Shown in pieces: positions 1 through 64,000 of a stretch of 64,000 nucleotides of DNA (position 1 is the stretch's first letter; every line of letters begins with the position of its first letter). Under the pieces are notes generated by a model. The model saw only the letters and a list, made by a program, of their open reading frames with translations, ran no database searches and was not told the origin of the DNA. A program made the position numbers and the translations under genes. Source of the stretch: an uncultured Gammaproteobacteria bacterium (GTDB lineage Bacteria > Patescibacteriota > Patescibacteriia > Magasanikbacterales > UBA922); assembly GCA_964565405.1 (NCBI GenBank), contig CAZMEW010000002.1, positions 20,918 through 84,917 of the forward strand, given 5' to 3'.

Positions 1-470
1 TTCAACAGGTATACGTCAATGCGGTTGTCTTCAACGAGTTGCAATAAGTCACGATCTCCAGTCACCAAAATACACGTAAGATCATTGTTTTCTTTCACCA
101 TTGTTTTTGCAAGTGTACCAATGAGGTCATCCGCTTCAAACCCGGTTTTGGTAAATACAGGAATATTAAATGCTTCAACGAGTTTGTGTACGAGTGGGAT
201 CTGATCATAGAGAGTCTGATCAGCCTTTACTCGAGTCGCCTTGTATTCTTTGTATATTTCATCACGAAAACTTCCTCCAGCAACGTCGAACGCTACCAGA
301 ATATACTCAGGTGTGAGATCGGCAATAACCTTCAAGAGCATTGAAGCAAATCCATAAACCGCATTCACGAGGGTCCCATCTGGGGCAGTTAGAGGAGGGA
401 GTGCATGGTATGCACGGTGGATTATGGCGTTTCCGTCGATTATGACGCAGGTTTTGTTCTTGGTAGACAT
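1..470 (-). CDS. 5'-3' exonuclease (DNA polymerase I N-terminal PIN/FEN-like domain), 3'-truncated by the window edge
   Basis: Minus-strand translation starting at the ATG complementary to 468-470 gives MSTKNKTCVIIDGNAIIHRAYHALPPL...GFEADDLIGTLA...VTGDRDLLQL. This is the classic Pol I / 5'-3' exonuclease N-terminus. It is absent from the ORF track because it runs off the window. Confidence 0.8.
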   Translation of the reverse strand, partial: MSTKNKTCVIIDGNAIIHRAYHALPPLTAPDGTLVNAVYGFASMLLKVIADLTPEYILVAFDVAGGSFRDEIYKEYKATRVKADQTLYDQIPLVHKLVEAFNIPVFTKTGFEADDLIGTLAKTMVKENNDLTCILVTGDRDLLQLVEDNRIDVYLL

Positions 471-645
471 AGATGTATAGGTTGGAGATAGTATAGCATG
501 GAACATATAACATAAAACATGTGAGACATATCGCAGAAGGCATTTTGTCATTCTTCATCTCGCAAAGGTGTTGGTTTAGGATGACAGAGGGTAGGCTAGA
601 TTGAGCAAAATTTGCTATATTAAGACAAAATATTGCATAAAAGGG

Positions 646-674
646 TTGACAAAATCCTTTATTTATGCTATACT
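646..674 (+). promoter_or_regulatory. sigma70-like promoter (TTGACA-17bp-TATACT)
   Basis: TTGACA at 646-651, a 17-bp spacer, and TATACT at 669-674, upstream of the small ORF at 751. Confidence 0.5.
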
Positions 675-750
675 CATTTGTTGGTCGATTGCAAACAGTC
701 GTCCTATTACTCTCATGTTCCGTGAGAGTAAAATTGAGTAGGGGGATAAG

Positions 751-945
751 ATGAAGATTGCGATCATTAACGCGATTCTCAGTGTGGTGCTCTTCCTGTT
801 GGGCTGGCTCCTCACGAAGGAGAATCATCCCATCATTGGCTCGATGTTGGCTGGAGCCAGTGGTAGCCTCGCAACTACTGCCATCAAAAAGTTCTGGGCC
901 TCAAGCTCAGACAAGTCCTATGGACTCCTGAAGTGTAAGACCTGA
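751..945 (+). CDS. small hydrophobic membrane protein (64 aa)
   Basis: ORF with a TM-like segment (ILSVVLFLLGWLL), preceded by a near-consensus promoter and followed by hairpins. Confidence 0.4.
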   Translation: MKIAIINAILSVVLFLLGWLLTKENHPIIGSMLAGASGSLATTAIKKFWASSSDKSYGLLKCKT

Positions 946-984
946 AAAGGTCTCCCACTCCTGGTCCGAAGGACTCAATGACCC

Positions 985-1022
985 CGCTCTGGCTATATGC
1001 TGCGCGGGGTTCATGATTTTTA
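985..1022 (+). terminator. putative rho-independent terminator
   Basis: Hairpin CCCCGC...GCGGGG followed by a T-rich tract. Confidence 0.35.
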
Positions 1023-1038
1023 TAGGGCAAAACTACCT

Positions 1039-1068
1039 TTGACAAATACCCTTCTTTTCGCTATAATC
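1039..1068 (+). promoter_or_regulatory. sigma70-like promoter for tig (TTGACA-18bp-TATAAT)
   Basis: TTGACA at 1039-1044 and TATAAT at 1063-1068. Confidence 0.5.
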
Positions 1069-1097
1069 AGCAAACTATTAGGTATAATTTATGTTAT

Positions 1098-2402
1098 ATG
1101 GAACACACATTAAAGAAACTCAAAAATTCAGAAATCGAGTTGATGATTACCGTGAATCCAGCAGAATACGAAAAACACTTGAAAAAAGCCGCCGAACGTA
1201 TTTCTGAACGAACATCAATCAAAGGATTCCGCAAAGGCCATACCCCATACGACATTGTTAAGCGTGAAATCGGGGAGATGCATATCCTGAACGAAGCACT
1301 TGAATTTATTATTCAGGAATCTTTTTTTGCAGCAGTGACCGAAGAAAAACTCGATACGATTGGCATGCCAAAAGTAAATGTAGAGAAAATTGCTCCAGGT
1401 AATGACCTTGTGTATAAAGCCGTAGTAGCACTTCTTCCAGCTGTGGATCTTCCAAAACTCGATAAAATAAAAGTACAACACAAAGCAAAGCCTGTAACTG
1501 AGACAGATGTTGATGAGGTGATTAATAACCTTACCAAAATGCAGGCAAAAGAAGTGGTAAAAAATGGAAAATCTACCAAAGTAGACAAGGTGGTAATTGA
1601 CATGAATCTGTTTGTTGACAATGTGCCCATGGAAGGCGGTCAAGCAAAAGATTATCAGGTGTACTTGTCAGAAAATCAGCATATTCCTGGATTTAATGAT
1701 CATCTGGTTGGTGTTTCAAAGGATGAAGAAAAAGAATTTACGGTTCCGTTCCCCAAAGATTATTACAATAAAACTCTTGCTGGAAAAAAAGGGACTTTTA
1801 AAGTAAAAGTAAAAGAAGTATATGAGCGACAGTTCCCAGAAATTACTGATGAGTTCGCAAAAACATTGGGGCAAGAAAGTGTTGCTAAGCTTAGAGAATT
1901 ATTATCACATAACCTTGAGCATGAAGCGCTTCATAAGGCTGATGAAGTGGCAGAAATTGAAATGTTCGATACGTTAATTGAAAAATCAAAGTTTGAAGAA
2001 ATTCCAGAAGTATTGGTCGATGCTGAGAGAAAGAAGATGTTCTATGAACTCAAGCGTGACCTCGAAAAAAATGGAATCACGGTGGATCAATATCTAGCTG
2101 ACCTGAAAAAAAGCGAGGAAGATATTCAGAAAGACTTTACTGAGCAGGCAACCAAGCGGGCGAAAGCAGCGCTCGTATCTCGACAGATTGCGCGAGATGA
2201 GAATATGATTATCGATGATAAAGAGCTTAAAGCTGAGATTGAAAAGATGAAGATTGAATACAAAGATCATCCAGAATATCTCGAAAATCTTACCAAACCA
2301 GAAGTTCAAGATTCGATTCGAGTTTACATGGTTAATCGAAAAGTAATTGAATTTTTAAAAACCAGAATTCTTACCGGAAGACCGGAGCATACACATGAGT
2401 AA
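1098..2402 (+). CDS. tig: trigger factor (ribosome-associated chaperone / PPIase)
   Basis: 434 aa. The N-terminus (ribosome-binding GFRKGH motif region), length and domain order are typical of Tig. Confidence 0.9.
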   Translation: MEHTLKKLKNSEIELMITVNPAEYEKHLKKAAERISERTSIKGFRKGHTPYDIVKREIGEMHILNEALEFIIQESFFAAVTEEKLDTIGMPKVNVEKIAPGNDLVYKAVVALLPAVDLPKLDKIKVQHKAKPVTETDVDEVINNLTKMQAKEVVKNGKSTKVDKVVIDMNLFVDNVPMEGGQAKDYQVYLSENQHIPGFNDHLVGVSKDEEKEFTVPFPKDYYNKTLAGKKGTFKVKVKEVYERQFPEITDEFAKTLGQESVAKLRELLSHNLEHEALHKADEVAEIEMFDTLIEKSKFEEIPEVLVDAERKKMFYELKRDLEKNGITVDQYLADLKKSEEDIQKDFTEQATKRAKAALVSRQIARDENMIIDDKELKAEIEKMKIEYKDHPEYLENLTKPEVQDSIRVYMVNRKVIEFLKTRILTGRPEHTHE

Positions 2403-2421
2403 TCAATTCATGGTAGTGTGA

Positions 2422-2455
2422 AAAAACAGGTGGTATAAGCCGCCTGTTTTTTGTA
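2422..2455 (+). terminator. rho-independent terminator after tig
   Basis: ACAGG(tggtataagccg)CCTGT hairpin followed by TTTTTT. Confidence 0.6.
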
Positions 2456-2467
2456 TACTGATGATAT

Positions 2468-2686
2468 ATGAGAATATCAGTTATTGTAAAAACGCGTTCT
2501 CCAAGAAGAGAGGTAACAAAAATATCGGACACAGAGTATCGGGTACGGGTGACTGCGTCTCCCGTAGATAACGAGGCGAATGAACAAGTGCGACAGCTAT
2601 TGAGCGAACATTTTAAGGTGAGTAAAACAATGATTAGAATTGCGAAGGGGAAAACTTCAAAAAATAAGATTATTGATATTGGATAA
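2468..2686 (+). CDS. DUF167 / YggU-family small protein
   Basis: 72 aa. The ...ANEQVRQLLSEHFKVSKTMIRIAKGKTSKNKII pattern resembles the UPF0235/YggU family. Confidence 0.55.
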   Translation: MRISVIVKTRSPRREVTKISDTEYRVRVTASPVDNEANEQVRQLLSEHFKVSKTMIRIAKGKTSKNKIIDIG

Positions 2687-2689
2687 AAA

Positions 2690-2756
2690 ACACCGTCTGC
2701 CCTCCTTTGTTCGACCCAAAATATTTTTTTAGGTATAACAAAGGCATGCAGACGGT
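2690..2756. repeat. long nested inverted repeat (CACCGTCTGCC...CCTTTGTT / AACAAAGG...GCAGACGGTG)
   Basis: 10-bp and 8-bp perfect inverted repeats form a hairpin of about 21 bp with an AT-rich loop. It lies between two convergent genes and at the edge of a GC-rich patch. Confidence 0.45.
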
Positions 2757-2806
2757 GAATGGTGTTCGCTCGGGTGTGGATTGACCGTGACATGCCAAGG
2801 ACAGAA

Positions 2807-3151
2807 TTAGTTCTTTGAAATTGCATGTTCCGATCGCGTGAGAGGGCGCCAGTCGTCGCAGTGGTTCAGGTGGTCGCCGTAGATGGCAACTTCCTCGAAC
2901 CGAGTGAAATCCCCCAGACGGGGACAGTCGGTGAACCAATAGATTTCGTCGAGGTCCATATTCATGATGAAAATAGTATATTCACCACGAAACACGGGAT
3001 ATCCGATTGCAGGTCGCCGGTCGAGTGCGGCCACGATCGTGTTCCGTCCGTGCTCACTGATCAGCAGTAGTGGACCGATCACGAATAAGATCGTGTAGGT
3101 CCAGATGAGTGCTTCGATGCGAAGCCGTTTTACTTTAGGTTTTTCTGCCAT
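2807..3151 (-). CDS. hypothetical membrane-anchored protein in a GC-rich patch
   Basis: Start at MAEKPKVKRLRIEALIWTYTILFVIGPLLLI, which has one TM segment. Local GC is visibly higher than the flanks. The antisense ORF 2825-3070 was rejected. Confidence 0.4.
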   Translation of the reverse strand: MAEKPKVKRLRIEALIWTYTILFVIGPLLLISEHGRNTIVAALDRRPAIGYPVFRGEYTIFIMNMDLDEIYWFTDCPRLGDFTRFEEVAIYGDHLNHCDDWRPLTRSEHAISKN

Positions 3152-3215
3152 CTCAATTCTCCGTTGGGAAAGAGCGAACATTAGTATCTATTAATCCCAG
3201 AAAGGATAAAAGGTG

Positions 3216-4337
3216 TCAAGTTTTTTTAAATTTCCAAATTTCACGACCAACGAATTGATTTTCTCGATGGTAGAGCAGGGAGGTGTGGGTCGAGTCAAAG
3301 GGGATTATTTCAAATCCAAGTTTTTCTATTTCTTTTTCAGCACCAATCTTTATCCACTCTTTTTCAGATTTGAACATGGGTATGATAAAAATAACTACCG
3401 CCCCTGTATATAGGATAGTATTAAAACTGCAAAAACTTTTGGTATAGAGATCTTTGAGATCACGTGCCTGAGTCTGGAGTACGGGGTTACTTTCATGCCC
3501 ATGGAGTGGTTTGCCCATGTATGGCTCTGAGATAATCGCATGAATACTATCTTTTTTGAAAATATGTTCAAGTTTGGTGGCGGACGCAAGATGAATTGCG
3601 GTGTGAACTTTTTTTTCGGGGTTGTCTTTCAAAAACCAACCCACATTTGCAATAGAATCTTCCACTGCTTTGTCGGAATTATCTGATCCTGAAACATGTG
3701 TATATCCGAGCGATAATGCTTCGGTTAGAACCGTTCCAGAACCACAGAACGGATCGAGGATGGGGGCGTCGAGAGGGCTCTCCGAGAGATTCACCATGAT
3801 ACGAGCAAGTTTGGGAGGGAGCATGCCACTCCTGCTATCAGTGCGTGGCCGTTCATAATCACGTTTAGTAAAGGATTCAATATCTTGTACGGCAATAGTT
3901 ACAAACCACTCATTTCCAATATGGGTAATATCACCCTTTTTTTCAACCAAATTATTATGAATAATGGTTGCTGCATTCTTCGCCTCGATATATCGGACTG
4001 ATCTACCTTTTTGTTTTAGATATTTTTTTACTTCAAGTGCTAGGGATTTTGAACTAAAGCCGGTAAGCGAAAAATGAATTTTCCCTTCGTTGGTTTCTAG
4101 ATGCTTGGCAATAGTTAGAATATCAGTATCTTTTTGTTCAATTGCGCGCGCGATTTTAATGGTACCTCCCAAGATACGCATCAAATCATTCGCCGGTAGA
4201 GCGATTGAAGACTCGAGAATCAAGTGTGATACCGTGGTATTGATTTCTTGATATGGTAGTGATAGTCGGCGAAGTACAGATCGCACCTCAGCACACGAAA
4301 TGTGTGGCTGATGACCGAGTTCAAACGCGTATTTCAT
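3216..4337 (-). CDS. SAM-dependent RNA (guanine-N2 / adenine-N6 type) methyltransferase, THUMP-like N-terminus
   Basis: LDPFCGSGT SAM-binding motif. The overall architecture resembles Trm14/RlmL-type N2-G methylases. Confidence 0.65.
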   Translation of the reverse strand: MKYAFELGHQPHISCAEVRSVLRRLSLPYQEINTTVSHLILESSIALPANDLMRILGGTIKIARAIEQKDTDILTIAKHLETNEGKIHFSLTGFSSKSLALEVKKYLKQKGRSVRYIEAKNAATIIHNNLVEKKGDITHIGNEWFVTIAVQDIESFTKRDYERPRTDSRSGMLPPKLARIMVNLSESPLDAPILDPFCGSGTVLTEALSLGYTHVSGSDNSDKAVEDSIANVGWFLKDNPEKKVHTAIHLASATKLEHIFKKDSIHAIISEPYMGKPLHGHESNPVLQTQARDLKDLYTKSFCSFNTILYTGAVVIFIIPMFKSEKEWIKIGAEKEIEKLGFEIIPFDSTHTSLLYHRENQFVGREIWKFKKT

Positions 4338-4732
4338 AGAGAAGTGGAAGAAGAGGTTTCTGCAGAGCTCGAGGGCGTACTGGTGGTGCGCAAATCAAAA
4401 AGATTTGATTGTGTTGAGGTAATTGCACGGTCATAGAACGGATTTCGGGAATATGGTACAAATGTAAAATTTTGCTTTGCCTGGTCAATCGAGAGTATCT
4501 GTTCAAGAAGTTTAAAATTAATTGGAGCAACTCGGGCAGACATAGACTCGACTTGAAATATTGTTTCATAATGAGCAAGTCGATTGGACATGGTATATAC
4601 AATCCAGGTTGCATAACTTACCATAATGAGAGATAAGCAGGCAACCCCTATGGTAATAAATCTCAATATAGAAACATTCGCATATTCGGGGGGGATGGGA
4701 TTGTGGATTTTTTTGGGAGTAGTGGAAGTCAT
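4334..4732 (-). CDS. hypothetical membrane protein, last gene of the T4P assembly operon (PilP-like position)
   Basis: Single N-terminal TM segment and a Ser/Thr-rich tail. Its position directly after pilO is the basis for the call. Confidence 0.4.
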   Translation of the reverse strand: MTSTTPKKIHNPIPPEYANVSILRFITIGVACLSLIMVSYATWIVYTMSNRLAHYETIFQVESMSARVAPINFKLLEQILSIDQAKQNFTFVPYSRNPFYDRAITSTQSNLFDLRTTSTPSSSAETSSSTSL

Positions 4733-4734
4733 AC

Positions 4735-5283
4735 TTAGGATTCAATAAAACTATTCAAAGTCGCACTGAAATTAATGGTAACAAATTCACCTTCTAGGCT
4801 CGATGTTTTTTCGAGATCCAGTTTGCCAATATTCAAGTAATAGGGGATGGATTCGAGTTCAGCGAGATAACTCATGATATTTTCAAATACCCCGGTAGTC
4901 CTAAAAGAAAATAGATAATATCCACCAAAAGGACCGGCGGTTTCATATTCTTTGAAAGAAACAGAAAGTTCCTGTTGAACATTGTGCTTGTCTGCAATTA
5001 ATTCAATAAGACCGATCAATTTATTTTCTTCAGATCGCTCAGTCGCGATACGGTCAGTTTTTGATAACTCTTCTCTTACGGTCTTAATCTCGCTAAGCGA
5101 TCGACGCAAAAGGCGGACACGTTCAAATTCGGCATTTTCTGATTGTACTTGCGCAACCATGGCGTTTGTTGTGTCAGTAATTGACTTGAGTGATGGGCGT
5201 ATCAATAACATTATTATTACAATGCTAAGAGATGCAAAGAATAGTATGGTAATAACGAGTTTGTGTGTAATAGTGAAACGCAT
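4735..5283 (-). CDS. pilO: type IV pilus assembly protein PilO-like
   Basis: N-terminal TM segment plus a coiled-coil, about 180 aa, in the pilM-N-O order. Confidence 0.55.
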   Translation of the reverse strand: MRFTITHKLVITILFFASLSIVIIMLLIRPSLKSITDTTNAMVAQVQSENAEFERVRLLRRSLSEIKTVREELSKTDRIATERSEENKLIGLIELIADKHNVQQELSVSFKEYETAGPFGGYYLFSFRTTGVFENIMSYLAELESIPYYLNIGKLDLEKTSSLEGEFVTINFSATLNSFIES

Positions 5284-5286
5284 AGA

Positions 5287-5817
5287 TTATTTGAGTATCG
5301 CGGTGATCGTAAAAGGAATATTTTCTTTTCGGGTGAGTTCTCCCTCAGGTATGGTTACTGCTTCAAGGGAGGGCAAACTTTTTACCGCCTTCTCACAGCG
5401 TGCAAGTGTGTCACGATTCTCGGCAACTCCAGCAAGAGAAAATGTGTGTGAATCGCGATCAAAGATGACCGAACTTACCTCAACACCTTCAGGAAGTATA
5501 TTGAAAATTTCATGAATTCGAGGTGACCAGAGGATAAATTGTTTTTGTATTTCGTCTACAGTCTGGATTTGATTATTAATATCAACGATGTGTTTTGTAT
5601 CCGTATGATACGAATTTTTTTGAGAAAGCATACTCACGGTGAGTGCTGCCTGGTAATTGATAAAAAAACTCTGAGCAATAAGTAGAATTGCTGCGAGAAT
5701 TGCAACAATTGAAAAAACTAATGCGCATGAAGTCTTGAGGTAAGTAAAAAGTGCAAGTCTTTTTAAATGCGTCTTTTTGGTATCTGATAATACGTTGATT
5801 CTGACTGGAAACATCAT
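5287..5817 (-). CDS. pilN: type IV pilus assembly protein PilN-like
   Basis: Bitopic protein with N-terminal TM segment, 176 aa, directly downstream of pilM. Confidence 0.55.
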   Translation of the reverse strand: MMFPVRINVLSDTKKTHLKRLALFTYLKTSCALVFSIVAILAAILLIAQSFFINYQAALTVSMLSQKNSYHTDTKHIVDINNQIQTVDEIQKQFILWSPRIHEIFNILPEGVEVSSVIFDRDSHTFSLAGVAENRDTLARCEKAVKSLPSLEAVTIPEGELTRKENIPFTITAILK

Positions 5818-5822
5818 AATAT

Positions 5823-6929
5823 TTAGATGGTATCTCGAGTGGTGAAAGGATTGTCTGCAGCACGAAGGGCAAGGCCGATAGCAGTGGCGTAGGTAAGTGC
5901 TGATGTATTATCCATGGGTGCGTGTGCGGGATCGATTCCTAAATTTTTCCATACATTACCGCGTACACATTCAATAGAGAGGAGCTTACTGAGAACTTCA
6001 TCAAGATGTGGAAGGTTGCACGCGCCACCGCACAACACCATACGTGTAATTCGATGGGCGTGTACATTGTGTCCGTAGTATGATGAGAAAGTATGTTCAA
6101 GCGCGTGTGCAAACTGTGTTACAAATTTGAGAAGAACATTATCCTTCTTTTTACCTTCAGAAATCGAAAGGCCCACTTCTTTTTTTATTTTTTCAGCGGC
6201 AACTACATCCACCTTTTCTGTTTGCATGATTGCATTGGTAAGAATTTCACCTGAGAAGGGGAGTACTGTACTGAATTGTATCACGTCTCGATCATAGATT
6301 ATAACTTGTGTTCGGGTAGATCCAATATCAATGATTGCACGGGCTTCCTCTTTGTATTCTTTGTGTGCTGTGACCATAGACCGAGCAATGGCGACCTCCT
6401 CAATTTCAAGGGCCATAACACCAAGTCCGAGACTCTCAAGTAAATAGGTATAACTATCACCTACACGCTTGGGGATTGCTCCAACAAGTATTCGCATGTC
6501 AGTCTCAGTAGTTTCTGGTTGCACCACGTGCCAATCGATAGAATAATTTTCAACGTCATCAACAGGAAGATATTGTCCGATGTACGGTATAAGATCAGAC
6601 GATTGGATCGAACCCATCTCGTGTTCTGGAATCGTAATTAACTTGAGAAAACTATGATTTTCAGGAACTGAAGCAACAACCCAAGGACTCTTGATAGATT
6701 TTTCTCCTTTGTTTGATCCTCTGATTAGCTGTTCAATTTTTTTTCGGAGTGCTTCGGGTTGTTCAATAAGTCCATTAACAACCAATCCGGGTTCAAGAGG
6801 GCACATACGCATCGCAACAGGTGCAAACGTGGTACTCCGAAGCTTTTCTACGTTCTTAAGTTGGACCAGTTTTACTGAACGGTCTCCAATATCAATACCA
6901 AATGCATGAGGAAATGGGTGTGAGAGCAT
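5823..6929 (-). CDS. pilM: type IV pilus assembly protein PilM (actin-like ATPase fold)
   Basis: GIDIGDRSVKLV...IDIGSTRTQVIIYDRD, an FtsA/PilM-like fold. Confidence 0.8.
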   Translation of the reverse strand: MLSHPFPHAFGIDIGDRSVKLVQLKNVEKLRSTTFAPVAMRMCPLEPGLVVNGLIEQPEALRKKIEQLIRGSNKGEKSIKSPWVVASVPENHSFLKLITIPEHEMGSIQSSDLIPYIGQYLPVDDVENYSIDWHVVQPETTETDMRILVGAIPKRVGDSYTYLLESLGLGVMALEIEEVAIARSMVTAHKEYKEEARAIIDIGSTRTQVIIYDRDVIQFSTVLPFSGEILTNAIMQTEKVDVVAAEKIKKEVGLSISEGKKKDNVLLKFVTQFAHALEHTFSSYYGHNVHAHRITRMVLCGGACNLPHLDEVLSKLLSIECVRGNVWKNLGIDPAHAPMDNTSALTYATAIGLALRAADNPFTTRDTI

Positions 6930-6938
6930 GTGATGAGT

Positions 6939-8030
6939 CTAAAAAGTTTGAATAAGTGAATACATCGGCATGATAATGGATACTGCGATTCCTGCGACTC
7001 CAACGCCGAGCAGAATAATAACCACTGGTTCGATAATAGTCGAAAAGTTTTTCATGGTCTTATCTACCTCGTTTGAATAAAATGACGCAAGTTCTTGGAG
7101 TAAATGATCAATCTCACCAGTTTTTTCTCCAACCATTACCATTTCGGTAACCATGGGTGGAAATAAATTTTCAGAACGTGCAAGAATATCGGAAAGTTGT
7201 TCACCTTTTGATAGTGTCTCAGTCGCTTCCTTGAGAGCTTTTTGGTAACGTACATTTTTGCAAGTTTCACCGGCGATTCTCACTGCATCAACGATGGGGA
7301 TGGTGCTTTTCAAAAGTGAAGAAAGTGTCATGGAAAAACGAGCTAGATTGATTTTTTTGGATATTAAACCAAAAATCGGGAGACGGAGAAAAATACCGTG
7401 CATAATAAATCGGAAGGATTGATTTTTTTTTAACATAAACAGAAATATCGCCATGGACAGTATCGTCGCTCCTAAAACTAGGATGAGGTTGATAGGATTG
7501 GAAAGAAAATCGGTTACCGCGATCAGTATCCGAGTAGATAGAGGCAATTCAGCGCCAAATTCATCAAACATCGCGGTAAGTTTTGGTAATACGAGGGTCA
7601 CCATGAGAATACCTATAACGATGATCGCACCGACGATTACCGAGGGGTAAATCATGGCACCTTTGACAGTCGAGGTGAGTTCATGGCTTTTTTTCATTTG
7701 AACAACGACCTGATCGAGCGCGTCCTCAAGCTTTCCTGCAATTTCACCAGATGCAATCATGTTTGTTTGTAGGGGCGGAAAAATTTTTGGGTATAATTTG
7801 AGACTCTCGCTCAGTTGGTTACCTTTTTCCACATATTGGGTGATATCATGTACGATTGAGGCAAATTTTTTATTTTGAGTTTCTTTTCCGAGTACATGCA
7901 AACCCTCAATGAGTGATAGGCCTGCATGTATCATAGTCCTTAAATGGTCGAGAAAAAAAATCCGATCTACAATTGGGACGTGGATAAAGCCGATACGTTT
8001 GGGAGGAGATTGTATTTCTACATCTTTCAT
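6939..8030 (-). CDS. pilC: type IV pilus inner-membrane platform protein PilC (GspF family)
   Basis: Two T2SSF repeats and three TM regions. The ORF track start at 8069 overlaps pilB, and the internal Met at 8030 is the likelier start. Confidence 0.85.
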   Translation of the reverse strand: MKDVEIQSPPKRIGFIHVPIVDRIFFLDHLRTMIHAGLSLIEGLHVLGKETQNKKFASIVHDITQYVEKGNQLSESLKLYPKIFPPLQTNMIASGEIAGKLEDALDQVVVQMKKSHELTSTVKGAMIYPSVIVGAIIVIGILMVTLVLPKLTAMFDEFGAELPLSTRILIAVTDFLSNPINLILVLGATILSMAIFLFMLKKNQSFRFIMHGIFLRLPIFGLISKKINLARFSMTLSSLLKSTIPIVDAVRIAGETCKNVRYQKALKEATETLSKGEQLSDILARSENLFPPMVTEMVMVGEKTGEIDHLLQELASFYSNEVDKTMKNFSTIIEPVVIILLGVGVAGIAVSIIMPMYSLIQTF

Positions 8031-8037
8031 AAGTGGT

Positions 8038-9753
8038 TTAGTCTTTGGTGGCGCGAAGAATCTCTTCAATAGTGGTCAGTCCTTGCTTTGCCTTTATCAA
8101 TCCGTCCTGGAGTAAGGTGATCATGCCATTTTTAAGAGCATATTCTTTGATTTCTGTCGCATTTGCCTTGGTATTGATAATTTTTTGGAGTCCAGGATCG
8201 ATGACCATGACTTCATAGATTCCAATTCTACCCTTATACCCAGAGCCACCGCATTTTTTGCAACCCTTGCCTCGGTAGAACGTGAAGGATTCCAATGTTT
8301 TTTCTGTACTTGAAAGCTTTAAATGTTGTTCTTTGAATAAAGTGGAAAGTTTTGTTTTGTCGATCAAAACATGTAGTTGTTTTAATTCCTTACTTTCCAG
8401 TTTGAATGATTCTTTGCAATTCTGACATATTTTTCTGACTAAGCGCTGAGCAATAATGATGTTTGCAGTGAATGCAACAAGAAAGGGCGGGATGTCCATG
8501 TCAAGAAGACGGGGTAAAGTGGTCGGAGCGTCGTTGGTATGGAGCGTTGAAAGTACGAGGTGTCCAGTCATTGCTGCATGGATAGCTATTTCAGCCGTTT
8601 CCTTGTCTCGGATTTCTCCCACCATGATAATGTCAGGATCTTGGCGAAGAAATGCTCTGAGACCAGAGGCAAAGGTAAAACCAGCCTTAGGATTAATCTG
8701 GCTCTGATTGATACCACTAACGTGATACTCGATCGGATCCTCAATCGTGCAGATATTCACATCAGGTTGATTGAGCATGCCGAGAATAGAGTACAAGGTA
8801 GTCGTTTTTCCAGAACCCGTAGGACCAGTGACGAGAACCATACCGTGTGGTTTTTCAATCGCTTCCTCTACCAATTCTTTAACTCCTGGGAGAAAGCCGA
8901 GTTCATCGAGAGTGAGAGCCTTCTGCCCCTCATGCAACAAACGCATAACAATTTTTTCTCCATCGTATACAGGAATAATAGATACCCGAAAAGAAAGTGT
9001 TTCACCTTGTACTGAAATTTTGAATCGTCCGTCTTGCGGAACCATATGTTCATCAATTTTCAGATTTGAGAGAATTTTAATTCGAGCAACAATACCACTT
9101 TGGACTGCTTTGGGTAAATGCATCATCTCACGCAAGATTCCATCAATACGAAAGCGCACCACTACATCCAATTCAGTTGGTTCAATGTGTATATCACTTG
9201 AATTTTCAAAAACCGAGTGTTCGAGGACTGTATTGACGATATTGATAATAGGGAGCTCTTCGGCTGCTTTCTTCAAATCAGTGGGCTCTGAATGTGAAAG
9301 CGGTTGACTAAGTTCTTGTTTTAAATCAGAGTGATATTTACGCAGCGATTCTTTGATTTCTCGAGGAATAGTGATAAATATTTCAATATCCTTTCTAGTT
9401 TTTCTTCGGATAAATTCAATGGTCTGAACATCGGTTGGATCAGTCAAAGCAATCTTGAGTGAAGAATCAGTTTTTTCAAACGCAATAATATGGTGTGCTT
9501 CTGCAAAGGCTTCAGGTAGTTCATACAATGTTTCCTCAGGGATGTCGCGTCCTTTAAGAGAAATTCGCGAAACACCGTACTCATTAGCAATTGCATCATA
9601 GAGAGTATCTTCTTTGACAACATTTTTTTCGACTAGGTGAGTTTCAAGATCTTTACCACGATTGCGTGCGTCTTCAAGATAGGTCTCAATCTGAGAATCA
9701 GAAAGTTTGAATTTTTTTACAAGAATTTTTTTGAATTCTTCCAATGGTAACAT
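8038..9753 (-). CDS. pilB: type IV pilus assembly ATPase PilB (GspE family)
   Basis: Walker A motif VLVTGPTGSGKTTTLYS and a C-terminal tetracysteine Zn motif CQNCKESF...CKKCGGSG, with an N-terminal GSPII_E_N domain. Confidence 0.9.
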   Translation of the reverse strand: MLPLEEFKKILVKKFKLSDSQIETYLEDARNRGKDLETHLVEKNVVKEDTLYDAIANEYGVSRISLKGRDIPEETLYELPEAFAEAHHIIAFEKTDSSLKIALTDPTDVQTIEFIRRKTRKDIEIFITIPREIKESLRKYHSDLKQELSQPLSHSEPTDLKKAAEELPIINIVNTVLEHSVFENSSDIHIEPTELDVVVRFRIDGILREMMHLPKAVQSGIVARIKILSNLKIDEHMVPQDGRFKISVQGETLSFRVSIIPVYDGEKIVMRLLHEGQKALTLDELGFLPGVKELVEEAIEKPHGMVLVTGPTGSGKTTTLYSILGMLNQPDVNICTIEDPIEYHVSGINQSQINPKAGFTFASGLRAFLRQDPDIIMVGEIRDKETAEIAIHAAMTGHLVLSTLHTNDAPTTLPRLLDMDIPPFLVAFTANIIIAQRLVRKICQNCKESFKLESKELKQLHVLIDKTKLSTLFKEQHLKLSSTEKTLESFTFYRGKGCKKCGGSGYKGRIGIYEVMVIDPGLQKIINTKANATEIKEYALKNGMITLLQDGLIKAKQGLTTIEEILRATKD

Positions 9754-9913
9754 AAGAAAATGAGTTGAAGCTCAAGTAATCAGTGCATAGTATAGCATAT
9801 TTGAAAATCAAAAGGAAAAATCAAAAGTCAAAACAAAACGTCGATTTATTTTTTAACTAGTGTGTATTAGTTTTTTACATTTTTAGGCGCACCTTTTCCT
9901 TTATAGGCTGTAT

Positions 9914-9941
9914 TGACAAAATTAAAATCTACTGCTATAGT
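9914..9941 (+). promoter_or_regulatory. sigma70-like promoter for the rpsF operon (TTGACA-16bp-TATAGT)
   Basis: TTGACA at 9914-9919 and TATAGT at 9936-9941. Confidence 0.45.
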
Positions 9942-10016
9942 ATGCGCGGTCGTTTAATTGGTGTTACGAGTATCTAAAATTATTTAATTTAACGTGTATT
10001 TGAAAGGTAAAAAGTT

Positions 10017-10547
10017 ATGAAAAAGTACGAGATATTGTGTGTGCTTCCAGGAACGCTCGCTGAAAGCGAAGTGTCCCCAATAGCTACACAAATCGAAGAA
10101 CAAATCAAAGCGCATGGTGCTGAAGAAGTCACCAAGAATGATTTAGGAAAAAGCAGACTCGCATATCCGATAGAGCATATCCGATATGGGTATTTTGAGT
10201 TTTTTACCGCGCTCATTGCGCCAGAAAAGGTACAAGCTCTTGAACGAGGAATCAGACTTCTCGGTGGCATTCTCCGGGTAAGTATCCAGGTGTATAACCC
10301 AAAACAGAAAGCTGCAATTTCTCTTGCTCTTGATCCAACAGCACTCAGCGCTCCTCAGAAAAGTGAAGAGGGTGGAAAGCCAGCTCGATCAAGCGAGCGC
10401 GGTTCATTCAGAAAAGAAGTTAAAGAACGCACTGAAGTAGCGGTACCTGAAGAGACAAAAGAGAAGGTCGTGGCTCCAAGCCTCAATCTAGAAAATATTG
10501 GAGAAAAACTTGATGAGATATTGCAGAAAGATATTGATAATGTATAA
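10017..10547 (+). CDS. rpsF: 30S ribosomal protein S6 with an extended charged C-terminus
   Basis: YEILCVL...SRLAYPIEHIRYGYF, in the conserved rpsF-ssb-rpsR gene order. Confidence 0.85.
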   Translation: MKKYEILCVLPGTLAESEVSPIATQIEEQIKAHGAEEVTKNDLGKSRLAYPIEHIRYGYFEFFTALIAPEKVQALERGIRLLGGILRVSIQVYNPKQKAAISLALDPTALSAPQKSEEGGKPARSSERGSFRKEVKERTEVAVPEETKEKVVAPSLNLENIGEKLDEILQKDIDNV

Positions 10548-10619
10548 TGGCAATATTATTCATATACTGCGTCTGCCTGACGTAAAGGGGGGTATGCGCA
10601 ATAACTAAATAAAGCTCAT

Positions 10620-11069
10620 ATGGATCTCAATCGAGCAATGATCCTGGGTCGTCTTACTCGAGACCCTGAGGTCAAAAGTACGCCTTCAGGGCAAAGTGTG
10701 GCAAATATCGGCGTTGCAACGAGTCGTGTCTGGAAGGACGCAGGCGGTACACGCCAGGAACGTCCCGAATATCACAATGTGGTATTGTGGGGGAAACTTG
10801 CGGATATTGCTGGTCAGTACTTGGGGAAAGGACGCCGCGTGTACATCGAAGGGCGACTTGAAACCCGAGATTGGACAGGGCAAGATGGAGTAAAGCGATA
10901 TCGGACTGAAATTATCGCAGAGAACCTAATCATGCTTGACGCTCCACGAGGAGGAAATGCATCGGGAGAAAACTTTGGAAGTTCACGAGATGAAGACCGA
11001 AGCCATACAGCCGCACCTTCAACGGCTGCGCCAGATGACGAGATAAAAGTAGAAGATATTCCGTTTTAA
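10620..11069 (+). CDS. ssb: single-stranded DNA-binding protein
   Basis: OB-fold N-terminus and an acidic C-terminal tail ending DDEIKVEDIPF. Confidence 0.9.
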   Translation: MDLNRAMILGRLTRDPEVKSTPSGQSVANIGVATSRVWKDAGGTRQERPEYHNVVLWGKLADIAGQYLGKGRRVYIEGRLETRDWTGQDGVKRYRTEIIAENLIMLDAPRGGNASGENFGSSRDEDRSHTAAPSTAAPDDEIKVEDIPF

Positions 11070-11084
11070 ATCATGAATTAATGT

Positions 11085-11318
11085 ATGAAAACAGTGAAGA
11101 ATCAAACGCAGAAAAAACAAAAACAATGTTATTTCTGTATCAATAAAGAAAAGCAAATCGATTATAAGGACAATGAAGGGTTGAGACGTTTCACCTCTTC
11201 ATATATGAAGATACAACCTCGAAGACGCAGTGGACTCTGTGCCAAACATCAGCGACATATTGCGAGAGCTATCAAGCAGGCTCGTATCGCAGGACTGCTC
11301 GCTTTTGTACCAAAATAA
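11085..11318 (+). CDS. rpsR: 30S ribosomal protein S18
   Basis: CYFC...DYKD...LRRF...KHQR, typical of bS18. Confidence 0.85.
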   Translation: MKTVKNQTQKKQKQCYFCINKEKQIDYKDNEGLRRFTSSYMKIQPRRRSGLCAKHQRHIARAIKQARIAGLLAFVPK

Positions 11319-11335
11319 ATTTTTTCGAACACAGA

Positions 11336-11372
11336 TAAAAAACATCCGAGTATATCGGATGTTTTTTATTGT
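11336..11372 (+). terminator. rho-independent terminator
   Basis: CATCCGA(gtatat)CGGATG hairpin followed by TTTTTT. Confidence 0.6.
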
Positions 11373-11478
11373 AGATTAATAATAATCAAAATATGGTATA
11401 CTATTAAAAATAAAATTGTACAAAAACTTGTTGATATTAAAACAAAATTCAGAGCCAACAAAAGATAATATTTTTTGA

Positions 11479-13251
11479 ATGAGAAGAATAGTAAGAAACA
11501 CAGGGTTTACTCTGATTGAAGCCGTAATCGCAATCGGTATTTTTGCTATTTTTGTGACGGGAATCTACGGGAGTATACAACTGAGTTTTTCATTGGTTTA
11601 CCATTCTCGTGTGAGGATTCTGGGTACAGCCCTTTTAAACGAACAAATGGAGATTGTACATAACGCACCGTTTGATAGTATCGGTATTGTCAATGGGAGT
11701 CCTGCGGGTATATTCGAGTATGTGACAACCACCGAGAGAAATGGAGTAAAATTTGAAATTACACGCACGATACGTAATGTTGATGATCCATTTGATGGCA
11801 CCATTGGAGGTTCTCCTGCAGATACAGCGCCAAATGACTATAAATTTGTACAAATTGAAGTACGGTGTACCTCTTGTGGACAGGTACAACCGCTTTCAAT
11901 GTACACCTACATTGCCCCCAAATATTTGGAAGGAAATCTTAATCATGGAGCACTGTTTGTGCATGTAATAGACGCATATGGCGCTGCAGTATCAAATGCG
12001 TCTGTTACTATAATTGCAACCAGTACAAATCCTACATACAATTTTACCGATACGACTGATGTAAATGGTTATTTGCGTATTTATGATCTGGCAACTGGGA
12101 CCGCAAAATATTTTATACAGACTACGAAGAGTGGTTATACCGTGGATAGGACATACGCACCTAGCTCCACGAATCCGAATCCGAGTACTCCTCATATCAC
12201 TATTATTAAGCAGGCCGTTAGTAATTTGACTCTAACGATTGATCAGACTTCAACACTATCACTCACTACAAAAAATAATCAGTGTACGCCAGTAGCTGGA
12301 GTGCCAGTCCAGATAAAAGGAAGTAGACTTATCGGGACAAACCCGAGCGTATATCTAATAAATGAAAATTACACAACAAATGTACTAGGACAAACCGGTA
12401 TACTGGATGTGCCGTGGGATAGTTATGGTATGAGTGTTACGGGCTATGACTTGATTGGGACAATTCCTGATGTGCCGATGTCCATCCTACCTGGATCGTC
12501 GCAAGTTGGTGATTTGATTATAGGACCAAATACCACCCGATCACTAGTGGTAATGGCAAAAAATCAGGGGGCTCCAATCGCTGGAGCAACAGTAACGATA
12601 ACTGGGCCAAATAATTTTTCATTGATACAGAAAACCGGGGTTGGAAGTATTGCGCAAACCGATTGGTCACTCGGACCAGATAACGATGTATTTGGAGCAG
12701 GGCAGGGGTATAGTAGTGGAAGTGGTGTGGATCCATATACGAGTGCAGGAAATGTGACACTTGCAAAGAATGGTAGTGTGTATGTATCAAGTGGTTATCT
12801 TGAGTCTTCAACGATTGATACAGGTGAGAATCCACACTATGTTATATGGTCATGGAATCCTATCGCACAATCACCCTCGACAACGCTTCGTGTGCAGATT
12901 GCTACTAGTCCTTCGAGTACGGGACAAACGTGGAATTTTGTAGGACCCGATGGTACAAGTGCAACATATTTTACCGAAAACGACGTGACCATTTCTGGTG
13001 AACATGAGGGTGAGCAGTATATGAGATATCGAGTGTATCTTGATACGATCGATTCTTCCGTATCGCCGGTACTCTCTGATTTGACTCTTGTATACACAAA
13101 TGCGTGTACTCCTCCAGGCCAGGTATATGCTGGTGGGTTAGCAGCAGGACAATACACGGTTCACATACATGCTGATGGCTTCCAGGATCATGAAGATACA
13201 CTCGATGTAACGGGAGACCATTTCATAATAGCCGACCTAACTGCACTATGA
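11479..13251 (+). CDS. large prepilin-type (class III signal) minor pilin / pseudopilin, 590 aa, possible tip adhesin
   Basis: N-terminus NTGFTLIEAVIAIGIFAI fits the prepilin peptidase motif G/FTLIE. There is a long beta-rich ectodomain containing a CarboxypepD_reg-like segment. Confidence 0.7.
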   Translation: MRRIVRNTGFTLIEAVIAIGIFAIFVTGIYGSIQLSFSLVYHSRVRILGTALLNEQMEIVHNAPFDSIGIVNGSPAGIFEYVTTTERNGVKFEITRTIRNVDDPFDGTIGGSPADTAPNDYKFVQIEVRCTSCGQVQPLSMYTYIAPKYLEGNLNHGALFVHVIDAYGAAVSNASVTIIATSTNPTYNFTDTTDVNGYLRIYDLATGTAKYFIQTTKSGYTVDRTYAPSSTNPNPSTPHITIIKQAVSNLTLTIDQTSTLSLTTKNNQCTPVAGVPVQIKGSRLIGTNPSVYLINENYTTNVLGQTGILDVPWDSYGMSVTGYDLIGTIPDVPMSILPGSSQVGDLIIGPNTTRSLVVMAKNQGAPIAGATVTITGPNNFSLIQKTGVGSIAQTDWSLGPDNDVFGAGQGYSSGSGVDPYTSAGNVTLAKNGSVYVSSGYLESSTIDTGENPHYVIWSWNPIAQSPSTTLRVQIATSPSSTGQTWNFVGPDGTSATYFTENDVTISGEHEGEQYMRYRVYLDTIDSSVSPVLSDLTLVYTNACTPPGQVYAGGLAAGQYTVHIHADGFQDHEDTLDVTGDHFIIADLTAL

Positions 13252-13871
13252 AATTTTTTATACAAAAAATTAGTGGTATAAGGGGTGCGTCATTGTTGGA
13301 AGCAGTTGTAGTATTAGGTATAACGACCATTGTCACATTGGCCGCAACATCTTTTATTATTTTGAGTTTTCGAAATCAGCGTGTAATCAATGATCAGCTA
13401 TTTGGACAAAAGGAAGCGCGGCGAATTGTAGCTGAAATTGTGAATACTGCACGCACCGCCGAATCATCAAGCATCGGTTCATATGCAATTGCAGAGGCGA
13501 CTACCTCATCGTTAACCATTTATGCAAACATCGATACGGATAGTTTGCGTGAACGAGTACATTATTGGGTTTCAGGCACTGATCTCAAGCGGGGTATTTT
13601 GAAACCCAGTGGTAATCCACTTGCATATACAGGCGCTGAGCAGGTAACTGTATTGGCACATGATGTACAGAATATCTCTCGAGGAATTGCAACGTTTCAG
13701 TATTTTACTGAAAGCTACACAGGAAGCGGATCGGCAATGACGGTACCCATTACGATTCCAAATGTGCGTATGATAAAAGTGATGGTTGAAATCGAGAAAG
13801 ATGTTACCAAGAGTCCGGTTCCCTTGCGAGTTGAGTCGTTAATTCATATACGGAATCTGAAGACCAATTAG
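13248..13871 (+). CDS. prepilin-type minor pilin
   Basis: N-terminus IRGASLLEAVVVLGITTIV (class III-like). ATGA overlap with the upstream gene. Confidence 0.6.
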   Translation: MKFFIQKISGIRGASLLEAVVVLGITTIVTLAATSFIILSFRNQRVINDQLFGQKEARRIVAEIVNTARTAESSSIGSYAIAEATTSSLTIYANIDTDSLRERVHYWVSGTDLKRGILKPSGNPLAYTGAEQVTVLAHDVQNISRGIATFQYFTESYTGSGSAMTVPITIPNVRMIKVMVEIEKDVTKSPVPLRVESLIHIRNLKTN

Positions 13872-13875
13872 TATT

Positions 13876-15279
13876 ATGATGAAAAGTCATCTAGAAAGAA
13901 GAAAATATCCGGGCAATACACTACTCATTGTAATGGTATTCGGTACCGTAGCATTCGTATTAATGGTACTTGGTGTCTTAAGTTATGCACTTTTTGAACA
14001 TAAAATTTCAATGGAAGTCTATCGTCGTGATGTAGCCTTTCACATTGGTGAAGCAGGGATAAATTATTATCGCTGGCACCTGGCGCACAATCCAACTGAT
14101 TTTGCTGATGGCACAGGACAAGTCGGACAGACGTATACACACACACTGACAGATAAATTTGACGTTCCAGTTGGAACCTATGCAATCGGTATCTCATCCC
14201 CATTACCAAATTCCTCAGTTATCGCGGTCGCGTCTACTGGGACAGTACTTTCTTCCCCTAATGCAAATCGAACGCTCAAGGTCCGTCTGGGTTTTCCATC
14301 ATTCACAGATAGTGCATTCATTGAAAATGTAGATATGGAATTTAGTGCAACAACACAGGTGCACGGTGATGTAATGTCAAACGGCGGCATACGTTTTGAT
14401 GGGATAACCGATTCCTGGCTCAGGAGTGCGAAAACCACTTACAATTATCAAGGAGTAACCAAAAACGGCATATGGGGAATTGGAGGGCCGACATATTATT
14501 GGCAATTTCCCGTTCCTACTGCCGATTTTGCTTCAGTGTCTGCAGATCTTGCTGAAGTCAAAGCTGCAGCACAGAGCGGTGGAAAATATTTACTCTCTTC
14601 AGGAAAAGAAGGATATCAAATCGTATTTAATAATACACAATATACGGTGTATAAGGTAAATACGAGAGATTGTTATTATGGTGAAGGATCGTGGAGGCGA
14701 AATTGGCAAGGATGGTATTGGAATGGAACAACCTATTGTTATGATGTGGGAACCCGATCCTTAGTCGGAACGTATACACTCCCAGCGAATGGGACGATGT
14801 TTATTGAGGATAATACCTGGCTTGAGGGAACAGTAGATGGGCGTATCACCATTGGGGTGGGGAATTTTCCAGTACCATCGGATTATAAAGAGGTATTTAT
14901 TTCAAATAATCTACTACAAAAACAAAAATCAAGTGACGATGTTATTGGCATTATAGCGCAAGGTGACATCATCATACCCTACGAAGCTCCAAGTACAATG
15001 GAGGTTGATGCAGCCGCGCTCTCACAGTATGCAAAGATTTTTACTCCTTATTATAATCCGAATGAACATGCGGGAGCTCTCAAGAATTCTCTCACTTTCT
15101 TTGGTTCACAAATTTCTTACTCAGGTGGGGGATGGAAATATGTCACGGGACAAGGAACTGTAGTATCAGGATATTATAATACCAATCATGTGTATGATGG
15201 GAATTTGAAATATTATCCACCACCAGGGTTTCCTGTTGGATCAACATATGAATTGATCAGTTGGGAAGAAGTGAAGTAG
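13876..15279 (+). CDS. hypothetical pilus-associated protein (PilX-like position), N-terminal membrane anchor
   Basis: Hydrophobic N-terminus without an E+5 residue. It is co-operonic with the minor pilins. Confidence 0.45.
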   Translation: MMKSHLERRKYPGNTLLIVMVFGTVAFVLMVLGVLSYALFEHKISMEVYRRDVAFHIGEAGINYYRWHLAHNPTDFADGTGQVGQTYTHTLTDKFDVPVGTYAIGISSPLPNSSVIAVASTGTVLSSPNANRTLKVRLGFPSFTDSAFIENVDMEFSATTQVHGDVMSNGGIRFDGITDSWLRSAKTTYNYQGVTKNGIWGIGGPTYYWQFPVPTADFASVSADLAEVKAAAQSGGKYLLSSGKEGYQIVFNNTQYTVYKVNTRDCYYGEGSWRRNWQGWYWNGTTYCYDVGTRSLVGTYTLPANGTMFIEDNTWLEGTVDGRITIGVGNFPVPSDYKEVFISNNLLQKQKSSDDVIGIIAQGDIIIPYEAPSTMEVDAAALSQYAKIFTPYYNPNEHAGALKNSLTFFGSQISYSGGGWKYVTGQGTVVSGYYNTNHVYDGNLKYYPPPGFPVGSTYELISWEEVK

Positions 15280-15332
15280 GAGAAAGTAAAATTACTGTTA
15301 CTTTTCAATTTTTATTTTTCATTTACCTTCAC

Positions 15333-15345
15333 ATTGTGTTATACT
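15333..15345 (+). promoter_or_regulatory. extended -10 promoter element (TGTTATACT)
   Basis: TGn-TATACT upstream of galU. Confidence 0.35.
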
Positions 15346-15385
15346 ATTGTGTAATCGTATCGTTTATTTTTCCTCAAAATATTCT

Positions 15386-16225
15386 ATGAATAGAGTAAAG
15401 AAAGGAGTAATCATCGTGGCAGGACTTGGGACGAGGTTTTTACCTGCAACCAAATCAATGCCTAAGGAGATGTTGCCAGTTCTTGATAAACCAGTAGTTC
15501 AATATATTGTTGAGGAAATGGTCGCGAGTGGAATCACTGAAATAATTTTTGTAACCAGCTCGCAAAAGCGTGCAATTGAGGATCATTTTGATCGTGACCG
15601 TGACTTCGAGGCGTATCTTGAGAGTCAAGGAAAACTAGATCGAATTCAATCACTGATTGACCTAAGCACAAAAGTACGGTTTTTTTATACCAGACAGGCA
15701 GAGCCTCTGGGAAATGGACATGCATTACTCTGTGCACGTGAGTTTATCGGGAAGGAATCGTTCGCGTTTTCAGATGGAGATAGTATTATTGATGCGGGTA
15801 CGCCTGTAGTAGCACAACTCTTGGAAATGTTCTATAAGAAAAAAGCTTCAGTAATTGGGGTGCAGAAAATACAAGATCAGGAAGCCATGTCAAAAAAATA
15901 TGGAAATGTATATGGAAAATCAGTCGGGAAAGGAATATACCGTGTAAGCGAATTTCGAGAAAAACCACCGATCAATGAAGTTTCTCCGTTGGGTCTTATT
16001 GTTGGAGGAATGAGATATGTATTCACCGAAGATATTTGGCCCATGCTTGAGGCTCAGGGCAAGGGTCGGGATGGGGAAATTTGGCTCTCCGATGCCGCAA
16101 ATATGCTGGCTAAGAAAAAAAAGTTCTTTGCGTATGAATATGAGGGCGAATATTTTGATACAGGAAATCCACTTGCACTGCTTAAAACTGCGATTCATTT
16201 TGCAGAAAAACAAGGATTGCTTTGA
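15386..16225 (+). CDS. galU: UTP-glucose-1-phosphate uridylyltransferase
   Basis: GVIIVAGLGTRFLPATKSMPKEMLPV...; start chosen at MNRVKKG. Confidence 0.85.
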   Translation: MNRVKKGVIIVAGLGTRFLPATKSMPKEMLPVLDKPVVQYIVEEMVASGITEIIFVTSSQKRAIEDHFDRDRDFEAYLESQGKLDRIQSLIDLSTKVRFFYTRQAEPLGNGHALLCAREFIGKESFAFSDGDSIIDAGTPVVAQLLEMFYKKKASVIGVQKIQDQEAMSKKYGNVYGKSVGKGIYRVSEFREKPPINEVSPLGLIVGGMRYVFTEDIWPMLEAQGKGRDGEIWLSDAANMLAKKKKFFAYEYEGEYFDTGNPLALLKTAIHFAEKQGLL

Positions 16226-16237
16226 GAATTTGAAACT

Positions 16238-16945
16238 ATGGCGCACCATTTTAAAAAAACCCAAAAAACATTATTTTTTACCCTGGTTATAGCAGCGATA
16301 ATATTCGGTAATGCACCATCGGTATTTAGTATGGGGTCTGGTGACGGAAATGGTGGATCAGCACAGCAGCCAGCTGATCAGCAAGGACCTTCTGGAAATG
16401 GGGTATCAGGAACTCAGAGTTGTGGAACGACTGCAGACTGTGAGCAGGGACAAGCTTGTGTGAATAATGTCTGTGTTGCGAGTAGTCAAAATTCTAATAC
16501 GGGTGATCAGAGCTTAGAAGCAAGTGGAAGTTGTAAGGAAGATACAGATTGTGCAGACGGACAGACATGCAAAAATTACTCCTGTGTTGGTCCAACAGGT
16601 TCAGGTACGAGTAATACAAGTGGGGTAGGGAATAATAATGGGGATGGTGGGGCCACAAGTCCGGCAGGTTTAGAAAAGCTTCGCGGATTTACCAAAGACT
16701 TGAACAAGCTAAAAGTGGGAAGTGCCCAGGAATTGATGGGAGTATTAATTAGAGGATTGATGGGTATACTCGGAACTATCGCATTAATCATGATGCTCTA
16801 TGGAGGTATACTCTGGATGACTGCTAGAGGGAATTCAGAAAGCACATCAAAAGCGAGAGATACCATCCTCTGGGCAGGATTGGGAATTGTGGTGATTTTT
16901 GCAAGCTACGCGTTAGTAAACTTTGTGTTTGAAATTTTTAGATAA
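16238..16945 (+). CDS. TrbC/VirB2-like T4SS-pilin-family protein, paralog 1 (Cys-rich ectodomain)
   Basis: Signal peptide, a repeated Cys-rich module (C..DC..GQ.C.N..C), and a C-terminal LMGILGTIALIMMLYGGILWMTARGNSE...AGLGIVVIFASYALVNF two-helix domain. Confidence 0.7.
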   Translation: MAHHFKKTQKTLFFTLVIAAIIFGNAPSVFSMGSGDGNGGSAQQPADQQGPSGNGVSGTQSCGTTADCEQGQACVNNVCVASSQNSNTGDQSLEASGSCKEDTDCADGQTCKNYSCVGPTGSGTSNTSGVGNNNGDGGATSPAGLEKLRGFTKDLNKLKVGSAQELMGVLIRGLMGILGTIALIMMLYGGILWMTARGNSESTSKARDTILWAGLGIVVIFASYALVNFVFEIFR

Positions 16946-17019
16946 CAGTGATTTGTTGGTTATTTTATTATCTGGTTTGTCGTATAAGTAGAACCAGTGA
17001 ATGAAATAACTAGAAAACT

Positions 17020-18405
17020 ATGAAAAACAGAAAGTACTCACTTGTTTTTTCAATCATACTAACCATAGTAATGGTTTTTTCTGGTTTTGGCTGTAAATCC
17101 TTAACCCAGCAAGAGCAGGCCGCGGTACGTCCTGTAACACTCAATTATTGGACAGTATTCAATGATGTTGAGGAATTGAAAAAATACGCAGCCGAATACA
17201 AGCTGATGCGCCCTCAGGTAACAATCAATATACGACAAGTACGGTATGAAGAGTTTGATCGATTGTTTACAAATGCACTCGCGGATGATGTGGGCCCAGA
17301 TATCGTTTCTATGCATGTCAGATGGCTCCGAAAAAATCAGGCACGCCTATCTCCCGCACCTTCAAGCGTACAGGTCTCACGTCTTGTCCTCAAAAATAAA
17401 TATACGAAGGAACAAGAGGTAGTGGTGGATACCATTCCTCTCCCAAAAGAAAAGGATATTCGGAGTGAATACGTGAAGTCAGTGCAAGAAGATGTGATTA
17501 TCGGGGGTAAAATTTATGGTCTACCTCTTGCGTTTGATTCTCTCGCATTGTTTTATAATCAAACACTTCTTGACCGGGGAGGAATTGCCGAACCACCGAA
17601 GACATGGGAAGAATTTGTAACCGCAGTACAAAAAACCACTCGATTCAGTTCAGCATTGGATATTACACAGTCTGGAGTTGCGTTGGGAACTGCTGCTAAT
17701 ATTGATAATTTTTTTGATATCATATCGTTGTTCATGCTCCAAAGTGGTGTTACGCCAGTGAGTAATGGGAGAATTACTTTCGCGAATGGTGTAGACAGAT
17801 CTCAGGATCGATCCGTGCCTGTGCTTCAGGCACTTGATTTCTATACCGGATTTGCAAAACCAACCGCTGATCGATATAGCTGGAATGAGCGGATGCAAAA
17901 CGCCTTTGATGAGTTCGTTCGAGGGAAAACAACTTTTTTTCTCGGCTTTGCATATGATTATCCGAGAATTAAGGGGAGAGCTCCACAGCTAAATATCCAG
18001 ATTGCACCTATTCCACAACTGAATCCAGGGAGCCCCTCGAATGTTGCAAATTATTGGGTAGAGTCAGTTGTAAAAAAATCAAAATATCAGAATGAAGCAT
18101 GGGATTTTGTGCGATTCATTACTTCAAAAGAAAAAGTTAAGACTTATACCGCATCAACCTTCCGCCCGAGTCCATATCGCGAGCAGGTGAGTGAACAACA
18201 AAAAGATGAGAAGATGGGCCCATTTGCGACCCAGGCATTGTTTGCGGACAATTGGTACCGTGGCCGTGAAAGTGATTTGGCGGTAACCGCAATGGAAGAT
18301 ATGATAACGGCGTTCTTGCGGCCAGGGAATACTGAAGAAGAAACACTAAAGAAAGATAAAGCAATAATTCTCAATACAGCGGCGAAGATTCAGCAAACGT
18401 ACTAA
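17020..18405 (+). CDS. extracellular solute-binding protein (ABC SBP family 1) lipoprotein, orphan
   Basis: Lipobox SGFGC and a MalE-like SBP fold. No permease or ATPase gene is nearby. Confidence 0.7.
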   Translation: MKNRKYSLVFSIILTIVMVFSGFGCKSLTQQEQAAVRPVTLNYWTVFNDVEELKKYAAEYKLMRPQVTINIRQVRYEEFDRLFTNALADDVGPDIVSMHVRWLRKNQARLSPAPSSVQVSRLVLKNKYTKEQEVVVDTIPLPKEKDIRSEYVKSVQEDVIIGGKIYGLPLAFDSLALFYNQTLLDRGGIAEPPKTWEEFVTAVQKTTRFSSALDITQSGVALGTAANIDNFFDIISLFMLQSGVTPVSNGRITFANGVDRSQDRSVPVLQALDFYTGFAKPTADRYSWNERMQNAFDEFVRGKTTFFLGFAYDYPRIKGRAPQLNIQIAPIPQLNPGSPSNVANYWVESVVKKSKYQNEAWDFVRFITSKEKVKTYTASTFRPSPYREQVSEQQKDEKMGPFATQALFADNWYRGRESDLAVTAMEDMITAFLRPGNTEEETLKKDKAIILNTAAKIQQTY

Positions 18406-18411
18406 ATAGTT

Positions 18412-19770
18412 ATGAGCAGTTTCAATATAAAATTCTTTGTAATCGCATTGGGAATTGCAATCGGATTTTTTTTGCTACCAGAACAAGTATCAGCTGCAAT
18501 AAGTTGGAATACGAGTGCTTCCTTTAAAACACCTGAAACATTACCAAACGCGGAAGCTAGCGCGACATGTTCACAATTTCATGACACAATACCGGTAACA
18601 GCAAATGAACCGCGAGCATATAATATAGGAGTTAGTGGTGCCACGGAAGACCCAGTGATCACATGTTTAAATTGTGGGCCGAACGCCTCTATTTCACCGG
18701 GAATATTACCAGGTTTGGGGAAATACGCGACACTTACATGGAATATTCAGAATGAAGTTGTGGCTAAGTGGGACTGGACGTATATTAAAGTAGCAGCTCA
18801 AGTGGGCGGGGAAAAAATCTATGGAGCAATTTGTATTAAAGTAGAACCGCGATACTCAAACATCCAAGTATGGACAGATAATGTCATTCCCTTAAGAACC
18901 GCCGCTCCTTCAATGTGTGAAGACAGTAAATTAATGGGTGAAGTCAAAGTTGGTGAAAATAAAAAAATATCGTTTGAAACAAAACTTAGCAGTACAGTAT
19001 CACCAGGAAGCACCGGGGATAAAACCTTTACTTGTATTGATTGCAAAGGAAATACGACGTATAAAAAAAATAGTGACACCTCGGCAACTCTTGAGTGGGA
19101 CACAACAGGGGTTGATCTAACAAAGTTTGGAAGCTATGCAATGTGGAGAGTCATTGTAAGTCGGACAGAAAACCAGGCTCAATTACAATTCGGATTAGCG
19201 TGTGTAAAAATTATAGGACGATGTGCAAAAACCGATGCCACTTCTTGTAAGGGTGAAACAGGATGTGTGTGGTTACCTGCGGGGAAATGTGTTTCAAATG
19301 ATGATGTGAGTGTTAAATGTTCAGAAATAAGTGACCGGAATGTATGCGTATCTTTACTACATTGTAGATTCGAAGAGAATAGCAAGACTTGTTTATTAAA
19401 AAGCCAGGTAAATGTTGCGGAAGCAATAGATGCGCAAATAGCACAGACACATGGCATGCCTGCGGGGTACACAGGTCCCCTGCCCCCCTGTGCGTTTACC
19501 GGCACTTGTAATAGTGTTGAAGATTTGGTTCAGCTTGGAGTGAATGTGGCGAACTGGCTATTCGGCATAATCGCCGGGTTAGGATTCGCATTTTTTGTGT
19601 ATGGAGGACTGACCATGATATTGTCTTTTGGAAATGCGGAGAAAGTAAGCAGTGGAAAACAAATTCTCGTTGCCGCTGCCATTGGGATGATCATTGCGTT
19701 TTCCGCGTACGTGCTCATAAGTTTTGTTGTCAAGGCAATTGGGATTAATCCGAATTTGGTACCGTTTTAA
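18412..19770 (+). CDS. TrbC/VirB2-like pilin-family protein, paralog 2 (452 aa, Cys-rich)
   Basis: C-terminal VANWLFGIIAGLGFAFFVYGGLTMILSFGNAEK...AAAIGMIIAFSAYVLISF. Confidence 0.65.
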   Translation: MSSFNIKFFVIALGIAIGFFLLPEQVSAAISWNTSASFKTPETLPNAEASATCSQFHDTIPVTANEPRAYNIGVSGATEDPVITCLNCGPNASISPGILPGLGKYATLTWNIQNEVVAKWDWTYIKVAAQVGGEKIYGAICIKVEPRYSNIQVWTDNVIPLRTAAPSMCEDSKLMGEVKVGENKKISFETKLSSTVSPGSTGDKTFTCIDCKGNTTYKKNSDTSATLEWDTTGVDLTKFGSYAMWRVIVSRTENQAQLQFGLACVKIIGRCAKTDATSCKGETGCVWLPAGKCVSNDDVSVKCSEISDRNVCVSLLHCRFEENSKTCLLKSQVNVAEAIDAQIAQTHGMPAGYTGPLPPCAFTGTCNSVEDLVQLGVNVANWLFGIIAGLGFAFFVYGGLTMILSFGNAEKVSSGKQILVAAAIGMIIAFSAYVLISFVVKAIGINPNLVPF

Positions 19771-19796
19771 TTTGAGAACAACTTTACATTAGTGCT

Positions 19797-21041
19797 ATGA
19801 TCCAGAAATTAAAAAATACAGTACAACTAGGTATAGTTTTTTTTATTCTAACAATATTTTTTGATGTCGGTGCGGCGCTTGCGGTCACTCCTACAGCACA
19901 AAAAACTTCTCAAGGTGCTGTTGATAGGTATACCTATGAAACAGCCTGTACCAATATCGGAAATACATTGAAGACAGCACGACATATTCTCGTGCCTACG
20001 AACGGATTTGGGGGACGAGTGTCATATGTATATCTGCACGGAAACGATCAGCCGAATGGGTCGGATCTGTGTTCTGGCAAATATCATCTCTGTCAGGTGG
20101 CAGATGAGTTAGCGGAGGCGATTATCATTCCAGAAACCAAAGTTACAGGAAATAGCGTGTCACAAACGGTGAGTAGTGCGCAAATGAAGTGTGTGCTCGA
20201 TGAAGCGCGTGCAGTCATGCTCGCGAATGGAGTAGAACTTCCAGCTACGTATAGTCTGGCTGCGCATAGCGCTGGTGCATGGTTGGCAAATAAAATTGTC
20301 GCGAACAATATTCAGGGCTACACGCTTCAGGATACTCTTATTTTCGATGGATGTTATGGAGGTGGAAATAATGGTACGGGCAGTGGGAACTGGTGTACCC
20401 AAATAGTGGGCAAGGTGCAGAAAATGTATGTGTATTATCAAAATGGTGATGAAGGAACGCCCGCTGGTTCAAAAGCAGTAAAAGATAGTGCGCCAACAAA
20501 AGTCGTGTTATCCGAGGTGGGCGCAACGCATTGGGAACTACCAGATCTGTGCTTTGCCGATCATAGGAGTGGGGATAGGTGTAAGGGGAGGGTAGATGCA
20601 ACTGGGAGAGCAGCTTCGTGTCAGATCGATGTTGATTGTGTAGAGTCGGGTCTCGTCTGTAGGGACGGAAGTTGTGTCAAAGATACTAGTGTGCCAGGTA
20701 CATTAACTCCGCCTACCAGTGGCGGATCTTCGGCACCTTCGGCAGGTACTAGTGGTTGCCGACCTGGACAAGATTGTGTGCCATTGACCAACCCGCTTGC
20801 AACTACGGATATTAAGGTGATAATGGGTAATACCATCAAAGTAGTGATGGGAATTGTCGGCTCGATAACGTTGGTGATATTTCTCTACGGAGGATTTCTC
20901 TGGCTCACATCTGGTGGAAATTCTGAGAAGATTCAGAAGGGGCTTCAAGCCATGCTGTGGGCAGGGATTGGTATCATTGTGGTTTTTAGTAGCTATGCTA
21001 TAATTACGTTAATTTTAACGACCCTACAACAGGCGCCGTAA
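19797..21041 (+). CDS. TrbC/VirB2-like pilin-family protein, paralog 3 (414 aa)
   Basis: C-terminal VVMGIVGSITLVIFLYGGFLWLTSGGNSEK...AGIGIIVVFSSYAIITL. Confidence 0.65.
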   Translation: MIQKLKNTVQLGIVFFILTIFFDVGAALAVTPTAQKTSQGAVDRYTYETACTNIGNTLKTARHILVPTNGFGGRVSYVYLHGNDQPNGSDLCSGKYHLCQVADELAEAIIIPETKVTGNSVSQTVSSAQMKCVLDEARAVMLANGVELPATYSLAAHSAGAWLANKIVANNIQGYTLQDTLIFDGCYGGGNNGTGSGNWCTQIVGKVQKMYVYYQNGDEGTPAGSKAVKDSAPTKVVLSEVGATHWELPDLCFADHRSGDRCKGRVDATGRAASCQIDVDCVESGLVCRDGSCVKDTSVPGTLTPPTSGGSSAPSAGTSGCRPGQDCVPLTNPLATTDIKVIMGNTIKVVMGIVGSITLVIFLYGGFLWLTSGGNSEKIQKGLQAMLWAGIGIIVVFSSYAIITLILTTLQQAP

Positions 21042-21085
21042 TAAAAATATGGAAGTAAAACTTCAAAGGAAGGGAGGTGAAGAAT

Positions 21086-21526
21086 GTGAGTATTAAATCA
21101 AACTTGTTAAAGTATCGAAATGTTTTATTTGCTATAGTAGCAATAGTAAGTGTCTTTACTGTTGCCCCAGTTCAGTTGGCACATGCAGCTGATGATCCTA
21201 ATGATGCAACCGTAGAAGATGATTTCGGACTTGATCCACTTAATGAGCTTAATGTTAGTCAAAGCAAGGACTCAGCTCAGGTAGTAATCGTTCGTATTAT
21301 CAATCTCGCATTAACATTCCTTGGATTAATCGCTGTTATCTTGATCCTCTGGGGAGGATTCAAATGGATGACTGCTGGAGGAAATGACGAGAACGTAGAT
21401 GCGGCAAAGAAAATTATCATTGCAGCTGTAATTGGTCTTGCAATTATCATCTCAGCGTACGCAATCACGAATTTCTTTATTACATCAATCAAGAGTTCTG
21501 TGGAAGGTACTACCCCAGACCTCTAA
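21086..21526 (+). CDS. TrbC/VirB2-like pilin-family protein, paralog 4
   Basis: The GGAGGTG RBS favours a GTG start at 21086; the ORF track uses GTG at 21077. Motif LILWGGFKWMTAGGNDENV. Confidence 0.65.
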   Translation: MSIKSNLLKYRNVLFAIVAIVSVFTVAPVQLAHAADDPNDATVEDDFGLDPLNELNVSQSKDSAQVVIVRIINLALTFLGLIAVILILWGGFKWMTAGGNDENVDAAKKIIIAAVIGLAIIISAYAITNFFITSIKSSVEGTTPDL

Positions 21527-21616
21527 TGATAATAGGGATTTTGGCACCCATACGGGTCTCAGAGTTTTCTCGGCATTATATATGTGTCGAGAAAGCTTTG
21601 ACTCTCATATATTATT

Positions 21617-22045
21617 ATGAAAATGAAAAAAATTTTTACCTCGGTATTGCTCAGTATGTGCCTACTGATATTTTGTGGCTTATATCCAAGCTCTGTGATG
21701 GGAGAAGGATGTGACAAAGAAGGAGATATACTTGGTCTGAACTGCGCAAGCGAGCAATATTCAGGATTGAGTGGTCAGGATCCTCGCGTAATAACCGTAA
21801 GAATTATTAATTTCGCTCTTAGTTTGTTGGGAATTGTATCAGTGATTATCATTCTCTATGCCGGATTTACCTGGATGACTGCTGGAGGAAATGACGAGAA
21901 GGTGGGAAGCGCAAAAAAAATATTGTTCGCCGCTGTCATGGGACTCATTATTATCCTGGTTTCTTATTCACTTACGAGTTTCGTCCTGAGGTCGCTATGC
22001 AAGGCGACCGGATCCTGCGGGACCACCTATGGCATTTTTAATTAG
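21617..22045 (+). CDS. TrbC/VirB2-like pilin-family protein, paralog 5
   Basis: IILYAGFTWMTAGGNDEKV motif. It shares a 29-bp identical DNA stretch with paralog 4. Confidence 0.65.
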   Translation: MKMKKIFTSVLLSMCLLIFCGLYPSSVMGEGCDKEGDILGLNCASEQYSGLSGQDPRVITVRIINFALSLLGIVSVIIILYAGFTWMTAGGNDEKVGSAKKILFAAVMGLIIILVSYSLTSFVLRSLCKATGSCGTTYGIFN

Positions 22046-22053
22046 TAGTTTGT

Positions 22054-22980
22054 ATGAAAAAAAAGTACGGAATAGTCGGCATTATCATTGCTTTTACACT
22101 ATGCATGCTCGGTACTGTAGCGTTTGCTACCAATGATCCGTCATATGGGCTCAATGATACGGCAAAAGCAGCAAAATTGAATACTGAGTCAAGTGTTCCA
22201 ACAATCGCTGGAAACGTAATCGGAACATTATTATCCATGATTTCAGTCCTATTCTTCGTATTGGTACTCTATGGAGGCATACTCTGGATGACTGCCCGGG
22301 GAAGTTCTGAGACAACAGAAAAAGCACTGAATACGATTATTGCTGCAACCATTGGTATTATCATAATCATGGGTGCTTACGCGCTAACCAATTTTGTATT
22401 TAAGCTGGGCGGGAATGTGGGTAGTAGCGGTAGTCAAGAGCAAGGTGATAGTGGAGGAAATAATTCACCAGTCTCAAGTGAGATATGGTGTCTCGCGGTA
22501 GACCGTTGTTCTCAACAGGGTGACAGTTGTCCGAGTGGGACTGATTATAGGTCTCAAGGTGATTGTTTAGCTGCCCTAGAGGAAGAAAGTCCGGCTCCAG
22601 ATGGAGGAAATCAAGATCAATCATATTGCTATAATGATGATGTAGGTACGTGTAATCCTGGTTCTGGTGGAGGGTGTGAAAAAATCTTTACAGGCGGAAA
22701 TGCACAAGCTGAATGTGAAGCATTCAGTGGAAAGAGATGTGGTATCAAAGTATATCAAGGTCAGACCGAGTGTGACTCAATATTTTTAGATTTTGACAGT
22801 AACAAATCAGACTGCGCACTGCCTTACTGTAAGTTGATAACAGATTGTCCTGCTGGCAGTGATTGCACTGACCACAGAGATGGTGTTTGGATGTGCGAAG
22901 ATAACGGGGGGTGTAATAGTCTAAGTAATATACAGTGTGAGAGTACACCGGTATATGCAGAATACTGTGAATTGCAATAA
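22054..22980 (+). CDS. TrbC/VirB2-like pilin-family protein, paralog 6, with a long Cys-rich extension C-terminal to the two-helix domain
   Basis: VLVLYGGILWMTARGSSE...MGAYALTNFVF, followed by about 170 aa containing more than 20 Cys. Confidence 0.65.
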   Translation: MKKKYGIVGIIIAFTLCMLGTVAFATNDPSYGLNDTAKAAKLNTESSVPTIAGNVIGTLLSMISVLFFVLVLYGGILWMTARGSSETTEKALNTIIAATIGIIIIMGAYALTNFVFKLGGNVGSSGSQEQGDSGGNNSPVSSEIWCLAVDRCSQQGDSCPSGTDYRSQGDCLAALEEESPAPDGGNQDQSYCYNDDVGTCNPGSGGGCEKIFTGGNAQAECEAFSGKRCGIKVYQGQTECDSIFLDFDSNKSDCALPYCKLITDCPAGSDCTDHRDGVWMCEDNGGCNSLSNIQCESTPVYAEYCELQ

Positions 22981-22989
22981 ATTTGAGTT

Positions 22990-23379
22990 ATGAAGATAAA
23001 AAAAATAACAAGAATTTCTTTTATCTTTATTTCGTTACTATTTATTTCATTGCAGTTGACTAAAACAGCACAAGCCAAAAAAACCATAGAAGATGCAGGG
23101 TCAGCGCTCGAATCAGCAGTGAATCCGACTGGTTTGCCCAAAGGTGAAGTGGCCACATATATTGGATCAGTTGCACAATGGCTCTTTGGACTACTCGGAC
23201 TATTATTTTTTGGGCTAACACTATACGCGGGCGTGCTGTGGTTTACTGCACGTGGGGAAGATGAGCGAATCGCAAAAGCCCGCCAGACACTCATAACTGC
23301 AATCATTGGGATGATAATCGCAGTTAGTGCCTATGCAATAACCACATTTGTAACCAACGCAGCAATTCTCGGACAATAA
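22990..23379 (+). CDS. TrbC/VirB2-like pilin-family protein, paralog 7
   Basis: LTLYAGVLWFTARGEDER...AVSAYAITTF. Confidence 0.65.
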   Translation: MKIKKITRISFIFISLLFISLQLTKTAQAKKTIEDAGSALESAVNPTGLPKGEVATYIGSVAQWLFGLLGLLFFGLTLYAGVLWFTARGEDERIAKARQTLITAIIGMIIAVSAYAITTFVTNAAILGQ

Positions 23380-23391
23380 TTGTTAACTCAT

Positions 23392-23787
23392 ATGAAAAAA
23401 CAAGTGCAATATTTACATAAGACGTGGTTCAAGATAACTGTGGGTGCACTAACCCTGCTGACCATACCGCATCGTACGATTGCCCAGGGCAATCTCAATA
23501 ATGCAGGTGATAATTTGAAGAATGTCCAAAATGGAATAGGTGGGAATGTGCCAACCGATTTGTCGCTTATGGTTGGGAATGTGATAAAGGTAGTACTGAG
23601 TCTCGTGGGTATTATTTTTCTCATACTTACGGTATATGCCGGCTATCTCTGGATGACTGCGCGTGGTGATGACGAGCAGGTGAATAAGGCAAAAGAAATT
23701 ATCAAGTCATCAATCATGGGACTCTTTATAGTGGTATCCTCATATGCGATTACGGTATTTATTACCTCTAGATTTAGTGGTCAATAA
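23392..23787 (+). CDS. TrbC/VirB2-like pilin-family protein, paralog 8
   Basis: LTVYAGYLWMTARGDDEQVNKAK; start chosen at MKKQVQ. Confidence 0.65.
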   Translation: MKKQVQYLHKTWFKITVGALTLLTIPHRTIAQGNLNNAGDNLKNVQNGIGGNVPTDLSLMVGNVIKVVLSLVGIIFLILTVYAGYLWMTARGDDEQVNKAKEIIKSSIMGLFIVVSSYAITVFITSRFSGQ

Positions 23788-23788
23788 T

Positions 23789-24193
23789 ATGAAAAAAGTT
23801 CACAGTATAAAATATATCATGTTAAGTGTCTTTGTATTTTTGAGTCTAGTAACTCAGACAGCGTTTGCTCAGAACCTAGGCATCGACGATGTACATAAGG
23901 CAGGACAGCAAGCGGGGTATAAGCAAGCAACCGATACCAGTCTGTCAGAAAATATTGGAAAAATTATAACAATTTTATTCTCAATACTCGGTGTGTTGTT
24001 TACAGTCCTTATTGTATATGCCGGCTATCTCTGGATGACTGCGCGTGGTGATGACGAGCAGGTGAATAAGGCAAAAAATATTATTGGTCGGGCGGTGATT
24101 GGAATCATTATTCTACTTATGGCCTACAGTATCACCAACTTCGTGGTTCCACGAGTGATTGAAAGTACTGTACAAACTCCCACAGTCGAGTAA
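23789..24193 (+). CDS. TrbC/VirB2-like pilin-family protein, paralog 9
   Basis: LIVYAGYLWMTARGDDEQVNKAK. A 62-bp stretch is identical to paralog 8. The gap to the previous stop codon is 1 nt. Confidence 0.65.
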   Translation: MKKVHSIKYIMLSVFVFLSLVTQTAFAQNLGIDDVHKAGQQAGYKQATDTSLSENIGKIITILFSILGVLFTVLIVYAGYLWMTARGDDEQVNKAKNIIGRAVIGIIILLMAYSITNFVVPRVIESTVQTPTVE

Positions 24194-24194
24194 T

Positions 24195-24599
24195 ATGTAC
24201 AATCGTTTTAAACAGATTATCATAGCAATTGTATTTGCGTGTTCACTACTACTAGGCACACCTCATTCAACCGTGCAAGCGACCAGTACAGAGCCAGATA
24301 TACTTGAACAGTTGAATGCGGGGTCCAAAGCAGCGGGATATGGTACAAACGCCATCGATCCACGTATCGCCGTAGGAAACGGGATAAAACTCGTCCTTTC
24401 CCTTTTGGGAATAATATTCGTAGTATTAGTTTTTTATGCGGGGTTTCTTATTTTTAGTGCGGCAGGGGATGAAGAGAATATTGCAAAAGCAAAAAAAATT
24501 ATTAGTTACGCGGTCATAGGACTCATTATCATTATATCTGCTTATAGTATTACGAGTTTTATCACGAGCCGGATCGTAGCAGAGACGATCGGATACTAG
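24195..24599 (+). CDS. TrbC/VirB2-like pilin-family protein, paralog 10
   Basis: VLVFYAGFLIFSAAGDEENIAKAKK; start chosen at MYNRFKQ. Confidence 0.6.
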   Translation: MYNRFKQIIIAIVFACSLLLGTPHSTVQATSTEPDILEQLNAGSKAAGYGTNAIDPRIAVGNGIKLVLSLLGIIFVVLVFYAGFLIFSAAGDEENIAKAKKIISYAVIGLIIIISAYSITSFITSRIVAETIGY

Positions 24600-24606
24600 G
24601 TAAAAT

Positions 24607-25155
24607 ATGAAAACAATAAAAAAATTATTAGGTATCGGAGTGTTTATACTCTTTGTTTTGGGTATATTCTCACCTCTAGCGGTACAGGGGGATGCCAATC
24701 CCAAACCTTATCAAGGTTCAGAAATGGAAAGACAACTAAACGCGTTTGGAGGGAGTAATGGGGCGCAGTTGCAGTCGGCGACTGACCCAAGAATCGTAGT
24801 TGCACGACTTATCAAAATATTTTTGAGTGTTGTAGGGGTAGTGGCTGTAGCACTCGGTGCGTATGCAGGGTTTTTGATTATGACCTCAAGTGGAAACGAA
24901 GAAAAAATTGATGTAGGTAAAAAGATTCTCTTATATTGCGTCTCGGGGGTCGCGGTAATGCTCGCAGCCTATAGTATCGTGTATTTCATCTACGTGGGGA
25001 TCTATAAGAGTTTTGAGAATCCTGCATCTTTTGGCTGTGATGGGGGAGTATATGTGAGATCAAATGATTCAGATCTCTATAATCCAGACACTATTCAGGA
25101 AGATACGATCCAGAGCGGGTATGTGGGCGACTCTTTTGAATGGAGATGTAATTGA
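24607..25155 (+). CDS. TrbC/VirB2-like pilin-family protein, paralog 11
   Basis: LGAYAGFLIMTSSGNEEKIDVGKK...LAAYSIVYF. Confidence 0.6.
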   Translation: MKTIKKLLGIGVFILFVLGIFSPLAVQGDANPKPYQGSEMERQLNAFGGSNGAQLQSATDPRIVVARLIKIFLSVVGVVAVALGAYAGFLIMTSSGNEEKIDVGKKILLYCVSGVAVMLAAYSIVYFIYVGIYKSFENPASFGCDGGVYVRSNDSDLYNPDTIQEDTIQSGYVGDSFEWRCN

Positions 25156-26251
25156 GAATACGCCATCCATTAGGTCGCCCAGCTGGGCGACTTTTTTTTG
25201 TCTTTTCTTGAGAAAGATAAGTATGAGTAAGTTCAATGATACGAGCCGGATTGTTCGCATATCCACCAAGACCGTTTTTGATAATATGATTGGTATTAAA
25301 TTCTTCTTGGCCGGGGATAGGATTAATTGCGATAAGCGGAACACCTGCGACTGAGCATTCAGTGGTGGTTAATCCTCCAGGCTTGCTTATAACCACCTGA
25401 GAGGCAGACATAAGGTGGGGAATGTCATCAATCCAGCCTAATGGTCGATACGTAATATGTTCGGGGGGGTGTAATTTTGAAAGTTGGTTAAATAATTTTT
25501 TGTTCTTTCCCGCAATCGCAAATATAGTAACAGGTCGGGAAATATGTGAGAATAAATCTTTGACCGTATGTGCAATTTTAATCATTCCTTTACCACCTGA
25601 AAGTATGAGAATGATCGGTGATGGGGTGGGTAGGTGATATTTTGATCGAATCTCACGAAAAGAATGGGGTTCATAAAACCGAGGATCTACCGGGATACCG
25701 AATTCAAGAATACGGGAGGGGTGTATAGCGTATGTATGTATCAGTTCTTCTTTCATCTCGTGAGTACTTACGACGTAATCAGTATTACCTTCGACTACAC
25801 ACATCGGGTGAATACCATAGTCGGTGATAATCTGAGTAAGAGGAATGACATGATTTTGTTTTTTCATCGCATGCATGAGAATTTCAGCAGGGAGAAAATT
25901 AGTTGTAATAATATGATCAGGATTGAATCGGACCACTTCGTCGAGAAATTCAAATGAATTAAGCATTTTTAAATAATCCGTAAGTGTGTGGTACATTTTG
26001 ATAAATGCTTTATTGTCAGTCAACTTGAATAATGATGACCAGACCGTAGGCAAATGTGAAGCCAAAAAACCATACCCTTCTGCGGTAGCTTTTTTCAGCA
26101 CAGGAGTGATATAGTCAGCAATATCAATATGTCTGCAGATAAGCTCTGGGAAATGAAGTTTGGCAGTATTTTGGAGTGCCAATCCAGCTTGGATGTGTCC
26201 TGCTCCTGCAGAAAGAGATACAATGAGAATTTTTTTTCTTCGAATAGACAT
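25091..26251 (-). CDS. GT28-family glycosyltransferase (MGDG synthase / UgtP-like diacylglycerol glycosyltransferase)
   Basis: N-terminal ILIVSLSAGAGH and C-terminal ISKPGGLTTTECSVAGVPLIAINPIPGQEEFN. Confidence 0.7.
   Translation of the reverse strand: MSIRRKKILIVSLSAGAGHIQAGLALQNTAKLHFPELICRHIDIADYITPVLKKATAEGYGFLASHLPTVWSSLFKLTDNKAFIKMYHTLTDYLKMLNSFEFLDEVVRFNPDHIITTNFLPAEILMHAMKKQNHVIPLTQIITDYGIHPMCVVEGNTDYVVSTHEMKEELIHTYAIHPSRILEFGIPVDPRFYEPHSFREIRSKYHLPTPSPIILILSGGKGMIKIAHTVKDLFSHISRPVTIFAIAGKNKKLFNQLSKLHPPEHITYRPLGWIDDIPHLMSASQVVISKPGGLTTTECSVAGVPLIAINPIPGQEEFNTNHIIKNGLGGYANNPARIIELTHTYLSQEKTKKSRPAGRPNGWRILNYISIQKSRPHTRSGSYLPE
25171..25200 (+). terminator. rho-independent terminator ending the pilin array
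   Basis: GTCGCCCAGC/TGGGCGAC hairpin followed by TTTTTTTT. It lies inside the 3' coding end of the convergent glycosyltransferase gene. Confidence 0.55.
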
Positions 26252-26493
26252 AGATCAGGAGGGGTAGTTCCCGAAGATAAGTATAGCAATTCCATGAAAA
26301 CAATAAAACGCCATGACGGCGTTTTATGGTGAGATCCCCTTAGGGGTGACTAACGGGGCCTGGCCCAAGACTTTCGTATAATAGCAGCTTTATGGAGAAG
26401 GGTGCAATTATTGAATTGTGATGAACTAATTGCGGATAAAGATGATTCTGCGTCTATGGCAGCAGAGCAGGGAAGGTGTTAGAATAGCCGTAT

Positions 26494-27348
26494 ATGCAAA
26501 CTATCATAGTTCCAAAACCAAAAGATAAGAGTCTTACTTCACAGCTCGTGTCGCTCTATAACACATTTAAAGGTCCGTTACATGACGAACAGGTGACTTT
26601 TGATCTGTCTGAGGTGCCATGGGTGTGCCCCGCGTTATTGTTGCCAATCAGCGCATATATTAACTCCACGAGCAGTGAGTATAGTGTGAATACTAACGGT
26701 AACACTGCCGCCTATCTTGAAACAATTAAATTTCCAAAAGGGGTTGATTCAGTGTCAGTTTTTGAAGCACAGACACAAGAGCATAAAACCTTTATTCCTA
26801 TCAGTGTTTTAAAAAAGCAAATGGGGGTAGAACGAGAGCGGCTGGAGTCTATGTTTGGAAAAATGGTAAGTAAAGTCATAGAGGCTGCAACAGGTACACA
26901 AAATGCTATATATTATCCGATTAGTGAATTAGTCACTAATATCTTTGAACATAGTAAAAAAGAGGAAGGATATATTTTTGGGCAATGGTATCCAACAAAA
27001 GGTTATTTGGATATTTGTATTGTGGACCGGGGACGCGGTTTAGCTCAGTCATATAAAGATGAAAAAGACCAGATATTATCAGATGCAGACGCTATCGGTG
27101 CTGTTATGAACGGACAGTCAACTAAAGCAAACAAAGAGCGAGGTTACGGCATACGAACCTCTAAGCAGGTTGTATGCAAAGGATTGAAAGGTGAATTTAT
27201 GCTGGTTTCCGGCTCTGCCGCACTATTAACCACAGAAACAGAAGAGCGTTTGATTGCATTACCGGAGTTTTCATGGCAAGGAGTAATCATCGCGTACCGT
27301 ATACCTAAACCAGAGCACCCTGTTGACATTTCACCGTATTTGGAATAA
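26494..27348 (+). CDS. GHKL/HATPase_c-type ATP-binding protein (RsbW-like serine kinase fold) with an extra N-terminal domain
   Basis: ELVTNIFEHS (N-box), DRGRGL and GYGIRTSKQ (G-boxes). Confidence 0.55.
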   Translation: MQTIIVPKPKDKSLTSQLVSLYNTFKGPLHDEQVTFDLSEVPWVCPALLLPISAYINSTSSEYSVNTNGNTAAYLETIKFPKGVDSVSVFEAQTQEHKTFIPISVLKKQMGVERERLESMFGKMVSKVIEAATGTQNAIYYPISELVTNIFEHSKKEEGYIFGQWYPTKGYLDICIVDRGRGLAQSYKDEKDQILSDADAIGAVMNGQSTKANKERGYGIRTSKQVVCKGLKGEFMLVSGSAALLTTETEERLIALPEFSWQGVIIAYRIPKPEHPVDISPYLE

Positions 27349-27389
27349 AATGATTAATCCGCTATACTAGAAAAGCGGTAACGGAACAT

Positions 27390-27734
27390 ATGAAAGAGAA
27401 CGAAAAACATACAATAGATGTAGAGCAGCTTCTAGCACCAATAATTGGTTCGCGTGATATTGCTGACCGGTTGAAAGAAGCAATTGCAGACGCTCGCACC
27501 AAAGCGGTTGATTTGGATTTCCAAAATGTTGAATTTGTTTCTCGTTCAGCAGCGCATGAGATGCTTTTGATTAAAGAAGTTTTTAATCGTAAAGCTATAA
27601 ATAAAAAAGATGTTTCATTTGTGAATACAAATAAGGCAGTGACGGATATGTTTCGAGTTATTGCGGCAAATCGTGCAATCCCTAAAGCCCCTGCAAATTT
27701 TGATCCTCATCATATCTCGATAAATTCGCTGTAG
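27390..27734 (+). CDS. STAS-like (DUF4325-type) small protein, partner of the upstream GHKL ATPase
   Basis: 114 aa, DLDFQNVEFVSRSAAHEML. Pairs of these two protein types are a recurring module. Confidence 0.45.
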   Translation: MKENEKHTIDVEQLLAPIIGSRDIADRLKEAIADARTKAVDLDFQNVEFVSRSAAHEMLLIKEVFNRKAINKKDVSFVNTNKAVTDMFRVIAANRAIPKAPANFDPHHISINSL

Positions 27735-27756
27735 GCTTAAGTTTTGGTTACAGAAG

Positions 27757-27790
27757 CTCAAGCCTTACAGGGCTTGATTTTTTATTCTTT
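27757..27790 (+). terminator. rho-independent terminator
   Basis: CAAGCC(ttacagg)GCTTG hairpin followed by ATTTTTTATT. Confidence 0.55.
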
Positions 27791-27825
27791 ATAGTGTATA
27801 GTTGTCCAACAAAAGTCCCTGTAGG

Positions 27826-27900
27826 GGTGGCTATGGTGTAGTGGTAACACAGAGGTTTGTGGTACCTTTATCACGGGTTCGATCCCCGTTAGCCACCCCC
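27826..27900 (+). tRNA. tRNA-His (anticodon GTG) with encoded G-1
   Basis: G-1, acceptor stem GTGGCTA/TAGCCAC, D-arm GTGT..ACAC, anticodon loop TTGTGGT, T-arm ACGGG TTCGATC CCCGT, discriminator C. Confidence 0.8.
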
Positions 27901-27931
27901 ACCGGGATTTTTCTTTTTTAAAAGTTTTTTT

Positions 27932-28972
27932 ATGTCCTCTCAAATCATTATAAAAAACTCAGACCAACACTATCTAAAAACAGAGAAGTTTATTAGTGAA
28001 TGCGAGAAACGGTGTTTACGAACAGTCAATAAGGAATTGCTAAAGAAACTCAAAGAACTTGATTTGATTAATCCTATATTTACCTCAAAAGAAGGTGATT
28101 TTTATGATTTGTATCAACTCCTGGAAGTTAGTTTTATCGTCAAAAAATGTAAACTTACAGACTTAGAGAAAGAAAAGGTGCAAATTTTAGAAGAGCTGGG
28201 ACCGATAAAACGGATATTACCTTTACTTCAAGACATACGTTATTTTTATCAGCCGGAACTCTATGGACAAATTAGCAGCGGAGTCTTGCCGCCTGATGAG
28301 TTTGAGATAGAACCTTTTCAGGACGTTCTACGTAGTTATGAAAAGAATCTAAAAAGTTTTAAACCAACTGAATATATTAAAAAACATGGATTTGATAAAG
28401 AAGAGATTAAAGAAATCAGAGATTCAATTTTTATAAGAGCACATTGGTTTGACCCGATGCAGGATTGGTACGCGTTTTTAAGAACCATAAGAACTAAGGA
28501 TTACAGTAACTATTTTAAAAAGATAAAAGGAGACGTGCTACTTGCCCATGACTATTATATTGTTGCAGAGTTGTTGACGTTTCTTTATCGAGATTCTTTT
28601 AATGATTCAATCCTAGACCCGGAAGATATTATTGATGGAACAGGTGGCAAATGGAAAGAGGGGGAATGTGCTAATTGCGGTAAGAAAATTAAAAAGATAA
28701 ATTTTAGGCACCGATATTGTTACGAATGTAAGATAAACGAAAAAGAAACCAGAATAGATTTTCATCATTGTTGTAAATGTAATGAAGTATTATTACGATA
28801 CATCGATGGGAATATGGTATTTGAAAAAATAAGTACGCACAGTAAAGCAAAGAAGGGTACGTTAACAAAGCCTATTCAAATATCCCTAGAGTATGGAAAG
28901 ATGCACATAGAGGTAATATGTGCTGATTGTGACCAAATTAATCATATTCCACTTAGCAGCGGATGGTTCTAA
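27932..28972 (+). CDS. hypothetical protein with a C-terminal multi-Cys zinc-ribbon (island cargo)
   Basis: AT-rich ORF. C-terminal motifs CANCGKK...CYECK...HHCCKCN...CADCDQ. Confidence 0.5.
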   Translation: MSSQIIIKNSDQHYLKTEKFISECEKRCLRTVNKELLKKLKELDLINPIFTSKEGDFYDLYQLLEVSFIVKKCKLTDLEKEKVQILEELGPIKRILPLLQDIRYFYQPELYGQISSGVLPPDEFEIEPFQDVLRSYEKNLKSFKPTEYIKKHGFDKEEIKEIRDSIFIRAHWFDPMQDWYAFLRTIRTKDYSNYFKKIKGDVLLAHDYYIVAELLTFLYRDSFNDSILDPEDIIDGTGGKWKEGECANCGKKIKKINFRHRYCYECKINEKETRIDFHHCCKCNEVLLRYIDGNMVFEKISTHSKAKKGTLTKPIQISLEYGKMHIEVICADCDQINHIPLSSGWF

Positions 28973-29219
28973 ATTGACAGGGAATACATAGATGATATAA
29001 TACAATTGTTCATTTAAAACTACAGTCATCCGTGAGGTGACCAGTTCGGACAATGAAGGGCCGGACAACTAACTGATTCATCAGTCTTTTTAAGACGCGA
29101 GGAAAAAGTGGTTGTTCGGCTTTTTTATTTTACAACCTCTTTGACCTTCTAATTAAGCGAGCTCGAATCAAGCTCGTTTTTTGTTAGCATGAATAAAGAG
29201 AGAAATAAAAAAATGCATA

Positions 29220-30557
29220 GTGAGAAAAATAAAATCATTGCTACACAAATTGCACAATTTTTGTTTTCTATTTGGGAAAAAGAACTATTACATAACGGCA
29301 ATCAAGCTGCCGCCTCAAAGTCAGGTTTTCCGAGAGATTATCCTGGCAATGGGACGGCAACTTGATAGTCGACCAAAATCTCTCGGTATGGTCGACACAA
29401 TACGTCTTAAAATAGAGTCTTTTAATGCCCTAGATATGGGCTATTTTAACGAAGTACGAAAAAGAAGCGCAACCGATGAGATGAGAAATATAACCAAACA
29501 AATAACACGTACGAATAATAAATTTAGAAAACATAGACAAGATAAGGGGCTATATACTCCTAAATTTCAGATTGAAGAAAATTACTATGGGACAATAATG
29601 AAGAAAACACTTGTATTGGAATTGTCCTTGCCAAAATTTGTTTTTGGAACAAATCTACATGAGCTTACTCAAGCGGATTGGCTTGATACAGTACAAAAAC
29701 TCCTCTTCTTTTTAAAAGAAATAAAAGTTGAAGTATTTGAACAAGATATTATGCAGGCAATTGTAACAAGTATATCTTATTCAAGAAATTTAGATATAAC
29801 TGAAATCTGTACTGGTCAGCAAGCAATACGTCATCTTGCGCCATTTAATTATCGTCCGAGGTCTGATTATAATTATGTAATTCGTGAGCAAAAAAATGGT
29901 GGATCATATATTAAATACTTCAATAATTGCACATCCCTGATAATTTACGATAAATTACCTGAAATTGCGTACAATCCGGTAACCGCGATTGAAAAGGAAA
30001 TTGCAGAAATATGGAAAAGGCGAAGGGCAGGAGAATTTCCACAACGTGTGAAGGAGTATATTAGAGTGGAGGTAAGTTTACAGGACAAGGTGTCAATTAA
30101 ACAGGCAGTTCGTTCGGTAAATGGTCTAATACAAAATTCATTTACATTTAAAGAACTTTTTAATCAAGAACTAAGTAATCAGATTCTTCGCAAAGAGATT
30201 GATAGCGTTTTTAATCATTCATTACAAAAACCTATTCTACTATCTACCTATGACAGACCAACTGTACAGGCTTTACTGACTAAAAAGTTTCCTAGATTTA
30301 ATGAACGAATGAAAGTCGCAGGTTTTGTTGAAAAGTTACGGATTGAAAATATGGGGTTAAAAGAGCTCCGTAAGACTATGATAGATGGTTCCTGTGAACG
30401 AACTTGGTTTCGTTGGCAGAAAAAACTTAAAGAGCTTTTCGACGACATAGAACTCCGAGATTTAAAAATTTCAGAAACTCTCAGATCGGCTGATATTTTG
30501 AACTTTATTTTGAAAGAATTTAATTTAAAAGATAAAAAACAGCTATCACTTTTCTAG
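29220..30557 (+). CDS. hypothetical protein, possible mobile-element replication-initiation protein
   Basis: GTG start at 29220 per the ORF track; the internal ATG at 29349 (MGRQLDSRPKSLGMVDTIRLKIESF) is the more likely start. No confident family match from sequence alone. Context is a recombinase-bearing island. Confidence 0.4.
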   Translation: MRKIKSLLHKLHNFCFLFGKKNYYITAIKLPPQSQVFREIILAMGRQLDSRPKSLGMVDTIRLKIESFNALDMGYFNEVRKRSATDEMRNITKQITRTNNKFRKHRQDKGLYTPKFQIEENYYGTIMKKTLVLELSLPKFVFGTNLHELTQADWLDTVQKLLFFLKEIKVEVFEQDIMQAIVTSISYSRNLDITEICTGQQAIRHLAPFNYRPRSDYNYVIREQKNGGSYIKYFNNCTSLIIYDKLPEIAYNPVTAIEKEIAEIWKRRRAGEFPQRVKEYIRVEVSLQDKVSIKQAVRSVNGLIQNSFTFKELFNQELSNQILRKEIDSVFNHSLQKPILLSTYDRPTVQALLTKKFPRFNERMKVAGFVEKLRIENMGLKELRKTMIDGSCERTWFRWQKKLKELFDDIELRDLKISETLRSADILNFILKEFNLKDKKQLSLF

Positions 30558-30558
30558 T

Positions 30559-32121
30559 TTAGTTTTCTTCCTTCAGATTTGCAAAATACTCTCTTGCTTT
30601 CAGATTTATATAGTAATCACAATAGAGTTTCATAGCTATAACCTCAGTTAGGGTTATAGGGTGACTTTTCTCATGTTTTACATCAGCTTGAAGTGCGGTA
30701 GCAAGAGTTAAAGTTTTATCTAAATCCTTCATTTCTCCAATTTTACTAAGTTGTTTTTTGATAACTTCTCTAAAATCACTTATACCATCCCAATCGCCAA
30801 AGATAATCGTAGCGTTTTTGAGAGCTTTGTAAAAACTGTCAAATGCATTTGCCTCAAGTTGTAAGTGTATGTCAACTTTGCTGAAACAAGTGAGCCCCAT
30901 AGCATACTCTTTCAAAAAACTCTCTAGTTTTTTAGATTCCATCATGAAAAACGTAATAATATCGTAGGTTTTTCTTGCCGCGTTTTGGTCAAGTACTAGT
31001 CTTGCTTCATCAAAACCCACATGCAATCGTTTATGAGGTGAAACGACCAATTTTACACCACCGTTTGGGTCAGCTTCAAGATCAACAATATCTACATAAT
31101 AAGTGGATATATCCTTCTGTACATTCCACCAAAAAATACCTAAAGTCCCAACATTAAATGCGAGCACCACTGTCTTTGCCATAAAGAAACCGTGCTCCCA
31201 TACATAACTAGTATGAAGACCTTTCGGTAACGTAAGATCGATAAGAAGCTCGCCTTTTGTGAGTTTATTAGGGTCTTTACGGTTAGACTTATAGATCTTT
31301 ATACCCTCAACACCTTTATTCCAATCGGCAAACGCGTTATTCCGGATCGTATGAGAGGGGGTTTGGATTCGGATACGCATTCTATATTTTGGTGCGAAGG
31401 CTTCTTCACCTTCTGGCTTTTCCCGTTGCATTTCTTTCTGGGCATATTCTCGCATCGCAATCTCATTTTGACGATAGACTTCATGTAACCATTTAATCCA
31501 TTCCTTACCGTTTCCAAGTTCACCTAGTTTTTTTAAAGATAAGGGACCAAATATCTGTTTACGATACTCAGTATCTTCTGCTGCAGAAAAAAACCATATA
31601 ATTTCCTCAATATCACCATTTTCAAATGGTTTCAATTCAGTTGTCTTCTCAATTTCAAGTCGCGTACGTGTCAATCCAATAATCATCCGTGCTTCATCTT
31701 CCTTAACTCGCTTATTTATTGGTAAGGGATTTTGAGGATCTGTATAAAGCGACTCAAGTCGTCGCTCATGCAGATTGAGTGCTAAATGACGAGTTTTTTC
31801 AATGATTTCTTTTGTGAATTTTACATCGCGTAATATGTCTGCACCCCATATCGCCCAAAAAAGTTTTTTAACATGATCATCCATCGCACCTACAAGCTCT
31901 TCTCTTTCGGGGCGCATAGCAAAGCTCATATAGTTGATTGTTGACAATATAGATTTACCAATTTCTTCTAGTGCTAAAAGAGCAAGATGGAAACAAATGT
32001 GGTCTGCATTTTTTCCAATCTCATTTTCGGCCATGGACAGGAGTGCTTCTGCATTTGCAAGACACATTTCTCGCATTATTTTAAGTTTTTCATATTTTTC
32101 TTCGTGTTTCATAAATTTCAT
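30559..32121 (-). CDS. AbiV/HEPN-like N-terminal domain fused to a large unknown C-terminal domain (candidate abortive-infection / defence protein)
   Basis: N-terminal NAEALLSMAENEIGKNADHICFHLALLALEEIGKSIL resembles the AbiV-type HEPN helix pair. Total length is about 520 aa, against about 200 aa for AbiV. Confidence 0.45.
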   Translation of the reverse strand: MKFMKHEEKYEKLKIMREMCLANAEALLSMAENEIGKNADHICFHLALLALEEIGKSILSTINYMSFAMRPEREELVGAMDDHVKKLFWAIWGADILRDVKFTKEIIEKTRHLALNLHERRLESLYTDPQNPLPINKRVKEDEARMIIGLTRTRLEIEKTTELKPFENGDIEEIIWFFSAAEDTEYRKQIFGPLSLKKLGELGNGKEWIKWLHEVYRQNEIAMREYAQKEMQREKPEGEEAFAPKYRMRIRIQTPSHTIRNNAFADWNKGVEGIKIYKSNRKDPNKLTKGELLIDLTLPKGLHTSYVWEHGFFMAKTVVLAFNVGTLGIFWWNVQKDISTYYVDIVDLEADPNGGVKLVVSPHKRLHVGFDEARLVLDQNAARKTYDIITFFMMESKKLESFLKEYAMGLTCFSKVDIHLQLEANAFDSFYKALKNATIIFGDWDGISDFREVIKKQLSKIGEMKDLDKTLTLATALQADVKHEKSHPITLTEVIAMKLYCDYYINLKAREYFANLKEEN

Positions 32122-32199
32122 CAAGATGTATAAATTGAAGTACACGAAATATAACAAAACTTGCTAAATTGAGCAAAAATGGTAGTATATTCATGTCTG

Positions 32200-32362
32200 C
32201 CTACAATTTCACCGAGAGTTTATTTTTTTAAAGGACTATTAAGACTGTCTTGTCTTATCCGTTTTATTGCGGATAAAGATGGGCAGTCAACCTCCACAAA
32301 ACGGAAAGTCCTTGGACTCTCTGTGAATAGTGGGCAGACCGGTTTGGCTGCCCTTTTTTGTT
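32200..32362 (+). ncRNA. candidate structured small RNA / leader ending in an intrinsic terminator
   Basis: Nested complementary segments (AAGGACT...AGTCCTT; CCGTTTT...AAAACGG) and a terminal GGGCAGACC(ggttt)GGCTGCCC hairpin followed by TTTTTT. No ORF is present. Confidence 0.25.
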
Positions 32363-32390
32363 TTTATATTTAATTCTTCACTTTTCCGAT

Positions 32391-33116
32391 ATGGATAAAC
32401 CACAAGCTAACCACTCGCCGAAGAAACCATTTTATAAAACATGGTGGTTCGGTGTTATCATTCTTGGATGTATCATAGTTTCATTCAGTTCAAACTCTTC
32501 TAACGATAACATTTCGACTCAGCCGCCCGTACACCAACCTAATACACCAGTTGAGCAGACTGTCGTACCCACCGTAACCGATAAAACCCCCGCTAAAACA
32601 ACAGTAACACCCGCAGCCAAGAAAGACGAGCCTGTTACCGATGTAACCGCCCAGACAACCCAAAATACAGACCCTCAAAACCAGACAGGTTCAAACGTCT
32701 ACGATCAGATACGAAAAAGAGCACAGGAGAAATGGCCGAACGACCCTGACATGCAAGAATACACGTACGATAATCAAAAGGCTGCATACGAACAATTTTC
32801 ACTGATTACCGCGTATCCCAATATCAAAGCTCAAGCGGTTTCGAAGTGGCCGACGGACTACGAAATGCAAGTCTATATGTATAATGAACAAAAAACGGCA
32901 TATGAGCGAATGGAGATGATCACCAAATACCCGGAAATAAAAACATATGCCCAAAACAAATGGCCAACTGATTACAGTATGCAGGTCTACACCTATGATA
33001 ATCAGGTTACCGCTTATGAAACTATGCTTAATTATCCCAACAGTCCTAAAAAATCTGCCGCTCAGCGCAAATGGCCAAAAGACTATGAGATGCAGGTGTA
33101 TGAATATCAAAATTAG
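32391..33116 (+). CDS. membrane-anchored protein with 3.5 tandem ~37-aa repeats (KWP.DY.MQVY.Y...AYE)
   Basis: TM segment WWFGVIILGCIIVSF, then a Thr/Pro-rich linker, then repeats KWPNDPDMQEYTYDNQKAAYEQ / KWPTDYEMQVYMYNEQKTAYER / KWPTDYSMQVYTYDNQVTAYET / KWPKDYEMQVYEYQN. Confidence 0.55.
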   Translation: MDKPQANHSPKKPFYKTWWFGVIILGCIIVSFSSNSSNDNISTQPPVHQPNTPVEQTVVPTVTDKTPAKTTVTPAAKKDEPVTDVTAQTTQNTDPQNQTGSNVYDQIRKRAQEKWPNDPDMQEYTYDNQKAAYEQFSLITAYPNIKAQAVSKWPTDYEMQVYMYNEQKTAYERMEMITKYPEIKTYAQNKWPTDYSMQVYTYDNQVTAYETMLNYPNSPKKSAAQRKWPKDYEMQVYEYQN

Positions 33117-33303
33117 CTATCTTTTTGATTAGGTAGCACCTCCTCTCGTTTACTCTCCAATTGTCCCGCTTCAAGCATCATCGCTACATCAATAGGTGCT
33201 CGTACTTCGTGAGTAGTTCTTCATACTCATATGAGCTAATTCTAGCCTTGACAACAAGGATTTTTTGTGTTATTATCTCATGTTCCAAAACAGAGGAGGA
33301 TTC

Positions 33304-34002
33304 ATGGAACAACGAGTGATGAAGTACACGGAATGGGTAGGTTATTTTGAGGGGTGGGCTCAGCTAAAACTCCGCGGCCAGACATCCGATTCTCCGGGCA
33401 TCATCCCTCGGTGGACTGAGACTCGTGAGATTCGGGTGATGTGGGAAGAGGGCATCACTGATGACACGGGCGAGTTCGTAGTTCGAGAAATCGCGCAATG
33501 GATTCGTGAGCTTTGTCTCGGTCTTGAGTTCACCGTGGTGCCGTATGGCACCGGATGGCGTGAAGCAGGACGGCGCGTCAGCGTCACCGACTACATCCGC
33601 CCCGCACTGCTTCCGAGCGGTGTCGACTATGAACAGCTTTTTCGGCTGTCGTACCATGAGCCGTATCGACGTGTGCACCAACACGCAGACGTCTACATCA
33701 TGAAACGACCGTTTCATGATGACACGGTTTCGTGGGGATGCTCGATCTTCGAGTACGGTTGTCTACTATTGACGCTTCACGGCGGTCGACAGAACAACCG
33801 GGATTTCTTGCGCGGCGTGGTACGCCATGAACTCGGCCATCTCTTCGGGATGCCGATTCACTGTGACCATGTCGGTGTCGAAGGATGGGCCTACGACTCA
33901 TCCTGCAACATGCACTACGCGGTACCGTCTTCCAGACTGTGTCCGAAGTGTCGCTCTCTCCTTCATCTCTGGTGGCAGCACATCAAAGCTGCTCTCCGAT
34001 GA
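33304..34002 (+). CDS. archaemetzincin-like zinc metalloprotease (peptidase M54-like) in a GC-rich patch
   Basis: HELGHLFGMPIHCDH followed by C...CPKC, the archaemetzincin HExxHxxGxxHC + Cys4 signature. Local GC is markedly above the flanks. Confidence 0.55.
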   Translation: MEQRVMKYTEWVGYFEGWAQLKLRGQTSDSPGIIPRWTETREIRVMWEEGITDDTGEFVVREIAQWIRELCLGLEFTVVPYGTGWREAGRRVSVTDYIRPALLPSGVDYEQLFRLSYHEPYRRVHQHADVYIMKRPFHDDTVSWGCSIFEYGCLLLTLHGGRQNNRDFLRGVVRHELGHLFGMPIHCDHVGVEGWAYDSSCNMHYAVPSSRLCPKCRSLLHLWWQHIKAALR

Positions 34003-34250
34003 AGATGACCCTGATGCGTCGTGCATCTGGCTGAACCCCTCGGGGCTCGCTACATCGCACGCGCATCGGGGGACAGTCAAAAATACATCACACCTGTGGT
34101 GTCTTTTTGTTTATAATTATAATGTACCCCCACTAAATAAGTATTTCTCCAATAAGTATGACAAAAGTGTCAGTAGTTTATAGTGGTTTTGGCTAAAATA
34201 CTTGATTTTTAATAGAGGTTAGAACATACTGAGATAAACATTCTTCACCT

Positions 34251-35849
34251 ATGTCTAAAGAAAAAATCTCTCAAGCAACACTATCTAGGGCAGCTGCATA
34301 TATTCGAGAGAGTACCGAGGAACAGGATAAGGGATACTCACCGGATAACCAAAAAGAGACTATTTTAAGGTATGCCAGACAAAATGGGATTGAGGTAGTA
34401 GAGTGGTACAAGGACCTATTTACTGGGCGTAGTGCAGAAAAAAGAATTGATTTTCAACGAATGATTGCAGACGCAATGATGAAGAAATTTGACGTTATTT
34501 TGATATTTCATAGCTCTCGATTTGCACGAAATGTAGAAGAGTCACAGCAGTATAAAAAGTTACTGCGTAATAAATTAGGAATTAATGTTGTTTCGGTAAC
34601 ACAAAATTTTGGTGACCCTGACGATCCCGGCTCCTTCCTTAATGAAGGAATAAACGAATTGTTTGATGAACATGTATCGAGGAATATCGGTTTCTGGGTT
34701 GGTACGAGTTTAATGGCAAAACGACAAAAGGGTTATCAATTAGGAAATCCACCGCTTGGGTATTACAAAAAGAAGATAGGGTATGATAAAGAAAGAGATC
34801 GGGTGATGTATGAAGGGGTGTGGCGTGTAGAAACAGACGAAGCAAAGCTCGTAAACCAGATTTTCAATTTGTATATCGGAGGAAACATGTCCTTTGCTGA
34901 TATAGCGGCAGAGTTAAATAAAAATGGTGGTAAAACAAAACATGGACATCCTTTCACCTATAGCTCAATTAAAGATACGTTAAATAATCGTTCATATCTT
35001 GGTTACACATATTCTCCCCGTAGAAACTACCCAGAATTACGAGCGAAACATAAGCCAATTATAACTGAAGAGTTATTTAATAAGGCACAGGAAGTGCTCA
35101 ACGACCGTAGACGTTCGAAGGGTCGTTCAACTGCAAAACATAGGTTCTATTTTTTGCAGAGTTTAGTGTTTTGTTACGGTTGCTATAAGCATTTGAAAGG
35201 AAAAGAAAATAATCCATCGGCCCGGCTTTTGCCAAAAATGTACTGTGTCACACAGCCTTCAGATGGTAAGGAGTACTACAGTTATGCCTGTAAATATCGT
35301 CGTGAGAATCATAGCTGTAAGCAGAAGAGTGTTAAATGCGAGACGATTGATGATGAGGTTAGTACGTATTTAGAAGGCTTTACACTGCCTAAAGATGTTA
35401 TCGAGGATACCATCTCACAGGTACGGGAGATGATTCAGTCTGCAAAAAAGACGCCTGATATGGTAGGGCGCATCAAACGCTTGGAAGAAAAGAAGAAGAA
35501 AATTGAATTTATATTCACTAATACGTCAGAATTGAGTGAGGAACAATACTTAGGTAAGTTAGAGGAGGTGAATATCGAATTAAATAAGTATTCTCAATTC
35601 GACCGGGTAGCAAGTAATGCACGGCGTGAAGAAGAATTCATTAAAAAAACCGAGCGTTTGCTCGGGGATTTCAAATCTCTGTGGGATACGTTTGATAAGG
35701 TTGAACGACGAAGGTGGGCAATGATGACGTTGAGGCGTGTGTGGGTAAAAGATGGAAAAGTCTATGCAATCGAACCGCAAGAGGAGTATAAGCCATTATT
35801 TGTTGCACATAGGGAAGTCTTGGGTCGAGCGGAATTGAACCCGTGCTAG
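34251..35849 (+). CDS. large serine recombinase (resolvase catalytic domain + recombinase domain + zinc ribbon + coiled-coil)
   Basis: N-terminal AAYIRESTEEQ with catalytic Ser, Cys cluster CYGCYKH...C..C, 532 aa. Confidence 0.85.
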   Translation: MSKEKISQATLSRAAAYIRESTEEQDKGYSPDNQKETILRYARQNGIEVVEWYKDLFTGRSAEKRIDFQRMIADAMMKKFDVILIFHSSRFARNVEESQQYKKLLRNKLGINVVSVTQNFGDPDDPGSFLNEGINELFDEHVSRNIGFWVGTSLMAKRQKGYQLGNPPLGYYKKKIGYDKERDRVMYEGVWRVETDEAKLVNQIFNLYIGGNMSFADIAAELNKNGGKTKHGHPFTYSSIKDTLNNRSYLGYTYSPRRNYPELRAKHKPIITEELFNKAQEVLNDRRRSKGRSTAKHRFYFLQSLVFCYGCYKHLKGKENNPSARLLPKMYCVTQPSDGKEYYSYACKYRRENHSCKQKSVKCETIDDEVSTYLEGFTLPKDVIEDTISQVREMIQSAKKTPDMVGRIKRLEEKKKKIEFIFTNTSELSEEQYLGKLEEVNIELNKYSQFDRVASNARREEEFIKKTERLLGDFKSLWDTFDKVERRRWAMMTLRRVWVKDGKVYAIEPQEEYKPLFVAHREVLGRAELNPC

Positions 35850-35895
35850 GAGAGCCACAATCTCCTGTGCTACCATTACACCATAGCCACCCCTA
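35830..35895 (-). pseudogene. truncated tRNA-His-like fragment (5' about 60 nt only), inverted relative to the intact tRNA-His, overlapping the recombinase 3' end
   Basis: The reverse complement reads G-GTGGCTATGGTGTAATGGTAGCACAGGAGATTGTGGCTCTCCTAGCACGGGTTCAATTCC and then diverges (GCTCGACCCA), so the T-stem 3' half and the acceptor 3' strand are missing. It is about 80% identical to tRNA-His at 27826. Confidence 0.55.
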
Positions 35896-36022
35896 AATTG
35901 ACCTCAAATCAAATTGTGGAGACGAGTATACGTCAAAATAAGGCTTTTGTCAACGACAAGTATAACACAACCCTGCACCATATAGTGCAGGGTTTGGATA
36001 AAATAGTAGAGATTTTTGCGTA

Positions 36023-36754
36023 TTAACCTTTCTTCTCGAATGATCGAAGAACTTCAAGTGGGACTGCAAATATTATTGTGTTGGATTGATCAGAGCTCAC
36101 GTCATTGATCGTACTCAATGTTCGAAGATGTAGAGCTCCAGGGCTACTAGAAAGCATTGCAGCGGCTTTGGAGATATTTTCTGCGGCTGCGATTTCTCCT
36201 TCTGCCTTGATAATGACAGCCCGTTTCTCACGCTCAGCTTCTGCCTGTTTTGCGATCACACGCTGCATGTCATCAGGGAGGGTAATATCTTTTAGTTCAA
36301 CGGTTTCAACCTTGATACCCCAGACATCGGTCGCGACATCGATCAGCTCTTTAATTTTTTTTGCAGCTTCCTCACGATTTGCTAAAAGCTGGTCAAGTTC
36401 AAGTTGTCCGACCACATTTCGCATGGTGGTCTGTGCAAGCTGGGAAACAGCAAACCAGAAATTTTCTACTTCAAGCACGGCTTTTGCAGCGTCGGCTACG
36501 CGGTAATAAATAACAGCATTAATTTTTGCAGACACATTATCCTTGGTTATTGCCTCTTGATAAGGCACATCCACTGCTTTGGTACGGATATCTACTTTCT
36601 GCATACTCTGGATAACCGGGAAAACAAGTCTCCACCCTGGTTCAACGATTTTCGTATACTTACCCAACTGAAATTTGACCCCACGTTGGTATTGGTTTAC
36701 CTGGCGAATACTGATAAACACAAGGAACACTGCGATCGCTATGAGTACCCACAT
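36023..36754 (-). CDS. SPFH/band-7 (stomatin/HflC-like) membrane protein
   Basis: N-terminal TM segment plus SPFH core (YQRGVKFQLGKY...) and a coiled-coil. Confidence 0.8.
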   Translation of the reverse strand: MWVLIAIAVFLVFISIRQVNQYQRGVKFQLGKYTKIVEPGWRLVFPVIQSMQKVDIRTKAVDVPYQEAITKDNVSAKINAVIYYRVADAAKAVLEVENFWFAVSQLAQTTMRNVVGQLELDQLLANREEAAKKIKELIDVATDVWGIKVETVELKDITLPDDMQRVIAKQAEAEREKRAVIIKAEGEIAAAENISKAAAMLSSSPGALHLRTLSTINDVSSDQSNTIIFAVPLEVLRSFEKKG

Positions 36755-36862
36755 ATTGAGTTACATAAGAATTATACGGATAGTATTGCGTAATCAGGCC
36801 ATAATTGCAAGAGAGTGGTTGTCATAACAAAAATCCGCTTTTAATGACGGATTTTGTATATG

Positions 36863-36934
36863 TGAGCCCAGCAGGAATCGAACCTGCGTATCCAGCTTAG
36901 AAGGCTAGTGTTCTATCCACTGAACTATGGGCTC
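36863..36934 (-). tRNA. tRNA-Arg (anticodon TCT)
   Basis: Reverse complement GAGCCCA TA GTTC AGTGGATA GAAC A CTAGC CTTCTAA GCTGG ATAC GCAGG TTCGATT CCTGC TGGGCTC A. Confidence 0.8.
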
Positions 36935-36972
36935 ATGGATGTGGGAGAGTGTAATCGTAAATCGACCATTTG

Positions 36973-37977
36973 TCAATCATCCTTTCGCTTCTTACCATGG
37001 AATTTTTTGTGTATATTCAGCAATTCTTTGTCAGTAATATGGGTATAAATTTGGGTCGTGGTAATAGATGCATGTCCCAACATTGATTGGACGCTACGAA
37101 TATCAGCACCATTTTGTAGCAGGTCAGTTGCGTATGAATGGCGAAGCGTATGGGGTGTAACTGACTTAGTAATTCCAGCCTCACGTGCGTGTTTTTGTAC
37201 AATACGCTGTACTGAGCGTGTACTGAGCGGTTCGTCGTACCCGTCTTTGGATTTATTTGTTGCAATTTCTTGTTTTTTACTTCGCTTATCATGTGAAACA
37301 AAGAGATACGAATGGATATCATTTCGGGCGTCTAGATATTTTTTGAGCCAGTATTTTGCCTGTTCTGAGATAAAAACTACGCGGGTTTTGCGTCCCTTAC
37401 CCGTAACCCTAAATTCATCACGCGTAAGGTTGACATCATCTTTTTTTAGTTTCACGAGTTCTGATACGCGAAGACCTGTAGAAAATAACAGCTCGAGAAT
37501 TGATTTATCTCGATAGGCAATGAGCAGTGTTGGTCCTGCCGAAATCTTTTTCCCCTCCGCCTCGAGTTTTTTAGTGTTGATATTTTTAAGGGGGGCTTCA
37601 AGGATTCGATTAAGATCGCTTCCATCGAGAAAAGATACCTCCCGATCAGGCATCTTCATGAGCTCTATTTTTTCTGCGGGGAGTGTCGGGACGTCTCGTT
37701 TAGCCAAATATTTAAGAAACGTGCGAAGTGCGATCAGATGATAGTTCTGGGTATTCTTTTTGAGTGGTTCACCGTGTACATCAATAAGACGATTAAGCCA
37801 CAATCGAAATTGGCGAACATCTTCGTAGGTGAGGTCAGATGGTTTTTTGTTCGGACCAAACCACTCAACGAAACGTTTAAGATAAAAATCGTAGTTTTTG
37901 GTGGTTTTGTCACTTCGATTCTTCTCAATTTCAAGATGTTCGAGAAAATCAGTTTTGTATTGTGACAATGTTTGCAT
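36973..37977 (-). CDS. xerD: tyrosine recombinase XerC/XerD family
   Basis: HTLRHSYATDLL...GADIRSVQSMLGHASITTTQIYTH with the catalytic Tyr. Confidence 0.8.
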   Translation of the reverse strand: MQTLSQYKTDFLEHLEIEKNRSDKTTKNYDFYLKRFVEWFGPNKKPSDLTYEDVRQFRLWLNRLIDVHGEPLKKNTQNYHLIALRTFLKYLAKRDVPTLPAEKIELMKMPDREVSFLDGSDLNRILEAPLKNINTKKLEAEGKKISAGPTLLIAYRDKSILELLFSTGLRVSELVKLKKDDVNLTRDEFRVTGKGRKTRVVFISEQAKYWLKKYLDARNDIHSYLFVSHDKRSKKQEIATNKSKDGYDEPLSTRSVQRIVQKHAREAGITKSVTPHTLRHSYATDLLQNGADIRSVQSMLGHASITTTQIYTHITDKELLNIHKKFHGKKRKDD

Positions 37978-38056
37978 AAAAAAATAAATTTGTGTCGCAC
38001 AATACAGTATAGCAGGAAAATTTTTATTTTTCTAGTAAAAATGTCAAAAAAAGGGA

Positions 38057-38085
38057 TTGACAAAAGGCATTTTTTATGGTATAGT
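38057..38085 (+). promoter_or_regulatory. sigma70-like promoter (TTGACA-17bp-TATAGT)
   Basis: TTGACA at 38057-38062 and TATAGT at 38080-38085. Confidence 0.45.
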
Positions 38086-38162
38086 ATATAACGTTGCAAC
38101 ATAAAAAAAGATCTAGGCGAAGCTTTTGCGAAGCCAGATACAAAAAACAAATAAACAAACAT

Positions 38163-38291
38163 ATGCAACAGAAATATATGGCGACAGACGCCGCAAAGTC
38201 TGAGTTCTCTTTAGTATATTATTATCTTGCGACAGGGATAGCTATTGCGCTGGCAGTATTTATCTTTGTTCCTCGTTTAACATTAAGGTGA
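38163..38291 (+). CDS. possible small membrane protein (42 aa)
   Basis: MQQKYMATDAAKSEFSLVYYYLATGIAIALAVFIFVPRLTLR, followed by a GAAGCGGCCC/GGGCTGCTTC hairpin. Confidence 0.3.
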   Translation: MQQKYMATDAAKSEFSLVYYYLATGIAIALAVFIFVPRLTLR

Positions 38292-38352
38292 AAAGTGGAA
38301 GCGGCCCACCCGGGCTGCTTCTGTACACCAATTTTTATTTAATTAATCATGT

Positions 38353-39318
38353 ATGTTTAAGAAATTAGCTATAATAACTACATTAGCGCTCGCACTTGGG
38401 TCGGTAAGCATTCCTCGGTATGTAGTAGCAACTACCGATGATACCGTGTCGGTCGAAGTGGAGAGTCAGGTAGAAGTAAGTGCGGACACCAGCTCCACTG
38501 CCAGTGGAGAGGAAACGTCTACTTCCCCATGGAAACTGTTTGTCCTCGGAGTGAGAGAGCGACTATCACTCCTGACAACCTTTGATCCAGTAAAAAAGGC
38601 AGAGAAAGCCCTCAAGTTCGCCGAAGAGCGAACCAAAATAGCGGAAAAACTCGCTGAGAAGGCAGATGATCCAAAAGTGCAAGAACGTTTGGATAAGGTA
38701 CTCAAAAGGGCAGCAAGTCTGGAAGAAAGAGCGGATAGTGTCAAAGACCGGTTGCTCGATAATCCAGATGCCCGAAAAAAATTACTTTTGAAAAATTTGT
38801 TGAATTTTAAAGAACACAAAGAAGAAGTGTTTTCAAAGTTGGAAGAAAAACTAAATCCAGAACAAGTTGAAAAATTAAAACAACTTCACTCCCAAGCCGA
38901 AGAAAAGAGTAAGGCGTTATTAAACGCACTTGAAAATGAAAATCTTCCAGAAGAAATTCGAGAACACCTCGAAGGAGTAAAAGCAAAGATGGAAGAGAAC
39001 AAAAAAGAAGCTGAAGAGTTTCGCGGCGCGCAACAAGAGCTTATTGATCGCATTAAATCTGGAGATGAAGCTGCAAAAGAAGAATTACAGACGCTTCGAG
39101 AAGATAGAGCAGCAGAGATTAAAGTAAACGTCGAAGAACGGGTTGAAAAACGGGAACAATTAAAAGAAAATCTAAAGGTCAATGCTTCGACTACCCGCCC
39201 TCAAGTGCGACCTATCAAAAATAATCTTGAAGGGGAAGAAAAAAAGGTAGAGTCACGCTCTGAAACTCGTCCGCAGGTTCGCCCGATATTACCTCTTCGG
39301 GAAAGACCACAGAATTAA
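38353..39318 (+). CDS. secreted charged coiled-coil protein with a duplicated TRPQVRPI motif
   Basis: Signal peptide and a long K/E-rich helical region. Confidence 0.55.
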   Translation: MFKKLAIITTLALALGSVSIPRYVVATTDDTVSVEVESQVEVSADTSSTASGEETSTSPWKLFVLGVRERLSLLTTFDPVKKAEKALKFAEERTKIAEKLAEKADDPKVQERLDKVLKRAASLEERADSVKDRLLDNPDARKKLLLKNLLNFKEHKEEVFSKLEEKLNPEQVEKLKQLHSQAEEKSKALLNALENENLPEEIREHLEGVKAKMEENKKEAEEFRGAQQELIDRIKSGDEAAKEELQTLREDRAAEIKVNVEERVEKREQLKENLKVNASTTRPQVRPIKNNLEGEEKKVESRSETRPQVRPILPLRERPQN

Positions 39319-39369
39319 AGAAAAAAGACTGGTTGAAAACCAGTCTTTTTTTCGGTATGCTTATGCTCT

Positions 39370-39846
39370 ATGAAATATGATTTGGTTTTGATCTTGCCTA
39401 ATATCCGCTCCTGCCATAACGTAGGAGCTATGTTTCGGACAGCTGATGCCTGCGGATTTGGTAAGCTCTACCTCGTAGGATACACGCCAGTGCCACCGAG
39501 GAAAGAAATTGATAAAGTAGCCCTAGGTGCAGAGAAAAGCGTTGCCTGGGAGCAAAAACAAAGCTTAGGCAGGCTTATTCTTTCACTCAAAAGAAAGGGG
39601 TATACAATTGTTTCTTTGGAAAAGACAAACGAGAGTAAAGAATTGAATGTTCTCACCAAAAAGATACTTGGAGAAAAAATTGCACTCATCGTAGGGAATG
39701 AGGTTGACGGAATTGATAAAAAAACAATTGAAAAAAGTAATTACATCGTACACATTCCTATGCGAGGTGTAAAAGAAAGTCTCAATGTGTCTGTAGCGGC
39801 GGGTATTGCGATGTATACAATAAGTGACAAGGTGTATAGAGCATGA
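39370..39846 (+). CDS. SpoU/TrmH-family RNA 2'-O-methyltransferase
   Basis: LIVGNEVDGI...HIPMRGVKESLNVSVAAGIAMY, a SPOUT fold. Confidence 0.8.
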   Translation: MKYDLVLILPNIRSCHNVGAMFRTADACGFGKLYLVGYTPVPPRKEIDKVALGAEKSVAWEQKQSLGRLILSLKRKGYTIVSLEKTNESKELNVLTKKILGEKIALIVGNEVDGIDKKTIEKSNYIVHIPMRGVKESLNVSVAAGIAMYTISDKVYRA

Positions 39847-39930
39847 TACTAGGAGCTTGAAAAAAGCTCTTAATTTGTTATATTGTAAGTACTTAATCAC
39901 CAATTTTAGAGATATTGTAGATAAAAACCT

Positions 39931-40974
39931 ATGTCTGTAGATCCATCACTCCATTTTGTTCGTTCATTACCAGAAGGCACGGTAAATCGCAAAGAAGTGA
40001 GTATATCGATTAGAAGGATTTTGGAAGAAGCTGAAAGTTTGGGAATTATCTGGGAAATCATACCTGATACAGATATTGTTCGACTGAGCTATAAGGATAA
40101 GGTACAAGTCTTTAGAGCTGGTTTTCCAAACACCACGAGTTATAATGCGGCAGAGATTTGTTATGATAAGCAACTGTGCAAAAAGGTTCTCGAGAAAGCT
40201 GGATTAGAGGTTATGCCGGGATTTATGGTGTATGAAAAAGACTCAGAGGAGCGTATCAAATCCATGTGGGATACTCTACAAAAACCAGTAGTATTGAAAC
40301 CAGCAAAAGGTTCTCGTGGTAAGGGGGTGGTAATGGACATTACGGATTTTTCTCAATGTTTGAGTAATATTCATGAGTATTTTAAAGCACCTCTCTATGA
40401 AGGGGGTCTAATATTGGAGGAGATGTTTGTTGGAAAAGAATATCGAATCATGGCTACACCAGAAAAAACTTTGGCGGTATTAGAAAGAATTCCTGCACAT
40501 GTGATTGGTGACGGCGAGCATACGATTGAACAACTGATTGAAATCGAGAATAAAAATCCAATGCGCAACATTTCTCAAATAATTTACCCCCACATTGCAC
40601 TGAATAGTACTTCTCTTGAACTACTTAATAAACAAAAATTAACCAGAGCATCAGTACCCGAGAACGGGCAACATGTGGTACTTCAGAATATTTCTAATAT
40701 CATGGCCGGGGGGGTGGCGGTAGATAGAACTGATGAAGCACATGAGTCAGTCAAAAGAATCGCGGTAGAAGCGGTGCGCGCAATCCCAGGGCTCGGCTGG
40801 ACAGGTATTGATTTTATGACCAAAGATATCGAAGGACCACAATCAAAAGGCACCTACACAATTATTGAAATGAATTCTTCTCCTGAGTTCGATATGCACG
40901 ATATGCCTATGGAAGGAAAGCCCCGAGGAGTGACCAAAGAGTTTTTATTTACAATGTTTCCGGAGTTACGTTAA
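39931..40974 (+). CDS. ATP-grasp family ligase (RimK/cyanophycin-synthetase-like), paralog A
   Basis: VVLKPAKGSRGKGV and YTIIEMNSSPEF. Confidence 0.65.
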   Translation: MSVDPSLHFVRSLPEGTVNRKEVSISIRRILEEAESLGIIWEIIPDTDIVRLSYKDKVQVFRAGFPNTTSYNAAEICYDKQLCKKVLEKAGLEVMPGFMVYEKDSEERIKSMWDTLQKPVVLKPAKGSRGKGVVMDITDFSQCLSNIHEYFKAPLYEGGLILEEMFVGKEYRIMATPEKTLAVLERIPAHVIGDGEHTIEQLIEIENKNPMRNISQIIYPHIALNSTSLELLNKQKLTRASVPENGQHVVLQNISNIMAGGVAVDRTDEAHESVKRIAVEAVRAIPGLGWTGIDFMTKDIEGPQSKGTYTIIEMNSSPEFDMHDMPMEGKPRGVTKEFLFTMFPELR

Positions 40975-41008
40975 TAGAGATATACATAAAAACCGGCCAA
41001 GCCGGTTT

Positions 41009-41920
41009 TTATGATAAGTCCATAAATACGGCAGCCAATTTTTCTTTGAGGGTTTTGAAGACTGGGTGGTCAGCATTCGGCAGAAGTCCAAGTTCGGAGT
41101 TCATTTCTATGATTTTGTACCCCTGAGGAGTGGAAGCAAAATCAATGCCGTAAAATCTATGAGGGATGTGTGAAAAATGACGATCAATGGTTTTGGTAAT
41201 TTCAAAAATATCTCGAGGGAGTTTTTTCAATTCAACCATTGTAAACGTTCCACCCTGAGATACATTTGCGATCAGGCTCCCCTTTGGAGGAGTGCGAACA
41301 TACGAATAAAGAATTTCTCCATCAAATATTGCTACTCGCAAATCATGGGTTCCTTTGATAATGTTGGGGATCCCCTCTGAGCTATCAAGGAATTCAGATA
41401 CTACCGCAGGAAACATAAGCTTTCTTTCGTGTTTCTTAAAATATCTTTTTTCTTCGATCTTCACTCCAATGCCTTCAGCGCCAGCGTAGGGTTTGAAGAC
41501 TATATGCGTAGTGGTAATTTTGGGCAGAATAGAGTAGAGCTCTTGAGGGTTGGTAACAAAGAATGTTAATGGACAAAATTCAGAAAAATTCTGAAACATG
41601 AGCCATTTGTTATTGCAGATCAGGTTTAAGTGTGGAACATTGAAAACAGGGACGGTATTATCGGACACAAATAAACCTTTATCAAAAATTACCTCAGCTG
41701 TGATAGGCCCAGTCTCTTTAAGAGCACCGTCCTCAATAATCCATGATCGCGAAAAAGAACCGTTTCCTAAATATGTTTTTTGATCTCGTACAATATAGAA
41801 CTGTCCACCTTGAGTTGTGATCTCCTGTGATAATTCAGAATAAGCAGTCCAGTAATCACCTTTTGAAAAGGGCTCATCCATTGCTCCTGGGTGTCTGAAA
41901 AACACGGCAACTTTTTTCAT
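41009..41920 (-). CDS. ATP-grasp family ligase, paralog B
   Basis: IVFKPYAGAEGIGV and YKIIEMNSELG; start chosen at MKKVAVFF. Confidence 0.6.
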   Translation of the reverse strand: MKKVAVFFRHPGAMDEPFSKGDYWTAYSELSQEITTQGGQFYIVRDQKTYLGNGSFSRSWIIEDGALKETGPITAEVIFDKGLFVSDNTVPVFNVPHLNLICNNKWLMFQNFSEFCPLTFFVTNPQELYSILPKITTTHIVFKPYAGAEGIGVKIEEKRYFKKHERKLMFPAVVSEFLDSSEGIPNIIKGTHDLRVAIFDGEILYSYVRTPPKGSLIANVSQGGTFTMVELKKLPRDIFEITKTIDRHFSHIPHRFYGIDFASTPQGYKIIEMNSELGLLPNADHPVFKTLKEKLAAVFMDLS

Positions 41921-42020
41921 AGATTTTGTATTTATGAGAAGTGAGCCATATCTTATCATGTTTTTGCAAAAAATCAACCCATACCGTATAGTGTGAATTA
42001 TAAATAAATAAGTCTCAAAT

Positions 42021-42695
42021 ATGAATACTGTTGTATTTGATATTGAAACAATTCCGGTTGAATTTGATGGATTAGATTCCGAATGTCAGGAGTATCTGCT
42101 TAAATTTGCGAAAACTGATGAAGAAAAAGAAGATGTAAAGCAGCAAATGGCACTCTGGGCCCCTACGAATCAGATTGTCGCAATCGGAATGCTCTCAGTA
42201 GAGAGCGGGAAGGGGGCTGTGTATTTCCAGACTTCAAAAGAAGGCGTTGAATCGTATGAAAAAGATGGAATTAAGTACGAATGCGGGGGAGAAAAGGAAA
42301 TTCTTGAAAAATTCTGGAAGGCCATCTCGTTTTCACAGAAATTTGTGACTTTTAATGGTCGAGGATTTGATTGTCCAGTCCTCATGCTTCGCTCAGCAAT
42401 GGTTGGAGTAAAGCCGACTAAAAATCTTTCACCCTATCGCTACAGTACCGATGTACATGTGGATCTTCTTGAACAATTGACCTTCTATAACGCCTGCCGT
42501 AAATTCAATCTTGATTTTTATTGCAAAGCATTTGGTATTAAGTCCCCAAAATCAAATGGGGTAAATGGACATGAGGTATTACCCTTCTTCAGGGAAGGAA
42601 AATGTAAGGAAATTGCTGAATATTGCGCAGGGGATTTGCATGCGACGAAAGAGTTATATATACGATGGAAAGAGAACTTATCTTTTCAGCATTGA
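42021..42695 (+). CDS. DEDD-type 3'-5' exonuclease (RNase H-like fold, PolB-exonuclease-like)
   Basis: VFDIETIP (motif I), FNGRGFDCPVL (motif II), YCAGDLHAT (motif III, YxxxD). Confidence 0.65.
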   Translation: MNTVVFDIETIPVEFDGLDSECQEYLLKFAKTDEEKEDVKQQMALWAPTNQIVAIGMLSVESGKGAVYFQTSKEGVESYEKDGIKYECGGEKEILEKFWKAISFSQKFVTFNGRGFDCPVLMLRSAMVGVKPTKNLSPYRYSTDVHVDLLEQLTFYNACRKFNLDFYCKAFGIKSPKSNGVNGHEVLPFFREGKCKEIAEYCAGDLHATKELYIRWKENLSFQH

Positions 42696-42785
42696 TTATT
42701 TTGAATAGAAACGATCAACGAACAATGTGCAACAAGCGAATTTGAATTAAGGTCGTCGATCGTAGATTATTGTTCGTTGAGAAAT

Positions 42786-42820
42786 TCTTGATATGTGTTA
42801 CGTGATATGTGTTACGTGCT
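42786..42820 (+). repeat. tandem 14-bp direct repeat (ATATGTGTTACGTG x2) in the promoter region
   Basis: cttgATATGTGTTACGTGATATGTGTTACGTGctgtgcTATACT. Confidence 0.5.
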
Positions 42821-42839
42821 GTGCTATACTATCTCCACT

Positions 42840-43544
42840 ATGCAACCTATTGTCCAACACACACTATCAATCTACGAGACCATTCTCAATCGTCTCCCCC
42901 CATTAGTTCCTCAAAATATAAAACAAGCCCTGGAGGTGGAACTTGATCGTCTGTATAGAATAGAAGATCCTTCTCTTGGTGAAATTGAGCAATCTATGTC
43001 AGAGTATGGGATGAAAGTATGGCCGTATATTAAGGCGTTTGAAGAAATCATGGCATCCCATGAAGGACTTATTGCAGATAAGATTTTTATACAAAAAGCT
43101 TCTCTTCCGCTTCGCAAGAAGTATCTCTTGGTACGGGGACTCGGTGGGGGATTTCAATCAGTATATACTGGCTCTCTACGTGAACATTTTGACCATAATG
43201 AGAGGCGAGAGTTGAATGAACTTTTGGTAGACCTGAAACGTGATATTCGCCGCTATGCAATGCAGGCCGTATTGACCCATGATCGGAAAACATACGAAGA
43301 GAAAATCGAATATTATGGCCGTATGATCGAAGAAATTAATACCGTGGTCGGCTTGCTTCGTGAGATTGCCAAAGACCAGGGTGAAGATCATTATGATCTG
43401 GCGCTTGATGTACAGAGTAACATCAAAGCCATCGAACATAGCGTTGCATTTCTTGGTCCGATGATTAAGATAGAAGAAATCCGTCAGATGCCTGAATATT
43501 ATCACGGGAGGAGAGAAGAACGGAGAGTGCGGTGGGGAATATAA
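42840..43544 (+). CDS. hypothetical helical protein
   Basis: ORF with start chosen at MQPIVQH. No recognisable family. Confidence 0.5.
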   Translation: MQPIVQHTLSIYETILNRLPPLVPQNIKQALEVELDRLYRIEDPSLGEIEQSMSEYGMKVWPYIKAFEEIMASHEGLIADKIFIQKASLPLRKKYLLVRGLGGGFQSVYTGSLREHFDHNERRELNELLVDLKRDIRRYAMQAVLTHDRKTYEEKIEYYGRMIEEINTVVGLLREIAKDQGEDHYDLALDVQSNIKAIEHSVAFLGPMIKIEEIRQMPEYYHGRREERRVRWGI

Positions 43545-43562
43545 AACAAAAAAACCGGAGCG

Positions 43563-44861
43563 TTACTCCGGTTTTTTTGTTTCTGTTTCTATTTCAGTCA
43601 TCTGCTCGAGTCGTCTGATGTCTGCAAGAAGTTCTGATTTTTCTGGGTTGAAGAGAAGAATATTGAATACACTCGTGCCACCATGCTTGGCATACGTGCA
43701 CAAATCCCCGATTTTTTTGTTTACAATAATTTCTTTGAATGATTTGAGCTCCTGTGCCCGTTTCACTCCTGTTAACTTACTCAAGTACCCTTCTTTTTTT
43801 GCAAAAAATTTCATGTACACTGTATGTCCTTTGATTTTTCGTTTGATGTGTACCTGCTCTGGTATACGAATCAGAATATCATTGGCTGTATGGTTGATTC
43901 CGTATGAATATTCGTACATTTGTTGTCGGTAACCACCTACTCGAGCAGCAAGTTCAATAATTTTCCATCCAGCTTCAGTCTTCATAAGCTCAATATGTGC
44001 GGTAGTACTGCGAAGCGCGAGTGCTTTGATTGCTTGGCGTGCAACATCACGTGCGGCGGATGTACTTTCTTCATTGAGACCGGTTGGAGTCATCTGCTGA
44101 TATCCAAAAAAATCGTCAAATCCGATTGATCGTCCGGTTTTAATATGTACCATTGGAACAAAATATACTTTTCCTCTACCAGAAACGTAGGCATCGACTG
44201 AATACATGTCGCCATCCATGAATTGTTCGACGAGTACCTGTGGTTTCCAGTTACCGCCAGTCTCTTGATAGACTGAATTAATTTTTTTGAATACCTTTTT
44301 AAGACTCGCTTCGAGTTCTTCTTTGTGAAAACAGATAGTCACCAGCCTGCTTGCTGCGAGACCTGTTGGTTTTACCACGAGAGGGAATCCGACTTTTTGC
44401 TCGATTCGATCTAGGGAAGCTTTGGTCGTGTCAGTGACGATAGTATATTCAGGCGCGATTTTTTTGTTATAGGTATAGAGACGTCTCCGCATACTGAGTT
44501 TATCAGAGGCCCAGTGGAGTGATTCGGTGGTAGGAGTACGCAAATACGGTACAAAGGGGATAACTCGAGCAAACATTTCCATATAGTCTTCTCCGCGGCA
44601 AGAAATTGCGAGAAGTTGGTCTTCATAGGGTAGGAGAGTTTCCTGGATTGCTCTCTCTGAGAATGTGTCACAAGTCAGAGCGATATCAATACTTTTTAGT
44701 AATTCATCAGTCGGAGCGTGGCGTTTTTCTTTTGCATCATATAAAAGCGCAATTCGTAATTTGCGTTTGCTTTCTTTTTCATACGCACGAAGAGAAGTAA
44801 CCATGTATGGTTGGATTTTTCCCACGTAGAGTACGATATTCTGTTTATGTTTGGAAGACAT
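43563..44861 (-). CDS. ATP-grasp family ligase, paralog C (432 aa)
   Basis: FPLVVKPTGLAASRLV and KIIELAARVGG. Confidence 0.6.
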   Translation of the reverse strand: MSSKHKQNIVLYVGKIQPYMVTSLRAYEKESKRKLRIALLYDAKEKRHAPTDELLKSIDIALTCDTFSERAIQETLLPYEDQLLAISCRGEDYMEMFARVIPFVPYLRTPTTESLHWASDKLSMRRRLYTYNKKIAPEYTIVTDTTKASLDRIEQKVGFPLVVKPTGLAASRLVTICFHKEELEASLKKVFKKINSVYQETGGNWKPQVLVEQFMDGDMYSVDAYVSGRGKVYFVPMVHIKTGRSIGFDDFFGYQQMTPTGLNEESTSAARDVARQAIKALALRSTTAHIELMKTEAGWKIIELAARVGGYRQQMYEYSYGINHTANDILIRIPEQVHIKRKIKGHTVYMKFFAKKEGYLSKLTGVKRAQELKSFKEIIVNKKIGDLCTYAKHGGTSVFNILLFNPEKSELLADIRRLEQMTEIETETKKPE

Positions 44862-44928
44862 AGTCCAACATATATAAAATCAAAAAATGTTCGCTATTTT
44901 TATCATAAAATAGCGTTCTTGTCAAGTA

Positions 44929-45900
44929 TTAAGGAAGCTTTTTTGGCTCAATAGAGCTGTATTTTTTGATAATTTTTGAAATTTGTATTGTATTCTGGAG
45001 ACCTGTGTGACCGCCAAAGCGCTGTACAACTGACGAAGCGTTAGCACTACCCCACCGCATTGCTTCAACGATTGAATGTTTTTTGAGGATTGCAGCCATG
45101 AATCCACTTGCATATGCATCACCCGCACCAGTACGCGACACTGTTTTGACAGGAAAACATGCCATATGATGTATTATGCCGTTCTCAGATACATACGAAC
45201 CGCGACTACCGTCAGTAACAATTACGGTCTCAACCCCCGCGTGATGTAATAAAGAACACAGTTCTTTGATGTCAGCACTTTTTTTAGTTAATTTTTGTGC
45301 CTCTTCTTTGTTTACAAACAAAAAGTTAATGTAGGGGAGTAATTTTTTTGTATGACCGACCCCTTCAGCGCATTGATACGAACCCGGATTACAGGCAAGA
45401 ATAGTCTCTGGATGTCTTTTTTTATATAGTATTACATTTTTTTGGACCCTCTCAAATGTTTTACCAAGCGAAGTGTAGTAAATAGCCCTTGTAGAACCTA
45501 ATGCAGGAGGTGAGTAGACTCTTTTGGCATGGTATGAAAGGATTGTTCGTTCGCTTTTATAATTTAATACAACTGAATAACGGGTTTCTTTCCCCTTATT
45601 TATTTTAATATATCGTGTATCAACTCCAAGATGAGCCAAATCTTCTCTGATAACGAGTCCATTGGTATCATCACCAACTTCAGTAACTATCGCTGTTCGT
45701 AGACCCAGTTTTTGAGCCCCTACGGCCACATTTGCTGCGTTCCCGCCAACTCCCTGGTGCGCACCTGTAATGGGTATTTTTTCTGCATATGTAAAACACA
45801 ACTGACATTCGTTTGTTTTTACATCGCAATTAAGGGTTGCGTCGTCAATCTGGAGAAAGGTGTCAATCGTTGAATCTCCGATCGTTATGATATCGTACAT
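44929..45900 (-). CDS. PfkB-family carbohydrate/nucleoside kinase (ribokinase-like)
   Basis: GGNAANVAVG and TGAGDAYASGF motifs. Confidence 0.8.
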   Translation of the reverse strand: MYDIITIGDSTIDTFLQIDDATLNCDVKTNECQLCFTYAEKIPITGAHQGVGGNAANVAVGAQKLGLRTAIVTEVGDDTNGLVIREDLAHLGVDTRYIKINKGKETRYSVVLNYKSERTILSYHAKRVYSPPALGSTRAIYYTSLGKTFERVQKNVILYKKRHPETILACNPGSYQCAEGVGHTKKLLPYINFLFVNKEEAQKLTKKSADIKELCSLLHHAGVETVIVTDGSRGSYVSENGIIHHMACFPVKTVSRTGAGDAYASGFMAAILKKHSIVEAMRWGSANASSVVQRFGGHTGLQNTIQISKIIKKYSSIEPKKLP

Positions 45901-45902
45901 AC

Positions 45903-46220
45903 TTATCTCAATTTTTTAACCTGTTCCAATCTATCAGGGTTATGTTTATGTAATCCAGTGAGAATTTCGATAAATTCAATAAGTGAGTTGAGTCCGAATG
46001 TAGCGAATGCGAGTACAAAAATTAGATTTCGTATATACAATGCGTACACGAGAAGACAGACGGCGCCGAGTACGAATACAAGGTCTTGTCTGCGCTCGGC
46101 CTCGAGAAATACGCCGTATGAAAGAAAAATAATTCCAAGTCCGGCTACCACATATACTAACGTTTCTAAAATTGATGAAGGTAGCACAGGCAACCATGTT
46201 TCAAGAAGCATACATTTCAA
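45903..46220 (-). CDS. small integral membrane protein (3 TM)
   Basis: 105-aa hydrophobic ORF, co-directional with the downstream kinase. Confidence 0.45.
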   Translation of the reverse strand: MKCMLLETWLPVLPSSILETLVYVVAGLGIIFLSYGVFLEAERRQDLVFVLGAVCLLVYALYIRNLIFVLAFATFGLNSLIEFIEILTGLHKHNPDRLEQVKKLR

Positions 46221-46348
46221 ACTTAAAACTCAAAAATAAAAATCTAAAACTAGATTCAGTATAACATAAGAAGTGTAAAACCAAAATCTATTAATTTGAT
46301 ATGACAGGTCTTGAAGGATTAGATAATATAGAAAGAATAGAAAGAAAT

Positions 46349-47317
46349 CTATTCTTCCCACTTATTGACGTATTCAATTGCTGAGAGAGCTGCGGTAACT
46401 CCCTGTCCAGCAGCAATCACGATTTGTTTGTAGGGAACTGTAGTCACATCTCCTGCTGCAAAGATTCCAGGAATTGAGGTTGCACATTTGAGATCAACGA
46501 CAATCTCTCCTAATGGAGTTTTGTGTACAATCGAGGCAAAGCCCGAGTTTGGGATATTACCAATATGAATCATGACGCCATTGGCGGCAACATCTTTTGT
46601 TTCGTTGGTGGCGATATCACGATAGGTAATACCTTCGACCATGTCAGCTCCCTTGATGTCGATAGTTTGGGCCGCATAAATAATTTCAATGTTCTTCGCT
46701 TTTTTTACTTTATCAATCAAGATGTTTTCACCCTTTGGAAATCCTCCCTTAGTTTCCTTAGTATTAGGGAACTTAGTAATCAAAAATACTTTTTGTGCGA
46801 GTTCAGACATCATAAGAGCTGATTCGAGGGCCGCATTACCTGCTCCAATCGTCACCGTGACCTTTCCTCGGTAGAGAGGTCCATCGCATACGGTGCAATA
46901 GGTAACACCCTTACCTCGAAGTTCTTTTTCCCGGGGAATACCCAATTCTCGAGGGTGAATTCCACTTCCGATCAGTACTGTTTTGGTATAGTAATTTTTT
47001 TCCTCTTTTGAATAATTCTGTGTTTTTACGACAAAATAATTATTCTCTTTCTCGATGTCGATTACTTCATATCCGGTATCGGCTTTTATGCCGTATGATT
47101 CTGCATGTTTATAAAAATCCTGTGCAAGCTGAAATCCAGTCGTGTGAATAATACCTGGCCAGTTCTCTACTTCTCCTGAGAGGGCAACTTCTCCTCCGAT
47201 GTCTTTGGTTACTATTGCAAATTTGAGATTTCGTCGTGCCGCATAGACTGCCGCAGCGCATCCTGCAGCTGCAGCACCGATAATCACGAGGTCATAAAGT
47301 TCATTTTTTTGAGACAT
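46349..47317 (-). CDS. trxB: thioredoxin-disulfide reductase
   Basis: Motifs GAAAAG and CTVCDG for the redox centre and GAGNAA for NADPH binding. Confidence 0.85.
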   Translation of the reverse strand: MSQKNELYDLVIIGAAAAGCAAAVYAARRNLKFAIVTKDIGGEVALSGEVENWPGIIHTTGFQLAQDFYKHAESYGIKADTGYEVIDIEKENNYFVVKTQNYSKEEKNYYTKTVLIGSGIHPRELGIPREKELRGKGVTYCTVCDGPLYRGKVTVTIGAGNAALESALMMSELAQKVFLITKFPNTKETKGGFPKGENILIDKVKKAKNIEIIYAAQTIDIKGADMVEGITYRDIATNETKDVAANGVMIHIGNIPNSGFASIVHKTPLGEIVVDLKCATSIPGIFAAGDVTTVPYKQIVIAAGQGVTAALSAIEYVNKWEE

Positions 47318-47321
47318 AGTA

Positions 47322-47972
47322 TTAGTTATCTATTTTTGTTAATTGTTTTTTTATTGTCATAACTTGTTCTGCTGCAGCAATATCACGTTTGAATACCATA
47401 CTACCAGGGCAAATCGCATGCACACCACTTTTGGTAATTGCTTCAAGTGTATCTTCGTGCACCCCACCATCAAGTTCAGTGTATAAGTCTGGATATTTTT
47501 CTCTACATTCTCGTATTTTTTTTAGCACGTTTGGAATAAGCTTTTGTCCCTGGAAACCAGGTACTACACCCATAAAAAGAATGCCATCAATGGTATCTTT
47601 TATCAATTCGATCTGACTAAGTGGTGTTTTTGGATTAAGGGCTACAAAAATTTCCTGATTATACTCTCGCGCATTCGCGATTGTTTCAGAAATATTTTTC
47701 ATTGATTCAAGATGGATAATAAAACGAACAACAGAGGAGGTGGTACTCCATTCAGCTATCACCTCGAGAGGTGAGGCAACCATCAAATGAAGTTCGAATG
47801 TATAGTCTTCGACCTGCTGGATTGCTTCGGGTTCCCCCCATGTGGTATTAGGTACAAAAGTACCATCAGCAATATCTAATTGAACATGATTAACTGTATG
47901 TTCTAAAGAGTTAAGTTGATTAAAAAATTCTTCTTTGGTTTTGACCAAAATCGAAGGAATAACGTCAATCAT
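47322..47972 (-). CDS. rpe: ribulose-phosphate 3-epimerase
   Basis: IPSILVK...HLMV...GFQGQK...DGGV TIM-barrel motifs. Confidence 0.85.
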   Translation of the reverse strand: MIDVIPSILVKTKEEFFNQLNSLEHTVNHVQLDIADGTFVPNTTWGEPEAIQQVEDYTFELHLMVASPLEVIAEWSTTSSVVRFIIHLESMKNISETIANAREYNQEIFVALNPKTPLSQIELIKDTIDGILFMGVVPGFQGQKLIPNVLKKIRECREKYPDLYTELDGGVHEDTLEAITKSGVHAICPGSMVFKRDIAAAEQVMTIKKQLTKIDN

Positions 47973-48427
47973 ACACTTCCTTCATATTCTTCAATTTTGG
48001 ACAAACGTCTCGTATGCCTATCAGCTTCACTAAAAGGTGTTTCAAGCCATCGCTTCACAATAGCCATAGCAAAATCTTCTGAGAGGTGATCAGCAGCAAG
48101 GCAGAGTATATTGGTATTATCATCTTTCATCATTGATTCTGCTACTGCAATGTTATATCCAATGCCTGCGCGAACTCCTTTGACTTTATTTGCTGCGATG
48201 CACACTCCAATACCATTACGACACACCAGGATGCCACGGGCGGTTTCTTCGACGACACGCTTGGCAAGGGGAAATGCATAGTCTGTATAATCATCGTCTT
48301 CGACATGATGCGCAGGACCGAGATCGGCGACTGGTCGATTGAGCTCATTCTCAATAAAACGAACCAGGCGTTTTTTCAAAGCATATCCACCATGGTCCCC
48401 ACTAATATAGAGTGCGCCTGTGTACAT
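47969..48427 (-). CDS. rpiB: ribose-5-phosphate isomerase B (RpiB/LacAB family)
   Basis: Start chosen at MYTGALYISGDHGG; GILVCRNGIGVCIAANK. Confidence 0.8.
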   Translation of the reverse strand: MYTGALYISGDHGGYALKKRLVRFIENELNRPVADLGPAHHVEDDDYTDYAFPLAKRVVEETARGILVCRNGIGVCIAANKVKGVRAGIGYNIAVAESMMKDDNTNILCLAADHLSEDFAMAIVKRWLETPFSEADRHTRRLSKIEEYEGSV

Positions 48428-48612
48428 AATAAAATCAGTTATCCCAGTGTTAATTATAGAAGAAAGTATACTGTTTTTGTAGTCTGAGGTAAAGAGAGTA
48501 TAGTCATAATTTGACGGTAGCACAAGTTGCAGCTATGATAGAAAATATAGTACAAATTATTCGCATCTCTACCGACATATCCCTGATTTCTTTACTTCTA
48601 ATTATTTTTTAT

Positions 48613-49062
48613 ATGAAAGTTAAAGAATTGATGGACACCAATGCGGTTTCGGTCTCTCCTGAAACAACATATGAAGAAGTGGCACGTCTACTCTACACTC
48701 ATCAAGTAAGTGGTGCACCAGTACTTGATGATAAGGAGCGTGTGATTGGGTTTGTGTCAGAGAAAGATATTGTACGGATCCTGTATCCCTGGTACAAGAG
48801 TTTCTACGAAAGTCCTGAGAGCTATACGGATATGGAAGCACGAGAGTCAAAAGCAGGCGACATTCGTAATACCAAGGTAGAAGTATTCATGAAGCGGAAT
48901 ATTATAACCGTGACTCCTGACGATCCTATTATGAAAGCCTGCGCTCTCATGCTCGCGCACGATATCAATCGTCTGCCTGTAGTGGAATATGGAAAAGTAG
49001 TAGGAGCAGTGAGTAGGGATAGTATCTATAAGGCAGTACTCAAGAAGAATTTTTCGCTCTAA
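48613..49062 (+). CDS. CBS-domain pair protein
   Basis: Two CBS motifs. Start chosen at MKVKELMDTNAVSV; the ORF track start at 48511 would add a hydrophobic N-terminal extension. Confidence 0.65.
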   Translation: MKVKELMDTNAVSVSPETTYEEVARLLYTHQVSGAPVLDDKERVIGFVSEKDIVRILYPWYKSFYESPESYTDMEARESKAGDIRNTKVEVFMKRNIITVTPDDPIMKACALMLAHDINRLPVVEYGKVVGAVSRDSIYKAVLKKNFSL

Positions 49063-49084
49063 TTTTGACTTTTTACTTTTATTC

Positions 49085-49295
49085 CTGTAAAGTTGCTTAT
49101 ACAATTCTATAAGCGCTTTTTCTGCTATCAACAGAAATTCCTTCGGGAGCGCTAGAGGAAGAACCCCGCCCTTTGCGAAGGGCTAGGAGTAGAACCTCTC
49201 GGGTATGCCCGTAATCGCATCTATGAAGCAGCCGCTGTGGAAGTGAGGTGGTACCGCCCAATCAGGGTCCTCACACTGGGGGCTTTTTATTTTTT
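49085..49295 (+). promoter_or_regulatory. probable T-box leader upstream of ileS
   Basis: GAGGTGGTACCGCCC matches the T-box consensus (GGGTGGTACCGCG). A terminator-like TGAGG...CCTCA hairpin is followed by GGGGGCTTTTTATTTTTTT. ATC triplets in stem I are candidate Ile specifiers. Confidence 0.45.
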
Positions 49296-49303
49296 TACAA
49301 CGT

Positions 49304-52300
49304 ATGCCATATAATGCAAAAGACCAGGAACTAGAAGTACTGAAACATTGGGATAAGACCGATGCTTTTCGAAAATCTGTCGAAAATCGACCAGTAAAAA
49401 ATCGATATGCTTTTTATGATGGTCCTCCATTTGCAACTGGTCTACCGCACTATGGGCATATTGTAGCATCTGTCATGAAAGATGCGGTTCCACGCTACTG
49501 GACTATGCAAGGATATCGAGTTGAACGAGTCTGGGGATGGGATTGTCATGGACTTCCGATTGAAAATATTGTTGAAAAAGAACTTGGTACCAAAAGTAAA
49601 AAAGATATTGAGGAAATGGGGGTAGCTGAATTCAATGAGCGATGCCGTTCAAAAGTGTTGAGCTATGTAGGCGAGTGGGAGAAAACGATCACACGTCTCG
49701 GTCGCTGGGTAGATATGAAGAATGCGTATCGTACGATGGATAATGGCTACATGGAATCAGTGTGGGCTGTATTCAAACAACTCTGGGATAAAGATCTGAT
49801 TTATCATGGGTATAAACCGATGCACATTTGTCCTCGTTGTGAGACGACTTTGTCTCAACAAGAAGTTACTGAAGGATATAAAGATATCAAAGATATTTCA
49901 GTAACAGCAAAGTTTAAGGTGACAAATGCTAAAGAAAAATTAGGAATTGATGGTGATGTTTATATACTTGCGTGGACTACAACGCCGTGGACATTGCCGG
50001 GGAATGTGTTGTTAGCAGTCGGAAACGAAATCGATTATATTTCAGCAGAAACTTTGTTATTTAAGGGTGAAGACGAGACCTATATTGTGTCTAAACAGGC
50101 TTTGCAACATCATTTATTGAAAGGTGCTGATGAACAGGTTTTTAGTCAATTATTGGGGCTGGATGATCATCATTGGATTGTGGGTGCAAAAGAAAATCAT
50201 TCGGAAAGAGTGAGAGAATTTAAGGGAAAAGATTTAGTTGGCCTTACATACGAACCATTATTCCCATATTTTGCTGATAGTAAAAATTCTTTCCGTGTAG
50301 TTGCGGCAGATTTTGTAACGACTGAGGATGGAAGTGGTGTGGTACACCTTGCACCTGCGTTTGGTACGGATGATTACGAAGTATTCAAAAAAGAAAACGT
50401 ACCGTTTATTCAGCATGTAAAAATGGATGGAACATTTATTGACGCAGTCACGGATTTTGCAGGCATGCATGTGAAACCTGCAGAAGACCACATGGCAACT
50501 GATGTTGAAATCGTGAAGTGGCTCGCACACAATGGCAAACTTTTCTCAAAGAAAAAATACGAACACAGCTACCCCCATTGTTGGCGTTGTGATACTCCAC
50601 TCATCAATTATGCGACCAGTAGTTGGTTTGTAAATGTAACGAAAATAAAAGCAAAAGCTCTCAAGCAAGCAGAGAAGATTAATTGGTCGCCCGAGCATAT
50701 TAAGGAAGGTCGATTCGGTAAATGGCTGGAAGGTGCGCGTGACTGGTCTATTTCCCGACAGCGATTCTGGGCAACGGTTATTCCAGTCTGGCAGAACGCA
50801 GATGGTGATTCGATTTGTGTTGGTTCTCTTAAAGAACTCGAAGAATTGTCAGGACAGAAAATAGATGATCTGCATAAACATATTGTCGACAAAATTACAT
50901 TTGAAAAAGATGGAAAAACGTATACACGTGTTCCGGATGTACTCGATACGTGGTTCGATTCCGGCTCCATGCCGTATGCAGAGGTACATTATCCATTTGA
51001 AAATAAAGAAAAATTTGAGGATAGTTTCCCTGCAGAATTTATTGCAGAAGGTCAGGATCAGACGCGTGCATGGTTCTATTACTTACACGTACTTGCAGTG
51101 AGTCTTTTTGGAAAACCAGCGTATAAGAATGTAATCGTGAATGGAATTGTCTTGGCAGAAGACGGGAAAAAGATGAGTAAGAAATTGCAGAATTATCCTG
51201 ATCCAAATATCTTACTTGAAAAATACGGAGCAGATGCGCTTCGATATTATTTGCTGACGTCACCAGTGATGGCAGCAGAGAATCTCAATTTTGCTGAAGC
51301 GGGCGTGCGAGAAATGTATAACAAACTCGTAAATACGCTATGGAATGTGTGTGAGTTTTATGAGTTGTTTGCAGAAAAAGTCGAAAGTCGAAAGTCGAAA
51401 GTCGAAAGTAAACACATTTTGGATCGTTGGATTCTTTCCAAACTTAATATTTTGGTTAAGGAAGTTACTGGTGGAATGGAATCGTATAAATTAGCGGAAG
51501 CGAGTCGACCAATTGTGGAATTTGTTACTGAATTATCACAATGGTATGTACGCCGAAGTCGGGATCGATTTAAAAAAATAACGAATAACGAACAACGAAC
51601 AACGAACAAAAATACAGAAGATGATTTTTATGCAGCACTGTCTACATTACGATATGTTTTGTTAACCCTGTCAAAAGTGATGGCACCATTCACGCCGTTT
51701 ATCGCAGAAACGCTGTATCAAAAAGTGGGGGGAGTCATGGGAAGTGTGCACCTTGAAGATTTTCCCGTATATAATAAGAAGGAAGTAGATGAAAAAGTAT
51801 TGGAAGAGATGCAGAGTATTCGAAAAGTGGTAGAAATGGGTCTTGCACTTCGAGCACAATCTGGAATAAAAGTACGCCAGACTTTATCAACATTATATTT
51901 TAGTGGAGTTACTCTTTCTGACGCCGGGCAGGAAATTATTGCAGATGAGATGAATGTAAAATCGGTCGTACATAAGGTTCCTGAAGCGACTGAACGTGTG
52001 AGGGTTAAAGAAGAAAATGCGATAAAAGTAGGATTAGATATCGAAATAACAGATGAATTGAAAAAAGAAGGACTAGTCCGAGAAATAGTAAGAGCGGTGA
52101 ATCAGATGAGAAAAGAGCGGGGGTTAACCGTAGAAGATATGGTTACTCTGTACTGGCACACGGGGGATGAACAATTGCGAGAAGTGTTTGAGAATTATTC
52201 AAAAGAAATCGCAACTGGAGTATTGGCAGGGAGTATTGTAGAGCAAAAAAATGAGGGAAGTGTAGAAATTGAAGGAGTACAAATTTCACTAACTATTGAA

Positions 52301-52309
52301 AAGAAATAA
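49304..52309 (+). CDS. ileS: isoleucyl-tRNA synthetase
   Basis: HIGH-type motif PPFATGLPHYGH, KMSKS motif KMSKKLQN, editing domain, 1001 aa. Confidence 0.9.
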   Translation: MPYNAKDQELEVLKHWDKTDAFRKSVENRPVKNRYAFYDGPPFATGLPHYGHIVASVMKDAVPRYWTMQGYRVERVWGWDCHGLPIENIVEKELGTKSKKDIEEMGVAEFNERCRSKVLSYVGEWEKTITRLGRWVDMKNAYRTMDNGYMESVWAVFKQLWDKDLIYHGYKPMHICPRCETTLSQQEVTEGYKDIKDISVTAKFKVTNAKEKLGIDGDVYILAWTTTPWTLPGNVLLAVGNEIDYISAETLLFKGEDETYIVSKQALQHHLLKGADEQVFSQLLGLDDHHWIVGAKENHSERVREFKGKDLVGLTYEPLFPYFADSKNSFRVVAADFVTTEDGSGVVHLAPAFGTDDYEVFKKENVPFIQHVKMDGTFIDAVTDFAGMHVKPAEDHMATDVEIVKWLAHNGKLFSKKKYEHSYPHCWRCDTPLINYATSSWFVNVTKIKAKALKQAEKINWSPEHIKEGRFGKWLEGARDWSISRQRFWATVIPVWQNADGDSICVGSLKELEELSGQKIDDLHKHIVDKITFEKDGKTYTRVPDVLDTWFDSGSMPYAEVHYPFENKEKFEDSFPAEFIAEGQDQTRAWFYYLHVLAVSLFGKPAYKNVIVNGIVLAEDGKKMSKKLQNYPDPNILLEKYGADALRYYLLTSPVMAAENLNFAEAGVREMYNKLVNTLWNVCEFYELFAEKVESRKSKVESKHILDRWILSKLNILVKEVTGGMESYKLAEASRPIVEFVTELSQWYVRRSRDRFKKITNNEQRTTNKNTEDDFYAALSTLRYVLLTLSKVMAPFTPFIAETLYQKVGGVMGSVHLEDFPVYNKKEVDEKVLEEMQSIRKVVEMGLALRAQSGIKVRQTLSTLYFSGVTLSDAGQEIIADEMNVKSVVHKVPEATERVRVKEENAIKVGLDIEITDELKKEGLVREIVRAVNQMRKERGLTVEDMVTLYWHTGDEQLREVFENYSKEIATGVLAGSIVEQKNEGSVEIEGVQISLTIEKK
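51377..51409 (+). repeat. 7-bp tandem repeat (AAAGTCG x4.7) inside ileS
   Basis: aaagtcgaaagtcgaaagtcgaaagtcgaaagt, encoding KVESRKSKVESK. Confidence 0.8.
51581..51608 (+). repeat. 7-bp tandem repeat (ACGAAYA x4) inside ileS
   Basis: acgaataacgaacaacgaacaacgaaca, encoding TNNEQRTTNK. Confidence 0.8.
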
Positions 52310-52315
52310 TCACCT

Positions 52316-53821
52316 ATGAAATACACGACACAAACCAATATCAATGAATTAAAACCGTGCAACGTAATTATATTTCCAATATTTGAAGATCAGAAAGTAG
52401 AGTCTGAGTTGAAAAGTTTTGGAATGCTCGATGATCGAAGAAAAAAGATCGTTGATGCAATTGAACTTGAGGAATTCAAAGGAAGAAAATTTGAACGATT
52501 AGTACTGCATACCGAAGATGCACATCATCCTCGAATCATGCTCGTGGGGCTTGGAAAAGAAAAGGAATATTCAGTAAAAAAATTACGTGAATGTGTGGGT
52601 GCTGGATTTATCCATGCACAAGGTAAAAAATGGAAAAAAGTTTCAGTAGTGGTTACCGGCGCTCTCAGAAAGAAAGAAACGAGTGAACAGATCGGATCTC
52701 TCCTCACACGTGCAGTAGAAATTTCTACCTATGCCTATGATGAACACAAGACTGACAAAGAAGCTCGAACAGTCCCTCTCGATGAAGTTCAGTTTGTTGG
52801 ATTAGTAAATGCTACTGAGAAAAAAGCGTTTGAGAAGGGTGTAAGTCATGGGAAAATCGTTGCTGGAGGTGTGAATTTTACCCGTCACCTAGGGAATACT
52901 CCTCCGAGCACTATGACTCCAGAATATCTAGCACATGCTGCAGTTGAAATGACAAAGAAAACTAAACTCAAAACAAAAATTTTGAACAAAGCAGAGATTC
53001 AAAAACTAGGAATGGGCTGTTTGTTGGGAGTTGCACAAGGATCTGAACATGAACCAAAATTTATCATTGTGGAATATTGGGGTGCGGCAAAGTCACAGAA
53101 GCCAATTGTATTGGTGGGTAAAGGAATCACATTTGATTCTGGTGGATTATCAATCAAGCCAGCAAACTGGATGTCTGAAATGAAGTATGACATGCTTGGC
53201 GGGGCGGCTGTACTTGGTGCGATCAAGGTTGCGTCAGAGCTTAAATTGAAAAAAAATATTGTAGGACTTATTCCGAGTGCAGAAAACATGCCAAGTGGTA
53301 CTGCATTTCGCCCAGATGATATTCTTGTTGCCATGAATGGAAAAACAGTTGAAATTCTAAATACTGATGCAGAAGGACGACTTATTCTTGCGGACGCTCT
53401 ATGCTACGCAAAGAAATACGAACCAGCAGAAGTGATTGATCTCGCCACTCTTACAGGTGCATGTATGGGTGCTCTCGGGTCAGAACGTTCGGGATTATTC
53501 ACTCCAGATGATAAAATGTGTGAGAGACTCGTTGAAGCAGGGGATGGTGTAGGTGAGCTATTGTGGAGATTACCTCTTGGTGAAGAATATAGTGAAGCTA
53601 TGAAAAGTGAAATTGCTGATATCAAAAATCTTGGTGGCGTAGGGAACCCTGCATTTGGTGGAGCATCGACCGCTGCTGCATTCCTTCAATTCTTCGTAGA
53701 TTACAAATGGGCGCACATTGATCTTGCAAGCGCCATATTTATGGGCAAAGCAAAACCATGGCTTCGTCCTGGCGCAAATGGATTTGGTGTTGAAACTCTT
53801 GTTTCCTACCTTTCACGTTAA
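52316..53821 (+). CDS. pepA: leucyl aminopeptidase (M17)
   Basis: NTDAEGRL motif and M17 catalytic-domain residues. Confidence 0.85.
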   Translation: MKYTTQTNINELKPCNVIIFPIFEDQKVESELKSFGMLDDRRKKIVDAIELEEFKGRKFERLVLHTEDAHHPRIMLVGLGKEKEYSVKKLRECVGAGFIHAQGKKWKKVSVVVTGALRKKETSEQIGSLLTRAVEISTYAYDEHKTDKEARTVPLDEVQFVGLVNATEKKAFEKGVSHGKIVAGGVNFTRHLGNTPPSTMTPEYLAHAAVEMTKKTKLKTKILNKAEIQKLGMGCLLGVAQGSEHEPKFIIVEYWGAAKSQKPIVLVGKGITFDSGGLSIKPANWMSEMKYDMLGGAAVLGAIKVASELKLKKNIVGLIPSAENMPSGTAFRPDDILVAMNGKTVEILNTDAEGRLILADALCYAKKYEPAEVIDLATLTGACMGALGSERSGLFTPDDKMCERLVEAGDGVGELLWRLPLGEEYSEAMKSEIADIKNLGGVGNPAFGGASTAAAFLQFFVDYKWAHIDLASAIFMGKAKPWLRPGANGFGVETLVSYLSR

Positions 53822-53824
53822 TCT

Positions 53825-54403
53825 ATGATCGCACATATTCAAGGAATGATTATTGGAAGTACCAAACAAAGTGTGATTGTGGGAACACAGTCAGGACTTG
53901 GATATGAAGTAGTACTTCCAACGTATAAGCTTCTTGAATTAAACACAGGAGTTCCAGTGTCATTTTTCATCTATCACAAAGTCAGTGAGAATAGCCAGGA
54001 ATTATTTGGCTTTTCAGTTATGGAAGAGCGAGAGTTCTTTATGCTCCTCATGACTGTCTCTGGAATTGGACCGAAAAGTGCAATGAATATTATGTCACTC
54101 GGATCAGTCGAGGATATCCGGGACGCAATTGCGAGAGGTGATGTAGGCTACCTTACCTCAATTCAAGGAATGGGGAAGAAAACTGCAGAGAGATTGGTGG
54201 TTGAGTTGAAAAGTAAAATTGATCTCGGATCACGAGTATCGGTTCGCTCCAAACCTGCTGACGGAGTGCTCGATGATGTGGTTGAAGGTTTGATATCTAT
54301 GGGATATACCAAAGATGAATCAAGAGACATGCTTCAGAATGTGGAAGGTGAAGGAAAGAGTGCCGCAGAAATTTTGAAAGAAGTATTGTCGAGAAAGCGT
54401 TAA
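53825..54403 (+). CDS. ruvA: Holliday junction branch-migration protein RuvA
   Basis: N-terminal OB domain plus two HhH motifs (SGIGPKSA, IQGMGKKTAERL). Confidence 0.85.
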   Translation: MIAHIQGMIIGSTKQSVIVGTQSGLGYEVVLPTYKLLELNTGVPVSFFIYHKVSENSQELFGFSVMEEREFFMLLMTVSGIGPKSAMNIMSLGSVEDIRDAIARGDVGYLTSIQGMGKKTAERLVVELKSKIDLGSRVSVRSKPADGVLDDVVEGLISMGYTKDESRDMLQNVEGEGKSAAEILKEVLSRKR

Positions 54404-54424
54404 CTAAAAATTTAGAAACAAAAA

Positions 54425-54460
54425 ACCAGGCTGATGAAGCGTGGTTTTTTGTTCTAACCT
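54425..54460 (+). terminator. rho-independent terminator after ruvA
   Basis: AACCAGGC...GCGTGGTT hairpin followed by TTTTTT. Confidence 0.5.
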
Positions 54461-54542
54461 ATTTGCAAAATTTACAAACATGTTTCGCAGGCCCCTTTTT
54501 CAGTGTGGGGCGCACTGCCGGTTAGCACCGGCGGTATATTCG

Positions 54543-54986
54543 CTAGCGAGGCGGGACCCAGCCTTGCACATCCATGTCGAGGTTGAGGCCGAGTTCGTTC
54601 AGCACCTCAATCGTCTTCTCGAGATGCTTTTTGCCGAAGCCGTCGAGCTTCAGGAGTTCCTCACGTGTCATCTGAACGATCTGACCAACATAGGAGATAC
54701 CTGTGTGGGAGAACGTAGCCCACTTTTGACTGTTGAGGTATTTCCCATAGTTCAGCTCGTGGATACTTTTGTTAAGCTTCTCCATGAGTGAAGCGTGGAT
54801 TCGATCTGCTTCCTGTACAGCGTACGACCCACGCTGCACTTGTTTGAACGTGAGATGATTTCGAGCCCACCAATTCGCTGTTTCCTCGTCCATGTCCATC
54901 GGAATTGCCGCTACGGCCATTATCACAAGCCTACGGTATGTTTCAGGTTTCATAGCGCTACCTTCCTCATTTGTCTGTTTTGGCAA
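54543..54986 (-). CDS. stand-alone RNA polymerase alpha-subunit C-terminal-domain-like (HhH) protein, GC-rich
   Basis: VGQIVQMTREELLKLDGFGKKHLEKTIEVLNELGLNL matches the alpha-CTD consensus (T..ELLK.pNlGKKSL.EI...L...GL.L). The start could instead be the internal MKPETYRR. Confidence 0.5.
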   Translation of the reverse strand: MPKQTNEEGSAMKPETYRRLVIMAVAAIPMDMDEETANWWARNHLTFKQVQRGSYAVQEADRIHASLMEKLNKSIHELNYGKYLNSQKWATFSHTGISYVGQIVQMTREELLKLDGFGKKHLEKTIEVLNELGLNLDMDVQGWVPPR

Positions 54987-55035
54987 CCGATCTTTTTATC
55001 ATAAAAATTAATTTCTGTCAATCCTCAAATCAAAA

Positions 55036-55062
55036 ACCACCCTCATCAGGTGGTTTTTGATA
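55036..55062. repeat. 27-bp hairpin repeat copy 1 (AAAACCACCCTCATCAGGTGGTTTTT)
   Basis: Identical to the copy at 55922-55948. It is terminator-like in both orientations. Confidence 0.8.
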
Positions 55063-55144
55063 TCTAAAAATGAAGAAGATCTCCGTATCAACTGCACAGA
55101 AGTGCACGTTGTTACGGAGATCTAGACTAGGAGTGTGGTAGTAG

Positions 55145-55771
55145 CTAAGGTCGTTTCAGACCGCAGAACCACACACAGTCGTTGTAGCTCGTGTGCCGGG
55201 AGAAGGAGAACAGAAGGGTGCTTCGATCACCGTACGCACCGAGCACTAGCAGGTTTCCCTTCTCTTCTTCCCATGTCGCATCGGGATTGAAGATCCAGGT
55301 ACCATTTGTAGAACGCCAGATGCTTTTGACGTGCTGTTCGATGAGGGCTGCGATGTGCTCGAAGCCAGCTGGATCGAGATCGAGAAGTTCTCGGATCCGT
55401 TTGGCATGTTTGATGTTGGGGCGGTAGCTCAGTCGGTAGATGACGACGGTTGCGGTCGTCTTTTCACCCACAGTCCGGATGAGTGGGCCGAATGTCTCGG
55501 AGTCGAAGTGAATGGTCGCCCGGTTGATTCCTTCCAGACGTTTGCCCCAGTCTTCAGGGGTCAGTGTGGGATCGATCGTGACCACATACTCCCGCTTCTC
55601 TTTGACGAGTGCAGTGGGTCCATCATGGAGTTTCTGGAGAAGACCTCCGACCGAATCGGGATTCTCGATCCATTGCTGGGCAATGTTCGAGAATATATAT
55701 CCCGGGAGTTTTTGTACGAGTAGAGCGCTCAGCTCTTGGAGCTGCCCTTTACTCGCGTAGGAGTCTGACAT
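55145..55771 (-). CDS. hypothetical protein, GC-rich
   Basis: Start chosen at MSDSYASKG. No recognisable family. GC is much higher than the genome background. Confidence 0.45.
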   Translation of the reverse strand: MSDSYASKGQLQELSALLVQKLPGYIFSNIAQQWIENPDSVGGLLQKLHDGPTALVKEKREYVVTIDPTLTPEDWGKRLEGINRATIHFDSETFGPLIRTVGEKTTATVVIYRLSYRPNIKHAKRIRELLDLDPAGFEHIAALIEQHVKSIWRSTNGTWIFNPDATWEEEKGNLLVLGAYGDRSTLLFSFSRHTSYNDCVWFCGLKRP

Positions 55772-55921
55772 GTGATTTTTCTCCTTGGCTCTCTTTTGGT
55801 ATGAGTGTAACCTGACCAAAAGCCGACCAGAGGTAGTTTTTTATGGCAGGAGCACCATTACCACTGCCACCTGGATAGAAATATGATACAAAATATGATT
55901 TTTGTCAATCATAAGACAAAC

Positions 55922-55948
55922 TAAAACCACCCTCATCAGGTGGTTTTT
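55922..55948. repeat. 27-bp hairpin repeat copy 2
   Basis: aaaaccaccctcatcaggtggttttt, identical to copy 1. Confidence 0.8.
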
Positions 55949-55976
55949 ATATTTCTAATCTTGAGTCAATCAATTT

Positions 55977-58508
55977 CTATTCTCCCTCTTCTTCCTTTCC
56001 CGACTCAAGTAGCGCAAGACTTGCGACTTTATCACCCTCTTGCTTGAACCGCATGATGCGTACTCCTTGAGTAGCTCGACCAAGCGTTGAGATAGACTTG
56101 ATTGGGGTTCTAATTACCTGACCTTTTACGGAAATAATCATGAGATCTTGTGTCTCGGTATTATTGATTACGCGAGCACTTATGATATGTCCGGTCTTTG
56201 CAGTAACATCCATGGTTTTGATACCGCTACCTCCACGACTCTGTACTTTGTATTCCGTAAGCATGGTGCGTTTACCGAGACCATTTTCGGAGACTACTAG
56301 TAACTCTAATACTTTTTTCTTAACAAGATCTGAGGATACTACGTCCATACCTACGACTACATCATTGGAACGTAGTTTGATAGCCCTGACCCCGCTCGCA
56401 GTGCGTCCCATAGGGCGTACTTCTTTTTCCTGGAATCGAATTGCCTGACCACCTGAAGTTATAATAATAATATCGTTACTGCCGCTTGAAGGGCGTACCC
56501 ATTCGAGCATGTCATCTTCTTTGAGTTTCAAAGCGATCAATCCAGATCGACGAACGTTTTTGAAATCGTCAAGTTTGGTTTTTTTGATCGTACCTTTATT
56601 AGTTAGCATGACGAGATATTCGTATTTGGTCATGTCGTCCATAGAAAGAATGGTCGACATTTTTTCATTGGGTGCCAACTGGAGGAAATTTACGAGTGCT
56701 TGACCTTTAGCGGTACGACTTCCTTGTGGGATATCATACGCTCGAAGCTGGAATACACGTCCACGCGTGGTAAAGAATAGAATATTGTCATGGGTGTTGG
56801 TTGAGATTATTTGGTCGACCACATCTTCTTCTTTGGTTGTAAGCCCCATAACTCCCTTTCCACCACGACTCTGCTGCTTGAACGTATCTGGAGGAAGGCG
56901 TTTGATATAGCCATCCGCGGTCGTAATTATAAGTGTAGGCTCATTCGGCACCAAATCTTCGATAGAAAATTCCTTAACGCCGTGTTGAATAATTTTTGTT
57001 CTTCGATCTTCCGCGAACCGTTCACGGATTTCGGTAACTTCGCCTTTGATAATAGCAAGTATTTTTGCAGGACTCTTCAAGATCGATTCAAGTTCGGCAA
57101 TCAGCTTCTTCTTTTCCTTGAGTTCATCTTCAATTTTTTGTCTCTCGAGGTTTGCGAGTTGTTGTAAGCGCATTTCAAGAATCGCAACCGTCTGTCTCTC
57201 TGTAAAATCAAATTTTTTCATGAGGTTCACTTTCGCTTCTTCTTTATCTTTGGATTTACGAATAGTGGTGATGATGAGATCGATTTTGTCGAGCGCTTTT
57301 TTCAGTCCTTCGAGAATATGCGCACGATCCTTCGCTTTTTCAAGATCAAATTCAGTTCGTCTTCGAATGACCACTTGTCGGTGTTTGATAAATTCCTCAA
57401 GTACTGATTTTAGGTTCAACACGCGCGGTTGAATACCGTCAACCAGCGCAAGCATATTTACATGGAACGTGGTCTGGAGTTCGGTTAATTTGAATAATTG
57501 ATTTAAGACTTTTTTAGGATACGAATCTTTTTTGAGCTCAATCACGATACGTACTCCATCTTTGTTTGACTCATCACGCAGATCTTTGATTCCATCAAGT
57601 TTTTTTTCTTGTACTAAGGTGGCAATTTTTTCAATCAGAGTCGCCTTGTTCACCTGGTAGGGAACTTCACTCACAATAATATTGAATCGATCACCAGCAA
57701 GTTCAACAATCTCAGTTTTTGCTCGCATAACAATCCCACCTCGTCCGGTTGCGTATGCTGCGAGAATATCATTTTTACTATAGATAATTCCACCCGTCGG
57801 GAAATCAGGACCTTTGATATGATCAACTAATTCTTCAATCGTAATTTTCGGGTTTTCAATGAGCGCAGCAATACCATCGCATAATTCTCCCAAGTTGTGC
57901 GGAGGGATATTAGTTGCCATACCAACCGCAATACCCATGCTCCCATTCAAGAGTAGGTTGGGAAATTTGCTTGGAAGTACCCGAGGTTCCTTGTGGGAGC
58001 CATCGTAGGTGGGCGCAAAATCAACGGTATTTTTTTCGATATCAAGAAGCATTTCTTCTGCGAGTGAACGAAGTTTTACTTCAGTGTAACGCATGGCTGC
58101 GGCACTATCTCCATCCATGGAACCGAAGTTTCCTTGACCGTGCACAAGCATGTGGCGCATGTTGAATTCTTGCGCCATTCTAACCAATGAATCGTAGATC
58201 GCTGAATCTCCGTGAGGATGGTATTTACCCATCACGTCTCCTACGACGTGTGCAGATTTTCTGAATTTTGCAGTATGTTTCAATCCGATGCCCCACATGG
58301 CATATAAAATACGTCGATGCACGGGCTTGAAACCATCTCGAACATCAGGTAGTGCTCGAGAAACAATCACACTCATTGCATAATCAAGATATGAAGTGCG
58401 CATTTCTTCTACTAAATTGACCGTTTCGACTTTTCCCTCAGTTAGACTTGGTTGGACTGGTTTAGGTACTACAGGTTCTACAATTTCTTTGGTGTCTTTT
58501 TTACTCAT
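55977..58508 (-). CDS. gyrA: DNA gyrase subunit A
   Basis: Active-site region ...[35 protein letters not shown], GyrA-box QSRGGKG, 843 aa. Confidence 0.9.
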
Positions 58509-58521
58509 AAGATAGTTTTAA

Positions 58522-59043
58522 TTATGGTGTAGTCGCAGAAAAGTTTTCGGGTGATTGGTCGGATGTGCTTGATGTGGTAGTCGTGATAGGTGCGGTTGAG
58601 GTGGTGCTAGAGGCGGTGATCATGGGCAGGAGCGCTTGCACTACCATTGCTTTTAATTCCCCAGGGCTTTTGATAGTACCTTTGAGTTTTTCTTCCATAC
58701 GGGTGAAGGTAGAAATCAGCATCGACAGGTCTTCCTGACCCGAGTCAGTAAAACTTTTTGTAGGGTTGAGTGTCTCTTTATTTTGCGCAATGGTATTTGA
58801 AATATAGACGACCCAAAATGCGAAAATACAGAGTGTACATCCGATAACTCCAGCAGCCATCCATCGCTTGCTGTGTAGGGGTGATTTATAAATTGGTGAT
58901 GATTTTTGCTCAGCAGTATCATGTTGTCGAGGGGACTCTTCTTCTGGGTGTGTTGAATTTTTTTTGAACTCCTCAACAATAAGAGTGGGAATTTCTTTTA
59001 CTGCCTGTGAAATTTCAGAAGATGTCGCACGTCTATGGGGCAT
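58522..59043 (-). CDS. hypothetical membrane protein with a Thr/Ser-rich tail
   Basis: One TM segment (AAGVIGCTLCIFAFWVVYI). Co-directional with gyrA. Confidence 0.45.
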   Translation of the reverse strand: MPHRRATSSEISQAVKEIPTLIVEEFKKNSTHPEEESPRQHDTAEQKSSPIYKSPLHSKRWMAAGVIGCTLCIFAFWVVYISNTIAQNKETLNPTKSFTDSGQEDLSMLISTFTRMEEKLKGTIKSPGELKAMVVQALLPMITASSTTSTAPITTTTSSTSDQSPENFSATTP

Positions 59044-59075
59044 ACCACTAATATGTCTTTATAAAAGACTTGGAA

Positions 59076-59690
59076 TTATTCTTTCCCAAGTAAAATTACT
59101 CGAGTTTCTTCCTCAGGGAGATCTTTCTTTTTAATTATTACTTTCTTTTCCTCACTTGGTACTTGGAGTCCGAGACCGCGGATAAAGGCATCAGGAGTAC
59201 TTGCGTCCGGATCATTATCGGATTTAAATGCAATAGGTACTACAATGCGAGGTTCAATACTATTGACGATCTTAATTGCTGCTTCAGTCTCTAACGCTGC
59301 TTTATTACCAGCAGGAATAAAGACTATATCAACTCCAGAGAGTATTTCGAGTTGAGTTGGGGTTAGAGAGTCTTTGAGTAAACCCAGGTGTGCCATACTA
59401 ATTCCTTCGATATCAATCCGGAACATCATCGAATCTTCAGTATGTCCCGAAACACCGGTAACCAGTACTCCCTTTGAGTCAATTTCTCCAGGTGTATCAA
59501 GGATAAAAGGAGTGCCAGAGAGAGTAAACATATCCTTTTCACCGCGGCACAACAATACTACGTCTGCAGTAAGACTGCGTGGGGAAGTACCTTGTGAAGC
59601 TTTATAAGGGTCTACAAGCACTATCACATCCGAATCAAGATATTTTGTCTGAAGTTTAATCGTCGTGCCCCCAAGCCAAGAAATGTGCAT
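59076..59690 (-). CDS. MBL-fold metallo-hydrolase
   Basis: Start chosen at MHISWLGGTTIKL; VTGVSGHTEDS region; beta-lactamase-like fold. Confidence 0.6.
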   Translation of the reverse strand: MHISWLGGTTIKLQTKYLDSDVIVLVDPYKASQGTSPRSLTADVVLLCRGEKDMFTLSGTPFILDTPGEIDSKGVLVTGVSGHTEDSMMFRIDIEGISMAHLGLLKDSLTPTQLEILSGVDIVFIPAGNKAALETEAAIKIVNSIEPRIVVPIAFKSDNDPDASTPDAFIRGLGLQVPSEEKKVIIKKKDLPEEETRVILLGKE

Positions 59691-60028
59691 AATAAATCTG
59701 GATAATTCAAGGATAATATTATGGAGATAGTATACAAGGTTTTTAGTATATAGGCAAGGGTATTTTGTAAGCTCAAAACACCACACTCAAAGCTGGAAAG
59801 GAGTGGGAAATTATATATATATTGCTGAGTTTAAAGTTATAGTTGTGCACTTAGAGTTTTGAGCTTTAATTTAAGACGTTTAGGGGGTATCCAGACTGAC
59901 TATCAGATGCCCCTTGCAAAATGTAAGAAATCCTGCTACACTAAGCCCACTTTTATTTAACCCAGGCTTTCTGGGACTTACCTTGATGGTAGGTTAAGTC
60001 ATGATCTTGGCTAAAACAAGAGAAAAAT

Positions 60029-61189
60029 ATGACACAAACTCAAAAATTTGAAGAGTTATTAAAGGATTATTTTGCACAAATACCACAAGTTGGTGATTTG
60101 GTAAAAGGTAAAGTTATCTCGATTGATCGAGGGGAAGTACGCGTTGACATCAATGGCATTATCATTGGTGTAGTTCGTGGGGAAGAATTATTTAGCGAAT
60201 CAAAAGAATTTGCACATATCAAAATCGGAGACGAAGTAGAGGCTACGGTCGTCGAAGATGAGAATGAAAACGGAGAAATGGAACTCTCATTCCGTGTTGC
60301 TGGACATCGATTGGTCTGGGAGCGCATGGCAAAGTATGTAAAAGAAGGAACCGTGATCAAGGCAAAAATTATACAGGCAAACAAAGGTGGTCTGATGCTT
60401 CAGGCAGACGCTCTTACTGGATTTATGCCTGTATCACAGCTGAACCCTGATAACTATCCACGCGTACAAGGTGGAGACAAGAACCGAATTTTGGAACACC
60501 TAAAGAAGTTTGTTGGAACCACGATCAAAGTGAAAGTGCTTGATGCAAACATGGATGATGAGAAGCTTATTTTCTCAGAGAAAGAAGTGTGGGAAGAGGA
60601 GCAGAAGAATATCCTTGATTCATACAAAGTGGGAGACAAGATTGAGGGGGAAGTTTCAGCATTGACCCCATTTGGAGCGTTTGTAAAATTTGGCGAGGGT
60701 CTCGAAGGATTGGTACATATTTCAGAGATTGTATGGCAGAGAATTGACCATCCAAAAGACATCTTGAAAGTTGGAGATAAAGTGAAAGCACAAATTATCG
60801 ACCTCAATAAATCAAAAATTTACCTCTCACTTAAACGTCTCGTTGATGATCCATGGAAATCAGTAAAAGAAAAATATACTATCGGACAAATTGTAAAGGG
60901 AGAGGTACACAAGGTAGAGTCTTTCGGCCTGATGGTAAAATTAGATAATGAAATTCATGGGCTGGCGCATATCTCTGATCTCTCAGACAAGCGCGTTGCT
61001 GATCCGAAGGAATTATTAGTCAAATTTGAAATTGGGAAGCCGTACAACTTTGAAATCATCTCGATTGAACCTGGAGAACACCGCCTCGGACTTCGTCTCG
61101 AAGGGGTAAAGAAAAAGGAATCGAAGAAAGAGGATGAAAAAGTTGAAGAGAAGAAAGAAGAAGTAAAAGGTGAAGAAAAAACCGCATAA
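60029..61189 (+). CDS. rpsA: 30S ribosomal protein S1 (four S1 domains)
   Basis: Repeated S1 OB-fold motifs (GDLVKGKV..., GTVIKAKI..., GDKIEGEV..., GQIVKGEV...). Confidence 0.85.
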   Translation: MTQTQKFEELLKDYFAQIPQVGDLVKGKVISIDRGEVRVDINGIIIGVVRGEELFSESKEFAHIKIGDEVEATVVEDENENGEMELSFRVAGHRLVWERMAKYVKEGTVIKAKIIQANKGGLMLQADALTGFMPVSQLNPDNYPRVQGGDKNRILEHLKKFVGTTIKVKVLDANMDDEKLIFSEKEVWEEEQKNILDSYKVGDKIEGEVSALTPFGAFVKFGEGLEGLVHISEIVWQRIDHPKDILKVGDKVKAQIIDLNKSKIYLSLKRLVDDPWKSVKEKYTIGQIVKGEVHKVESFGLMVKLDNEIHGLAHISDLSDKRVADPKELLVKFEIGKPYNFEIISIEPGEHRLGLRLEGVKKKESKKEDEKVEEKKEEVKGEEKTA

Positions 61190-61197
61190 ATAAGATA

Positions 61198-61232
61198 AAC
61201 CCCGCACATATCATGCGGGGTTTTGATTATTG
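61198..61232 (+). terminator. rho-independent terminator after rpsA
   Basis: CCCCGCA(catatca)TGCGGGG hairpin followed by TTTTG. Confidence 0.6.
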
Positions 61233-61293
61233 ACAAAGGCACATTATTTACATATACTCATTCTATTACCCAGTAAATTGAACATAGCGATTT

Positions 61294-63132
61294 ATGAAGC
61301 AACTATTGAAAAATTTTTTTATCGTTTTTGCAACACTTTTTGTGATTGCGGCGGCTGTTTCCATGATTAATTTCACTGGAGTTCACCCTAAATCTGCAAA
61401 TATCTCGGAGCTCGTCAATAAGATTAAGGCGGACGAAGTTTCGGTTGTTGAAGTACGTGGAGATACGCTGATTGTAAAATTAAAAGACACAAACGCGCAA
61501 CCGCTCGAAATAAAGAGAGAAACCAGTGTGTCTTTTGGAGAATTACTGACACCATATGGTGTCACACCAGAAGAATTAAACAAAATTTCAGTTGAAGTCA
61601 AAGAAGAATCAGGTTGGAGATTCTGGGTGGGGGTATTAGTGCCCTGGATCGTACCCCTAGGACTAATCTTAGTGTTTATTTTTTTCGTTACTCGACAGGT
61701 ACAGGGAGCGAATAGTCGTGCAATGGGATTTGGAGAAAGTAAGGCAAAAGAAGCAAAGCCAGATGATAACAATCGAAAGACATTTGTCGACGTAGCAGGT
61801 GCAAAAGAGGCAAAAGAAGAATTACTTGAAGTGGTAGACTTCTTGAAGGATCCGAAAAAATTTACTGACATGGGAGCGAAAATTCCACGCGGAGTGTTAC
61901 TGATGGGCTCACCGGGCACCGGGAAAACACTACTTGCAAAAGCAGTTGCTGGAGAAGCTGGAGTTCCCTTTTTTCACATATCGGGATCTGAATTTGTCGA
62001 GATGTTTGTAGGAGTCGGGGCTTCACGAGTTCGAGATTTATTCAACAAAGCAAAAAAATCAGCTCCCGCAATTGTATTTATTGACGAAATCGATGCCGTT
62101 GGGCGAAAACGTGGGGCTGGGCTTGGCGGAAGTCATGATGAACGAGAACAGACATTGAATCAAATTCTTGTTGAAATGGACGGATTTGATCCAAACTTGG
62201 GGGTAATTGTCATGGCTGCAACCAATAGACCTGATGTACTTGACCCGGCTCTATTGCGCCCTGGCCGATTTGATCGACGGGTAGTCATTGATCTTCCTGA
62301 TATCAATGATCGCGAAGAGATACTCGTAGTACATGCAAAAAATAAAAAACTTGCAGGGAATGTATCACTCAAAAAAATTGCCGAACGAACCCCAGGATTT
62401 TCTGGTGCTGATTTGGAAAATTTATTGAACGAAGCGGCAATTCTCGCCGTTAGACGTGGCAAACAAATTATCGATGAGATCGAAATTCTTGAAAGCATCG
62501 AGAAAGTAATTTTGGGTCCAGAGAAAAAATCTCGACTCATGACGCAAAAAGATCGTGAAATGACTGCCTATCATGAAGCAGGGCATGCAATTGTTGGCCA
62601 CTTTCTACCCAATTGTGATCCAGTACGCAAAGTATCCATTATTGGTCGGGGTATGGCAGGCGGATACACACTCAGTATGCCTGAAAGCGACGTGCGATAT
62701 CGAACTCTTGCTAAGTTCAAAGATGAGATTGCTATGATGCTCGGGGGATATGTTACTGAACGTTTGATCTATGGACATGATCAGCTCTCGACCGGACCAT
62801 CAAGTGATCTAAAAAAAGCAACGTCAACTGCACGGTCAATGATTCTTAAATATGGTATGAGTGAAAAATTGGGCCCGCGCCAATATGGAGAAAATGAGGA
62901 AATGATATTTCTAGCTCAGGAAATTCATGATAAGAAAAACTATAGTGAAAAAACAGCAGAATTAATCGATGCAGAAATTAGCCAGGTGCTCGATGACGCA
63001 CTCAAAGTTGCTGAGCGAGTAATTACCGAACATCGCAAGCAGATGGATGATCTCGTCAAAGTATTGATTGAAAAAGAAACTGTTGAACAAGAAGAGTTTA
63101 AGAAAATAATGGGAGATGTAGCTATGGCTTAA
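61294..63132 (+). CDS. ftsH: ATP-dependent zinc metalloprotease FtsH
   Basis: Walker [12 protein letters not shown] motif, HEAGHAIVG zinc site, two N-terminal TM segments. Confidence 0.9.
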
Positions 63133-63147
63133 ATTTCCATCAATACA

Positions 63148-63182
63148 TCATGCACCGCGGAAACGCGGTGTTTTGCTTTGAA
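63148..63182 (+). terminator. rho-independent terminator after ftsH
   Basis: CACCGCG(gaaa)CGCGGTG hairpin followed by TTTTG. Confidence 0.55.
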
Positions 63183-63252
63183 TTTTTATCTTTTCCTTTT
63201 GACTCTGCATTGTGCTATACTATGCACAATTACATTCTTCTTAATTTTCAAT

Positions 63253-64000
63253 TATGCAAGAGCCGACACTTCGTGACGTATTCAGAATAAGCTGGAAATT
63301 AACATTCCGGTACAAAGTCTTATGGGTTTTAGGTCTTGGTGCATTGATTTTCGGGCAATTAGGATTGCTTGACGTGGTGACCGGCATCATTAAGGGTGTA
63401 TCGCCTGACAAAGGATTGACGTTTGGAAGTCAAGTTGCGTATTTGTTTTCTCCCAGCACTATCGAGAAGATCGGAAGTACGCTTAATTATTCTTTTGATT
63501 CATGGGCAGCCCTCGCATGGCTACTGATCATCATATTAGGTTTTGGAATTATTTTTGTAATTGTTGCTTCAATCGCGCAGGGTGCGATGGTCCATGCAGC
63601 TGCGCTTTCGATGGAGCACGGACTCAAATCAATTGAGAAGTTTGACGAGTCGTGGCATGCTGGTGCTAAGAATGTTTCTTCTATATTACTTCTCAATGTT
63701 TTGAAAAAAAGTGTACTGTTTGCAATGTCACTGATTGTAGGCGCTGCGGCATTTGCTGCCCTGGTGTATGGCGATGTAAGTTCGACTATTTTGTTTATTA
63801 TCTGCTTTATCTCAGCACTTATTATTGGCATGACAGCATCAGTCGTAAGTATCTTTGCAGTAGGGTATTTGGTAATTGAAAAAAAGAGTTTGTTCAATGC
63901 ACTGGCTAGTGCCTGGAAGTTGTTTACGAAGCACTGGCTCGTGTCCTGTGAAGTGGGAATGGTACTTATCACGTTCAATGTGGTGGTGTGCGTGCTCTTA
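63253..64000 (+). CDS. polytopic integral membrane protein, 3'-truncated by the window edge
   Basis: Open frame from ATG at 63253 to the window end with at least 5 hydrophobic helices. It is absent from the ORF track because no stop codon falls in the window. Preferred over the antisense ORF 63487-63978. Confidence 0.5.

Follow-up and report, generated by a model that had tools for sequence, protein, structure and literature searches.

Gene arrangement between gyrA and ruvA

The window, i.e., the whole 64-kb stretch of DNA that was analysed, comes from an uncultured, ultra-small bacterium (CPR/Patescibacteria). It contains the convergent housekeeping genes gyrA and ruvA, and the gap between them holds two open reading frames, ORF A and ORF B, both on the minus strand. 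The features of the junction are as follows.

53825–54403, plus strand: ruvA, the conserved right flank of the putative hotspot; an ORF whose orthologues match RuvA_N, HHH_5 and RuvA_C in Pfam
54417–54453, no strand assigned: A/T-flanked hairpin common to the convergent ruvA and ORF A; predicted bidirectional terminator
54454–54542, minus strand: 3′ UTR of ORF A, GC-rich, without a long hairpin and TCTTCTTCATTTTTA
54543–54953, minus strand: ORF A, 136 amino acids, with the ATG start at 54953 and GAGGAAGG just before it
54993–55023, minus strand: promoter-like site of ORF A, GATTGACAGAA, as read from the sequence; the motif is kept across the locus
55033–55058, no strand assigned: 26-nt hairpin, copy 1, with the predicted terminator of ORF B on one side and the promoter-like site of ORF A on the other
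55065–55123, minus strand: long hairpin H (55077–55123) and TCTTCTTCATTTTTA (55065–55079), the predicted intrinsic terminator of ORF B
55145–55771, minus strand: ORF B, 208 amino acids, the gene that actually lies between the two 26-mers
55772–55910, minus strand: promoter-like site and 5′ leader of ORF B, with GATTGACAAAA at 55900–55910 and the arrangement TTGACA-17-CATATT
55923–55948, no strand assigned: 26-nt hairpin, copy 2, directly after gyrA; predicted gyrA terminator
55977–58508, minus strand: gyrA, the conserved left flank of the putative hotspot; orthologues carry DNA_topoisoIV and DNA_gyraseA_C

The ruvA protein is 91–93% identical to its relatives. Rfam at gathering thresholds returned only tRNAs in the whole window and no known RNA family, and a permissive search of 54380–56000 gave sub-threshold matches only, to terminator-bearing families.

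Read along the minus strand, a unit consists of a short A/T-flanked hairpin (T), GATTGACAAAA with the –35 element and a –10 box, the ORF, the long hairpin H, and then TCTTCTTCATTTTTA. Unit B occupies 55059–55922 and unit A 54454–55058. The predicted promoters have the forms TTGACA-N17-(TGn)TAAAAA for ORF A and TTGACA-N17-CATATT for ORF B. In the former, TTGACA lies at 55016–55021 and is followed by a 17-nt spacer and an extended –10 element, TGaTAAAAA, that ends at 54993; the latter is the top match of a promoter scan of the 10-kb region (10/12). The conserved 5′ leader of ORF B is about 110 nt long and has two hairpins, the second of which abuts the Shine-Dalgarno sequence AAGGAG (fold z –2.2). 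Unit A of the window has no H of its own and relies on the shared predicted terminator hairpin at 54417–54453, which folds as the last hairpin of the ORF A 3′ UTR. This hairpin is inverted repeat I2 and a 65% member of repeat family D1; it is related to the 26-mer as a third, diverged form whose loop is inverted. In all examined relatives that reach past gene A, the gene is followed by a long hairpin and TCTTCTTCATTTTTA, and unit A of the window may have lost its own H terminator.

Unit anatomy was compared in the window (W) and in the related loci L001, L002, L005, L034, L035 and L036. Each GC-rich gene (A, B, and B′, a diverged B in L001) has one GATTGACAAAA upstream and one hairpin with TCTTCTTCATTTTTA downstream, except for the H of the window gene A, and neither element was found beside the normal-GC genes of the same gap in those loci. 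H of ORF B folds with –30.5 kcal/mol (z –6.7), and values for the H elements overall range from –19 to –34 kcal/mol (z –5.4 to –6.8). The U-rich UUCUUCAUUUUU comes right after them; in the general scheme of the unit, the GC-rich H is immediately followed by UCUUCUUCAUUUUU. The structure of H is maintained through compensatory changes: among nine elements, 89.7% of the cells are paired, compared with 30–47% when slid, seven pairs are changed on both sides, and the observed value was reached in 0 of 500 shuffles. Together with the U-rich tract, H reads as an intrinsic terminator, its predicted fold having the hairpin and U-tract form. The invariance of the 15-nt TCTTCTTCATTTTTA across units with diverged stems exceeds what a U-tract alone would need. 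An antisense mini-ORF, TAAAAATGAAGAAGA (MKK..., the reverse complement of the core), was considered and rejected; there is no Shine-Dalgarno sequence within 15 nt, the length of the peptide and its stop vary, and the sequence changes preserve hairpin pairing and are not synonymous.

The core, TCTTCTTCATTTTTA, occurs once in the window, after ORF B. It had no match in viral collections or JGI metagenomes, and among the 25 matches in GTDB species genomes two are real, both at the same locus of GCA_964447765.1. The others are chance matches, for example to MKK gene starts, and a widespread element was rejected on these grounds. GCA_964447765.1 is the one genome scanned whole, and there the core is found twice, at the gyrA–ruvA locus only.

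The 26-nt repeat

AAAACCACCCTCATCAGGTGGTTTTT is 26 nt long and present in two exact copies, at 55033–55058 and 55923–55948. No further copy with up to three mismatches was found within the 64 kb, where none is expected by chance. The initial annotation had reported an identical 27-bp hairpin repeat at this place; the exact duplication and the hairpin are confirmed, but the length has to be corrected, and the first coordinate was about 3 nt off. The repeat folds into a 9-bp stem and a 7-nt loop, with an A-run and a T-run at the sides, and was flagged as terminator-like on both strands by the scan. Hairpin T has the predicted form of an intrinsic terminator (9–10 bp and a T-run).

The region between the copies, 55059–55922, contains ORF B and its control regions only, and ORF A lies outside. 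The hairpins do not flank an insert of about 1.5 kb holding the alpha-CTD gene, as had been proposed. Relatives have a single hairpin of this kind after gyrA, and copy 2 is its orthologue; there is one such hairpin in each related locus, as against two in the window. The topmost stem pair of the two window copies is a derived U·G, and their identity, including this shared derived C-to-T change, points to duplication or gene conversion inside this lineage. Under the best reading, the 26-mer would be a cassette-head terminator that was duplicated within this lineage, which comes close to the earlier suggestion of a mobile terminator module or recombination scar. Two copies of hairpin T are what would be expected from a tandem array of such units. 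Copy 2 would then both terminate gyrA and head unit B, and copy 1 would head unit A; as predicted from promoter consensus and folding, units A and B would be independent transcription units.

ORF A, a stand-alone alpha-CTD-like protein

ORF A matches PF03118 (RNA_pol_A_CTD) with 30 bits over residues 82–120 (E 4.2e-7; gathering threshold 23.8), and a profile of the A family matches RpoA alpha-CTDs in the PDB over the whole domain (profile positions 60–134, 57 bits, E 2e-14). The top PDB entries are 9zum and 7ye1, which look like RpoA of alphaproteobacteria. The NCBIfam rpoA models cover only residues ~36–134 of ORF A, corresponding to the last ~90 positions of the models, with scores of 20–44 against cut-offs of 228–523. 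The 136-residue protein lacks the alpha-NTD of RpoA, and the description of ORF A as a stand-alone alpha-CTD-like protein in the initial annotation is borne out. ORF A is built of a helical, lineage-specific N-terminal region of ~55 residues and the alpha-CTD-like domain, and without an alpha-NTD it should not be able to dimerise into the polymerase core. Alpha-CTDs fold compactly with two helix-hairpin-helix motifs; an unreliable AlphaFold2 model of ORF A from a three-sequence alignment has a mean pLDDT of 49, with only residues ~90–130, which are helical, at 63–71.

As for RpoA alpha-CTDs, ORF A matches PF03118 and the hydrophobic-core motifs (Y-[IV]-G-x-L-V-Q, F-G-K-K and L-G-L-x-L-x-M-x-V-x-G-W-x-P-P) are kept, but ORF A differs by the new N-terminal region, the lack of an alpha-NTD and altered DNA-contact residues. 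The residues aligned to Arg265, Asn268, Cys269, Gly296, Lys298 and Ser299 (E. coli numbering, verified on RpoA of Salmonella) are Gln, Ala, Thr, Gly, Lys and His, so that two of the six residues of the 265 determinant are kept, with an uncertain first-helix alignment for this subtype. No member of the A family retains all six. Because Arg265 and other DNA-contact residues are missing, UP-element binding by ORF A is doubtful, which weakens the form of the initial suggestion in which a free alpha-CTD might redirect transcription by way of UP elements. No host rpoA was found within the window or the fetched related loci for comparison. Tentatively, ORF A may stay outside RNA polymerase, owing to the missing alpha-NTD, and present a free alpha-CTD surface; rather than being a canonical UP-element binder, it might compete for, or mimic, protein partners of the alpha-CTD.

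At 50% identity, full-length relatives of ORF A fall into only about five clusters within a set of 1.84 billion representatives. IMG/VR and INPHARED contained no relatives, and the sole matches there were bacterial rpoA in mislabelled records. With dN/dS of 0.14–0.38, ORF A is under purifying selection. PF03118 domains are also present in thousands of non-RpoA proteins, as tandem arrays of 2–10 copies, in some cases with an attached helicase, sigma-70 region 4 or Sel1 domain. These proteins share the domain with ORF A, and often the same G-W-x-P-P tail, but they belong to other organisms and are long, with several copies or with fusions, whereas ORF A has one copy and its own N-terminal region. 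A small, free-standing and fast-evolving alpha-CTD family with a predicted strong promoter of its own would be a natural candidate for an in-trans modulator of alpha-CTD-dependent transcription, and the thousands of non-RpoA PF03118 proteins point toward the same idea. The organisms carrying the ORF A family have minimal regulatory repertoires. In the literature searched, no function was described for non-RpoA alpha-CTD proteins and no trans-acting alpha-CTD modulator was found, and nothing relevant emerged on stand-alone alpha-CTDs, PF03118 or Magasanikbacteria.

ORF B, a protein without recognisable family

ORF B has no match in Pfam, PHROGs, PADLOC, NCBIfam or the PDB, in agreement with the earlier statement that it lacks a recognisable family. 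Only two relatives were found, namely the P0005 cluster, at 65% identity, and B′ of L001, which is diverged and 25–29% identical to ORF B. A profile search and a JGI scan revealed no homologues beyond the P0005 cluster, and IMG/VR, INPHARED and PLSDB contained none. One close homologue, MBP9731911.1, is annotated as Candidatus Magasanikbacteria, and the clade name used below is based on it. The dS to the nearest known relatives is 1.1–1.3, and dN/dS is 0.18–0.29, i.e., ORF B is also under purifying selection. The AlphaFold2 model of ORF B is unreliable (pLDDT 42), and its Foldseek matches (TM ≤0.23) are noise and were disregarded.

Base composition and codon usage

The GC content is 50.9% in ORF A, 54.0% in ORF B and 40.9% in the window, and the block 54453–55922 ranks 18 among 6253 equal-size windows (z = 3.4). 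The excess is located at third codon positions: GC3 is 0.61 in ORF A and 0.62 in ORF B, compared with 0.347 ± 0.034 in the host (z about 8). Correlation of RSCU with the host is r = 0.03 and –0.13 for ORF A and ORF B, respectively, and 0.75–0.90 for ruvA and pepA. The DNA is compositionally foreign, as was noted initially. Gene A has 49–54% GC in the relatives, compared with ~40% overall for those with sufficient flanking sequence to judge. Further GC3-rich genes of the window lie at 2807–3151 and 33304–34002.

Recent horizontal transfer does not account for the GC excess, since the excess is equally present in relatives that are saturated at synonymous sites; among the A relatives, synonymous sites are saturated, yet GC3 remains near 0.6. 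A lasting GC3 of ~0.6 could possibly originate from an external GC-rich gene pool, from GC-biased gene conversion at a recombination hotspot, or from selection. Survival of the excess through saturating synonymous divergence is contrary to simple horizontal transfer followed by amelioration, and because it persists, the locus could help to decide between GC-biased gene conversion and an external gene pool.

Variable content and probable allele exchange in related loci

The related loci are from assemblies of Candidatus Magasanikbacteria (CPR), and all are flanked by gyrA and ruvA-pepA-ileS. At least seven further assemblies also carry gene A between gyrA and ruvA, with only 76–92% nucleotide identity in the flanks, which speaks against the alpha-CTD gene being part of an insert, as first suggested. 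The content of the junction differs between related genomes.

Window: B, A
L002–L004: B, then A (short contigs)
L035: B, A and three more genes
L001: A, B′
L005, L006: A and a gene of 197 amino acids
L034: A alone
L036: B and the 197-amino-acid gene, no A

In L005, L032 and L034, gyrA is directly followed by A. An empty gyrA–ruvA site was not seen among the about nine assemblies compared, several of which are short contigs.

The A alleles have diverged much further than the genes at the flanks, and their phylogeny is unlike that of the flanks. At the 3′ end of gyrA, L001 and L002 are 98.6% identical in protein sequence with a dS of 0.44, whereas gene A is 63.6% identical with a dS of 1.46. For L001 and L005, the corresponding identities are 94.7% for gyrA and 36% for A. 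The window A is nearest to that of L005 (62%), although the window is the outgroup according to the flanks. Moreover, the T–P module ahead of A in L002 and L035 is identical to the module located right after gyrA in L001.

Interpretation of the junction

We consider it probable (roughly 0.65) that the gyrA–ruvA gap is an accessory-gene hotspot in a clade of Candidatus Magasanikbacteria, and that it holds individually insulated cassettes with foreign codon usage that resemble phage "morons". The locus combines the unit anatomy, synteny, variable content, compositional anomaly, purifying selection and conserved hairpin structure described above. Judging from about nine assemblies, several of them short contigs, units would be gained, lost and swapped by homologous recombination, for which the conserved flanking genes gyrA and ruvA, the direct-repeat hairpins and short conserved sequences at the unit boundaries may provide the homology. 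Viral, plasmid and JGI metagenome collections yielded no donor of the units.

Alternatively, both genes might have arrived together, and recently, on one mobile insert of ~1.5 kb that ends in the hairpins (as att core, target-site duplication or recombination scar). This would agree with the exact 26-mer direct repeats, the foreign codon usage, and the location of ORF B between the repeats while several relatives are without B. It is nevertheless quite improbable, and for A largely refuted. The repeats enclose B alone with A outside, and seven or more diverged assemblies have A at this junction as well. The dS of 1.1–1.3 separating the window B from its closest known relatives and the orthology of the repeat to the ordinary gyrA terminator of relatives also argue against it. 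Transposons and integrative elements bounded by direct repeats are not a suitable class for the locus either: there is no transposase or integrase between or beside the repeats, or within 8–10 kb of any locus examined, and the nearest recombinase in the window, a serine recombinase (34251–35849), is 20 kb off. A site-specific cassette system of integron or dif-like type, with H and the core or T as sites for a recombinase encoded elsewhere, is improbable as well. Excision of units as circles followed by re-insertion would explain the permuted order, the arrangement Tb-A-Ta-B′-Tc in L001 being a circular permutation of Ta-B-Tb-A-Tb in L002. A covarying hairpin with an invariant 15-nt core is placed 3′ of unrelated ORFs, units are flanked by direct-repeat hairpins, and presence, absence and order differ between genomes that are 92% identical in gyrA. 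As in integrons, a structured 3′ hairpin is attached to unrelated ORFs in tandem units that vary in content and order among close relatives. Integrons, however, have an integrase, attI and R″/R′ boxes, none of which are found here. No recombinase gene exists in or near any locus, and no recombinase domain, as in an IntI accompanied by attI, was detected among the called genes within 8–10 kb in L001, L005, L032, L034, L035 and L036. The elements end in GA[CT]NCTC...GAG[NN]TC (TTCTTCATTTTTA) and lack the attC consensus (R″ RYYYAAC, R′ GTTRRRY). Integron cassettes are mostly devoid of promoters, whereas every unit here has its own predicted strong promoter. The elements are confined to one locus, with the core occurring only at this locus, twice, in GCA_964447765.1. 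In addition, the hairpin and U-tract are fully explained as a terminator, and since B′ is only 25–29% identical to B, the permutation between L001 and L002 is not recent.

The two genes could also form a two-component conflict system, i.e., a toxin-antitoxin pair or an anti-phage defence, where the alpha-CTD-like protein would bind DNA as a regulator or antitoxin, or would act as a decoy that draws off phage factors directed against the alpha-CTD. Both genes are small, adjacent, fast-evolving and probably exchanged within a hotspot; elsewhere, the window holds an AbiV/HEPN gene, and its serine-recombinase island carries a gene of the same codon make-up. Still, such a pairing is very unlikely: A exists without B in L034, L005 and L006, and B without A in L036, and instead of an operon the genes form two separate predicted transcription units, with a promoter and a terminator for each. 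PADLOC found nothing for B, and for A only WH_III-A with an E value of 0.006, which is not meaningful; known anti-phage defence or toxin-antitoxin systems are not represented. A more far-reaching proposal is that the junction is a dedicated cassette-exchange site, at which T and H with TCTTCTTCATTTTTA would act as both terminators and crossover sites, units from an external GC-rich pool would move as circles and become permuted, and the alpha-CTD proteins would be decoys or hijackers. We regard this as quite unlikely. If true, the free alpha-CTD proteins would interfere, as decoys or hijackers, with regulation that depends on the alpha-CTD, either in conflicts between the epibiont and its bacterial host or in those involving phages.

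Comparison with phage morons and accessory-gene hotspots

Phage morons, a term associated with Hendrix, Juhala and colleagues, are reportedly extra genes of lambdoid and other prophages that have their own promoter, a factor-independent terminator and a deviating base composition. The units share with them a predicted sigma-70-type promoter, a hairpin and U-tract terminator (both by consensus and folding), a composition unlike that of the neighbouring genes (GC3 and RSCU), and a placement between genes that adjoin each other in related genomes (in the case of B, gyrA and A). Morons reside in prophages, while the units are flanked by the housekeeping genes gyrA and ruvA, have no PHROG match and no viral-contig relatives, and do not belong to a phage or prophage genome. 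Also unlike morons, units with unrelated ORFs share homologous promoter and terminator modules, are tandem and permutable, and retain a compositional contrast that outlasts saturating divergence.

Accessory-gene hotspots between core genes are filled by homologous recombination in the flanks. The gyrA–ruvA gap is similar with respect to the conserved flanks, variable content, lack of a recombinase, and alleles that are incongruent with the flanks. Such hotspots hold diverse island genes, however, whereas a small recurring set with two gene families and shared control modules is found here. With the gap read as a hotspot for insulated cassettes, the locus indicates how accessory genes may pass between CPR genomes, in which recognisable mobile elements are few; the exchange units would be ready to express, with shared promoter and terminator modules, at a fixed site between core genes.

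Organization of the gyrA–ruvA gap

The junction between ruvA and gyrA comprises the following features, with ORF A encoding a protein that resembles the RpoA C-terminal domain (alpha-CTD).

Features of the junction
53825–54403, +, ruvA (ORF call)
54417–54453, diverged, loop-inverted relative of the 26-nt hairpin repeat, directly 3' of ruvA
54543–54953, −, ORF A, 136 aa
55033–55058, 26-nt hairpin repeat, copy 1
55145–55771, −, ORF B, 208 aa
55923–55948, 26-nt hairpin repeat, copy 2
55977–58508, −, gyrA (ORF call)

The initial annotation described a GC-rich insert flanked by identical 27-bp hairpin repeats. The identical pair is real, with a length of 26 nt (AAAACCACCCTCATCAGGTGGTTTTT), and because the gene order is ruvA, ORF A, ORF B, gyrA, it encloses ORF B only. 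ORF A lies outside, with copy 1 on one side and the ruvA hairpin on the other, and a single insert bounded by repeats is therefore the wrong description for the alpha-CTD gene. Exactly two copies occur in the whole 64-kb window, so the repeat is not a many-copy terminator there, and a third copy with up to three mismatches was not found in the 64 kb (chance expectation 0). The 26-mer folds into a hairpin (9-bp stem, 7-nt loop) with an A-run on one side and a T-run on the other; a terminator scan scored it as terminator-like on either strand.

The two genes have very few homologues. Among 5.8 billion proteins searched, ORF A has two non-self clusters and ORF B a single one; in an exhaustive HMMER search against 1.84 billion representatives, full-length relatives of A fall into five clusters (P0001, P0003, P0010, P0011, and P0060). 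The clade belongs to the CPR, as indicated by an ORF B homologue with the annotation Candidatus Magasanikbacteria. Wherever a contig extends far enough to tell, the gene is located between gyrA and ruvA, and what this gap holds varies among related loci (L numbers) from other assemblies.

Content of the gap (B', diverged ORF B homologue)
Window: gyrA>B>A<ruvA
L002–L004: gyrA 3' end (L002 only)>B>A; short contigs without ruvA
L035: gyrA>B>A, three further normal-GC genes, <ruvA
L001: gyrA>A>B'<ruvA
L005, L006: gyrA>A, then a 197-aa gene
L034: A only
L036: B and the 197-aa gene, no A
L032: gyrA>A, then contig end

B' (L001 8574–9191, +, in CAYUTO010000003.1, GCA_964447765.1) has a conserved reading frame with the motifs LNLDPTGFEHIAA and VWFCGL; the source annotation instead places a 191-aa ORF on the wrong strand at 8670–9245. 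The L001 record is labelled 'uncultured Gammaproteobacteria', while its gene content and relatives point to CPR/Magasanikbacteria. Other gap genes (L035 3996–5554, L005 2083–2676, and L036 8775–9368) encode products of 265, 137, 73, and 197 aa, the last highly charged and of low complexity; these genes have normal host GC, and no Pfam family or promoter/terminator modules were found for them.

Anatomy of the GC-rich units

Every GC-rich gap gene is preceded by exactly one GATTGACAAAA box and followed by exactly one long hairpin (H) and then TCTTCTTCATTTTTA; the normal-GC gap genes have neither the upstream box nor the long hairpin and core, the core being the invariant 15-nt tract after H. The sole exception is ORF A of the window, which has lost H and core and would end at the hairpin shared with ruvA. 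Putative promoters are TTGACA-N17/18-TGnTAAAAA for ORF A and TTGACA-17-CATATT for ORF B, the latter the top match in 10 kb in a promoter scan. Folding at −19 to −34 kcal/mol (z −5.4 to −6.8), H stands immediately upstream of UUCUUCAUUUUU. Its stem sequence depends on the unit: AGATCTCCGTA in the window, GACCCTCGC in the other B units, and GACTCTCGCGC in the A units. The stems still pair, with 89.7% of cells paired vs 30–47% when the partner is slid, and seven pairs are changed on both sides; none of 500 shuffles attains this. Read most simply, H would act as a strong intrinsic terminator, after which comes another hairpin (T), short, bidirectional, and flanked by A and T runs. The complete invariance of the core exceeds what a U-tract needs.

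As judged from these predicted modules, each GC-rich gene would form an insulated unit in the order T, promoter, ORF, H·core, and homologous control modules are common to units with unrelated ORFs. The 26-mer is the terminator module that heads each of the two tandem units. T-type hairpins (AAAACCACCC-loop-GGGTGGTTTT) occur once per related locus, immediately past gyrA in all but L001, whose copy lies between A and B', and twice in the window. Both window copies have a derived C-to-T change that converts the top C-G pair to U·G, which suggests that the hairpin was duplicated, or underwent gene conversion, in the window's own lineage. Similarity between their surroundings drops right outside the hairpin, the −35 box excepted. 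As direct repeats around unit B, the 26-mers could mediate its loss or gain.

Composition and proposed exchange of the units

The GC-rich, foreign composition proposed for the region was borne out. GC is 50.9% in ORF A and 54.0% in ORF B vs 40.9% in the window, the excess is located at third codon positions (GC3 0.61 and 0.62, vs 0.347±0.034 in 42 other genes; z ~8), and relative synonymous codon usage is uncorrelated with that of the host (r=0.03 for A, r=−0.13 for B), compared with 0.75 for the flanking ruvA and 0.90 for pepA. As an internal control for the GC3 test, the single-stranded DNA-binding protein gene (10620–11069, +) is a local GC peak, yet has a host-like GC3 of 0.39; its peak is due to amino-acid make-up, not foreign origin.

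Gene A has a GC of 49–54% in every relative, and despite saturation of synonymous sites between A alleles (pS 0.57–0.83) their GC3 stays near 0.6, with host genome GC3 near 0.35. Such a sustained excess is not expected from simple transfer and later amelioration; it might stem from recurrent supply out of a GC-rich gene pool, from GC-biased gene conversion at a recombination hotspot, or from selection. A donor of A or B was not found in viral, plasmid, and JGI metagenome collections.

Alleles and flanks are discordant. At the gyrA 3' end, L001 and L002 share 91.6% nucleotide and 98.6% protein identity (dS 0.44), vs 63.6% identity in gene A (dS 1.46); B and B' are ~25% identical, and the gene order is reversed. 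Between L001 and L005, identity is 94.7% in gyrA but just 36% in A. By its flanks (~85% protein identity) the window is the outgroup, and despite this its ORF A is closest to A of L005 (62%). Modules are also shared, since the T-promoter module before A in L002/L035 is identical to that directly after gyrA in L001, and L005 and L036 have the same left and right hairpins and 197-aa neighbour, but A in L005 and B in L036. No recombinase gene was found in or near any of the loci, and the core motif is confined to the gyrA–ruvA locus in the one relative genome scanned whole. From this combination we infer that units would be exchanged, rather than simply inherited by descent, by homologous recombination via the conserved flanks and short conserved boundaries. 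A toxin–antitoxin pair or two-gene defence system formed by A and B is argued against by their occurrence independently of each other, and by their prediction as separate transcription units.

Like phage morons, the units have their own promoter, own terminator, and foreign composition, and lie between genes that are adjacent elsewhere; unlike morons, they are outside any prophage, and their unrelated ORFs share control modules. The structured 3' element and variable order resemble integron cassettes, but the defining integrase, attC boxes, and promoterless cassettes are missing.

Properties of the ORF A and ORF B proteins

Purifying selection acts on both ORF A (dN/dS 0.14–0.38) and ORF B (0.18–0.29), which shows that both are real genes, far less constrained than gyrA (0.02–0.07). 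That ORF A is a stand-alone alpha-CTD-like protein is confirmed: it matches Pfam PF03118 (RNA_pol_A_CTD) above the gathering score, its family profile covers the whole alpha-CTD of solved RpoA structures (E 2e-14), and NCBIfam rpoA models match through the C-terminal ~90 positions only. ORF A is without the alpha-NTD and cannot serve as polymerase subunit; its N-terminal region is family-specific (motif Y..L.....AAIP.DLD...A..W). In an alignment to Salmonella RpoA, on which residue numbering was checked, Arg265, Asn268, and Ser299 are replaced in the window protein by Gln, Ala, and His, respectively, and Gly296, Lys297, and Lys298 are retained. The full set of six DNA-contact residues is found in no family member, in contrast to the hydrophobic fold core, which is conserved. 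With Arg265 and other contacts replaced, canonical UP-element binding seems doubtful. Most likely, but with low confidence, ORF A would offer protein partners a surface like that of the alpha-CTD, as a competitor or mimic. The AlphaFold2 model is poor (pLDDT 49).

Outside RpoA, PF03118 is widespread as a domain (3182 hits at E ≤0.001 in an exhaustive search, P0006–P0153 among them), many of the proteins having 2–10 tandem copies and some being fused to ResIII/Helicase_C, sigma-70 region 4, or Sel1 repeats. Some have an apparent signal peptide, and a G-W-x-P-P tail is common to many of them, ORF A, and the best-matching RpoA structures. No functional description of any was found in the literature searched.

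ORF B, noted at the outset as having no recognisable family, indeed has no match in Pfam, PHROGs, PADLOC, NCBIfam, or PDB; its AlphaFold2 model is poor (pLDDT 42), and a fold search with it gave noise only. Its conserved 5' leader (55772–55880, −, ~110 nt) has a counterpart upstream of B in L002/L035/L036. The second leader hairpin, GGCUUUUGGU...ACCAAAAG..AGCC, runs up to the Shine-Dalgarno AAGGAG, with a compensatory change (GGC/GCC) seen in relatives. It may act in translational control; the leader fold z is only −2.2, and Rfam gave no match.

Other GC3-rich genes in the window

A third small GC3-rich gene (33304–34002, +; 232 aa, GC3 0.61, z 7.8) encodes a protein with an HExxH motif and only weak archaemetzincin/SprT-like hits. 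It has a putative near-consensus promoter (TTGACA-17-TGtTATTAT), and a long hairpin and short terminator downstream (−52.6 kcal/mol, z −5.3).

Island around the third gene
30559–36934, whole island
30559–32157, AbiV/HEPN gene
34251–35849, large serine recombinase
35821–35890, tRNA-like sequence overlapping the recombinase 3' end
36862–36934, tRNA-Arg

A fourth GC3-rich ORF (2807–3151, −; GC3 0.60, ~114 aa) has a TTGACA box upstream and a hairpin, CACCGTCTGC...GCAGACGGTG, with a T-run downstream. It is built like the gyrA–ruvA units, and GC3-rich insulated units may thus be a general class in this genome. The single hydrophobic stretch of its product may be a transmembrane helix.
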